Shown here piece by piece: positions 1 to 64,000 of a stretch of 64,000 bases of DNA. The stretch is from Takakia lepidozioides (taxonomy: Eukaryota; Plantae; Bryophyta), in the NCBI GenBank assembly GCA_030704615.1, contig CM060733.1, positions 58,962,001 to 59,026,000 on the forward strand, written 5' to 3'. The translations under genes were made by a program, and so were the position numbers. How positions within the stretch are numbered: position 1 is the stretch's first letter; every line of letters begins with the position of its first letter. The notes below the pieces were generated by a model that searched no databases, had not been told where the DNA came from, and worked only from the letters and a program-made list of their open reading frames with translations.

Positions 1-3000
1 GGGGTCTGGGTACAGTTTCTCGACATCACCCAGTCCTAACAAAGACAACTCTGAAATCATGTCAATGGCTTTTGCCAGTTCTGCACTGTCTGTTGTGTCT
101 TCCTCTATGATTTGCATAATGTCCTCATCTTGCAGCCTGATTTCGTACTTCGCTTCTGGGTCTGGGTGAGGGCTCATCTGACACGCTGATGGAGCAGAGA
201 CAAAGGAAGGAAACCATTGATGCCATAGCCTCTGAAGGCACCACGGGCCAGACAGTAGCTAACCAGCTCACGCCAATTGTCATCTTTTGAGAGGACTAGT
301 GGGTGGCCCACAACCACCAGCATTGCCTGCACCAGGATGAGATATGAATAAATGTCAAGGGAAAGCAAACGGAAGCTGAAGAGAGTGAGAGATTGTTCTT
401 AGCTCTTCCCCTCTACTTTCTTCCTTTGGGGTCATGCTGAGTGAATTCAGTGATTCCTGAGGTGAGGGAGTTAAGACTGTATCATTAATGAGGAAAACAT
501 CGACCAGAAGCACTACTTAAAAGGGGCAAAGCTACTGCCATCACCAGAATGTCCCACAAGGACACAAAAGATCAGAGACTCTCAAGTCAGCTGTGATCCA
601 AGTCTGATGTGGAAGTCATTTTAAGTTGGGGCTTCCTGTGCAATGAGATACTGACTCAATAGGTGGGTGAGCAAAAGTAGAGATATTATTCTGACCTTAG
701 CACGTGTGATGGCGACATTAAATCGCTTCGCATTACCCAAGAATCCAATGTGGTTCTGGACACCAGCCCCTGTGCGTATCCCCTTTAATGAATCTGGTCT
801 TGTCAACACAGTGGTGATAAATATAATCTTCTCCTCTTGCCCCTGCCACCACATCCTTTCCAACAAAATCAGAAGTGTACAGATTTTGAGTACAAAGGTT
901 CAGGTACAAGACCTAATTTTCCGGCCTCCAGGTCCTTCCTTTTACTCTTCATTGGAGCATGCCTGAGACAACCGTATAACCATCCTGGTGAGGATATCAA
1001 GATAAATAAGGGGTTTGTACCTGATAGTCATCAACAGTTCCAACTCGAACTGCCCTCAATCCTCTGGCTCGCAACAGCAAGCGCAGTTTCTGAACCTGTA
1101 GCGTTACACCAGTGTCCTTCAGAGTTCATGGGTACCCTAAGCAGTCAATTTGCACTGTCACATGGCAGTTTGAATCTGGACCTAGAAAAGCCTGAACTGC
1201 GGGTTCACCACAAAACATTACAGAGATGAGTAGCCTTACCTGCCTACGGTATGGTGCCATGACACCAATGTCCTCTTTGCTCACATGTGGGTGCTTAAGC
1301 AAGCCAACAATCAGATCCACCACTTTTGCTGCCTCAACTGCACATCACGATAAACTGAGTCTTCTCTCTTTTTACTTCCCCACTTCTCTCTCTTTTGGGG
1401 AGGGAAGGGACAGCCGAAACGAAGTGCATGAAAAACATTACAAGCCAATGAATGCGGACCCTGGCAGGCCAGCAGGCTTCTCTCTTATGCATTGTCCCTT
1501 TGGCCCTCAGGGGCCCCTGTGAACAGTATACAGTTCTTGTTTCATCTTTTTCTTTTTTCCTCTCTTTTTGATTGCTAGTATGACCTGTTGCAGGGATGAC
1601 ATTGATAACAAATGTGAAGTGGTTTAAGCCTGGGTTCCACAGAGTCTTCCATGGATGTGATAAACTTCCCCTCCTCTGTAGGCACTCCAGATCAAACTTC
1701 ATGGGTGTAACCATGATCATCACCTTGCCATCTCTGTGAGCAACCGGAGCAGCTTCATTCATCCAAGCAAACCAAAGGTAGGTGATTGAACTAACCGGCA
1801 TCAAAGAAAATCCAACCACACAAAACGACCCAAGAGGCAGAAGGCCCCACCTGACCTCCAAAGCCCAAAGGTGGACTGAGACTTGCTGTGACTATACCAC
1901 ATAAGGACCTGGCACAGCCACCTCTTACTGTGTTCTCACAGCCAGTGAGAGAAAAAACAGCAGTTGCAACCAAGGCATAGGGTGGGAAGTAGATGTAGTG
2001 AAGTCAAGTTGTACATCACCCAGAGTGCAGAAGACAGCTCCTCAAAAGACCCATGCAGGCGGTCATTGGGGGAAGACTTGAACCACCTGACACTCAACCT
2101 TTGAAGGACAAATTAAGTTACAGAATTGTATTTTGTGGGCTGGCCTTTGATGAGAAAGCGTTCGAAAAATGGTATACCTGGATTGAAATACGACGGGGAC
2201 TCTCCCTCACGCATCTGTTGGCCCTTGACCCCATAGAACAGCATTGGGAAATCACAACCATTTAACTCTTCCCAATCCTTCGGTGGAGTCACCAAGTTTG
2301 CCTGTTTCCACATTCCAAAAAAATATTACAAGAGTCTCGGACACTTCCTAAGAGAGTGATTAATCTGAGCCCAAGAGAGCTACAACCAGAGTGAGACAAA
2401 AACAAGCTAGCCCAAAAAAGAATTTTAACAGGATAGAAGTGGCAGGAAAGGTAACAGAGCGTACTCACTTCAGCAGATGCAATCAGTTCATTTCCATAGA
2501 ACATCCTTGACGGTAGCTCCAACAGCTGTAAACACCATGTGTTGTTGTGTCAGGATTCCTCCAGGCATAGTAAAGAGAGAACCTTCCATTCTTCCTTTAT
2601 ACTTGGTTAATTCACAACATTTAGTTCTAGTTCCTTGATGTTCTCTCTCTCTCTCGGACGTTATAAAGTACCATTTCATTTCATTTCATCTCTCTCTCTC
2701 TCTCTCTTTCTCTATGACATGGGAGAGGCCATCATGGTTGACCAAGGGTTTACCCACCCTCGGCACTAGACTGAAATTTAAACTCAGGGCGGGAAGCCTA
2801 CCTTTGAACAGCAAACAGAAGCAGAGAGGAAAGGGGGATTGCAAATGCCCATTGTGTGGGCAACCTGAAGACAATATTCAGTTTCTGATTCATTGTCCTG
2901 CATACTCTCACCAGAGAGACGTTCTCTTCAAATCCATCAAGAGAATTGTGTCTGTATCTCTGTTTACCAACTTTGAAAGTCTCGAGGCTGAGCCAAAAGC

Positions 3001-6000
3001 CCAGGCCCTTTTGGGGCCTAGTTATTGGGCAAACCACACACAGCAGATTGATGCTTGTATAAAGGGATTTCTAGAGGATATCTGGAAAACTCAGGTCAAT
3101 TGTCTGTTCCAAAGTAAGTCATACTACCGGTGTCAGCCCCTGACAAAGGTAGTTTCTGTCCCTTTGTGTTCCGCTCAAACCGAGCACGGGGTCAATGGCC
3201 ACAAGGCTACTGCAAACATCGTCTTATGAGTACATTCTCTCTCGCTTCCCTCCGCCCCTCTCTTGACAAAGTTTCTTTCCATCTTTCCCTCTATGTCTTC
3301 TGAAGAATGGCACCTTGCTGTTCGCACGGTAGTTTCGCAGGAGTTTCGTTATGAAGACCCGTGCTGCTGTGACTGGCGGCTCAAGTCTGCACTCAGATGG
3401 AGGGATGTAATGCTCCAGCAGTGATTTGGCCAGCCCATTTATGGTGGCCAGTTTTGAATGCACCTGCACCAGCCAAAAATTTCCTGATAATTAGCATATG
3501 CTTTAGTCTCAAAGAAACCTTACAGTAAGTTTCTTTCCAGCCAAATCAGCTCATTGATTCCACTGTCTCATTGGATATTTGTATTTGTAGGTGACAGTCA
3601 TGGATGAGCTGTCAAAAAGATAGGTCCATGGGGAGGCATAAAACCCATCAGAAACAAGAAGACAGCTAACGATTTCACCAGGCTCTAGTTGACAAGGATG
3701 GCTCTAAACCCATGAACTACCCATGAACACATGACTTCCTATCGCATTCTCCAAAATCGCACCGCCAAGTGGTGCTAACAAGCATGAGTCTGAACTTACT
3801 GAAAGAAGGCAACTTTCCTTCCCATGCACTTCCAGCAGCAGTATTAACAAATAGTACATTAGTCACAGAATTAATGGATCGTAAAGGATGCTCTACCACA
3901 GGTCCAAGCTGTCGTGGATCTCCACAGAGAACACGACAAGTCTCAGGACTACCAAGTGATAGGGGAATCAACGCCTCTGGAATCAACGCCTGACAACACC
4001 AACAGATGAATTAGAGGAAGGCAACACGTCAAATTTAGTGAAACGAGCCAAAAAGGTGTCTACCAAAACTAAAGGTAGCATTGCACCTTAGTTTAGCATT
4101 CTTCAAGTGTCTGTGCATTATTGTGCTTGGGATGACTTACACACCATTAAAAGGTCTACAGTGAGCTTAAATGGGCAATCTACAAAAGCCCCAACTCAAT
4201 TTATATGGGCTTACCTAGCGAAAAACCGACTCCCACATCTTCCCATTGCACTCCTCGTGATAACCACCTGAGCTAGTTCTGTCAGCTCTCTATGTTCACT
4301 GGACGTTAAAGAAACTTTATCCTTATGTGTAAAGAAAAAAATTCTACCTTGAGGACTTACTATAACTAAGCAACCCTGCCAGAAGGGTTGAAAAACTATC
4401 CCAAAACGAAAATGCTTTGTACCTGGCCAGCTTCATCAATCAAAATGTGTGTGAAAGTGCCCACTTGACCAACCAGAGGTTTCTCATGGAGCATAGCTGC
4501 AGCCCCACAAGTACAGACAATGATGCGCACGCTGGATGGGTGTGGATGCACATCAAACAGTCCATATTGTGTGTTGTACGTGCAGAACCTGCATAGCCCT
4601 GCTGCACATGATTATCATGGAACACAAGGTATAGCACAAAACCTCTTTTGCTGCCAAACGGGTCTATCTCCTTCAATATTCTAACTTTGTTTCTCATGGG
4701 CCGTTCTTGACAAGGACAGACATACTACAGCAAAACACTTGGTCGGATGCAAGCCACTCGGTAAATCCTCTGGCATCACATCCTGATATTGCTCCAAGAT
4801 CCCTTTAACCCAACCACGGCTAGTACGCACGGAATAACATCTGTTTTAACCGAGGCTATGGTCCTGCGAGGGTCGTTGAAACGCCACATGTTTGCTGGGG
4901 CCACTCCCCCTGCCGCAATGCCACTGTCACACAGAGAACAAGACATGTGAAAAATCCTTATGAGTACCTACATCGAGCATAACTACCACCAGAAACAAAC
5001 AGGGAAATGAGTCATCTACGTAAGTAGACAGTAACAAAGAGATCAAAAGCAAACCCAAACAGATGTTGCATCAGTCCAAGTTAAGACTTAAACTGGCTCA
5101 ACATAGAGAGTGCAGGACCTTCTGGTGTCAAGCACAAAGTCTAAGACCATCAACTACAACATGAATGGCAGTGGCAAGCTGCCATCACTCCCCGCCGACT
5201 TCTTACACTCCTGACAGTGGGTGTAGATCACACACAACACTACCCTCAACTTCATGGGCATACCATGATATAAATCTTTGTCTTGAGTTCCTGTCACCTT
5301 TCTGGAAGTAACAGGAAAACTCAGCTATGATGCTGGCTAGCACTCAGGAGGCAAAGCTAGTCAAAGAAGTCAGCATCTTCACTTAAGAATAACACTTATT
5401 TCCACTTTAGCTTGCCCTGACAAACCAAACAGTTGAGCAATTCAAAGATAAGTTTGCTGGAAGGGTAGCTGAAGGGCAATCCTGCACCACATTTCCTTCA
5501 GGTACCAGCTGGTCACTACTAGAATGCTCAAGGTCCACAAAAGTAACGGAAAATCATCAATGTAAGTACAGGGAACTTATTCCGTAGAGACATCAAAAGG
5601 GAACCCAAACAGATATTGCACCACCACAAGTTAGAGGACAGGGAGATATAATATTATTAAACCTAGCTATGTGCAAACAGTTGGGTGGAAAGAACACTAG
5701 ATTCATGAAAGAACTCTACATCAAATAAATTGTGAAGCATGTCTGTTCTAGCCCAATACAGACCTGCAGAGTATGTCAGCTGCATAGTTGGATGGAGCAC
5801 AAACACAGAGGCGAGGAGAGGCCTTCTTTTCTAGCACTTGCAGTACACATTCAACCACCTGAAAGTTGAAATTGGTACCTAGTTAACTTTGATGTTGCTT
5901 CCAGCTGTTCTTCTTAAACCTTTTTATGAAAAGAAATGGATTATCATAGATTGATGGCATGGGCATACCTTCTTCACTTGGTAACCTAAATGCAACCGGC

Positions 6001-9000
6001 ATTGGCCTCAAGGTTCACCCAAAAGATTTGCACTTGAGTCATTGTTGGCTCAGGATCCAATGGCAATCAGCACAAATCCACCTCCTATAGGCTGGGACTC
6101 CAAATTCTAGGCCATGTTGGATTCAGTGCAATTCACAGACCACAAGGTGGCAGTGTTGAAGGATTGAATGCATTTTTTTGGAAGATGCTTCAAGAAGGTC
6201 AAAGCAAATCAACAATCACTTACAGTGACAGTTTTCCCTGTCCCTGGAGGCCCAAAGATGAGATAAGGGCCTGGGCCATGCACTTCATCCAACACTGCCT
6301 TTACTGCCACTTGTTGCTCTTGATTCAAACACGTATTTATCTGTTTGCATGCAATGTCACAATGTGTCAATTAGACATACATGCTCGGGGAAAATATGAA
6401 TGCTAGTACTTTCCTTTATTCCGTCAACTATGTTAGAGGAATATGTGCCAACAAACGGAGTGCTGATTAAAATTCCTGCCTGCCTTCCGAAACTATACGT
6501 TGCTGGTAAACACATGCTAACAACGCATGGACAGGTGATCATACCAGAGTCAATGTCCCCTTATTTGCCACTGATTTCCTACCAGGCACAAACAACCCAA
6601 AAGACCCCACAAGCATCAAATGGTATTGCTTACAAAGCTCAGTGACTTCAAAACAAACTTGAATTTTGCTAAGAACAAATGAAGATACACATCTATCTCT
6701 ACCTCCAGAGGCCACCATTGTTTCTATTAGTGTCCACTGGCCAGTGTTGGAGTCCCCTCCCCAGACTTTTTCTTTCGGAACCAGCCAGACACGCTCTCCA
6801 GACTTCTGTAAGCATATTTCACACTAACAGATATCTGTTGTACTTGCCCAAGGAGGATCGTAGCACACATCCAATCGATTAATATCTGTAGTGCTAACCA
6901 GCATCAGGTCTAGCGAACAAAACCAAATGACATCAGGTGAACAGTGACATCAACAAGACCTTGAAGAAACAATCTCTCCCTAGTTTCCACCACCATCAAC
7001 ATATAGTTTTTGGTACATGGAAAACATGTGCTTGTGAATTCTACAGGGTCAGTTGCACAGCGTGAACAAAAATGGTTGGTTCAGAAACAATTACATACCT
7101 CTTCCTCTTAGAACCTTCAGCACCTCTGCCAACATTTGCCAGGGGCTTTGAAAGCACCTCCTCTTTTAGTTTTGTGCCCTCTGAGTTGTGAGAGGTACAC
7201 ACGCAAGGCAGCAAATTCATGGTAGAGCATGCCGCTCTTGCCAAAGCAGCATGCATTCGCTGCCAACAATATCAGCAATGTCAATGTTATAGCCATGCGG
7301 CAGGAAAGGGTTTGAAACCCAGTGATTCTTTGAATAAGACTACTTGAGAACTTAAATGACTAGAATGGAACCAGTATCTTCAATTGTTATATTTCGCATT
7401 ATGTCTTTGTGTGTTTCTTTTTCCCCTGCCCCTCTTCCTTGCCCCATAACTCCACAACAACATTAAAAAAAATCTTGACGTTAACAAGTTTCTTGATCTC
7501 ATATATATATGTGTGTGAACCATGTTAAATTTCATCATAAGCCACAAAATGTAGTTAATTATACATTTCAGTAACCAGTGAAACCAGCAGTCAGTGGGAA
7601 TCCCAGAGGAAGAGACAGAGAATAAGGCAACTTACACGCACATGTTCATGAAAAATCATCTAATGCATAGTGGAACACAAAACATCAAGGGAAAATCCCG
7701 AAGAGATAAATCAGACGAGTGTCCATAATGGATTACCTTAAGGATCAGCCGATCAAACATGAAGCGCACATGGACAAGCTCCTTTTGCAGAGTTAAAACC
7801 AACTTTGACACTTGGTACCGTTTCACACCTCCGGGGAAGACAGACTTAAGAAAATCAGGGGAAAGGTTGATTATTAAGTGGGGCGTTGGTTGATACTCAA
7901 CAGCCACAACTGTTGCTGCGCACTCCCATTTTGGATAGCTTGCCCACCTTAAATACACAGCATCCCCAGCAAGCACCGAAGGTCGGTTCTCAGGGAGTCC
8001 AGGCACCTGCAAAGAAGCCAAAGCCTGTTACAATTTCCAATGTCGGATGTTCTCTTACCGTCAATCAACTCTCACCCTAGTAGAGGGGATCAACCTAGTA
8101 GATGAGGTTGGTTTAGACCAGTATGCAATCAGTAGACCTTCGTCAAGCACATGTCTACATGCTACAAACAGCAAAGAAGAAGGGACATTTCGGGGGAGGA
8201 AGAAAGAGGCCAATCCTGCCATACATCGATATTGAAAAGACAATCATCAGCAGAGTTGTTTGTGAGATGAACATTGAAAAGGTCATGGTCTTTGATATCA
8301 CGCTCCATAGCAGCCTCCTCGAGCGCCAGCATTCGCGCCAGCTATCAACACAGACCACTTTCAGAGAGTTGACTTATACTAGTAGAATCAGACTGCTGAG
8401 GTGTTGCAAGAGTCCAAATTCACTCAACTACCAGGAGGAAGCCAAATAGGGAATAAGAGAAGCAGGCACCTACCTGACGCAGCTGCCTTCCATAACACAC
8501 ACATTGACCGGACAACCGAACAGTTGAGAAATTGAATGTAGCTTCGTTAGCAGATGGCAACAACGCATTACTGGAGGGAGTAGACAAGGAACCAAGTGCT
8601 CGCTCCAATCCCCCCGGAAGGGCAACTGCCTGTGATAAAGTATGCTCCATCAATAACTTCTCTAAATGCCGCATGGCCAAGGGCCAGACAGAACACCAGC
8701 CTGTCTGGAAAGATGCAGCCTTTGGGTGAATGCTCTCCATAAATGGCAGCTTTGCAGGGTAAATCACAGGCACGAAGTAGAGCGGAGGGTTGTCAAACAG
8801 ACCACGGATGGACGCTGGGAAGAAGGGCTTGGCTTCCGTGCTATGAACACACACGCATCCACACAAACCAGAAACTGCATTGATTACATGATGTACACTG
8901 TTCACTCAACCAACAACACAATCTGAGAGAGTCATTAAGTCCAAAGACCTCACAGGAATAAAGACAGACAATGAGAATTCAACATACATCAAGAAACTAC

Positions 9001-12000
9001 CGTCAACAGACGCATAAATATGACTGGACCATAATTGAGACAAAAGTTGGCCAACTTAGAGCTTTTGGAAGGGAGTTAGGAAAAGGCCAACCTTAGGCAG
9101 GTTTGAACATCTTGAACACACTTTGCAACAAGGGCTGAGACGCGTCGACCTATTGTAAACACATTGCCATTCAAATCAATCTTCTCTCCTTTTGCAAACA
9201 AGAAAACCACCCACTGCTGGTGGAGTGAGCAATCATCTGGACTGCAGGTGAGTTCCTGCAGACACAAGCATTTCCTGGCCTTAGAATGTACTCATAAGAC
9301 GTTGTTTGCCGTAGCATTGTGGCCATTGACCCCGCGCCCAGTTTGAGCGGAACACAAAGGGACAGAACCTATCTCTGTCAGGGGCTGACGTCGGTAGTAA
9401 GACTTACCTCGGAATAAAACATTGATCCGGGATTTCCAGATATCCTCTAGAAATCCCTTCACACAAGCATCAATCTGCTGTGTGTGGTTTGCCCAATAAC
9501 TAGGCCCCAGAAGGGCCTGGACTTTTGGCTCAGCCTCGAGACTATGAATACTGTCTTCAGGTTGCCCACACAACGGGCAATTGCACTCTCCCTTTCCTCT
9601 CTGCTTCTGTTTGCTGTTCAAGGTAGGCTTCCTGCCCTGAGTTTAAATTTCAGTCTAGTGCCGAGAGTGGGTAGACCCTTGAGGTCATCCAAGATGTCCT
9701 CCCCCATGTCACTGACTGGAAACAAGTTCAGGGAAGTTTTCTGCCTAACTTCATTTTCATCAGACAATCTCATGGCAACAGACATGGCTTTGGACACTAC
9801 AGCCTCTAAGTCAGATTTATCCAGCAGGGTCAAGACTTGCGGTTCCAGGTCCAGGTCCTTGAGAATCTCTTCTACTCTCTTCTGCCAGGACTTAGCCTGT
9901 TTGACAGGGCGGTCCTGTTTCCAAGATATAGAGTCGATTAACTTAGGATATCTGGTGTTGGACATATGTTGCAGCTGACCCCACCATCTGACCTTGAATT
10001 CATCTTGTTAGGAGCTTAAGGACGGAATGCCAAACTCACCCCGAACAGCCACATTGGATGTTTTGGAGCATGCTGACATACACTCCTTAAGCACCCCCAC
10101 TTGAATGGATTCTAGAGACTTAGCCTGGTTGGAGTTTTTCAGAGAGAGAATGTACTGCCGTAGCCTTTTTCAGAGAGATTGTACTTGTAAGACGTTGTTG
10201 GCCGTAGCCTTGTGGCCATTGACCCCGCGCCCAGTTTGAGCGGAAACAAAAGGGACAGAACCTACCTCTGTCAGGGGCTGACGTTGGCGGTAAGACTTTT
10301 CTCTCTCTTTTTCAGAGAGAGATTGTACTCATAAGACGTTGTTTGCCGTAGCCTTGTGGCCATTGACCCCGCGCCCAGGTTGAGCGGGAACAAAAGGGAC
10401 AGAACCTACCTCTGTCAGGGGCTGACGTTGGTAGTAAGACTTACCTTCATATAAAGAATTAATCCGGGTTTTCCAAATATCCTCTAGAAATCCCTTCACA
10501 CAAGCATCAATCTGCTGTGTGTGATTTGCCCAAAAACTAGGCCTCAGGAGGGCCTGGGCTTTTGGCTCAGCCTCGAGACTTTCAAAGTTGGTAAACAGGG
10601 GTACAGGCACAATTCCCTTGATAATATTGAAGAGAGCGTCTCTTTGGTGAGAGAACCCCGGACAGTGTATCAGAAAATGAATACTGTCTTCAGATTGCCC
10701 ACACAACAGGCAATTGCACTCTCCCTTTCCTCTCTGCTTCTGTTTGCTGTTCAAAGGTAGGCTTCCTGCCCTGAGTTTAAATTTCAGTCTAGTGCCGAGA
10801 GTGGGGAGACCCTTGAGGTCATCCAAGATGTCCTCCCCCATGTCACTGACTGGAAACAAGTTCAGGGAAATTGAGAGAGAGAGAGAAAGAGAGAGAGAGG
10901 CAAGAACCATTCTTTATGCAATCCAACCATGAAATCGGCTGTCTGTGGAAATCAACATGCAATACATATGATTCATCAGCCCACCAACAGTGAATGGTCC
11001 AGGAGAAAGGGTGGCACATGTTTGAAGATTGATATATTGGTGCTCAAGTTTGGCACAGGAGACAGCAAGACCATTATCTTCAATACTGCTCCATGTTGGA
11101 GATTCTACAACCACCGTGGCACCCTCCACAATAAAACAAATAGCTGAAAGGGGCCAACTTAGCAAACTCTCGGTAGCATCACTCAAGACTACAAGCAATA
11201 AAACCAAAGAGACATTTCTCTGAGCAAGTGGGATTTGGGTCAACCCAAAATCAGTTACAAGCCAGGGCCTAAAAACAAACTTACCACAGTAACCTGGTAT
11301 TGAGCTCCGGGTCGCAGCATGACCCCCTTGGGAGAATCATCGATTGGGTCCCCTCCGTTCCGCATCCGCCAAAGCTTGGAGGACAATCGATGGTGGTGGT
11401 GGTGGGCCAGGCCATAATCATCATGTAGGATAAGGGCATGATTAACAGCTGGGATGCCACAAATGTCTAACACGACCATAGGCTCATGGCTCCCATTGCT
11501 AATAGACAATGTTCGAAAGTACCGTGGGGGTAGCATGTCCTGTGTGATTGCACTTACCGAGCCTGATAAAAGGACACCAAAGTACCTTCAGTCCCTCCAT
11601 AACTTCTACTGACTCTTAGAATATTGTGACACTGTTAAATTGGTACTGAAACCCAAGCCTCAAGTCAAATTGCAAGCCCAGACAAATACACACTGTTTCC
11701 ATTCAAAACCAGTGACAGGCTTCCTCTTTCTAAGTTTGAAAAAGACATGACCCTGAATTCTGTATAGCTGTGCAGCTTGGTCTTTAGGCACGGGACTAAG
11801 TTGTTTCTAGGGAGTGTGATGAGCAAGTGTGATGAGCAAATGTTAAATTTCTGGCCATTAAACTCAAAGTCAAATGCATGTCTTATTCTTAGTTGTTTTG
11901 AGAATTGGAAAGTGGCCAAAGACTGCTCTTAAACTTCATTACTGAAGTGGTCTATTCTCTACTCTATTTGTGGAGTTCCAAGATCTCTGTTTTGAGCAAA

Positions 12001-15000
12001 TCTCAGGTGGGGTTCAAACAGTCATGATCACTTTTGCTCTTGTAACTTCTGATAATCTTTTTTCATTGCAAATTATATGACAAGAATTGGGCCACGTGGC
12101 CTGCTGGAATGGCCTCCTTCACGACTTCTTCAAAAGTTAGAATAGAAAGGTGAATTGCTACTTACAACTAGCATGTCCTAGTGGTAATATGGCTGGTAGG
12201 GATGCTAATATGGTGGATATCCATTTCCCAGCTGGATATACATGAGGTGCATTGTTGGACTAGAGAAACAAGAGCTCGAAACTCACAAAGTTATGAAACC
12301 CCCAGAGACAAACCAGTGTAAATAGACCCACCAGCACGTTTCACTCCAAAGTCAATGTGGCTGCTGATTTGGACACCATGCTTATCTTGTACTAATTGCT
12401 CAGGTCCAGCTTCAATTGCAGCCTTTAATGTTGCTTGGTGCTCGGGGCTACCTTGAAACTCCCTCATCCATCCACACAATGTGTAGTGGAAGCCTTGCGT
12501 AGGTGAGCTAACCAGTTTTAAGTCAACTGGTGGCTTATCTTGATCACCTTAAACATATGGAAAATGAACTTGCAAAATTTAGAATCTTTCTCATGAAAAT
12601 TACATTTAATCGCAGATTACGCAAAATGGTTTTCTGTTGCACAGGATAATATTCTAAAGAGCAACCCTTACATGTCTGTTCAGAAATTACCATCTCCCTG
12701 TCCTCTAGGAAGCCTATTGACATTGGGTGGACTTGAAACGGGAGTACATTAATGTCTCTGTGACTAAATGCCGGCCTTGTGACCTCGTGTCCTTGTTTGT
12801 TTCGACCTGAAGCGCTTTGCTTCAGTAAGGTAGTGCATTGGATTTAGTTGGAAAGCTTGGGGCCTTTCCCTCTTTAGAATATGCCTACACGGGCCATTCC
12901 CTGCAACTCCCTGGAGTGTGATCTCTGAATGGTAACAAGCGGACTCCTACCGCTTGGGGGCAGCCCCTCCGCCCAAATTGGGCAGTCGTATGCTCTGTCT
13001 AGCATACTCGGCACTTGGGCTCGGGTTGGTTCCTGTGCTTAAACTTATGGCCTGCGAAAACAATCAAAAATTTAGCTCCTATCAACATCAACACTCCTCA
13101 GGGTGATCCCTGGGAATTGGTTACTTATGCCAAATCTAGGGCTTCATGTGTAGTTTTTGGGGTGAATCCCAGGATGGACGATGTGTCCTTTAAAACTACA
13201 TGCTCTAGCTTAGGCTTGGATTTCATGGCTAATGGTACCATCTCGAGACTTGATAACAGGGGTACGTTGAAGGTTGCAATGACCAAAAGTGCTTCTAATA
13301 GAGTCCCGCATCAATTCAATCTCAAAGACGTTCGTCCCTTGACTGGCTGGAGAGCGGTCTTAGACCTTGGTGATTCAATGGGGTGCTCTAGGAAAACAAT
13401 ACACGGGGTAATTGTCCCCAAGCCGTCAGATGGACAATCTGTCCCTAAGTGTGCAGAGCCTGAACGTCGTGTAACTGAAGGATTTGGTACTCTAAATGGT
13501 TTACCAATCCTCAAAGTCTACACAAGACGAGCAAAATCTATACACGGGGTAATTGTCCCCAAGCAGTCTGACGGACAATCTGCCCCTATGTGTGCGGAGC
13601 CTGTGCGTCGTGTAACTGAAAGATTTGGTACCCTGAATGGTTTACCAATTCTCAAAGTTTACACAAGACGAGCAAAATCTACACATGGGGTGACTGTCCC
13701 CCCTTTGCAGAACGGTTGGCCGTCCAGGAGCAATCACAAGCTACCTAGACGACAAACAATTCACACGCAAAGGGCTGGCTTGCGGCTGGCCACTTTCAAC
13801 TTCTCAGGGTTGACCAACCAAAGGAAACAACTTGAAGTGGGATTGCAAGAGGCTCTCCCTCATTTTGTCCAATCGCTCCAAGAACTTCAGTCACGCTCTG
13901 TTAACGCAAGAAATGAAGTCGAAAGAGCAGTGGACTCTTGGGAGAGTTTCGTTTCCTCCGTGGCTGACAAGATCATTGGGAGGAAACTAATTGTCTGCGG
14001 TAGAGCAGTTAATTGGTGGACTAATGAGATTAAACTCAAGATAGCTGAGAGACGAGCCCTCTATAAAGAGTGCTGCAATTTGGAAACCAACAGAGAATTG
14101 TGGGCGAGGTACTACCAGCTCCGTAAAGATATCAATCAGCTTGTTAGGTCTCAGAAGAAATTATACTGGGACAAGTTATACAGTGAAATAAACTCAAACC
14201 ACCATGGTGGTAATGACAAAAAATTCTGGTTGGCCCTTCAACGTTTGTACAAGCCGAAAAACGGTCAGCAAGTACAAGCGCTGAAGACTACTAAAGGTGC
14301 AGTGGTGACTTCATCAGTTGACATTGTCAAAACCTTTGAAACTCACTACAGTATCCTTGGCAGAACTTCTAGGTCTAACAGTGAGGGGTCTTCTGCTGAA
14401 TGGAGGGACACAGTTGGAAAAACTGTTCCTATGATTCAAAACAGCCCTGATGAACTGGAGTCTATTTCAATGGCTTATAATGCTCCCATTAGTTCTTCTG
14501 AGATTGTGGAAGCAATTGAACATTTAAATGGATATAAAGCTGGTGGACCTGATGGTATTGTCAACGAGCTTATCAAGCACGGTGGCGATCCCATGATAGA
14601 GGCCTTAGTTCTCCTCTTTTACCTTATCTGGAAGACTGAAATGATCCCCTTTCGCTGGCGACAGGGGGTCATTGTCAATCTATACAAGAAGGGTGACAGA
14701 GAAGAACCAGGGAACTACCGCAGCATCACGCTCCTCAATGCTGTTGGCAAGACATTCTGCAGAGTTATAAGTACTCGTCTCGAGGTTGATCTGCAGTCTA
14801 GAGGTTGTTTCCACGAAGGCCCAGCTGGCTTTCGGCGAAACAGGGGCTGTGTGGATCATATCTTCACTCTAAGCCAGATTATCCAGGGAAGGAAAAAAGA
14901 AGGGAAACCCACTTATGTCTTTTTCCTGGATGTCAAAAAGGCTTATGACACAGTGTGGAGAGATGGCCTATGGTTCCGCCTCTGGTCTTGTGGGATCAAG

Positions 15001-17232
15001 GGAAAGATGTGGAGAGTTGTCCACAACTTGTATGCTCACACCAAAAGCTGTGTCACTGTTAACGGACAGAAGTCCAACTTCTTTGACATAGACCAAGGTG
15101 TAGCTCAAGGATGTACTCTCTCCCCTCTGCTCTTCAATGTTTTCATCAATCAACTCCTCGAGGATGTGGAAAGTGAGGGATTTGGGTTAAGGGTGGGTGA
15201 TACCACCATACCAGCCCTTATGTTTGCGGATGACTTCGCAGGCATAGGGAGACTCCAACCAATCTCCAGGAGTTGATTGATTGCGCGAAGAGATACTTTG
15301 ATCTTTGGGGCTAGAGGCTAATGTCAGCAAATGTGCAGTGGTAGCATTCAACGACAGAGGAGAGGGAGGAAGTGATCTTAAGTGGCAGTGGGGTAGCCAA
15401 GAGATCCCGGTCCTCCCTTCCTACACTTACCTGGGCGTTGAGTTCTCCTCCAATTGTAATTGGGATGCACATATCCGGAAAGTTGTTCAAACTGGCAAGG
15501 GCAAAGCTCTGGGGCTCACTAAATTTTTCCACTGCAGAGGGGTCAACTCTGAGGTTAAGAAAACCATGCTTTGTCGCGTTATTAGACCTGCCTTGGAGTA
15601 CGGATCTGCTATATGGTTTGATAACTCCAACCAGGCTAAGTCTCTAGAATCCATTCAAGTGGGGGTGCTTAAGGAGTGTATGTCAGCATGCTCCAAAACA
15701 GCCAATGTGGCTGTTCGGGGTGAGTTTGGCATTCCGTCCTTAAGCTCCCGACGAGATGAATTCAAGGTCAGATGGTGGGGTCAGCTGCAACATATGCCCA
15801 ACACCAGATATCCTAAGTTAATCGACTCTATATCTTGGAAACAGGACCGCCCTGTCAAACAGGCTAAGTCCTGGCAGAAGAGAGTAGAAGAGATCCTCAA
15901 GGACCTGGACCTGGATCCGCAAGTCTTGACCCTGCTGGATAAATCTGACTTAGAGGCTGTAGTGTCCTCAGCCATGTCTGTTGCCATGAGATTGTCTGAT
16001 GAAAATGAAGTTAGGCAGAAAACTTCCCTGAACTTGTTTCCAGTCTGTGACATGGGGGAGGACATCTTGGATGACCTCAAGGGTCTACCCACTCTCGGCA
16101 CTAGACTGAAATTTAAACTCAGGGCAGGAAGCCTACCTTTGAACAGCAAACAGAAGCAGAGAGGAAAGGGAGAGTGCAATTGCCCGTTGTGTGGGCAATC
16201 TGAAGACAGTATTCATTTTCTGATACACTGTCCGGGGTTCTCTCACCAAAGAGACGCTCTCTTCAAATCTATCAAGGGAATTGTGCCTGTACCCCTGTTT
16301 ACCAACTTTGAAAGTCTCGAGGCTGAGCCAAAAGCCCAGGCCCTCCTGAGGCCTAGTTTTTGGGCAAATCACACACAGCAGATTGATGCTTGTGTGAAGG
16401 GATTTCTAGAGGATATCTGGAAAACCCGGATTAATTCTATATGGGGAGGTAAGTCTTACTACCAACGTCAGCCCCTGACAGAGGTAGGTTCTGTCCCTTT
16501 TGTTCCCACTCAAACTGGGCGCGGGGTCAATGGCCACAAGGCTACGGCAAACAACGTCTTATGAGTACAATCTGTTCAGAAATTACCATTTCAGTATTCT
16601 CTACAAACACTTGGCACATGAAACATAGTGGTTCTGTTGGAGCTTAGTTCATTTGCACCTCAAACACTCTATTACAATCAGAAGGTAAATTGTTACAAGG
16701 TTTGATTTTTACAGTTCTTGTGCATAATGCACCATATTTAACTTTGGTATCCCAAGAGAAGAAGCAGACTTACAAAATCGAGATCCGAATCATTTACCTG
16801 GCTTAATATCTAAGGACTAAAGACTTTGGATGAACTAGCTTCAAAGAGCCACGCGTGGTTTAAATCATGACAAAGGGAAAGAACAAGTGTACCTGATGGC
16901 CCAGATTTGTCACCATGAATATCCTTTCTCAATGTCCCACATTCGGACAACCTTCTGCAAATTGCACCACCCAAGTCGAAAGCAACAGCAGCAGAACCCC
17001 AAGTACAACTTTCAGCTTGACCAGAAGAGGCCTCATAAAAGGGAGGCCCTCCTTGAGAAAGTGGGTGTTGGAGTCCTGTTGATTGGTGCCAAAAGTTCTG
17101 AGACAAATCATCGCCAGCAAGGAATGATTTTTGTAATTCTTCAAGACTTCCATTAGAAAATTGGTCCAAAGGGTTGGGCTCAGATTGGATTGAAAGGGGT
17201 CTAACAGTGTGGGTTTGCGAAATGTCTTGCAT
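1..17232 (-). CDS. MOV10/SDE3/Armitage-like SF1 (UPF1-like) RNA helicase, multi-exon, 3' end beyond the window
   Basis: Exons spliced by eye give collinear helicase motifs: PYLIFGPPGTGKT (~6225-6340), FTHILIDEAGQ (~4423-4470), LCGDPRQLGPV (~3890-3935), TKLLRNYR (~3325-3350), ESPSYFNP (~2180), IGVMAPYRRQ (~1240), VGTVDDYQ (~1025), GQEE..KRFNVAITRAK (696-843), LVVVGHP (~310). MOV10-type N-terminal motifs DKHGV (~12380) and VPGLPENRPSVLAGD (~7960-8007). Likely ATG at 17232; the first coding exon (to ~16893) joins in phase to the exon starting ~12548. One -1 frameshift near 205-215. Confidence 0.9.
2657..2689 (+). mobile_element. Extreme 3' tail remnant of LINE family B with (CATTT)n tail
   Basis: ggacgttataaagtaccatttcatttcatttcat matches the reverse complement of the terminus at ~17311-17347. 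Confidence 0.6.
2714..3240 (+). mobile_element. 5'-truncated copy of LINE family A, intronic
   Basis: C-terminal KGLPTLGTRLKFKLRAG..CPLCGQPED..C..GVNGHKATANIVL homologous to 15305-16564. (CT)n on the 5' side; ends gtacattctctctc. Confidence 0.9.
9284..10900 (-). mobile_element. Head-to-tail chain of four 5'-truncated LINE family A pieces
   Basis: Pieces at ~10323-10868, ~10178-10298, a mini-piece at ~10148-10168 and ~9284-10135. Each carries the family 3' end GTACA(A/T)TC. A (TC)n tract at ~10873-10899 flanks the 5' side. Confidence 0.88.
12694..16570 (+). mobile_element. Long copy of LINE family A (RTE/RTEX-like non-LTR retrotransposon) with 19-bp TSD
   Basis: TSD tctgttcagaaattaccat at 12675-12693 and 16571-16589. 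RT motifs KAGGPDG, NYRSITLL, FLDVKKAYD, GVAQGCTLSPLLF, FADD, YTYLG. C-terminal CPLC..HFLIHC knuckle. ORF split near 15250-15310. The clade call is by motif pattern only. Confidence 0.93.
13399..13702 (+). repeat. 141-bp (47-aa) tandem repeat inside the LINE ORF, about 2.2 copies
   Basis: IHGVIVPK..LKVYTRRAKS units start at 13399, 13540 and 13681. Confidence 0.9.
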
Positions 17233-17310
17233 GACTGTTTAAGCATGGTATAATTTATCAAAATAACACCCCAAATCACCACCTGAAACTGGGAAATTGC
17301 ACAGTCAAGA

Positions 17311-17800
17311 GAAATGAAATGAAATGAAATGGTGCTTTATAACGTCCACGGAAAGCTCGTAGAGCTTATGGGACAAAATGGAAGAAAACATGAGAGAGGA
17401 ACAAATCCAGAAACCACAATTAATGTTCTAGCGATTGTCTAAGGGTGAAGGCCTCGTGTAGGTAGGCTGCCAAGCATTTTTTATCCTCATAGTGAAAGAC
17501 ATCAGTGAGAGTTTGGGTTCCACTGAATAAACAGTGGAATCTCCCACGGATCTCGTAGTATAGAGGGCAGTAGAAGAAGAAGTGTTCTTCAGTTTCAATT
17601 TCCTTGCTGCGCCCTATGCAAGCTGGACATAGGCGGTCCTCCCGTTGCAGGTTTTCCCATCTGCCAGTCTCTATCCGTAGGTTGTGGGAACCCACCCTGA
17701 ACCGCCCCAATGCCCTCAAGAGGGAAGGAGATAAGGGTGCTGAAAGGTAATTTGGTCTCAAGAGAAACGAACAGGTAAGAACAGGTGTCGATATTGTCTT
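17311..17800 (-). mobile_element. 5'-truncated RTEX-like LINE (family B) with (CATTT)n tail
   Basis: RFRVGSHNLRIETGRW..RLCPAC..ETEEHFFFYCPLY C-terminus; (gaaat)4 on + at 17311-17330. The 5' boundary is approximate. Confidence 0.8.
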
Positions 17801-18470
17801 AGCTGGAGGATTGGGACTCAATGCTGTTCCAGCTATAGATGAAGACGGAGATTCATCATCTAGAAAGTTTAAAAAGTAGATTGAAGTAGATTCACTGAGT
17901 AGAGTGCAATTCGCACACAAACTGTTACGAGCTTTCACCGAGCTAAAGCTTCCTGCGTCTGAGACATGAGAAATAGAAGAGTCTCTTGGTATATAAGGGA
18001 AGTAGAGATTCGAATGCGGAAGGGCACTGAACTGTTGTTTAACTAAAACCATCAACCTAACCAACAAATTGCACTCAACCTAGAACTCGTCATCAAATAC
18101 TTTCTCGAGGGGCTGACCCAAGATCGCCCCCACTTGTGTCCATTCCCCCGTGGCGCTCTGCTATATTCCCCTGGTGTGGAGTGCACTTTGATCAGACATG
18201 ATATCAGGAGACAGCGTTCCAGGCACGAAAATGCGTCTGTCCCCACCATTGCCATCCAGCCACTGAACAAGAATAACTCTTCTCAACCAAATTTGACCGC
18301 CAATTGAGAAGGCTCGTCTGCAATCCCCTACAACACGAACGCCTTCACAGAACTAAACAGGGTAACTGAAGAACTACATACTCTTCTCTGTGTCTCCTCC
18401 TTCCTCAAATCATGTCTTGTTCAAATGCAATCACCACGAGTTTGAAATAGGTACAACTGAACTTGGAACG

Positions 18471-18487
18471 TAAACCCTAAACCCTAA
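18471..18487. promoter_or_regulatory. Telo-box (AAACCCTA x2) in the divergent helicase/PPR intergenic region
   Basis: taaaccctaaaccctaa lies between head-to-head genes; this is a known plant promoter element. Confidence 0.5.
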
Positions 18488-18690
18488 TTCACAAGCCTTG
18501 CAGGCATGATGCCAAGAGATTCTTTCTTTCTTTCTTTTTGGTAGAAGGGGGATGGAAGCCCCTGAACTTTACATCATAGGGACAAAAAACCCGGGGGTAT
18601 GACAGGATTTGGCATGATTCGGTATTCTTCCTGGTGTTTACAAGGTGCTTGGGAGGGTCAGCTTCGTCTTACCACGCCGTGTGTAAATCT

Positions 18691-21600
18691 ATGGCTGCTC
18701 AGCTGCACCATGGTGGTTCTCAAAGACCAATCCGAGATCACCCGACCACAGACAAGAGCAGCACACGCAAGAGATTCTTTTGGGTTGATAGTTGGTTGAA
18801 TACTCCATGGGTGAAAGAAAAGGTAGCTGCTTTTATGACACAAGGTCAAGGACAATGTGGTGAGCCACCTTCTTCTTCAACACATTTTGGCCTGTTTTGC
18901 CCTCTTATCAGAATCGTCCCTAATTTTTCTTGTTGAATTCTGCAAGTTAGCTCGTTGGGTGGATCTTTGGTTGTTTGGAGTGATTTTGGCATGTTACTGC
19001 CAATGTGTGGCAACAGGAAATTATCCAAAAACAGAAAACAGAGACGAGGAGAAGCTTTGGAAGGAATATTTGCCAGACCCCAGTCAATGGTGGGACAATC
19101 GAGGCAAAAAGGTGAATGCCTGTAGCATTACAGAGAGAAGCTGACAACAAGATGCTTGGCAAAGCTTTCTTGGAAATCGTCATCCTCTCTCTCCCCAGCA
19201 TATTTTTAAGTCTTGGTAGCAATTCAGCATAGGAACTAGTGTGGGATAAGTAGGGTTGGGGTATTTGCTAGAACAAGTTTAGGCTGTCATTGTCAGCTGC
19301 TTGGGATGGAGTGTGGGTCCAGATTCAGTCCAGAGGGCCGGAATTCAAGCACAAGATTACCTATGATTCCCTGTGGATTGATAGCTACAAGAAACCTGCA
19401 TGGGTAGATGGTCAACTGGAATCAGCAGCAGTACAATTGATAAAATCAGGCACCTCCACCATGACCACAGCTTTCGACAGAGGACCAAGAGAGGCAATGC
19501 CTCTTCTGGCACTTCTGGGCATGCGAGGACGCCATGTGAGGCTGGGCAACTGAAAGAGGCTCTACAGACTTTAAACCAAGGAGGCTTTTCAGCAGATTCA
19601 GATACTTATGTCTGTCTCTTGCATAAATCCATCAAGATGAATGCCCTGGAAGCCGGAAAGCAGGTGCATGCTCACATCATCCTAAGTGGATTCAAGCCAA
19701 ACGTTTTTCTACACAACATGCTTGTCAACATGTATGTTAAGTGTGGGAGCATTGTGAATGCTCACCAAGTATTCAACAGAATGCCTGAACGATCTTTGAT
19801 CACGTGGAATATAATGATGGCAGGATTTACCAAGCATGGGTATGGTAGTAATACTTTGGAGGCCTACGAGCAAATGATGCGGGAAGGGATGAAACCCAAC
19901 CGGGTCACCTTCATTTGCGTTTGCAATGCGTGTGCGAGCCTGGCAGCCCTGGAAATGGGCAAAGAGGTCCAGGGTGACATCATCAAAGCTGGGATTGTAC
20001 CAGATGTCATTCTGAGCACTGCCCTGATAAACATGTATGCCAAATGTGGGAGCATGGAGGATGCAAAGGGAGTATTCGACAATATGGCTGAACAAAATGT
20101 GGTGTCCTGGAGTGCTATGATTGCAGGATACGCACAGCAAGGGTGTGGGATGGAGGCTTTGGAGACCTATGAGCAAATGATGCAGGAAGGGGTGAAGCCC
20201 AACCGGGTCACATTCATTTCTGTTTGTAATGCGTGTGCCAGCTTGGCAGCCCTGGAAAAGGGCAAAGAGGTCCATGGTGATGTCATCAAAGCCGGAATTG
20301 TACCAGATGTGGTTCTGAGCAATACGCTGGTGGACATGTATGCCAAATGTGGCAGCATCAAGGATGCAATGGGAGTGTTCAACAATATGGTCGAACGAGA
20401 TGTGGTGTCATGGAACACGATGATCGCAGGATATGGTCAGCAGGGGTGCAGGATGAAGGCTTTGGAGACCTATGAGCAAATGATGCAGGAAGGGGTGAAG
20501 CCCAACCGGGTCACGTTTGTTTGCGTTTGCAATGTGTGTGCAAGCCTGGCAGCCCTGGAAAAGGGCAAAGAGGTCCATGGTGACATCATCAAAGCTGAAA
20601 TTGTACCAGATGTCATTCTGAGCAATACCCTAGTGGACATGTATGCCAAATGTGGCAGCATTGAGGATGCAAAGGGAGTATTCGACAATATGACCAAACA
20701 GGATGTGGTGTCGTGGAATGCAATGATCGCAGGATATGCTCAGCAGGGGTGTGGGATGGAGGCTTTGGAGATCTATGAGCAAATGATGCAGGAAGGGGTG
20801 AAGCCCAACCGGGTCACGTTTGTTTGCGTTTGCAATGCGTGTGCGAGCCTGGCAGCCCTGGAGAGGGCCAAAGAGTTCCACGGTGATATTATGAAAGCTG
20901 GAATTGTACCAGATGTCATTCTGAAGAATGCCCTCATGGACATGTATGCCAAATGCGGGAGCATCGAAGATGCAAAGGGAGTATTTGACAATATGGCTCA
21001 ACGAGATGTGGTGTCATGGAACGCGATGATCTCAGGATATGCGCAGCATGGGTGCGGGATGGAGGCTTTGGAGACCTATGAGCAAATGACAAAGGAAGGG
21101 GTGAAGCCCAACCACATTACGATGGTTTGTGTATGCAATGCATGTGCGAGCCTCGCAAACCTCGAAAAGGGCAAAGAGGTTCATGCTGACATCATCAAAG
21201 CCGGATTTGTACGGGATGTCATTCTGAGCAATACCCTGGTGGACATGTATGCAAAATGTGGCAGCATCGAGGATGCAAAGGGAGTGTTCAATGATATAGT
21301 GGAACGAGATGTGGTGTCATGGAATGCGATGATCACAGGATATTTGCGGCAGGGATGCGGGATGGAGGCTTTGGAGACCTATGAGCAAATGAGGCAGGAA
21401 CGGATGAAGCCAGACCGGGTCACATTTGTTTGTATTTGCAATGCATGTGCGAGCCTGGCAGCCCTGGAAAAGGGTAGAGAGGTCCACGGTGACATCATCC
21501 AAGCTGGAGTTGTACCAGATATCATTCTGAACACTACTCTGGTGGACATGTATGCCAAATGCGGCAGCATCGAAGATGCAGAGGGAGTGTTTGACAATAT

Positions 21601-22045
21601 GGCTGAACGAAATGTGGCGTCATGGAACGCAATGATCGCAGGATATGCCCAGCATGGTTATGATATGGAGGCCCTGCAACTATTGGAAGAAATGCAGGTG
21701 GAAGGCTTGAAGCTGGACAGTATCACGTTACTATGTGTTCTCTCTGCATGCGGCCATGCAGGCCTAGTGGATGAAGGAAAATACTTCTTTGACTCCCTGA
21801 GTCAAGATCATGGCATCACTCCGGCAGTGGAGCACTTTAGCGCCATGGTGGATCTTCTGGGCCGTGCTGGGCGATTGGATGAGGCAGAGGACTTCATTAA
21901 CAAAATGCCAATGAAACCAAATAATGCGGTGTGGAGGGCCTTGCTTGGTGCCTGTAGAATCCACGGCAATGTGGAGATGGCTGAACGTGCAGCAACATCT
22001 ATTATCAAGCAGGATGAACAGGACTCTGCGACTTGCCGCAGCTGA
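18691..22045 (+). CDS. PLS-E class PPR protein with N-terminal OSB-type PDF motif; one frameshift and a damaged E2 end
   Basis: Exons ~18691-18859, 19017-19111 and 19323 onward join in phase with GT-AG introns: LWKEYLPDPSQWWDNRGKK|IQSRGPEFKHKITYDSLWIDSYKKPAWV. ORF 19400-22045 has about 7 L-S-P triplets (MYAKCGS, VVSWNAMI, VTF..NACASL), then P2-L2-S2 and E1 (VWRALLGACRIHGN). No DYW domain. The start codon is uncertain. Confidence 0.85.
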
Positions 22046-22056
22046 CAAGTAAATAC

Positions 22057-22255
22057 CAGTGTTGTGCGGGTATATTGATTTCAATATACCCTTAGGGTAT
22101 AAGTAAATTATTTTTGTCCCTCCGGGTATGGATAAATTGAAATCTCAAAAAATTATTTACCCTCCGGGTATGGGTAAATTAACTTTTCAGATTTCTACAT
22201 AACCCCCGGTTATGGATATATATGCCCCGGGGTATGGATAGTTATTTCCATTAAT
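22057..22255. mobile_element. Probable DNA-transposon (hAT-like) end with subterminal ccgggtat repeats
   Basis: Begins cagtgttg and has about 5 spaced cc(c/t)ccgggtatgg-like motifs. No partner end was found. Confidence 0.4.
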
Positions 22256-22468
22256 ATACAATTTAATGGTTTTAAAGAATATATCATGTTCTTTTTTTCT
22301 TTCTTTTTTTTCCAAAAAGGAAACCTGGGAGCGACTGCTCACAAGATGTTCTTCAATATGTACAAAACACAAACCAAAAAACAAAAACAAAACAAAACAA
22401 AACAAAACAATCTATGGTAAAAGAGAAAATTGATAAGATATTGCATAATATTTTGGTGTTAATTTCCA

Positions 22469-25413
22469 ATGCAAGATGGAGGAGGTTTGAGATTAAAACC
22501 GATGTTGCCAAAGATCATTAAGAAAGAGCAGACGGGTTTCCTAAAGGACCGAATGATCCTTGACAACATCCTTCTGGCCCATGAAGCCCTTCACAGAGCT
22601 GAACTCAACAATCAACCGCTTGCATTTTTAATGCTCGACTTTGAGAAGGCGTTTGATTCCATTGACTGGAGTTTTCTGTTGGGGGCTCTTCAAAGAACTG
22701 GGCTGGTGGGGCCTTTCTAGGTTCACATTCTACTACACTCAGCGTCAAGCAAGGTTATGGTGAATGGGATGGTTTCCAAGGCTTTCCCAATATCCAAATC
22801 TGTGAGGCAGGGTTGCCCCCTGGCCCCGTTCCTCTTTCTCATCGCTGCGGATTCGCTTGGCCATTTGCTGGAATCAAGACATGATATTGTCGGTCTTCAA
22901 CTACCCACCCTGCATACTGAAATGCTCAAGCTGTCCATGTACGCAGATGACACTTGCCTTCTCCTTGATAACTCCACACGCAGCAACGTTGACAAAGCGC
23001 TTCAGGCCCTTCACACTTTTTGCCTAGGTTCAGGGCTTAAGGTCAACTGGAGGAAATCTATGGGAATTCTGTCTCTACTACATTGTGGAGCAGGCACTGC
23101 TCACTGTCAAGCCTGGGGAGCTGATCTGGGCTTAAACTGGCTACAGGAAGGACAGACTCATACTCTGCTGGGTCACCAGATATGCCTAAACATGTTGCAG
23201 CAAACCACATGGAAAGCAGTGATCACAAGATTCAAAAGAAATCTCGCTTTCTGGTCTGCAGCCATGCTATCAATTGTGGGAAGGGCACTAGTGGCAAACC
23301 AGGTGCTTTCCAACTCTATCTGGTACTTCGCGGCGGTGTGGAATCCAGACAAGTCCATGGTCAAAGAAATTAAGGCCCTCTTACGTAACTTCATATGGGG
23401 TGCCATTGCGGCGGCACCTGTGAGAAGAGCGTTGCTCTCCTGGGAGTAGTTGTGTCAGAAGAAAATACAAGGTGGGCTAGGCATTATTGACCCAGCTGCT
23501 CAGATCAAGGCCCTGCTAGCAAAATGGATTCCAAGGGCAATAACACACAGGGATGCACCATGGAGCAAGCTCATTCAACCTTACTTGATGGGGTCCCTAC
23601 CCACAACCTCTCATCTCTAGGCTCAATCACTAAGATGGATTGTTCAAGGCAGAAACGCCGCAGTCTCATTGGGCTCTAGACCCTGGCAGTCCATCTGGAA
23701 GCATGGCATTGCATGAGAGGCAATCTCACACAAAGAATGCCAGCAAACAAGCAAGAATGCTTGCGGCAACCTTTGTTTGCCAACTACAACATGGACTCTG
23801 GAATTCTACTCACCCAAAGCCCGAGATGGGCTTCATGGGAAGACAGGGTTTCACTCACATTGCCAATATGCAGTTGGATGGTCAGTTCATGAGTGAGGCA
23901 ATGGTGGCTGAAATGATGGGTCGGAGGAGAGCCAGGGCCTAGTACATCATACTTGCCAATGTGCCGCAATATATGAGCCCCTTGCTTGATGAAGATGACC
24001 ACACATCCAAAACCCTTGCTTGGATGGCATCTTCACAAGGGAATCACATTCCGATCATGCTTGTTATGTCATCTACAGAACTGGTGGTGTCTGGTCTAGG
24101 TTTCTTGGCCGACCAGGAAGGGCATCTCACATATTCAGAAAGAGTAGAGATGAATCGGTCTTTGCTGTTCCACATCAGGGTGCTGGACAGCCTCGGAAAT
24201 CCCAACCCCATGCCTCCTCTGGGTTTGGAAGCTCAATGGGCTCGACAAGAAACTCTAACCTGGTTTCTCAAATGCCCCTTGACTGATCTGCAATTTGACC
24301 CGGCGGAGTGGAGGTGGATGGATAAGAAAAAAACACCATTTTTTTCCTACTCTGTCAAGAAAGGTTATACTCTCATCAACCCCCCGCGCTCATTAAAAAA
24401 CAGGTGGTCCAGCAAATGGGGCAGCCTGCAACTTGGCCGGAACACATGGAACAACATCTGGAAAGACGTATGGAGGAAGTACAGACCATCCAAGCTATCG
24501 GGTTTCCTTTGGAAGCTCGCACATAGGATCCTCCCTGTCAGACAGAAGACACATGAGGATGATCGAACTTGCACTCTTTGTCATGCAAACCCAGAATCTA
24601 TTGAATACTGCTTACTGCTCTGCAATATATCAAACAGAATCTGGAGTTTGGTCATCAGTTTCTACTCTCACTATGACATCTTTCCAAACCCTCCTCCCCA
24701 ATCTCTACTTCTGCTCAATTTTCTACCTGCTCTTAGAGCTCTTACATTATGGAATTTGTGGAAAAGCAGATGTGCTTGGGTTTTTGAGAAAAAACCCCCC
24801 AGAGGCAGATCAATATTATTTCATACTTACCATGACCTGCTTACAGGGGAGAAAAGCATGGTTTACTGTCTGTGCAGCTCTTCCCAGAACTTCGGAGCAA
24901 CGGGGGCGGAAGCTGCTTCAAGACTTCTATGATCCTTGGGGAAAAAGCAAGGATCATCTACGGCTCTGCTACGAGGCCTCACCTCCCTCAACTCCTTCAC
25001 AGCTTCGATTCTCCACGATTTACGCTTTAGAATGCTGCTTCAGTGTGCACCTTCCTAAACCTTGCGTAAAGGGCCCCTCCCTCCTTGCTTAGTTCCAGAT
25101 TGTTTTTGGACTGCTTGGACTTTCATCTTACTGTTCTTTTTCTGCACCTCTCCCTCTCTCCCCTTCTGCTTAGCAGATTCGCTAGGGTAACGGGGAAGTT
25201 CCCCCTCTGTTAGCCTCCACGGCCTTCCTAGGTGGTTATTTTTTCCACCTTTTCAACCTTTGTTTAATTTAATTTGATTAAAAGGGCCTCTGTCCCTTTC
25301 ATTCTTAATTTTTTTTTAAATAAAAAATAAAAAAAATAAAAAAAATTTAATTATATTATTTATTTAATTATAATAATTTAAATTTAAATTTAATAAATAA
25401 TAATTAAAAATAT

Positions 25414-25457
<44 letters not shown>
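22469..25457 (+). mobile_element. Degenerate 5'-truncated L1-clade LINE (RT plus C-terminal zinc finger) with poly(A) tail
   Basis: QTGFLKDR, LDFEKAFDSIDW, VRQGCPLAPFLF, YADD, GGLGI, FLWKLAHRILP..CTLC..ESIEYCLLLC. Several in-frame stops. A-run at 25421-25457. Confidence 0.9.
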
Positions 25458-25458
<1 letters not shown>

Positions 25459-25463
25459 ACATC

Positions 25464-25580
25464 GGCTGGTAGCTCAGCTGGTAAGTGCACAGTGTGTCAC
25501 TTAGGTGGTTCGGGGTTCAAACCCGCTGCCCGGCCCCGTGTGACGGATTGTTCGTGTGACGGTATGTTTGGGCGTTGATC
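25464..25580 (+). mobile_element. tRNA-derived SINE head (family S1-like), cut off by the neighbouring hAT
   Basis: A box tagctcagctgg and B box ggttcaaacc. The head resembles the copies at ~29650-29866 and ~57988-58168. Confidence 0.6.
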
Positions 25581-28500
25581 GCAGGGTTGCACACGTCAGT
25601 GACGTCACATTACGTCACGTCACGTTGGACCTGACGCTGACGCGACCAACGTCACGTCAGTTTTGCCGAAAAATCAGTAAAACATGAGTTAGGTGAAAAA
25701 TATGTCACGTAAGTAGACACGTTGTATTCCAAGCGACACCTTGACAAGTAAATGAATTGTTTTATAAATTACTCCATCCGCGAGCATGAGGGTGGTCGCA
25801 GCAGTTTTTTTTAAAATATATCATGCGACTTCCTCGTGCGACCTGGAGCAGTCGCAGCATTGGATCTGATTCGTCGAGCGTGTGAGGCTTGGAGGTTGGA
25901 GGGTATATAAGGTGGTCTCAATGCCCCTCACTTCTTTTGTGGCGAGTGAATGTTTTCTATTCCTTGAGCAAGAGTGTAAGCCCAAGAGGAGGGTGCGGAC
26001 CGTTTGATGTTGTGGCTTCCACCAGAGCCACTGCAGCAAATTGTCGAAAAGCACAATACTACATGGTGCATTGATCCACTTGGATTGATGCCGTAGTGTT
26101 GGGCCATCGCATTCTGTTCTAACTTCTATTGCTCTTGACAAATCTACCAAGTACACTAGTGTTCTTCGTTCAACCTTAAGTCTGTGGTTAGGGTTTTGGG
26201 TGTGAGGATGAGGGAGGAGTGGATCCCTTAGTTCACCATAGACCCGCACAAAAAGGACGGTGTTCAATGCAATCTTTGTGCATTGAAGCTGGCGGGTCGC
26301 AAAGATCGCATATTATATCACCTCGGCTACAGATATGGGAAGAATGCAGGGGTTAATTTGTGCCCAAAAGCCTCAATGCGAGTGAAAGCCCACTTTGCCC
26401 AATGTGGAGGCAATATCCCACCGTCTCTTGATGTGGCCGCGGCTTCTGAGCCAAACACTCCAAATTCGAATCAAACTGTCCCTCAAAGTTGTACCCAGGG
26501 GGATTCTTGCGAGGCGTCTACTGTTCATGGAGAAGCCGGTGGGTTAGGAGCAACACCCGATTGTACGCCAGCACTTGTACGGACCAGACCATTGAGGCAA
26601 CAATCAATGCAAAAATGCTTAAATTTGTCGCACAGGAGGACTCTGGATAAAAAGTGAACCCAATTTTTCTACGAGGCCAATATTCCGTTCAATGTCTCGA
26701 GGCTTCTTGCGTTTGTGGCTGCTGTCAAAGCCACGTCCGATTCCAAGTCCACATACACACCTCCGAGTTATCGCGATCTCCACACATGATTGTTAGAAGA
26801 AGCTATGTCTGACCTCACCCAAAAGGTGAATGAAAAGACAGGTGATTCTCTCCGGAAATATGGAAGCACTATATGTGCGGACGGTTGGAGTTTTGTTACT
26901 AATTGACCACTGTTCAATGTCATGCTGGTCTGTCTTGCGGGGAAACAATTTTTGGGATCCGTTGACATAAGCGGGGAGAGAAAAGATGCACGTTATCAAG
27001 CAGGGTTATTGACGAGTTACATCGATAAAATTGGAGCTGATAAAATTGTTCAAGTGTGCACGGACAATGCATCTAACATGGTTAATATAGCCGATATTTT
27101 GATGGTATGATATCCCCATCTATATTACCAAGGGTGTGCTGCTCATATCTTTGATCTCCTTTTGGAGGATTGGGGAAAATAATCATGGATGAAACAACTC
27201 GTAAAAAGGGCAAAGTCGGTTGTGACGTTCATTCGTACACATCACATCCCTCTGGCAATGTTTAGAAAGCATGAACCCAAATACAGCCTTAGGAACCCGG
27301 GTGAAACCCGTTTTGCCACAAACTTTTTGATGGTGGATCGACTGGTAACTGTGAGGGCGGGTCTGGAGCAGGTGATCATTGACCCTCAATGAGATGCGTA
27401 TGTGGGCACCTTACGCGACTCTCGTAAATCCAAGTCTTTGAGCAAAAGTCGGAGGGTCCGCGCAATCATTCGCTCCGACGATTTCTGGGCGAAATGTGCA
27501 AATTTTGTGTACATGGTGGAGCCGGTGTTGATTGTTTTGCGGGAGTTTGATGGAAAACAACCAATAATGGATAAAGCATGGTTGATATTGGAAAACCTTG
27601 AAAAGCACGTGCAATCCTTGAGGCGTCCTCCATTTTCTATGGACGATGATTTGTCGGCAAGGACCGAGGATGCATTTTACGACCGCAAACGGATGGTTCG
27701 AACGAACTTGCATTATGCGGGGGCCTTGCTGAATCCATTCTTGCTGGACAATACGGATTTGAGAGACGACGTGGATGCCAAAACCGGGCTTGTACGGGTC
27801 ATCATGCAACTTGCGCCCTTGAACATGGCAGAGCGAACGTTGTCCGAGTACCAGTGCTTCTCGGATCGGCAGAATCATTTCCATGACATGTCGGATCCAA
27901 AAGCAATGAACATGTTGCCACATGAATGATGGGATCTGATTGGAGCTGGAGCAAGAACGTTAGCTCCCATTGCAAAGTGTATTCTTGCTCAAGTGTGCTC
28001 TGCCTCGTCCTGTGAGCGGAATTGGAGCAGTTACTCGTTTGTTAACAACAATATTCGCAACAGGTTGAATCCTGCCAGGGCTGACAAATTGGTTTATGTC
28101 TATACGAATTGTAAGCTACTGCGAGAGATGAGAGCAAGTGACGCATCTGCATGGTATGAGAAGAATCTGTTGTCTGAAGAATCTGCCTCAGAGGTCCAAT
28201 CTAGCAGCAATGATGACACTGACGCCGCGAGGGACTCCGACTCCGACGGTTGGGATGGGTCCGATGATGTGGGCAATCCTCCACATGACCCATATGAATT
28301 TAATGACGATGATGCTGCAATGCATCCATCCTTCGATGACCTTGTCGTTGATGAACTGCGACATGGTGTCATCTCAATTGCGAACCCCCTTCCCCCAGTG
28401 GAGCACACTCTCAACAATGAAGTTGAGGTCAACTCTCTCCCACCACGAGTTCCACGGACTGCGGGAGATGTGCAGGTCGAATCGTCGGATGATGACAACC

Positions 28501-29200
28501 GGCCGTTATCATTCTTTCACCGACATCGTGCCCCTGTGAACCGTGCTTCATCTCACCCCGCTCCATCTCATGTTTCTCTTTCTCAAGCCGGTCCATCCCA
28601 TGCTGGTCCATCTAGTCTCTCTCCCCCTCATGTAATTCTCTTCCATCACTACTCCGATCCTGGGAGATGATTCTTCTGCTGCGGGACTTCTGCAAGTCGA
28701 ACCATCGGATGACGACGACCGGCCATTGTCGTTTCATCTAGCCCGACGACGTCCGTATGTGAACCGTGCTCCCTCGACCCTCGCTGGTCCATCTCATGCC
28801 CCTTCCTCTCATGTCGGCATCTCTAATTGACATGCGAGTAGCCTTTCTCATACGAGACCTGCTCCAAGGCCACCACGAAATCCGTGACAAGCCTAGAAAC
28901 GGCAGATAATTGTGCAACCTTTTGTTGGTGACCGACCTGTGAACAGGCCTGATACCCTAGATGGTATTCATGATAGGAGTGGAAATCGACCAAAGAGACA
29001 ACTAAACGTACTCCGAGGACGACTACATGTCCAACGGCCAGTTGCCTCTGGAAACGAAAGAACAGATGGAGATCATGATTCTAACACTAATCATGGGAAC
29101 GGAGGTAAAGTGAGTGGGGACGAAGATTTTGTACTAGACGTGAGATCATACCATCGTCGTCGTGGCAGACGGAATTAGGTACAGCTATAACTTCTGTGAC
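25581..29200 (+). mobile_element. Decayed hAT DNA transposon (BED finger, DUF659/RNase H-like core, hAT dimerisation domain)
   Basis: VQCNLC..ILYHL, FFYEANIPFN, ICADGWS, VQVCTDNASN, PGETRFATNFLM, LHYAGALLNP, CSASSCERNWS in ~26260-28670 with multiple stops. Candidate left end cagggttgca at ~25581 with gtcacgt subterminal motifs. The right end is unresolved. Confidence 0.85.
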
Positions 29201-29484
29201 CTGTCACATGATGTGTAATATGTTTCCATGGATATCCATGTTTCAGTTTGGGTACATGCATACGTGTACGGAAATAAAAATGGTGGAATATGTGTACCCA
29301 AGAAAGGTGTGCGTGTGTTTTTGTTTCGTCATTACCTTTACATTGTTGATTTCCTATTATGGTTTCGAAAGCCACAAAAGTCAGGTGCAGCTCCCAACAT
29401 TCATCTTCCCCTTCACAAATCCATGGGGAGTCGATACATGTGCTTTTCATCTGCCTCTCCAAACATACATACAGGTGCAAGGGG

Positions 29485-30282
29485 ACCAACCTCCTGGTGG
29501 TCGCACCTATTTTTAAAAAAACAATTGTGTGACCACCAGTAGCGGTCGTCGCAACTGTTAAAATAAAAGAAAAATTGTTGTCATCACCCCCCTGCCCGTA
29601 GTCGCACCTATTTACTGATTTACTGATTACCCCTGCTGGTGGTCGCAGATTTTATTTTATTTTATTTTGGGAAACACCTGGGAGCGACAGCTCACAAATC
29701 AGGCCCCTTAGTAGTGAGAGGAGAAAATAACCTCTTTCATTTATGCGCCAAGAGGCGTAGGAATGGGGCACCACACACGAACCATACCACACCCATCAAG
29801 TAGCAAGATTTGACCCCAGAATCGTCCGGGTCGCACTCAGTGCACTTAACCAACTAAGCTACTCACTATTGGTAGATATTAAAAAAATCAGAAAATTATG
29901 CAACCACCCCCCTACGACCACCCAGGTGCTGGTGGTCGCATCTATTAAAGAAAAGGAAAATAGTGCGACCACCAGCAGGTGGTGGTCGCACGTATTTGTT
30001 TTAAACAAAATCTCTGCGACCACCCCTCTGCTGGTGGTCGCGTCTATTAAAAAAAAACATTATGCGACCACCTCCCTGCTGATTATAAATAAATAAAAAT
30101 CCGACCACCCCCCTGCTGGTGGTCGCACCCATTAAAAAACATAAACAAATCTGCGACCACCCCCCTGCTGGTGGTCGCACCTATTAAAAAAAATAAAAAA
30201 ATCTGCGACCACCCTCTGCTGGTGGTCGCACATAATAAAGAGAAGAAAAAAATATGCGACCACCCCTGCTGGCGGTCGCAGC
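29485..30282. repeat. Array of about 12 palindromic tgcgaccacc..ggtggtcgca units with A/T-rich linkers (~50-bp period)
   Basis: Units at ~29528, 29964, 30015, 30063, 30101, 30152, 30204, 30255 and others. Interrupted by a SINE. Confidence 0.85.
29650..29866 (-). mobile_element. tRNA-derived SINE, family S1
   Basis: Reverse strand reads tagcttagttggttaagtgcactgag..ggggtcaaatc..gcgcataaatgaaagaggttattttctcctctcactactaagggg..ctcccaggtgtttccc then (aaaat)n. Body is nearly the same as 57988-58168. Confidence 0.85.
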
Positions 30283-30567
30283 TATTACTAGCGTGCGCAG
30301 TCATGATGACAACGCGCGCCCCGAGTGTGGAGGGGGGGCTTATAAGGCCTTGGAGGCCATTCTCTCCCTCACTTTTCTCCACACCAGGACTTGGTGGGCG
30401 ATGGGATGTTGCATTCCTTGTCATTGAGTCCAAGTGGAGAGGAGTGTTATTGGTTGGGTGGGGGGTATTTTGGGCCGTTGGATTCTACGAAATCGATGCT
30501 GAGTACCTCCCGGGAAGCCCTCCTCTAGCACCCATGTTTTTTTTTCATATTGCGTTATATCACTTAG

Positions 30568-33500
30568 AGATGGCCAACCATCTGTTGAGCCAACGAATGA
30601 ATTTCGATATCTGATATTAGTCCAGGACCTGTGAGAGGATGTCTCGAACGTACTCGCAAAGTTTGGAAGCAAACAAAAATGATTTGGATGGGCAACCATC
30701 CGTTCATCCGTTGAATGTATTCCGCTAGATCTGCTATTGCTTTGGGACCTATTGGGACTGTGTTTCGCGTGCTCACGGTTTTTTTTTTTCATTCGGTTTT
30801 TGAATAGGGCGTGTAATCTAGCCATATGCAACGTGCGTGCCAAATTTGGGAGCGAACATAATTCATTTGGACCCAAAACCACAGTTTCTTCCCTGTTTTG
30901 CACTCCAAACTTGATTTGTGTTCAACTTCATGCACTCTCTCATAGAGAGTTCTGCTCTGCAATAATGAGCGAAGAGAACACTTTTTTTTTGGGGCATTTT
31001 TGATTGGTCCAAATTTTGGCGGGGGAGTAGTGGTGGGATGCTGGAGGCCGCAGAACAAAATTGAGCCAAAAACAAAATCGATACGTGCCAGAAACCCCCA
31101 ATGAAAGGCAGTGCAAACCTATTTATTGGCTTAAAATTAATTTAAATTCAATTACATTATGGAATGGCTTGGTGTCGATGGGGAGACAAATGATTTATTC
31201 GTCGGTTGTGTCTCCGCACATGTTCAAGCACATGCAGACAAAAGAGGGGCTTCAACCACATCCGTTCAATGGGTGCAATAGCCGTGCACGCATTGCAGGA
31301 TTTTTTTTTCGCAATGAACAAAAACCAGATGACAACTGAACACCTCATTGGCCCATCGAACGAATTTCGATTGACCTCATATTACATTGGGACCTATCAG
31401 AGGGTACATTGAACACACTGGCCAAGTCTCAAAGCGAACGAAAATCATTTGGATGGGCAATCATCCGTCGGCCCATTGAACGAATTTCGATTGATCTCAT
31501 ATTACTCCGGGGCCTCTTCCATAGCACATTGAACATACTGGCCAAGTCTCAAAGCGAACCAAAATCATTTGGAGGCAAATGATTTATGTGTCTGTTCATT
31601 TATTTATGATTAATCGTTAATGGTGAAAAGGATAAACCAAAGGTTCCTTGATCCAAAAAAATTTGAATGATTTGAAATTTTGCCAGTATGTTATACATGC
31701 CTCTTACATGGACCGGACAAGTATGAGATCAATAAAAAATGGTTCTCAGGAGGAACCAATGGTTACTTGATGTGCCGATTTCTGAATGCTTTCAAACTTT
31801 GCCATTGCATTGTACATGCCCTCTTAAAGGTACCGGACAAGTATGAGTTCGATTTAAAATATTGCAATGGGTGAACCAATGGTATCTTCATTCAGCAATT
31901 TTTGATTGTTTTGAAACTTTGCCAGTATATTGTACATGCCGTCAAACAGGTACCGAACAAGTATGAGGTCATTCAAAAATGGTTCAAAGGATGAACCTCG
32001 TATTTTCAAAAATTACATAGACTATACAGTGGGTTGTACATTTAAGTTTTCACAACCTGAGACCTTTGGCCTACTCCCTACGTTTCTAGCCTTTCTAGTC
32101 ATCTTCATCTAGATTTATTACTTCGTTGTCGTCATCTCCAGATGTTGATGAAGATGCTCCGGGTGTAGAGGACGTGCCTCCACCAGTACGGAGAGCTCGA
32201 GCCTGGGCTCGAGTGGTCAAAGAGGGACCCAGTGTTGTGTGGTCCACCCTTGCCATCATGCGTAGCCTTCTAGGCGAGTGCTGACTCTCTTCCACATTTG
32301 CCAGAGCCGGGTATGTCGCTCTTGCTACGGCGACATGCAATTTTTCAATTAAATCCGATATGTTTGGAAGTGGCAAGAACATCCCTGGAATAGGGGCAAT
32401 TTGGTCACGCCATGTGTTCTGCCAATACTTTAGAACACTCGTGATGGCAGCCTTGAAATTGTCCAACACCTCCTCCTGCTGGGGGTCTCTGCGCAACTCT
32501 GGAAGAAATGGCCCATCATCCCGACGAGGCACCCAGTACGTCTCATTCATATCCTCCCAACGGATGCTAGCGGCCTCCATCTCCCTCAAAAATAGGTCTC
32601 TCCCAATCGGTTCGCGATTGTATGGGTCGTTTTCCGCTGGCACCCACGGATCCTCAAGCAGTCGGAATAATCTTTGTCTGGTACAGCTCCAATGCTCTCT
32701 CAGGTTCCGGCAAAAAAACTCCCTTTGGACTGGGTCCCGTATGCCTCTAGCACGCACGGTTATTTCCCAGTTGGATGTCACCCAAAAGGTCACCCAAAAG
32801 GTCACCGGATCTTTAACCCTAGTTAACGTCTTCGCATCCAAGGCGTGCATCTCTCTTGGAGCATCCCATGTCATTGTCTCCCCCCAGTGTTGCCAATTTA
32901 AAAAATCGTAAGGCGATACATCCAATGGCATGTTGTACTGTTTGTACTCGTATCCCGTGGGCATATTGTCTTGCAACCCAAACAACTCGTAGAAACGTCG
33001 ATGGATTGGTCCACGGCAGTCAGGGCATTGGCTGGCTCGCATAGCTGCCGATATGAGACATGTGGGATGGAACAAATAGCCACATGAACCAAGCATATAG
33101 CCTCCCTCCGGTCCATAAAGGTTTAGGCACATTGTGCACACCGTACCATCTGTTACCCATGACGCTGGATTGCTCTATGGTATCCACGTCCGTTTATCCT
33201 CATTAATGTAGGATGACATCCTCAGCCTGGTATCTCACTCCTCCTCTACTTCCAAATCCCAGTTTATGCTGTTATTGGTATCGAAAATTGTATGCACACA
33301 GTGCTCAAACATGGCATGCACATCACCCCATGTGGTGAATCCAGTGTACTTCGACGTGAATACATCACGCACAGTGTCGTGCCTTTGCAAATTAGCATAG
33401 ATGTTATCTACGCTTCGATTCGACAAACGTGCTGCACGTTGGAGGGAGGACAACGCTTCTTCTATCCGTGTTTCCCGCGATGCTAGATGGCCTGCCCATG

Positions 33501-35700
33501 TCACCCAATTTTGTCAATTCCCCTTCAACCATGGCCACGATCGGATTTGCACGACATTTGAGTACCGATATGCAACAGCCCTAGCTTGCTCGCGTTCCCC
33601 CACAAGCTGCTCTAATTCCTGTTCTTGGGCCGATGTAATTTGCACGGCTGAACATTCCCCAGTTTCCACTATGGGGTCCTTCCCTTTTCTTGCCCTCTCC
33701 GCCGCAAGTCTTTCTTCCTCAACCCTCGCCGGGTCCAGTTCAGACATTTGCACTTCATTCCCATGCCCGATTGAGTCAACCCCGTCGATGACGCGGTCAA
33801 TGTCTATTGGTGGCATATTCAAACGCGCCAATATGTCTTGCTCGTTGGTGATTGGCCTCGGGTCCTGAAGCACACCGCGTACGCTGTTGAGAGTCCCCAA
33901 CCCCATTCTTTCCAGCAACTTTGTTAGTTGCCACCGTTGCAAATGAACAATGTCCTGCAGGTCTTTGATGTGATGTTCCTCCAACGGAGAGCGTACCCTG
34001 CCCCCCTCCACCTCAGACGTTGAAGGCCCGGCTGCGGAGACCTGTTGCGGCGTATAATCTGGAGGTTGGTCTGCATTTTATCCTTCTTCCACATCGTCGT
34101 TTCTATCCGTCTTTCCTCTTTCTTCCACCTCGTCGTTTCCATCGAACCATATGATGTCCTGCCCCTGACGTATATACAAGTCTGGGATATCAGAGAACAT
34201 GTATAATCTAGTACGCTGTCTAGCAGTAGCAGTTTGTCAATCCACCGGTCGCAATAAAATTAACTTTGTGTACAACATGGCCGCAAATAAATACGGGACC
34301 TTGTTGTTGATGAGCGGTTGATCCCACAATGTTGTATGTACCTCCTCTGCCCTGTGGCGGAAATGCGGGTTGGCGTAGGAATGCAAACTAGCTTGATTTT
34401 GTTTGGTTTGTGGATCATGCCTATCTCTGGGCCACAAACGATTTATGTGACACCAGTCCGCAAATTTCCTGCAGTCACCAAGCGACCACCGCTGCCCCAA
34501 CTTCCAAACTTCCCAACCTGGTTCCGCAAGAATGTTGGGGTCATTGTATATGTCCCAACAAAGTTCGCGCCTGACCCTTTTTGGTTATTTTTTGGAAGGT
34601 CCAGGTTCATTATCGTCGTCCCTGGGATGACCTCCTCTGTCGTCCTCCTCCGCCATTTATGGCTTTGGCTTACCCCTACTCGACAAGTGTTTGCTAAGAA
34701 AAATGCTCTTTGAACCCGCCTAAATCGTACCTAATCCTACTTCCTAATGAATCCTCCCCAAGTACTAGAGGCACGTGTTACTCCCTCGGCCAGGAACGAC
34801 CCGTTGCACCTGATCCAATACAAGCTGGCGGACACAATCGTAGAAGGGACCGGGATCAAATTTCAGGTGACGCGGAGGATGTTGACACTCCGGGATCGAG
34901 TTGGGTGCGCCGCGGGTTGCCCCCTCGCGGACCACCCAGTGGTGAGAGCCCTGCTAGTCACGAGGCACAACGCCCACGCACGTCCACCTTTGACCCCCCC
35001 CTCCCCGACATGATTGGTTCGCTTTGAGACTTGGCCAGTATGTTCAATGTGCCCTAGAAGAGGCCCCAGAGTAATATGAGATCAATCGAAATTCGTTCAA
35101 TGGGCCAACGGATGATTGCCCATCCAAATGATTTTCGTTCGCTTTGAGACTTGGCCAGTGTGTACAATGTACCCTCTGATAGGTCCCACTGTAACATGAG
35201 ATCAATCGAAATTCGTTCGATGGGCCAATGAGGCGTTCAGTTGTCAAATGGTTTTTGTTCATTGCGAAATTTGGCACGCACGTTGCATATGGCTACATTA
35301 CACGTCCCATTCAAAAACCGAAAACTGTGAGCACGCGAAACACAGTCCCAAACAGGTCCCAAAGCAATAGCAGATCTAGCGGAATACATTCAACGGGTGA
35401 ACGGATGGTTGCCCATCCAAAACATTTTTGTTTGCTTCCAAACTTTGCCAGTACGTTCGAGACACCCTCTCATAGGTCACGGACTAATATCAGATCAATC
35501 GAATTTCATTCGATGGCTCAACGGATGGTTGGCCATCGAGATTATTTTGGTTCGCTTTGAGACTTGGCGAGTATGTTCAATGTGCCATGGAAGAGGCCCC
35601 AGAGTAATATGAGATCAATCGAAATTCGTTCAATGGGCCGACGGATGGTTGCCCATCCAAATGATTTTCGTTCATTTTTAGACTTGGCCAGTGTGTTCAT
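30568..35700. repeat. Long inverted repeats built from ~120-bp tandem units, enclosing a 3.4-kb core
   Basis: 30568-30847 is the reverse complement of ~35268-35537, and 31308-31568 of ~35011-35268. An extra unit lies at 35547-35700. Confidence 0.85.
32095..34700 (-). pseudogene. Fragmented intronless reading frame with a RING-finger domain, probable TE cargo
   Basis: CTMC..CGYLFHPTC..CPDC in ORF 32095-33141. Same-strand ORF pieces 33235-33504, 33514-34011 and 34237-34500 lie directly upstream. Confidence 0.6.
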
Positions 35701-37785
35701 GCTCTCTTGAGTTTGTATGTTCAAGTTTGAGAAGGAGAGCTCTTGAACTAGCAAGAGGTGAAGGCCTTGAGATCCATTTTGTGTGTGAAGTGGAGTGGTG
35801 TTGATTCATGTTATGCTGAAGGAGAGCAACACTTAGGCCAAGAGGTCATGGAACATGCATTCAAATGACCAAGGGGAGCACATGGATGATGGATTGGTGC
35901 AAGACCCCCAAATGAGGCATATGGCGTGAAAGTGGGATCCAAGGTGAATTGCTTATGAGCATTATTGTAAGTGACAAGCATTGCTCTTACACATTGAGAT
36001 AATTCGTGTTGATTTGGAGCAATTGTCAAGTGATGAGGAGACAAATGCATGATTGCTCGGCAATGGAGATATGGTAGTTTGCAATCAAATTTCAAGGACT
36101 AGAAGGGGGATTGATTTGGTGGACAATGACTTGCAAGTTGAGTTGGACCACTCTTGGTTGCACATTGGGGTGGAAGAGAGCAAGAAGATGCCTCTTATGA
36201 CCACCTAGAAACCATATTTTTGCTTGAGTAGAAGCATAGATGTCAAGGACTTGCATTCTAGCTCTTCATTACATTTAACCCTAGTAGTGTATGCTTAGAC
36301 TATACCTCGGTTAGTATACCAAACATGAGCTTGTCCATTTTACTATACCTCTGTTGAGGTATCACCATTTGTGGACCCTAATCAGTTCAGACTATACCTA
36401 TGTTAGTATACCAAACAGAACCCTCATTTTCAGACTATACCTCTGTAAAGGTATTATCAACATAAGGGACCCTAGCAACCTCAGACTATACCTCTGTGAA
36501 GGTATCAACATTGAAAAGACTTGGTGAAATTTAAGAGCATTTGGAGGATTGTTTGGAAGATATTTGAGGGCCCTTGGAGGAGTGTTTGGAGGATCTTTGG
36601 GGTCCTTGGAGGAGTATTGGAGGACCCTTCGAGGGGCTTTGGTGGACAATGTTGAAGACCTCTTGAAGGATTGATTGAGGGATATTTGAAGGATACTTGC
36701 CACGGCTATACAAACGAGTGGATAGAGACATGAGGGAGAGTGGTGGGATGAGAGCATTCTGGGGTTAGGAATTGCTTTAGTTTCTTTTCCCCATAGTCTT
36801 TCACCCTCTTTGTAGGCCAAAACCTTTCCGAAGGTGGAGGCAAGAGTCAGTCCGGGTTTGGGCTAGGGTGTCATTGCAGGAGCGACACTGTGGAGTATTT
36901 TTGGGAGCCATACACGGAGGATTAGTTGGTGGCCAAGGTGGCCAAGGCTCTTGAAGAGGTGAGAAAGTTTCTTTTGCGGAGGATGTTCTCAAGGTGGCTA
37001 TGGCGGAGCAAGTGGAGGCTACGCCACAGTCAGGGTAGGCGAACAAAACCCAAGAGGTTGCTATCTAGCAATCAAAGGATGCGTCTCCTACCTCCAAGCC
37101 TGGTGTACCCAAGGTTGCAGTCACCGAGGACAATTGGGAACCAGATGTTGGACCCACAGTCACCGGAGGAGAGAGACGGAGGATCCGGTGATTTCTAAGG
37201 GCTTATAGAAATTGCTTTGCCTTCGGTCTGCTTGCTTGGTCAACTATCCACCACAAAGCTCGCACTACCAAGAGCATGAATAGCCAAGTATTGCCTCCCC
37301 CTCTTGTCACATACATAGTTAGGATGAAGCTATGCATACATTGAATGATGATTTCCCTTCAAGGATTTCCCACCATATGTTCTCCAAGCCCTTCCCATGG
37401 CGCCCTAAGCTTGGCTCCACACCACCATGAAGAACAAGCCCTAGTCCTTCCAAGTGAAATCCACTCTATCACATAAACTAAGTCAAGCCAAGGGCACCCT
37501 TGCTAAGGGAATCCACCCTACAAAGCCCCCAACACACTCCCTCTCAATACCTAGAGCTATGGAGGTGAGAGAGGCTCATGGAGGCTCAACTACAAGAAGA
37601 TGAGCCCTCCTCAGTACTCACAAGGGGGAAAACCCATCCCCATGTCCCAAGTGAGGCTTGGCACCTCACTTGGCATATGAGACCAAATGAAGTCCTAACA
37701 CACACAAAATACAAATATAATATCCAAAATGTCCTAGTTAACTAAAAGTAGGTAATTCTAATTAACCATGACTAAAACCATGACA
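35700..37785 (-). mobile_element. LTR-like segment
   Basis: Sharp boundary at ~37785 (tgtcatggttttag on the minus strand), TATA-like ctataag near 37205, and agactatacct repeats at 36296-36495. No second LTR, PBS or gag-pol was identified. Confidence 0.4.
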
Positions 37786-37789
37786 TTGT

Positions 37790-39745
37790 CAATAGTGGGA
37801 TTCTATCTTCGAGATGTCATTAGAGGCACTCAACAGATACCAGTACTTGCCATGGACGTCGTGTCATCTGCGCCACAAAAAACGAGCATTCATCATTGGT
37901 GAGCTACGCCGATACACTTTAAGAGAGAGCACATATGCAGGTTTTTCAGAGATCAGACGACTGTTCTATGAACGACTGCGTGCTCAAGGTTATCCAAAGT
38001 CTTTTATCTTAGAGTGTTTTAGACAATGTGACTATGCACAACGTGCTACACTGTTAGCTTCAGAATCCACTTGTAAGTTGATGGATAAGCGGGCCCCCTT
38101 GGTTTTGAAACTTGAGCATCTCAATATTCTCAAGCTTTAAACCTCGGGGGAGTCCTAAGCCCTAAACTACATGAGCATCTTCTGAAAGTTCCGCAATTAG
38201 CATCTTTTGACAAACCTATGGTTTGTTGGAAAAAACGAGGAATTTACGTTCCTATTTAGTTCGTGCTAATTACAATAGAGTCAATTATATTAAGGAGATA
38301 TTCTTGGCTTACGGGCATAAGTTAGAAAAAATATTTTTTCTTTTCTAGAAAAAGAGTTTTTTTTCGGCTAAAAGATATTTTTTAGTTATCTTTTTATCTT
38401 ATGTTTTTTTTGAGACAACACTTATTCAGTAGTATATAAGCTAGCGGTGAGGCTCATTGTACTTCACTCCATTTCTTTCTTCCCACTGAAGAGCTCAGAT
38501 TTTGAGCGAAACTAGTCTGGGGCTTATAAAGATTTGCTAGTATTCTGCATATAAGTATTTTTTGTCTCACTTTCTCTTTTGTGTTGTTGTACCTTGGAGT
38601 TGCATGCTTTAGACTCTTTGTCTAGTCTTGCCTTTGCTGCTAGGTTTGTTCTCTAGTGTGTTTTTTCTCTTCCATAAGAGATATGTTTCTATTATCCTGT
38701 ATTTACGGTGAAACAGTCTCAATCATACACTTTAGTCATTTGCATGTCTTTGCAGTTGCACTATAGAACATATCAACATCACTTATATCCTACCTTTCTG
38801 TCTTCAGAATCACCTCTTTGAGTTTTTATCTAGATATCTTGAAGTTTTTTTCGACGCATAACCGGCCTCCTAAACACTTTTTAGTCTGCACTATGCTACT
38901 ATTGCACTCGGTACATTCGTGGTTCAAATTTGTTGTACTATTACATCTATAGTTCCAATCGTTTGTAGACCCTAAACATTTCTTATTATGTTAGTTACAA
39001 CTTTTGAACCTTTATCCTCAAAGCCTCCCTGCATAGAGATGGGTGTTGGTGGTGACCATCGTCTTCTTCTCCAATTGGGGAGTGCTCTTCTTCGAGACCA
39101 CAAGTGGGAATGTTTTTCAACAAGCGGGATCACACTCCTACCTTTGTGGATGCTACTCGCAAGTTACTGGACAATTCTTTGATACAATACAAGAAGGATT
39201 TCAAGAGATTGCAACGTCTCAAAGCAACTGTCGACCGACTCAGATCTCAAGAAGTTGCTGGTGAAATCCCTCATGCTTGTAGAGTTTCTTGTCCTAAGCT
39301 TGTCATTTCCTCTTTGGCCGTTCAACCTTCCCTCGATGCAAGCATTCAATCAGCCACTCTTGCTTTCCATAACACTTTACAAAAAGCCTTCATCTAGGCT
39401 CATGTGGAGGGTGTTGACAGAAGCAGAAGCCACTTTGAGCAAATCCTCTGATCTTTTCATTGCTCGACTCCAGGAAATCAAATCCTATGTGGATGCCTCT
39501 TCTTGTATTGACAATGATGAGGACTCTTTTTGGATTTTCGAGGAGCTTGATTTTGTATGCACTCAAGCCACCAAGTCTTGGTTTGCTGGAATCTCTTGTT
39601 TTCGTGCTAACCACAATTTGGCAACCGCTTTGAGGGAAACGACTTTGCGTGAAAGGAACCGTGCTAAGGATGCCACCATGGCGGATACTGATGTTCTTCC
39701 GTCCGAGCCTTCCATTGCTGAAAGGTGATCTTTGCAGCGTCTCAT
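37790..39745 (+). mobile_element. Penelope-like retroelement remnant: RT C-terminus, hammerhead, and probable start of the next unit
   Basis: LNRYQYLPWTSCHLRHKKRAFIIGELRRY..LFYERLRAQGYPKSF matches the PLE RT thumb pattern. After a frameshift it continues to KPMVCWKK..LVRA with no GIY-YIG. A broken helical ORF lies at 39104-39728. Confidence 0.75.
38481..38522 (+). ncRNA. Minimal type I hammerhead ribozyme
   Basis: Stem I ccca/tggg, core CTGAAGA, stem II gctca-gattt-tgagc, GAAA, minimal stem III ctag, GTC cleavage triplet at 38515-38517. Confidence 0.88.
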
Positions 39746-41088
39746 TACTAGGCTTTTGACATCAATACGCCTCTATTCTCTTTTCTCTTTATTGCCTCTT
39801 TGGCCTTTGCTCTTGTTGCTAGTCAATTCGACTTTTTGATTCTTGAGGATGTTTCCTCTCTGTAAGCTCTCACGGGATCGCATGGTTATTTTTTCCATGT
39901 TTATTTTAATATTTTCTTAGGGCCCATGTCCCAAATTTAAAAAAGAAGAAAAAAAGAAGAAGATGAGATTTCACGTTTTTAAGGGGCAATTCCCTCTTGA
40001 GGCCAAGAAGAGTCCATGGAACCCTGGTTCTTAGTCATGTCGATTCTGGGTAGAGTCCAATACATCATTATAGTTCGCACTGACCAATTAAGTAAACTCA
40101 CTAGTTAAGTAAACTCGACCTGTCCAAAATCCAAAATGAGTCGCTTGGGCGTTTAGAGGTGAAGAAAAAAAAAGTCGATGCATAAATATAGGTTTTCTCT
40201 TACAATTTACCAAGAATAAAAGATGATTGTCAAAGCCAGACGGATGTTGGTAGCACTAACGCGAGTGGAACGACATCGTCCATATATTCTTTGACTATAT
40301 AGGTACACAAATGTGTTCAAGCGAGAAAATTGCGAAACTATTGAGAAACTAAAGTTCTTTGCTCACATGAGGCAAGACTATCCAATAGTGTGCATAACAC
40401 TTTCAGATATTTCTTAGGTTAGTACATAGAATTAGAGTGTGTTTATCGTCAAGCAAATTTATAGACCCTATTGCTCAATGAACAACCCTTTGAGTGCCCA
40501 ATGGACAATTAAAGGAACCTATTGAAGGATGGACCCATGATAACCTTGGTTATGCACAAGCAAGACACACTAGTTCTTGAAGTATGCATAAAAACAAGAA
40601 GATCAAGGAGCTTCAGTGTTGACTTCTTCCATAGAAAGATGCAGGAAAGAGTTTTGCTCACGAATCTTGTCCATAAACTCGAATAGTTTTTGAACTCTTC
40701 ACATGAGCTTTCTTTGTATGAGATTCCCTTCCGTAGAAAACATAGTAAAGAGTTTCCAGCGAAACTTTTCATGCCTTGTTCCGGTTGAACAGTTTGTTCC
40801 AATTCTTCTTGGGAGCAACCCTTTTTCCAACCCGGCAAGGCTTGGAAGCCCCCTACTCGTGTGCTATACTACCAAATATTTCGTTTCTAAGGACCCAACG
40901 TACTTGATGACTTCACAGACAGGCTAGCATTCCCAGGGTGAACTTACTGATGACCAAAGACTGTCCCTCACACCAGATGAGTCTAGTAAATGATAATGTG
41001 AAAGACAGTCAGAAAGGTCTCTGTTGAGGTTTGGACTGAGGAATAAACGAAGTCATTGGCTAAACTTCTTGAGTTAAACATGCCTAGT

Positions 41089-43858
41089 TCATGAGGAACA
41101 TTGCCGTAGACATCCTAGAGCTGAGTTATCAGATTGTTCTGCATCCCTAGTGCAGGGAGATGTTTCGTTCTGGCAAAGAATTGCATACATATAATCGAGG
41201 TTGATATCTCCATTTTGTAAGTGAGCAGCTGACCAGAGCAAGGTACTCCCTTCTCTGTCACATGCTATTTCTCTCTCCCAAACTAGAGTGCAACAACATT
41301 TGAGCCACTTTAGACTTGCCTCTGTAGTTTTCTGGTTGTGGTGGCTCATTAGGCAGCCCCACTTTTCTTGTGTACTACTTTACTTTTCTCATAAGCTCTT
41401 TCAGCTTCCCATGGATGTTATGGAGCTTTTCTGACTGACTACATATTTCGCGTGGAGCAATTTACTCTGAAACCTCATGCACATGATAATCAACAACAAC
41501 TGGCACAACTAAGAGTACAAACACGTTGCATCATGCGAACATACACATGGAAAGGTAGATATTTAAGTGATTCAAGTGAATAAAAGAAACAAACGAGGAC
41601 GTGGCAACATGGCATGATGCCTAGACGACTCTTCCCAAAGGTAAACTTTCAATCTAGAACTTTGCAATCTCTACTGGCTAACGTGCAGCTTCCATAGAAG
41701 GTCACTGCCTTCACAGCCTTGATGTGGGTCCCCCCCTATTGTCGTAGGGTACCTGTGACTTTCCCCCGGGTATAATCATCACCTTCCCCTGGACCTGACG
41801 ATGCTGGATTGCCGTGAAAGCTTGATTAGCCTGAAATCACCAAGAGAAAGAGAAATTCTGTAAGTGTTTTTCTACAGCCTCACAACAATGCCCCCTATTT
41901 ACTGCTGCCACGCAGAACCTGCCCAAAACATATATGCTCCGTGGAGCTAATCCAGTATTCAGCAACTGTGTACCAAGCTTCATTTCCTAAGGGGATGTTT
42001 CCCCACTGTAGCTGTTCATGGGAATCCACCTGCCAAAGTGAAACAGAGGAGGAAGAGAATGAGAGGCACCTACAGAATGAGGACTACTGCAATTGTTAGA
42101 GGACAATAGACAATGATGGTAGGTAGTGTACCTGGGTGAAAGGGAATGTATGGGAGATGTTGACACGGAGGACACCCTTGCCCAGCATCTCCAACAACTC
42201 ATGCATGGAATGTTTCAATATCTCAGGATTGTGCTTCATATAGGAGCCCCAGAGCAGTCCGTGCAATGTCAAGTTCTGCACCATGTACCTGAAAGAAACA
42301 TTAGAGTGACAATGACAACTACACAACTTCCTCACATTCCACATCAGTCCTATCCAAGAATCCTCATCCTCTCTGGAGGCAGAGGTTGGCCGCGGGACTG
42401 GGTCAGTGGAACTTGCCGGTGGCCGGGCCAAAAGCCTGGGGGTACTCATCAGTAGCTTGGGAGAGAATTACTCATAAGACGTTGTCCGCCGTAGCCTTGT
42501 GGCCATTGACACCGCGCCCAGTTTGAGCGGAACACAAAGGGACAGAAACTACCTGTGTCAGGGGCTGATGCCGGTAGTATGACTTACCTTCAAACATGCA
42601 ATTGATCCAAGTTTTCCAGATATCCTCTAGAAATCCCTTCACACAAACATCAATCTGCTGTGTGTGATTTGCCCAATAATTCGACCCCAAAAGGGCCTGG
42701 GCTTTGGGCTCAGCCACAAGAAAGTTGGTAAACAGAGGTACAGGAAAGATTCCCTTGATGGAATTGAAGAGGGTGTCTCTCTGGTGAGAGTACCCAGGAC
42801 AATGAATCAGGAAGTGGATATTGTCTTCATCACAATGGGCACTTACAATCCCCCTTTCCTCTCTGAAATTGTTTGCTGTTCAAAGGTAGGCTACCTGCCC
42901 TGAGTTTGAATTTCAGTCTAGTGCCAAGAGTGGGTAAACCTTTGAGGTCAACCATGATGACCTCACCCAGTCACAGACTGGAACAGAACTGATCCAAGGG
43001 CCTGGGCCTTTGCCTCAGCCTCGAGATTTTCATAGTTGGTAAACAGAGGTGCAGGAACGAATCCTTTGATGGATCTGAAGAGGGCATCTCTCTGGTGATT
43101 GTACCCAGGACAATGAGTCAGAAAGTGGATATAGTCTTCAGGTTGCCCACACAACGGGCATTTGCAATCCCCATTTCCTCTTTGCATCTGTTTGCTGTTC
43201 AAAGGTAGCCCTCCCGCCCTGAGTTTAAATTTCAGTCTAGTGCCAAGAGTGGGTGAACCCTTGAGGTCATCCATCATGGCCTCACTCATGTCACAGACAG
43301 GAATTGCCTCCTCCCTCCCCAAATGCCACCACTGCGTGTCGCCACCTTGCTTGATAAGCTTGTTGACTATGCCATCAGGTCCATCAGCTTTATATCCATT
43401 TAAATGCTCAATTGCTTCCACAATCTCAGAAGAACTACTGGGAGCGATGCAACCCTTTGAAATATACTCCAGTTCATCAGGGCTGTCTTGAATCATTGGA
43501 ACAGTTTTTTCAACTGTGTCCTTCCATTCTTCAGAAGACCCCTCACTGTTAGACCTAGAATGTCTGCCAAGAATACTGTAGTGAGTTTCAAAGGTTTTGA
43601 CAACGTCAGCCGTTGAATTCACCACTGCACCCTTAGTAATCCTCAGCCCTGGTACTTGCTGACAATTTTTCGGCTTGTACAGACGTTGAAGGGCCAACCA
43701 GAATCTCTTGTCACTACCACCATGCTGATTTATTTTAATTTCACTGTATAACTTGTCCCAATATAATTTCCTCTGAGACCTTACAAGCTGATTGATATCT
43801 TTGCGGATCTGGTAGTACCTAGCCCACAATGCTTTGTTGACTTTCATATTGCAGCGCA

Positions 43859-43895
<37 letters not shown>

Positions 43896-46800
43896 CTCAT
43901 AAGACGTTGTTTGCCGTAGCCTTGTGGCCATTGACCCCGCGCCCAGTTTGAGCGGGAACAAAAGGGACAGAACCTACCTCTGTCAGGGGCTGACGTTGGT
44001 AGTAAGACTTACCTCCATATAAAGAATTAATCCGGGTTTTCCAGATATCCTCTAGAAATCCCTTCACACAAGCATCAATCTGCTGTGTGTGATTTGCCCA
44101 AAAACTAGGCCTCAGGAGGGCCTGGGCTTTTGGCTCAGCCTCGAGACTTTCAAAGTTGGTAAACAGGGGTACAGGCACAATTCCCTTGATAGATTTGAAG
44201 AGAGCGTCTCTTTGGTGAGAGAACCCCGGACAGTGTATCAGAAAATGAATACTGTCTTCAGATTGCCCACACAACGGGCAATTGCACTCTCCCTTTCCTC
44301 TCTGCTTCTGTTTGCTGTTCAAAGGTAGGCTTCCTGCCCTGAGTTTAAATTTCAGTCTAGTGCCGAGAGTGGGTAGACCCTTGAGGTCATCCAAGATGTC
44401 CTCCCCCATGTCACAGACTGGAAACAAGTTCAGGGAAGTTTTCTGCCTAACTTCATTTTCATCAGACAATCTCATGGCAACAGACATGGCTGAGGACACT
44501 ACAGCCTCTAAGTCAGATTTATCCAGCAGGGTCAAGACTTGCGGATCCAGGTCCAGGTCCTTGAGGATCTCTTCTACTCTCTTCTGCCAGGACTTAGCCT
44601 GTTTGACAGGGCGGTCCTGTTTCCAAGATATAGAGTCGATTAACTTAGGATATCTGGTGTTGGGCATATGTTGCAGCTGACCCCACCATCTGACCTTGAA
44701 TTCATCTCGTCGGGAGCTTAAGGACGGAATGCCAAACTCACCCCGAACAGCCACATTGGCTGTTTTGGAGCATGCTGACATACACTCCTTAAGCACCCCC
44801 ACTTGAATGGATTCTAGAGACTTAGCCTGGTTGGAGTTATCAACCCATATAGCAGATCCGTACTCCAAGGCAGGTCTAATAACGCGACAAAGCATGGTTT
44901 TCTTAACCTCAGAGGTGACCCCTCTGCAGTGGAAAAATTTAGTGAGCCCCAGAGCTTTGCCCTTGCCGGAGAGAGAGAGAGAGAGAGAGAGATTTACTAT
45001 CCCCAGTTTCTCACCTTCACAAGTGCTACATTTGCTGGAATGCTTGGAATCTCACCACTCGTGAAACCTATGATGAGAATTTGGGCACCCCAGTTGAGTA
45101 GCTTCATGCTATCTTTGAAAAGTTTGCCACCGACAGGATCATAGAGAACATCCACTCCCCTCAGTTTTTTCGACTTCAAAAAGCTTTGAACTGACTTGAT
45201 CAGCCCGCCATCACTCGGGTCTACCACATAGTCCGCTCCTAAACTCTTCAGGAGGTCTGCCTTCTCTGTCCCCCTGTTGCAAGTCCCCACAGGGCAGTCA
45301 ACAACAAACCTTAAACACCTCTTATTGGCACCACCAGAAAGAACTGTAGAGGCACCTGTGTGTAAACTATTTACTATAGCCCGCACTAGAGCAGGTAGCC
45401 CAGTGGTTGGGTGTTTGTGCCTTGCCAGTGCATAACCTAGGTGATCTAGGGTTCAACGTGTCCACCTTCCAACAGAAGGCAGTAATACTTGGATGAAGAG
45501 ACACTATAATTTACACTGTGGAGGAGTCCTCTTTCTTTCTTTATTATAGCCCAAGACAAAATCATTCCCCTTATAATAACCTTCTAAGATGCCCACCACA
45601 GAGCTAAGCAAGTAACTGGGATTATGTTTGTCCATGTTGTCCTGCAGCAACCACCAAAGAAGGTTTGTGCATGGAGGGACTCAGTCAAAATTGACACCCT
45701 TGGAAGTTGTGCGTTGATGATATTTCTGTTAAATCAGGAATTCGACCCAAACAGCCCCCGGACCATGCTGGGTGGTATCTTCAACTGTTACCCCTCAACC
45801 TGTGTGTGGTGTGGTGAGCCTTGGCCGTGGAAATAGGCACAAAGTTCCAGGAGGGTTTGTATCTTGGACTCTACCCAGAAATGAATGTTAGAGTCTTGCT
45901 CACGTGGCTTTCTCAGCTTTGTCAGCTTTCTCAGGCGTAAGGTGAAGAATTACACAAAGAAGTTTGCTCTAGAGTCTTGCCCCTTTTCTCTTATAAATAG
46001 GACAAGCAAGCGGGTTTGCATGAATGTTAATTTAAAGAAGGCATCACCCCATAAATACTCTAGGGGTGTTAAATGGAAAACCCAAAGCGACAGACTGCGA
46101 CCACAAGTAGTTGAAGAATGGAAAGGAGTGTAGGCCTTAAAAAGGAAAAACCTTGCAACAGCGATGACAACAGCGCCACACAACTTGCCAATCTGCACAG
46201 CTGCTGACCCCACACCTCCTGCCGCACCCAGAACAAGCAGTACCTAGTTGGACCTATATTTCAGTCTTCTTTACTTCCCGATGAACTCGTGTTCTACTTC
46301 TGCAAGGTAACACCTCCGATCCATCTCTGTTGTTTTTAAGAACTACAGACCTTTTATCTCATTTCTATGTGTAGCACTAGTTCATGGAGAGAAGACACAT
46401 GTACTGTTGGCATGTTGGCATCCTTGTTGCCTGATTTAACCAAAGAGAGAGGTGGTCCATGGTTAATGACAGAGAGGATAATACTGTTTTCCACTCCTGG
46501 TTCGTAATATGATACAAAAACTCCCAGAAACCCTCCTGCAATCTTGCTCTCTGTCTCTCTATCTCAGACTGTCAGCCCGCCTGACCCATTTGTTGCCGAT
46601 CTGCCAACCAGTTCTTGGGCTTATCTCAATTTAGAAATCAAAAGCAGCCAACCTGGCCAGCCTGAAGACGAGCCCGATACACCAATCCAACATGGGACGT
46701 GCCAAATGCAACTGGGAGAACGCCGGCCTCCAATATATTGCACCCCTCTGGTACCTTGAACCTTCATCAGAACCAAATTTGCATCCATATCAATCCCCAA

Positions 46801-47476
46801 AATATGGTGAGCTCCAATTAGGTTCGATAAAGTTGAGATAGTGAGAGAAGGAAGATTATGAACTATCATAACAGTAGAGTATGCTGACGGTCGTCCAATG
46901 CAATCTTCCGTATCAACCCACATTGCTAAAATCAAGCTTGACGCTAGTAAAAGCTCCATGAATCTTTGCTCAACTAAGTTCGTCCACATCCTCTTTTGCA
47001 TCAGATCAACGTCCGTTTTCGAAGAAAATGAGGGATCGACAAGTAATCATAGCAACGAAGGGTGACGACAAACGCAAACAAAGGGAGCCAGGGTCCGAGT
47101 GCATCAAAACTTACGCTTTGAAGGCATCCATCACAAGCTCGTCAGCGTAGGCTCCATAGTCCACCACCCCGCAAACTCTATCACCGACTTTAAAATCAGT
47201 AACCTGCTCCCCAATCTCTAGCACAGTCCCTGCAAAATCTTCCCCTGGAACAAAGGGCAGCGGAGGCTTCTCCTGATATTTACCCTGAATTGTGAGCAGT
47301 GTAGCAAAATTGACACTAGATGCTACCACTTTGACTCTGATAGACGTTGGGGTGGAGATGGCAGGTACAGGGTGATCTTCGGAGACGAAAATGGGAGAAG
47401 ATTCTGAGAGTGGAACCGTTGGGTCTCCCAACTTGCGGCACACGATTGCCCGCATGGTGTTCTTGTTTGATGCCAT
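41089..47476 (-). CDS. Quinone oxidoreductase-like (zeta-crystallin/MDR family) protein
   Basis: MRAIVCRKLGDP, QGKYQEKPPLPFVPG (47114-47476); LPVAFGTSH (~46700); LVLGAAGGVGSAAVQIGK (~46200); GVDVLYDPVGG..IPANVALVK (45015-45274); LHGLLWGSY (~42250); RQVQGKVMI (~41780). The terminal exon at ~41089-41170 is tentative. Confidence 0.9.
42460..44992 (-). mobile_element. Head-to-tail chain of three LINE family A pieces in an intron of the oxidoreductase gene
   Basis: Pieces at 43890-44968 (nearly identical to 15495-16570), ~42965-43858 (internally deleted) and ~42465-42965. (GA)n tracts on + at 43863-43890 and 44969-44992. Confidence 0.9.
45383..45540 (+). mobile_element. T-tailed Pol III SINE, family S2
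   Basis: A box tagcccagtgg and B-box-like ggttcaac. Flanking tttactatagccc / tttattatagccc is a 13-bp TSD with one mismatch. Body shared with 51924-52117. Confidence 0.65.
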
Positions 47477-47749
47477 ACTGCACTCAAGTCCCTTGCAAAT
47501 CCCACTTGCCCTTCCACTTTGTAACAAGCCCAGAAAAATAAACACCCAGACTTCCTTGCCGCTTCCCCGAGCGGTGCGAGATGTGATCTCCCCATAGATT
47601 TAGCAGAATATTTAGCTGAACAAGTCTTCTCTACAGGATCTTCGTCCCGACGAAGACGAAAAGCGCGAGACATATTGGGATGGATGAAAATATGGATAAA
47701 TGTGCTTTCTGATTCTCTGGAGCAGAAACCTTACCAGCTTCCTCAACTG

Positions 47750-47790
47750 CAGGGATTCAGATCAGGGATTCAGATCAGGGATTCAGATCA
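47750..47790. repeat. 13-bp tandem repeat (cagggattcagat) x3 in the divergent oxidoreductase/lipoyl synthase promoter
   Basis: agggattcagatcagggattcagatcaggattcagatc read directly. Confidence 0.7.
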
Positions 47791-47904
47791 TGCTAGTGAT
47801 TTGAGGTCGAAGGAAATTCAGATCAGAAAGAAATTCACTGCGTCCAGGAGAGGGTGGGAGAGAGAGAGAGAGGGGGGGGGGGAGAGAGAGGGGTTGGGGT
47901 GGGG

Positions 47905-50900
47905 ATGAAAGGGAATGTGAGTTGTCTGGGGCCCATGCTTCAGCGGAGACTCAGCCTGCTACGAGTGAGATCAAGCGTATCGGCAGCGACGCAATCATCA
48001 AGCCTAGGGCATCCGGGAAATGCATCCCACACAGGTGATCTGTGTAACTCAGAAGCACAAGATGGTTCGGTGTCCCCTAACTCAGGTGTGTTTCTCCACA
48101 CTGCTGTGCTAGGGTTTTAGTTTGCAGATTGAATTCATGGTTATATCGCTTCTTCCTGGGGAAACAGGGTCTCGAGTAGATCGATTTCCCCTTCGTGTCC
48201 TCTTCTTGACGTTTTGTCGATTTTAGAGTGAACCATCTTGTGAGCTAGGAATTGGGGATGACGGTTTAGAAGCATTCTTGATCTGCCGCCTCCATATTGG
48301 TCGAATCTAGTGATGCTGCCTATCGCAATGCAATAAGGGTTCGTTCTTCCTCCTTTCAGTTTTAGCTCTATTTTGTCTCTCTCTTTGTCTCTCTCTCTCA
48401 CACACAATGTTTCTCTTTTAATCCTAGGAGGTTGTCATTCAACCAATTTCTGGAGGTCAATACGACATTTATGTGTTTTCTCACTCACTTTTACTGGATT
48501 TGCCTTGGTAATTAAGGTTTGGGTAGAGGACGAAAAGGAAGAATTGGGAGATTCTTAAGTGGACAAGATCAAATTTCATTAGTTCGAGTCGGCTCACGGT
48601 ACTGTTCAACAACAACAGCCAATGATTCACCATCCCCAACCACCCCAGCATTGGTGGCTCTGCGGGAACGTTTAGCCAATGGAGGCCCAAGTCTCATGGA
48701 TTTCATTTCAAGCACGAGCTCAAACCCTGAGGGCTATTCTGTCGAAGTGGGCACCAAGAAGATGCCAAAACCAAAGCCCTCATGGATGAAAATGGAAATC
48801 CCAGGAGGTGACAAGTACACAGCTATCAAGTCCAAATTGCGAGAGTTGAAGTTGAACACTGTGTGCGAGGAGGCCAAGTGTCCAAACATCGGGGAGTGCT
48901 GGAGTGGGGGCGAACAAGTGTACTCCCACACCGCCACCCACCATCATGAGGAGGGAGGGTCACCCGTAAACAACGGCCTGGTCAATGCACACTCAGTAGC
49001 CCGACCCCGCTGTCTTGCACCACTCATGGCCCCGAGCAGTGCTAGTAATTCTGAAGATTGATAAATAAACAGTGCTCACTATACATTGATTCTTTTGTCT
49101 GCTCTGTCTATGTCTGCTGTCATGACAGGAACAACCTAGTACCTTATGTGATTGGAATCTTGGATCTCCGATTCTTGGACCCACTTTTAGCTGAGGGCTG
49201 CTTTCACCTGTAGGCCGGGCACAACAGTTACCAAGCTTGCTTAGTTTTCACTGCCGCACCCCGTGTCACCCCTGGTCCCGAGAGCTTGTGCAGGTTTTGT
49301 GCGGTCAAACGCGCAGCCCCTGCGCTCTACGCGTGCGCTCGCTCGTGGCTGGGGGTTGACTCCGTGGTGCTCCCCAGTGTTGACCGTGATGCTTTTACCC
49401 AGCCCGCACCACCACGCAGTTCCCACTTTGCAGACACAGTCCAGCGGGATAGTGGCACTCCAAAAACTACGCAAACCCACATGCTGGTGGGACCCTAGGT
49501 ATGGGTTCTTGCTCATCCCCTGATTACATCCTTGGGCCACAATCCTCACTGCGGCGATGACAGTAGGGGTCTTCTCTCGCAGAACCGAAGATGCTGGTGG
49601 ATAAGTGAGGTTGGGATGAATGGACTCTTCCTAATGATCTATTTTGTTCATTCCACTGACCACATCTGGACATGACTGTTCTGGAAAGGTGGAGGTAGCC
49701 ATTGAGATCATAATAGACTTTAGATGTCAAGATGTTTTTGTCTCTCACACACACTCACATCCAAGTTTGTGGTGAGAGGGGACATAAGTAGATTGTCCTA
49801 TTTGAAGTCAATGTGGTAGTCCCTACAGGTTGGAGCAGGCATTTTCTTTGCTGGTCCTGGCCAGTGAGTGTCATTCTCTTATTTTTCGTAACTTGAGTAT
49901 GCTTGCAATGGTGGATGTGGTAGCATTGTATAACAGGCAGGCTGCTCTTCTGGTCTGTGACTGATGACTTGGTGTTTGATTTCAAAGGGATGATGTGGTT
50001 CTGTGTGGGATTGGCATACATATCCATGTTACTCTCGGTGTTAGCTAGTTTCACTAGAGACTGTAATAATATATGTAAAAGTGTTGGAACCTAGCAGCAA
50101 GGACCAATGCCAAATATGCATTTACTTCATTGCCGATTTCAGAAAGCTTGTGCTCCCATGCAGCTCGAAAGAGTTGATCAACATATGAGATTGGATCCAC
50201 GACCAATCGCCAACTCTGGTATGATTATGTAATATGAGCTGTAATTTCTTATTGTAGGCACAGAAGTTCATTGGCTGACAGTCTACTTTTGATGTTGGTG
50301 CAAACACAATTGTAGTGCCGGACTTGCGGGGTGACCCAGAGTGTGTAGAAAGAGTGGCCACTTCAGGGCTCGATGTGTTTGCTCACAATATTGAAACAGT
50401 GGAGGAGCTGCAAAGCTCGGTCCGTGACCGGCGGGCCAACTTCAAGCAGTCTCTTGATGTCTTGCGATTGGCCAAGGAGGTGGCGCCCCCTGGTACTCTC
50501 ACCAAGACGTCCATCATGCTTGGGTGTGGCGAGATCCCTTCCCAGGTGACTATTGGCCTGTGGCTTTGTTAATCTTTGGTTAATGTGAAGTCCTTGTAAG
50601 TGTCTATTTTAAGTTCTGAACAGCTACATCTAGCAAATGTGCTATAATTGGCTCTCTGTTGTCTCCAATTATTTTGGTCCCCACTTTCCTGTTCTGGTGG
50701 TTGAAGTTTTGATGCTCAAAACCTGGACTTGCTGCGGTTCTGTAAAGATGACATATTTTCTATGAATGCTTTTCTTTAGCAACTGGAAACCCAGTAACTT
50801 CTCCCATGGCAGCTGATGTTCAATAAAAGTACCCTGGTGGAAAGCGGGAATGGATAGTCACACATTGAATGGTATACCCTTTTGGGTGTGAGGCGGTAGA

Positions 50901-51552
50901 GAATATATGGTTTATTTGCCTTGCCCCTTGAGTCCTTACTTACGTGGATGGTATTAGGTGGTGAGAACAATGGAGAATGTGAGGGCAGCCGGGGTTGATG
51001 TAATGACCCTAGGGCAGTACATGCGGCCCACCAAGCGTCACATGCCGGTCTCAGAGTATGTGACCCCCAAGGCCTTCGAGGAGTATCGGAAGCTTGGCTT
51101 GGAACTTGTGAGCCTCTTGTCTTTCTCTGGACTAGCATGGCTTTCTTTTCACGTCCTTTAGAAAAACCATTCCTGTTGATCAGCATTAAAGCCTTTATCA
51201 CTGACGTGTGCAGTGTTTTCCTCCAACTACTAAAATCGATGTGATTGTAGCAGTCATTCTAGGTGTTCTGTCGATCGGGTACCCAAGACTGTGTTCCCTT
51301 CTTTCTCTCTCTGTGCAGATTAGTTTGCGGCTGCATAGCTTACGTGATGTAATGACAACCTCTTGTCTCCTTTTGTCTCTATGCTTATTCTCCCACACTG
51401 GGTTCTTGGGGTCTGTGCACCTGCAGGGATTTCGGTATGTGGCTTCAGGACCAATGGTGCGATCTTCATACAAGGCAGGAGAGTTTTTCATCAAGGGGAT
51501 GATTGATGCAGACCGTGAGAAAGAGAGAGAAGCTGCGTCCGTGTCTCTCTAG
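47905..51552 (+). CDS. LIP1: Lipoyl synthase (radical SAM), mitochondrial type, garbled at ~48911-49500
   Basis: [91 protein letters not shown]-rich N-terminus resembles a transit peptide. Confidence 0.92.
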
Positions 51553-51923
51553 AGCCCTTCTCTGCCAAGTTAGTGCCCATGGGTTGCAGTGAGAAGCCTA
51601 AATGCCGCATACACTACTCAATTGATTTATTGGAACAGCTTATGATCAGGCCTGCAAATATGTTAGCATCCGTGAAACTTCAAGGTAGTTTGGTTAGGAT
51701 CAACTTCATGTGTTGCTCTAGCCTTACCTGCTTTGCAATCGCAATCCCTAGGCTTGATAGATGGAACACTGTATATCATGTGACTGTAACCACCCTTGAG
51801 GTATTTTTTTCGAAATTGTACTGTGACAGTATGCCCTATTAAAGTGCTGTTATTTTCTCAAGCAACATCGCATGTGCATTACTGCAGAAAGTTTCTCTCT
51901 CTCTGTTGTATGGTGCTAGCAGT

Positions 51924-52117
51924 GACAACCGGCATGTAGCCCTGTGCTAATGGCACATACCACGTTGGATGTGGTTGTGGGTTCAAACCACGGTCTGGTC
52001 TGTCATGAAGGTGTCCACCTTTCAGCTGGAAGGCAGTAGCCCTTGTGGTGAATTGACACCATAAGTAATTGACACCATAAGTTACGCTCCCTTTGGGAGC
52101 CTCATACCTTTTTTTTT
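51924..52117 (+). mobile_element. T-tailed Pol III SINE, family S2, with 13-bp TSD
   Basis: TSD tggtgctagcagt at 51911-51923 and 52118-52130. A-box-like tagccctgtgc, B box ggttcaaacc, terminal hairpin gctccc-ttt-gggagc, poly(T) end. Confidence 0.8.
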
Positions 52118-54753
52118 TGGTGCTAGCAGTCATCATGAAGTGTAGGGATGTCCGATTGGAGGCCCTTCTCCTGCAGAATGCAAGATGGCGAGGCTGAAAT
52201 CTTGCTGGGCAGCTGCTGTAGTTGATTACTTGCTGATCCTGCAGTCCACAGCATTAAGAAAATGCACAAGGTAAATATCTTGAGTAATGATCGTAAATAT
52301 GATGTCGAGTGTTATAAACAATAGCTTTTATTGATATAAACATACTATTTTTTTGAAAAAATCTTGAGCAATGGCTCTACAGACGGTCTTCTTTCAATGT
52401 TAGCAGATGTCCTGGCAGCATACAACTCCTTTCCAAGTGACAAACATTTGAAAACAAAGGATTAGTATCTTGAGGTTGTTGTTCTATGTCTATATATATA
52501 TATGTATGTGGTGCCAGCCGGAGCTAGTGTAAATAAGAGCTCTTCCCCTTGTGGGCTCTGTCAAATTTGTAACTAGTTACGAAGTGGCAAGTTGGCCACT
52601 TTCAATCTTTCCTTTGTTCAGAGTTATGGCTGTGAGCGATGTATTAGCTGTGAAGCATGGAACGTAAGAGGGGAATGGTGTACTTAAAAGATAGCTTGAG
52701 CTTGAGCTTGAGCTTGAGCGTTTTCTTTCTAAAAGGAAGCACCTGGAAGGGACAGCTCACAAATCACTTCACTTCACTATCACTTTTCACTCTTTTCTAG
52801 TGTAATGTTCCAATTTGCCTTTGAGGGCCCACCAAAAAACCCTTGGAACAATTTGAACCAAATCTTGGTCAATAGATGTACATTTAAATATTATCATAGG
52901 GACAAACTTAGTTAGTATGTGTTTGAAAGCCCAAGGCCAAAACAACTCAAAATGAGGTGTATCATGTATCATACTCCATTTTTCCAACTCAATTTGTCAA
53001 CGTGAATGATTCTAACCAATAGTCATGATCACTTACAAAAAAAATTATTGTTTCCATATTTGGACATTTGGACCAAGGTCCCAAAAGAAGTTGGATCTCA
53101 CATAGGTTCCTTTCTTGGTCCTTAGACCAATACTCTTCCACCATAGTCAATGTCACATAGATGCCTTATCCAACATTCCTAACTTTCTTGGTCTTTAGTC
53201 AAAGCCAATAAGATCACATGCCCTCAACTGGAGTTGTTAGTGATAAATAGTAAATAGGAGGTGAGAGAGCCATGCAGAGCAAAATCATCCTCTCCTTTAG
53301 ATACCCTCTCAAGCATTAGAGCAAATAGCCTGTTTCTTCCTTGCCAATGTGTATAACATATGTAATGTAGGGTTCACAATGTGCAAATTCCAATATGGAT
53401 CTTCCATTATCTTCAATAGTAGATACCATTATTTATGCTTCTCTTGGGAAGAGTCCTCTTTCTTTCTTTACCCCAAAGGGGCAGTAGCCGTAAGGTGAAG
53501 TGACTCTTAGTTACGCCAGGTATGGTGGCTATCCTCTAAAGGCAGCTAGTCCAACCGACCATATCTGGAGCCTTTCATAAAGCTGATCTGCACCGGCACC
53601 TGAGAAGTCTCAAATTTGACACCTGTACACTAGCTACCCCAAAGTAAAACCCCAAATCCGGGGTGATTGAGTACGTCAGATTTGGCATTCTATATAGTAT
53701 AAGTCTTCTTGTGCATGTTCCAATTTATATTTTTCTAGTTCGCCATGTGTGCAAAGCCCATCAAAGTAGCAAGGAATAACTTACCTAAGAGCCGAGAGAG
53801 CCCAGCCTCCCACAACACATTATATCTACCCTTTTCACATCGAACTGGCCCACCTTGTCAAGCGGTGCCGTTCTACTAACTACAGGGAGAAAAACCCAGA
53901 TCGCACCCCTTTGCCAACCCACCATTAGCTTCACCCACACACTCTCAACTTTGAAAATGGTAAGAAAAAAGAGTCCCACTTCTGGAAGAACCTCTTAAAG
54001 ATGTTGATGGTCTCTTCCTGGTTCCATGTTGTCCAACACCATGATGAGCGCAAAGGGGCGGTAGCCGCAAGGTGAAGTGGCTCTCTGGCCAAAGAGTCGT
54101 ATCTCTGTTTGTTGTGTTGGGACAGAGGCAGACTGTGTGTAGACACAGGGATACCCTTGCTTCCGGAGAAAGGACATGGGGACATGCCCTCCTGTTTCAG
54201 CCCAGAATTGGACTCCATCATGTCAAAAGAACTCATCAGATTCTGTCACCCAGTGGATGCCCATCGAGAGTCCGAGGAGTATTATCATCCATCTCAGGGC
54301 TATGAAAGAATGATTCTAACCGTATATCATCCGATATCGACATCCCGTCCTTCACGACACAAGTGCAATCAAACGGGCGTGTCTGTGTTGAGGAGGACAG
54401 TTGCTGCAGGTTTGCAGCTGCGCTGCTGGTTGTTGAATCTATCGATGAGTTCCGTGTTCTGTGTTTGTCGTGGTGGAGATCGTGTCTTGTCTGCCATAGT
54501 TTACCTTCTCCACCCATTATGGAGGGGGGGGGAGATAGAGAGAGTTGAGCTGGTTTAAAAAGATTTGCATCCAGATCAAAGCAGAGGAAGTCCAGTGCTT
54601 GTGGACCGTGATTTTCGATTCTAGTTTGGAACTTGCAGTGCTCGGATTGCGCAGAGCTTTGTAGATCTCTCGTCAACCACGGTACATTTGAACACTCGTG
54701 GGCTTTTCTTTCTCGTACCTGCACAGAGCCTGCACGCTTCTGAAGTTGGATTC

Positions 54754-56375
54754 ATGGTGGAGTCACGCGACAGAATCATGGAATCAGCCCCTGCGAGCAT
54801 ACAAGGACAATTCGACCACGATGCAACAAGCGAGCCCGCGCTTGCCAAGATATTCGCCATGGAAGGTGGAGATGGGGCTGCCAGCTATGCCCGCACCTCT
54901 CTATTTCAAGGGCATACGTTCGAGTTTACGCGGCCTCTGCTCCAAGAGGGCATCGATGGAATGAGTTTACCAGAGGGAACCGTTCGGATCGGGGATTTCG
55001 GATGCTCCATAGGGAAGAACACTCTCTCTGTGGTAGATTTTTTAGTCAAGGGCATCCAAGACAAGTGTGCTGGAAGATCACCGTTAGAGATTCAAGTATT
55101 CTTCCAGGACCTGCCAGCAAATGATTTTAACACCCTTTTCCGGTGCCTACAGCCAGTAGAGCAATCTCAGTCTGAGAATGTAAGCCCAAGACTGTACTTT
55201 GCAGCGGGTGTCCCCGGATCCTTCTATTCTCGATTGTTCCCCCGCTCAAGCCTGCATGTCGCCGTCTCAACATTTGCACTGCATTGGCTTTCTAAGGTAC
55301 ATGTGATTGTTCAGAACTACGGTAGCATATAAAGATTTTACAGTTAGATGAATTCATAAACTGTGTATCTAGATTATAACTTACCTTGAGCACGCATGAT
55401 GATATGTTGCATCAGCATCTCTAGCTCTAGACAACTTTAAAGTTTGTAGCGGATTTACAGAGCCTACTGCTCAACGAAAGAACTTTGCTCAATGTTTGCT
55501 CTTCTAACTTGGCTTGGTAGTCTTCAGGTTCCGAGCGCAGTTCAGGACCCAACATCCTCAGCGTGGAATGCGGGAGCCACCGGAATAGTCCCTGGATTCC
55601 ATGGAAGGAATCCAGCAGCTACATTTGCCTATGCACAACAGTCACAGAATGATCTCCTCAAGTTTTTCAATCACCGAGCTGCGGAACTGGCCTCCGGTGG
55701 AGTTCTCTTCTTTACTCTGCCCGGCCGGCATATGGATGAGGAGAAAAACAAAGTGACCTCCATGATGTCGTGCACAGGGTGTGACTTCGAAGATGCTTGG
55801 GAGGATTTAATCACAGAGGTCCGTCCCTGAAATTACAACTAAATTTCAACTTCAGTGTTCACTCTTAAATACTCACCGGTTGTTCCATCCTAGATGAGGA
55901 ATGTATGGCAGCCCTGCCTGTAGAAGGCTTCTGAGTAAGAGAGAGAGAGAGTATACCCGCAACCGACACTCAGACTAGTAACTAATTGGATTTCCATCTG
56001 GGAGCTTGTGTGCAGGGCGCAACTACCACACAAACGAGAGATTCATTCAACTTACCCATGTACAAGCCCAATGTGGAAGAGATCAGAGCAGCAATTAGAG
56101 CATGTGGGGCATTCGAAGTAAAACAGCTTCAGGTTATCGAGCTCAAATCGTTCCCCCCCTCCGACGACATGCTGGCGGATCCGGAGTTGTATGGACAACA
56201 CTACGCCCTCTTCGTTAAAAGCCTTACGAACTCTCTGGTTGTAGAGCATATTGGGAAGGAACTTGCACAAAAGCTGTACAAATGCATAGAGATGCGAGGA
56301 TCAGAGAAAGTGCACATAACAAGTCGTACTGAGACGAGTGTTGCCTGCATTGCCGCACTTCTCCTGCGCAGGTAG
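54754..56375 (+). CDS. SABATH family SAM-dependent carboxyl methyltransferase, 3 exons
   Basis: MEGGDGAASYARTS, IGDFGCSIGKNT, FFQDLPANDFNTLF, GVPGSFYSRLFP, ALHWLSK|VP, RDSFNLPMY. Exons ~54754-55296, 55528-55818 and 56016-56375. Confidence 0.93.
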
Positions 56376-57813
56376 CTTTTGCAAGTCGGAGGCGACGGAC
56401 TGAATGAGAAGTCCATGACTCGGAGATGGGTCCTCAAGACAGACATTCTAGATCATAAGTATTGCATGATTTCATGTCTTTTGTGGGTCTTCACTGCACA
56501 TACCGGAAGTTTCGTCTGTTGGAAGTTATGCAGAACAGGACTGATGTATGAAGGCGCAACAAGCTTCCGTTCTTCTGAGATATAAAGAGCTGTTGGAGTG
56601 TATCAAATCCATCTTTCAAAGACGTATTTAACTTGGTTGAACTCATAGTTGTTTCTTTCAATCCGTTGGGTATCACTGTAGTCAAGAGAGTCAACACCCA
56701 AGCAACAGGCATACAAGATCGTTGACTCCACCTGAGTCCAATTCTTGTGACAAACTCAAGCTTGCACAAGATTGATGGGTCTCCTTAAGAAAAGCGCCAG
56801 AGCCTGGAATAGACAATAGACCAAGAGAAGCCAAGATAACCCGGACCTTCATGCCAGTAAGAGAAATGGATTCCATCCAAAGCTTGCAGGGATGCCGGGG
56901 CCGTCGCAGTAGAGTCTGTGCAGAATAAGTACTGAACATCTATGCGTGAAAATTTTGAGGCTCAACAAAATGGAGATAGTAGGATAGGCCAATAGGGATG
57001 CAGGAAGTCCACGCTTCTACATAAGTCTATCACCTTCTCGCTTTTAAGGCCATCTCCAGCGCTCTGAATCTGAATGTTTGAAGCGCTTGGTTTGAAGTGT
57101 AGCTAGGAGTAAGATGAGAGGGATGAACCAAGGCAAAAGCTAGCGTCACAATCAGTGTTGGGGGACGCAGATATCATATACAGTGCTTGTTTGCAAAACA
57201 TTGAAAGTGTTCCTTGGGGCAGGGCTATGCTCTTTGAGAAAGAGGTGGCTCCGCCTTCCATTTGCACTTGCAAATAGTATGCATAGTGTTTGTTGGCCCT
57301 ACCTTCTCAAGGCAGGACTTACTCAAAGGGTTCAGCTGCTTTTGACGCTTTACCGTTTTATTTATTTATTGTCTTCGATTTACTCTTCCAAAATATTTTG
57401 GTCTTATTTCTAATGAATGACATCCCTTGGATGAGCAATTTCATGGTCGTTAGGTCTGGAGTTCAATTTCTTGTGCATGTTTATGAGGATATACTTTACG
57501 TGCCACCTGGGTGACTCAGGGCTCAAATCCTGTTACCATGATATTTATTAATAAACACTGTGTGATCTTCTAGATTTTTATTATCTATTCATAATTACTA
57601 GAGGGCAGGGCTTGCATGAATTGCATCCATTTGTTTTTGTTTCCAACTTGGTCATTTACTAAGGCGCGAGTTACACAAGGGCCGCCATGGTTTCATTGAT
57701 ATGAAGTGCAACATGTGCCCAACTAGGAACTAAAAACTTTCATGTTCCTATTAAGTCTCATGGGAACAACCCATGATATAAGGTCAAGGTCACTTTGGCC
57801 AACTTGATGCGTA

Positions 57814-58424
57814 CCGTAGTGGCAAGGCTGATCCGGGAATGAAGTGCCGAATATTTATTTTCTTTACATCAAAACACTTGGGCACAACTTAAGGAAATTT
57901 TTAGATTTTATGGCAATGCCACAATGAGATTTTAAGTAATTCGGCGGTGACTCCCTGCATGAACTTGCTCTATCTACTGTACCATTCAGTAGCTTAGATG
58001 GTTAAGTGCACTGAGTGCCACCCAGATGATTCTGGGGTCAAATCTTGCCACTCATTCGCCTCCATGGCGCATAAATGAAAGAGGTTATTTTCTCCTCTCA
58101 CTACTAAGGGGCCAAATTTGTGAGCTGGCGCTCCCAGGTGTTTCTTTAAAAAATAAAAATAAAAATAATGTGGGCTGTTAAGAGCCATGAGAACATCTGG
58201 TCAATCATCAAATGCAGTGATTGTTCAGCCAATTATTCTAGGATTTCTCAGAGCTAAGGAAAATATTTTCCTAGAGCTTTATGCCTTGAAACATGCATTA
58301 GTTTGTTTGAGATTTTAGGCAATTTTTTTTGTAAAGTTTATGGAATTTCGGCAGTTTTCCTAAATTTTCACTTAATTATTAGGCATCTAATTATTTAGTG
58401 CTGGATCAGCCTTCCCAACTACGG
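57814..58424. mobile_element. Tc1/mariner-type MITE with TA TSD
   Basis: TA-ccgtagtggcaaggctgatcc ... ggatcagccttcccaactacgg-TA imperfect TIRs. Contains a nested SINE. Confidence 0.7.
57988..58168 (+). mobile_element. tRNA-derived SINE, family S1
   Basis: tagcttagatggtt A box, ggggtcaaatc B box, body matching 29650-29866, A-rich tail. Confidence 0.85.
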
Positions 58425-59559
58425 TAGTCCCTACCTTGTGGGGCAGGGCCAACAAATTAAAGAAGAAAATTGATTAAAAAACACTTGAGATGGGATCCAA
58501 AAATTGCGCCACCGGTCAAGTAGTGCACCATAAGCCCCCAAGTTTGGGTGGGCTTGTTCATTCTAGCGTGGTCTAGGAATTAAAAAGGAGGGCTAATCTA
58601 ATAAGGCCACTTGTATTAAGGGATGAAATGAAGGGTCCAAAAAAAGACGGCTGGAAGGTGATACCTATTAAATAGGGGATGGTTCAGGCCAATTTAATTT
58701 GGGTAGTTAGGATATAGGTGTCAAGTGGTGGGAGTAGGCCCGATGAGGGTCTGAGTGTCCCACCCTTCTAAAAGGGTCCCACAGCTTGAGGGGTGGGTTC
58801 TAGAAGGGCCCCACCGCCCACCGCCCTGATAGGGTATACAAATGAGAGTGGGCCTTTTCCTACTTAGAGCATCTCCATGGTGTCACGGCACTTGCCCCAA
58901 AACTGCAATCTAAGGGCGTGGGGTCCAATAAAGTAGCAAAGCTTGCTCCACGACTACCTAAGGGGCTCTGCACACATGCAGGTCCCAAAAGAAATGCAAA
59001 CAAGAACCATAGATCTATTAATTAATAGAAACATTGAGCTCAAATAAGCCTCCTACAATAAGTTGCTGAGAGAGAGGCCCACGCACATATATTGAGAGAG
59101 AGAGGCCCACTCACATTGGTTGGATATTGCATGGACGAACCCAATTTTCAATTTGTGAGGTCAATGTTACATGCGATGGAATCAACCAGGTGTGGAACAA
59201 TACATTATGTACATTTGACGCCTTTGTAGGAAAGAGTTGTGTATGTCTGACCCTGGGGCGTTGTACAACATGCTCAAATGTAGTGTAATAAGAGCAGTTC
59301 CATGGGCAGTTCCAAGCGCCGAGCCCCCCATGAATAACCCCCAAGATTAAGGAGGTGCTATTGGACGAAATAGGATATTCCCTAAGGGGCGCCCCCACGG
59401 ATCCGCCCCTTGCAAAGGGGCGAAAAAAAGCCGTCCCTTTCACAAGGGGTGGACGGATTTAGCGGCGGTGTTTGACACCTTTGGACGGAGAGAAATAATT
59501 TTCTGTAAGACTGCGCCCCGCTGTAGGAAAAGACAAAGGTGTCAAACACCGGATTTAGC

Positions 59560-60190
59560 GGTGTTTGACAAAGGTGGTTGGCTCAAAACCCGTTCTGCTA
59601 AAATGTCTGCATTCTTGAGGAGGGTTTGCAACAGGATCCCCCCGTTGGGAGTTTATATGCAGGTTCAGGGCAACTGCACAGTGTGTGCTTCAGGGATTTC
59701 GGAAACACTTGAACACTGTTTGTTTGCATATGATTTTGCCCTCGGGTTGATTTCGTCGAAAATCAGAACTTTCTATTCTACTTGGAACACAATCCCTGCC
59801 ACAAGTCTTGCTGTTCACTTACTAAATATCCATCGTGATGGTATTTGGTCAAACGGCCCAGTATGGGCATCTATCCGAGCAGTCACTCTGTGGCATCTAT
59901 GGAAGAAAGATGCAACAATCTCTTCTCTAACAGTGCCATTTCCTATTCGCCCACCTTGCATCGTGTTTATTGTAACCTGCAAATTGAGCGCAAAAAAGCT
60001 TGGGGGGGTGGTGCTTTCAGCTTTACGCAGATGCTCTCAAGACAAACACGACACCCTCATTGCGCAATTCAACGATTCCTGGGGAAGAGGAGGGATCGTC
60101 TGCTCTGGGTTTTTCGAAACCGGCACGACCTGGACCTCCAACCTTCCACCCTCCCCTCTTTCTTAAGAAAAAACAAAAACAACAAAAAAA
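59560..60190 (+). mobile_element. 3' remnant of an L1-like LINE
   Basis: KMSAFLRRVCNRIPP..CTVC..ETLEHCLF..RAVTLWHLWK resembles the C-terminus at 24490-24790. A-rich tail at 60164-60190. Confidence 0.65.
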
Positions 60191-60884
60191 CTAATATACC
60201 CTTGACTCGGAGTCTGTGCAGAAAAAAGGTGGCAACTTGCAAGTGCAATGATCGTTGCCACCCTGTCAAATGTGCAGTGCCGCCAGACAAACCTGTTGCA
60301 GCGTGTCATGGGACTGTGGCAGACGAGGCGAATGGCAGTTGTGGGTCTCACCATCTTCTGGTGCTCGGGATCTCAATTGAGACTCGATCTATTCTCTCTG
60401 TGTGCCCCTTTTGGGAGGTGGCTGTTGGACTAGCTCCTTTGCTGGATCGCTTTCCGGGTCTCTCCCCTTTTTGCGTTCTTAGAGTCCAGAGTGTAGATAT
60501 GAAGCTTCTTTCTTTGGATTTCTCTCTGCGTGTGATTTTTTCTGGGAGACATTAGGTGGGCGCTTGTGGTCTTCTTTTCGTTCGAGTCCTAGTAGGTCGA
60601 GACTTACGAGATCGAGATACTTGTTGAGATCGAGGCGACTATATATGGTGGGTGGGGCGGGCAGCCGTCTTCCTTCATTGATTCACGGTGCACATGATAC
60701 ATTGCGAATAGAGTGATCAGGGAAATCGAGACAAAGTTGGCCGATCTGCAGAGTCACGTTTTGAACATATTGCAGAGAGGGAGCGCTCGGAGAAGAGCAA
60801 CTCTTCATTACGCACGTTGACCACGAACTCTCAGGCCCGGTATATATGATGGAAAAGTACGGGGCCTAGCGGGAAACTGTAGAT

Positions 60885-63800
60885 ATGGGCATGCAGGGGA
60901 GTAATCCAAATGGAAAACATACAGCGGAAATGGAAGAGCGCAACTATATCAACAGGAGGTTTGAGAGATTGTGTGTTTACGTGAGAGCGCATGAGCGCGA
61001 GGTCTGGTTTGCAATCAAGACAGGAGTTGCCGTATCGCTGGGATTCTTGGTGTTGCTCTTTGGTCCAACCTATGTTCGATGGTTTGAAAGGAATGCAGTA
61101 TGGTGTGTTATCACGGTAAGGGGGCAGTCCCCACTTGAGAAAGAAAGAAATTAGGAAGCTAGAAAGTAACGAGAGAGAGCGAGAGCTGGCAAACATGGTG
61201 CCCTGCTTTCTTGAGCTGAACGATAAAGTGTTCCAACTCCACTTTTCCTTTCCATACGCGCCATGCCACAAATATCCTTGTGGTCACATAACTCACCGCC
61301 GAATTCTGTGTGAGCGAAGTCCTGTACATGCAACTTTTTAGTAATTTATGTTGCCCAAGAAGATCTTCCTCTCTCCTTTGGGCTGAACCTCTTTTCGTTT
61401 TCTCATGCAACCTTTCGTTTTCACTGGGGAGCCCTTCTACGGCAGACATATAGATGTAGTATCCCATAGTATATACATGTGCTTGGAAACTGATCGCAGC
61501 GATATATAGTTTAAGGCTGAGTGAAGCTTGCAGAAGTTGTATATAGCAGTGACTATACGAGCCAGCGAGCTAGCCTTTGGAGAACGCCTTGTACGTGCCC
61601 CATAGGAGTGAATGACACACGTTTAAATGCGTTGTTCGACTGTGAGTAATCTCATGTGTAGGCTGTGGGAGGGAGTGATGACGACAGGTGTGTCTCATAT
61701 GCGAGCCGACAGTGGGTGCGTTGTTTTCGAAGGGTGTGAACCGAGCACTTGGCACTATGGTGGCAATAGTACTGGCTCTGTTAGTTGGGGAGGTAGCTGA
61801 TTCTATACGCAGCGGAGGGGCCTACTTCCTACTCGCATCGGTGTTTGTTATAGGCTCAATCATCACCTTCATGAAGTCTGTAAGTGACATGAATGATGCA
61901 AATAAACCCAAATTGGACAAAGAGAAATTGAATGTTCCATTGGGAAGTCCTAGACTTACAAGTTGTTAAATTCTGCAAGTACTACATCTCCGACATTTGG
62001 CTCCCACAGGCCCTTTGACCTCCCTGTGAAGGCAATTCTTCTTCTCCTCTGAATACCTGGGTCATAGCATAAGAAGTGGTATGGGATCTGCCAGGTACCA
62101 CCAATCAAAGGCAAGTACGATTATGCGAGTGGTATGGCGCTGTTGACGTTCTGCCTCCTCATTGCTGGAGAGTATGTCACAGTGGCTTTCTGATTACATA
62201 CTCTTAACTTATTGTGTTTCTAGTCTCCGGGTAATTTCACATGGTTGGCCGGAAGTTGAGGGGGACAGAGAGATATTGCAGTTATAGCGTTGAACAGGGT
62301 TGCAGATCTCAGTATGTTATGCATTAACAATGCTTTTGACGGCAAGGGTAAACTATACCCCTTACCCTTTTGTGTTGGTGAGACTAAGAACTTAGAAAAT
62401 TGAACCATTCAACAGGTATGGTTTCCACAAAGGATGGAAAATAGCAATTGTACGCTTGCTGCTGGTGCTCATTGGCTTCGTCATAGCTGCCATCATCCAT
62501 TTAGTGATCAAGCCTGTCTTCGCTGGAACCGACTTGCACTGCAAAGTAGCCAATCACTTTGACAAGGTCAGCTGGAATTCTTTATGCATTTCTTTTCAAG
62601 TTTGCTAATTAATGGTCACCTTCATTCCCACAAACCCTCTCAGATCCTGCTTGCAGAGGGTTAGTAAGAAACTTTACTGCAATAGCTGTTTACGCTCACA
62701 TTAGCAGGAACTGACTTGGCAATAGCCTGAGGATGTGGCTGTCATGGATGCTGACTGCTGTGAATCACGTATCCAAGAACAGTAGGTAAAATATGAAGCT
62801 GAGTATAGTTAATAGAAAGGTGTGAACATACCATTTTCCCCTAGAGAACATGTTTATCTTTATTTTTCTAAAGATTCACATGCGTATTTGGAGCAGATCT
62901 GACCAGTCAAAAAATCTAACACTAATGATTTTGTCTTGAACTCATTTAGTGTGGGGGTTGCGTGCAGATTGCTGTTACGCTGGAAACTTGTGTCCAGTCG
63001 TATATGGTGGGCAAGCGCTTTGATAAGATCGAGGAGATTTGGAAAGGGAGGGCAGCTGATGACCTTGTTCATCAGGGATATAAGGATGTCATTCAATCTA
63101 AAGGAGAAATTGATTCTTTGGTATGTCTCAGATGGCTTTCCGTTCTTCAGAATTTATACATCATTTTGCAGGCTCTCTGTCTGTCTGTCTCTCTTTCTGT
63201 ACCATTTCATATTTCTTCTTCTCTTGCCAGATCAATTTCTTTTCCAAAGGGGTATGGTAGGTTTGTGCTGGTAGCTGCACCTATTCTGCTCTCCTTGTCC
63301 AATCGTCCCACTTGCCAGTTTCTGGCTATGTCTAAACAGACTGTGGGGTCCATGCCGCAAGGTGTCTAGCAAAGTCTTTCTCATAAATTCTTCTTGTGTT
63401 CTGTTTTAGATTTTTTCTGCCCTGAAAATAGTCAAACACTAGAGCTGATCAGTGGCACCAGGGTTGCCTTGCACCCGTTGAGCTAATTGAAAGATAGTCA
63501 TAATCTAGAATGCACAGGCCGGATCTGTTACTGGTCCAGTTGATACTCTTGAAAACATGATACCATCACTCCAGGCACCTGCCCAACCTGTCACTTGGAA
63601 ATGATATAATTTGCTTCACAAGATCTGAAAGAAATGTGGGGGGAAAGCATGCATTGGTGATGTGGGAGCCCCCCCATGGCCCTTTTGGATGGAGATATCC
63701 ATGGCAGCTGTACAAGGACGTCACACTCAGAGCTCGGCGATGTGCCTTCAACGCTGTCGCAATGGATGGTTGCCTTCGCTCCGAAATTCAGGCACCAGTA

Positions 63801-64000
63801 GCAACACGGCAGCTTCTTGCACAGCCTATGGCTAAATTAACCACTTCGGCAGTCAAGGTAAGAGCTGGTCAACCTGCCTGTGTATTGGCACTATTATCTC
63901 TGGCCCTCTTTCATCTTCTGAAACGCGTCTTACTATTTGTTGCATTTGATACTGAACCAAATTGCTACATTTACATAATTACAGTTTATATCCAGTCAAC
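60885..64000 (+). CDS. ALMT: Aluminium-activated malate transporter (ALMT) family anion channel, 3' end beyond the window
   Basis: FAIKTGVAVSL, NAVWCVIT|VCLICEPTVGALFSKGVNRALGT, KYDY..LLTFCLL, KPVFAGTDLH, QGYKDVIQSK, WEPPHGPF..YPWQLY, DGCLRSEIQAP. Confidence 0.92.

Follow-up and report, generated by a model that had tools for sequence, protein, structure and literature searches.

A probable decayed copy of a seedless-plant gene family that joins OSB-type PDF motifs to PLS-class PPR arrays

We analysed a stretch of 64 kb of DNA (the window) and found that the locus at about 18664-22047 on its plus strand is probably, at roughly 0.7, a decayed copy, that is, a pseudogene or gene fragment, of a large family of PLS-class PDF-PPR genes of seedless plants. 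Judged by the protein and contig sequences compared here, the fusion of PDF and PPR parts is real at the level of the family. The products of this family are predicted to have, between a presequence and the PPR array, at least one PDF motif of the OSB type. The copy in the window appears to retain the exon structure and the PDF motif and to have suffered three defects, namely a frame break in the linker, the loss of everything after E1 and an exchange of Asp for Glu. The frame break would uncouple the PDF head from the PPR array. Because head and array lie in different frames and the array ends before E2 and DYW, no PDF-PPR editing factor can be made from the locus in its present state.

The PDF head and its exons

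The head of the locus was read as three exons, laid out as follows (all on the plus strand).

18691-18859, plus strand: exon 1, with ATG, a short presequence and half a PDF motif (second half only); 169 nt, ending in phase 1
18860-19016, plus strand: intron 1, 157 nt, GTGAGC..CAACAG
19017-19111, plus strand: exon 2, first half of the PDF motif (LW...DPSQWWDNR..KK); 95 nt, profile E 2.7e-8
19112-19322, plus strand: intron 2, 211 nt, GTGAAT..GTCCAG, inside the PDF motif
19323-19463, plus strand: conserved part of exon 3, with the second PDF half (PEFKHK...LW...P.WV) and the start of the linker
19551-19553, plus strand: stop codon of the exon 3 (PDF) frame

A previous sequence-only reading of this DNA had proposed three GT-AG exons joining in phase, and this structure was confirmed, with fitting phases and with the peptides of exons 2 and 3 as quoted there. 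The two leading bases of exon 2 finish a Gly codon and are followed by 31 codons, whose translation ends in ...DPSQWWDNRGKK; exon 3 opens at 19323 in phase 0 and its translation begins with IQSRGPEFKHK...LWIDSYKKPAWV. Two public runs in the form of contigs, X1 and X2, which may be RNA, were compared with the window. The joint 18859|19017 (GT..AG), which corresponds to intron 1, occurs in four contigs of X1. Be these contigs spliced RNA or processed copies, this shows that the sites of intron 1 are used. The joint of intron 2 was not among the 15 joints listed (190 further joints).

A PDF profile was made from 75 motif copies drawn from OSB-like proteins and PPR proteins, and each of the 2681 stop-to-stop pieces that the six frames of the whole window yield was compared with it; the exons were searched singly. 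The exon 2 piece matched profile positions 2-25 (E 2.7e-8) and the exon 3 piece positions 24-60 (E 1e-10), and these ranges abut as the two halves of one motif. In the rest of the window no PDF match was better than E 0.07, and the next-best pieces (E 0.07 and 0.085) both lay within exon 1. A profile of the N-termini of the family matched exon 1 with its positions 29-68 (E 4.6e-6), which upholds the previous proposal of a second half motif upstream; in tblastn, exon 1 and N-termini of Diphasiastrum complanatum proteins were 55-62% identical over 29 aa.

The individual signatures agree with this assignment. The W-x-D-x-R block, in which W, D and R are invariant among the 75 motif copies, is present in exon 2 as WWDNR, and the second half LW...P-x-W-V is present in exon 3. 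With the exons read in phase, eight residues separate WWDNR from P-E-F, the same number as in the D. complanatum proteins. The profile matches and this family spacing thus bear out the OSB-type PDF motif that had been rebuilt from exons 2 and 3. The Pro-Asp-Phe signature itself lacks its Asp, a residue invariant in the 75 motif copies, as the window codes for Pro-Glu-Phe. At position 19343 the window has A, giving a Glu codon, and nearly all similar contigs have T, giving an Asp codon (19341-43). Pfam, which has no PDF model, gave no match to the exon pieces, an OB fold included, and tblastn with the OB regions of five OSB-like proteins gave no match near the locus.

OSB proteins are the known carriers of the ~50-residue PDF motif with its W-x-D-x-R, P-D-F, LW and P-x-W-V blocks. 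They lack PPRs and have an OB-fold or SSB-like domain, with PDF motifs behind it at the C-terminus (PMC6963530, PMC13393729), whereas the PDF motif of the window lies N-terminal to a PPR array, has no OB fold with it in the window and carries Glu for Asp. According to the passages on OSB proteins in two papers that both cite Zaegel et al. 2006, these proteins favour ssDNA over dsDNA or RNA, and ssDNA binding of PDF-motif proteins is known for AtOSB1/2 only (PMC4166229, PMC6963530).

The PDF-PPR family in other plants

A search with the exon 3 query among 1.84 billion representatives returned 51 matches, all to query residues about 3-48. Most of these were OSB-like multi-PDF proteins, among them one (P0003) with a Pfam SSB domain. 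The best match (P0001) is a transcript-derived protein of 1371 aa, encoded on a 4755-nt contig from a public run, in which a long PPR array comes after three PDF motifs. When the PPR ORF was the query, its nearest relatives were PPR proteins of D. complanatum, at 52-57% identity, and N-terminal PDF motifs were found in about 25 of the 120 best matches, nearly all of them from D. complanatum and four being metagenome ORFs. The PDF head of one such protein (P0098), used as a query in turn, matched 62 D. complanatum clusters, every one with PPR Pfam domains and many with DYW (PF14432). D. complanatum is the only taxon named with certainty in these searches.

The usual order of parts in these relatives is a presequence, half a PDF motif, a full PDF motif, a linker of ~20-35 residues, the PLS array, E1, E2 and, in many, DYW. 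The window copy shares with them this order and the intron inside the PDF motif. In two plant contigs from metagenomes (L002 and L003), the upstream exon ends in ...WWDHR.EK|GT and the PPR ORF begins just before PDFK, so that their intron and intron 2 of the window interrupt the motif at one and the same point. The order is also that of the D. complanatum proteins O6H91_15G000200 (P0098) and O6H91_10G005500 (P0137). Identity of the window copy to such O6H91_* proteins is 52-57% over the PPR part and 60-67% over the first PDF half. The D. complanatum models are uninterrupted ORFs, and many of them include DYW; the window copy, in contrast, is broken in frame, shortened at its C-terminus and from another organism. 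In-frame homologues are thus numerous, and the fusions among non-seed plants to which the sequence-only reading had pointed do exist.

We then looked at the predicted structure of the head, using AlphaFold2 on residues 1-230 of P0098 with 43 homologues. In the model, a small, confidently predicted PDF domain of alpha/beta type (pLDDT 85-94) is followed by a linker that is disordered at residues 60-77 (pLDDT <50) and then by the PPR helices; the PDF domain modelled alone reached pLDDT 90. No relative of the PDF domain with a solved structure was found by sequence. By structure, the best Foldseek hits were WW domains at a non-significant E of 5.8, and the best VIA-align Z was 2.5, again with no solved relative.

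In public databases the D. complanatum PDF-PPR proteins are labelled 'hypothetical protein' (O6H91_*). Among the papers searched, we found none that combines PDF or OSB with PPR, no experiment on a PDF-PPR protein and no report of a PDF head on the described PPR-E or PPR-DYW editing factors. Papers on OSB evolution (PMC13393729), plant editing factors (PMC13386178) and PPR56 (PMC10482289) do not mention PDF together with PPR.

Frame break, shortened array and copies of the unit

The remainder of the locus consists of the linker and the PPR array, which overlap with the end of the exon 3 frame listed above.

19464-19498, plus strand: interval in the linker that holds the break between PDF frame and PPR frame
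19499-22042, plus strand: PLS-class PPR array in the other frame, which is open from the ATG at 19400; PPR Pfam families, 303-nt period
22043-22045, plus strand: stop codon of the PPR frame, three codons past the point where homologues go on with YVLLSNIYA (E2)

Exon 3 had been described as overlapping the PPR ORF with an offset of one base, and this is what we find (PPR ORF 19400-22045, 881 aa). Along the family profile, positions 12-71 matched in the exon 3 frame (to ~19463) and positions 76-230 in the PPR frame (from ~19499), and tblastn with Diphasiastrum N-termini followed the exon 3 frame until 19451 and the PPR frame from 19493. The frame switch in both comparisons places the break within 19464-19498. 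No match was obtained with residues 1-90 of the PPR frame, a stretch that is mostly non-coding in this frame. The exon 3 frame runs into a stop codon at 19551-53, and there is no credible intron that would link it to the array; the proposal that the locus encodes one protein was therefore not sustained. The broader claim, that a PDF module heads PLS PPR proteins, holds for the family, with its in-frame relatives, and fails for this copy, with its different frames and no E2 or DYW.

An error of assembly at the break was ruled out by an independent X1 contig (record 4), which is identical to the window over 19446-19564. We also considered introns that would restore the frame. Of 84 GT/GC..AG intervals that fit arithmetically, none had a plausible donor, acceptor or length while sparing the conserved residues. 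It is thus very improbable that the locus is an intact fusion gene in which an unusual short intron in the linker mends the frame. Taking out 3n+2 nt there would do so, and in this part the window is collinear with one or more paralogous contigs; if many copies had this arrangement, it might be no defect. But only one interval near the break fits arithmetically, a 44-nt one with GC-AG ends (19450-19493). Its length, its GC donor and its lack of a pyrimidine tract set it far apart from the introns of land plants, and its joint was not among the joints listed. Moreover, in L002 and L003 the ORF continues from the PDF half straight into the PPRs, its coding sequence crossing the linker without an intron, and the spliced protein would still be without E2 and DYW.

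The array itself comprises seven units of 303 nt (about 19601-21721), each a tandem P-L-S triplet (35+35+31 residues), followed by P2-L2-S2 and E1. Over its 881 codons the PPR frame has 15 Pfam PPR stretches, PPR_2 scoring E 1.9e-123. Triplets 2-7 are 76-90% identical to one another in DNA, and the specificity positions are nearly uniform, with Asn/Asn or Asn/Asp in the P motifs and Asn/Asp in the S motifs. Under the published PPR code, an array of Asn/Asn and Asn/Asp would presumably have a monotonous, pyrimidine-rich target. Given the identity among triplets and the near-uniform specificity positions, the array looks like a recent internal duplication and not like a tuned reader.

At the C-terminus, 15 of 16 aligned homologues extend past the end of the ORF with YVLLSNIYA (E2), many then continuing into DYW. 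E2 and the DYW deaminase (HxE, CxDCH) are absent from every frame of the 64 kb, and Pfam E_motif had no match among the families listed. A displacement of E2 and DYW by an insertion was rejected, as neither is present anywhere in the 64-kb window. The array had been called PLS-E: the PLS array and E1 were recovered, and the full E part was not, with E2 and DYW missing. The window copy accordingly shares P-L-S triplets, P2-L2-S2 and E1 with the PLS editing factors (PPR-E and PPR-DYW, such as Physcomitrium PPR56/PPR65), but unlike them has no E2 or DYW and has a head that is out of frame.

As the PPR frame is open for 881 codons, the decay is recent or the array may still be in use. The latter would mean that the copy serves as a PPR-only gene, translated from the ATG at 19400 into an 881-aa PLS protein that ends after E1. 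Its first 45 residues, rich in Ser, Thr, Arg and His, would be the presequence, and the PDF exons would form either a leader or a short ORF of their own, with ~163 codons. That an ATG opens the PPR frame at 19400, and that the frame stays open through its 15 Pfam PPR stretches, speaks for this, and we consider it unlikely all the same. In a transcript started at exon 1 the ATG at 19400 sits within the PDF frame and after several other ATGs, and there is no sign of a transcript start inside intron 2. Furthermore, the relatives extend beyond the end of the ORF, and the similarity of triplets 2-7 together with the near-uniform code residues would direct the array to an unspecific target.

Contigs of at least 90% identity pile up on about 18664-22047, more than 9000 of them in X1 and more than 5000 in X2, with almost none outside. 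This pile-up indicates that the unit belongs to a very large family in the organism of the runs. Since the introns are covered as deeply as the exons, much of the contig signal is unspliced RNA or DNA. No indels relative to the window were listed in X1 or X2 over 19244-21088 (10% threshold), and over 19381-19494 an X2 contig, 91% similar, aligns collinearly with the window. The frame arrangement may thus be shared with other copies, which a private mutation would not explain. An arrangement common to such copies would suggest either a subfamily of pseudogenes or a mobile element that captured the unit.

In the surroundings of the unit, LINE fragments (RVT_1, zf-RVT) lie on both flanks, and a perfect palindrome with an 11-bp stem occupies 22068-22091, just 3' of the unit. 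The 64-kb window has no second copy of the unit and no repeated flanks. Capture by a mobile element would make the unit (18664-22047) a gene fragment that was multiplied with its defects, which would be common to many copies, and that was never a working gene at this place. The confinement of similar contigs to the unit, introns included, and the palindrome directly behind it would suit such an origin. However, no carrier element was found. The flanks are single-copy in the window and lack the X1/X2 pile-up that a carrier would show, and no transposon ends or transposase adjoin the unit. The limits of the pile-up are those of the gene, as expected of any large gene family. We therefore regard capture as quite unlikely and favour a decayed copy of the PDF-PPR family.

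Possible role of the intact members

What the PDF domain does within PDF-PPR proteins we can only infer. PPR arrays bind RNA with their N-terminal repeats toward the 5' side, and for this reason a PDF domain on a flexible tether would, in intact members, lie 5' of the recognised sequence. From there it could hold a single strand, whether RNA beside the site or nucleoid ssDNA in the vicinity, and in this way raise affinity or local concentration. The sequence-only reading had suggested that a protein of this kind could tether editing to nucleoids or to transcription bubbles or R-loops, or could read ssDNA.

We tentatively propose, as a possibility with less than even odds, that intact PDF-PPR proteins are a working, undescribed class of organellar editing factors in lycophytes and other seedless plants, with the PDF domain as a built-in single-strand clamp. 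If so, the clamp would grip RNA 5' of the PPR footprint or nucleoid ssDNA, and PDF would do part of the work of the separate helper proteins of seed plants. MORF-type helper proteins are reported to be missing from this lineage. The locus in the window would then be a fossil of the class. Should its frame arrangement be common to many copies, the locus could also yield a stand-alone PDF mini-protein.

The window copy itself contributes little, namely the exon structure of the family and an instance of decay among its copies; the better objects of study are intact copies, in Diphasiastrum complanatum and elsewhere in this genome. Of the nucleic-acid-binding modules of plant organelles, the PDF motif is the one least understood, and PPR editing factors are in use for the programmable reading of RNA. 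A family with both parts in one protein would offer a natural test of what PDF binds and of whether editing gains from it.

Remnant of the PDF motif at exon 1

The window was searched with a profile of the PDF motif, the module of organellar ssDNA-binding OSB proteins. This gave a weak remnant of the middle of the motif at 18687-18785 (+) (NPRSPDHRQEQ..., profile positions 21-38, E 0.085), which lies directly 5' of the half motif of exon 1 and does not share the reading frame opened by the ATG at 18691. Because this remnant of the motif's middle adjoins the half motif in another frame, exon 1 may, on sequence grounds, be a decayed full PDF copy.

Among the public proteins matched by the second PDF half in exon 3, P0012 (908 aa) is built from at least 11 PDF repeats. 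PDF motifs also precede a kinesin motor domain in P0049 (1526 aa) and a long coiled-coil-like tail in P0036 (1063 aa); these latter two may be merged gene models.

Flanking retroelements and 3' sequence

The locus is flanked by fragments of non-LTR retrotransposons (Pfam RVT_1, zf-RVT), and further repeats lie 3' of the PPR stop codon:

13015-15276 (+), non-LTR retrotransposon fragment
17420-18067 (-), ORF of 215 aa
22068-22091, perfect palindrome (11-bp stems, 2-nt loop), 23 nt 3' of the PPR stop codon
22105-22240, downstream of the palindrome, a unit resembling CCGGGTATGGATA, present in three copies, among them a 42-nt tandem pair
22469-23449 (+), non-LTR retrotransposon fragment
23961-24932 (+), non-LTR retrotransposon fragment

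A Pfam search with the minus-strand ORF of 215 aa (17420-18067) returned no match.

Contig depth and the PLS triplets

Summed depth of the public-run contigs showed a peak at 19369-19509, across the linker and the second half of the PDF motif, at ~4-fold that of neighbouring bins, and a further peak was observed over one PLS triplet (20497-20637). Within 19601-21721, PLS triplets 2-7 share 76-90% DNA identity, and their code residues are near-uniform. This sequence pattern suggests recent internal duplication or homogenisation of these triplets.
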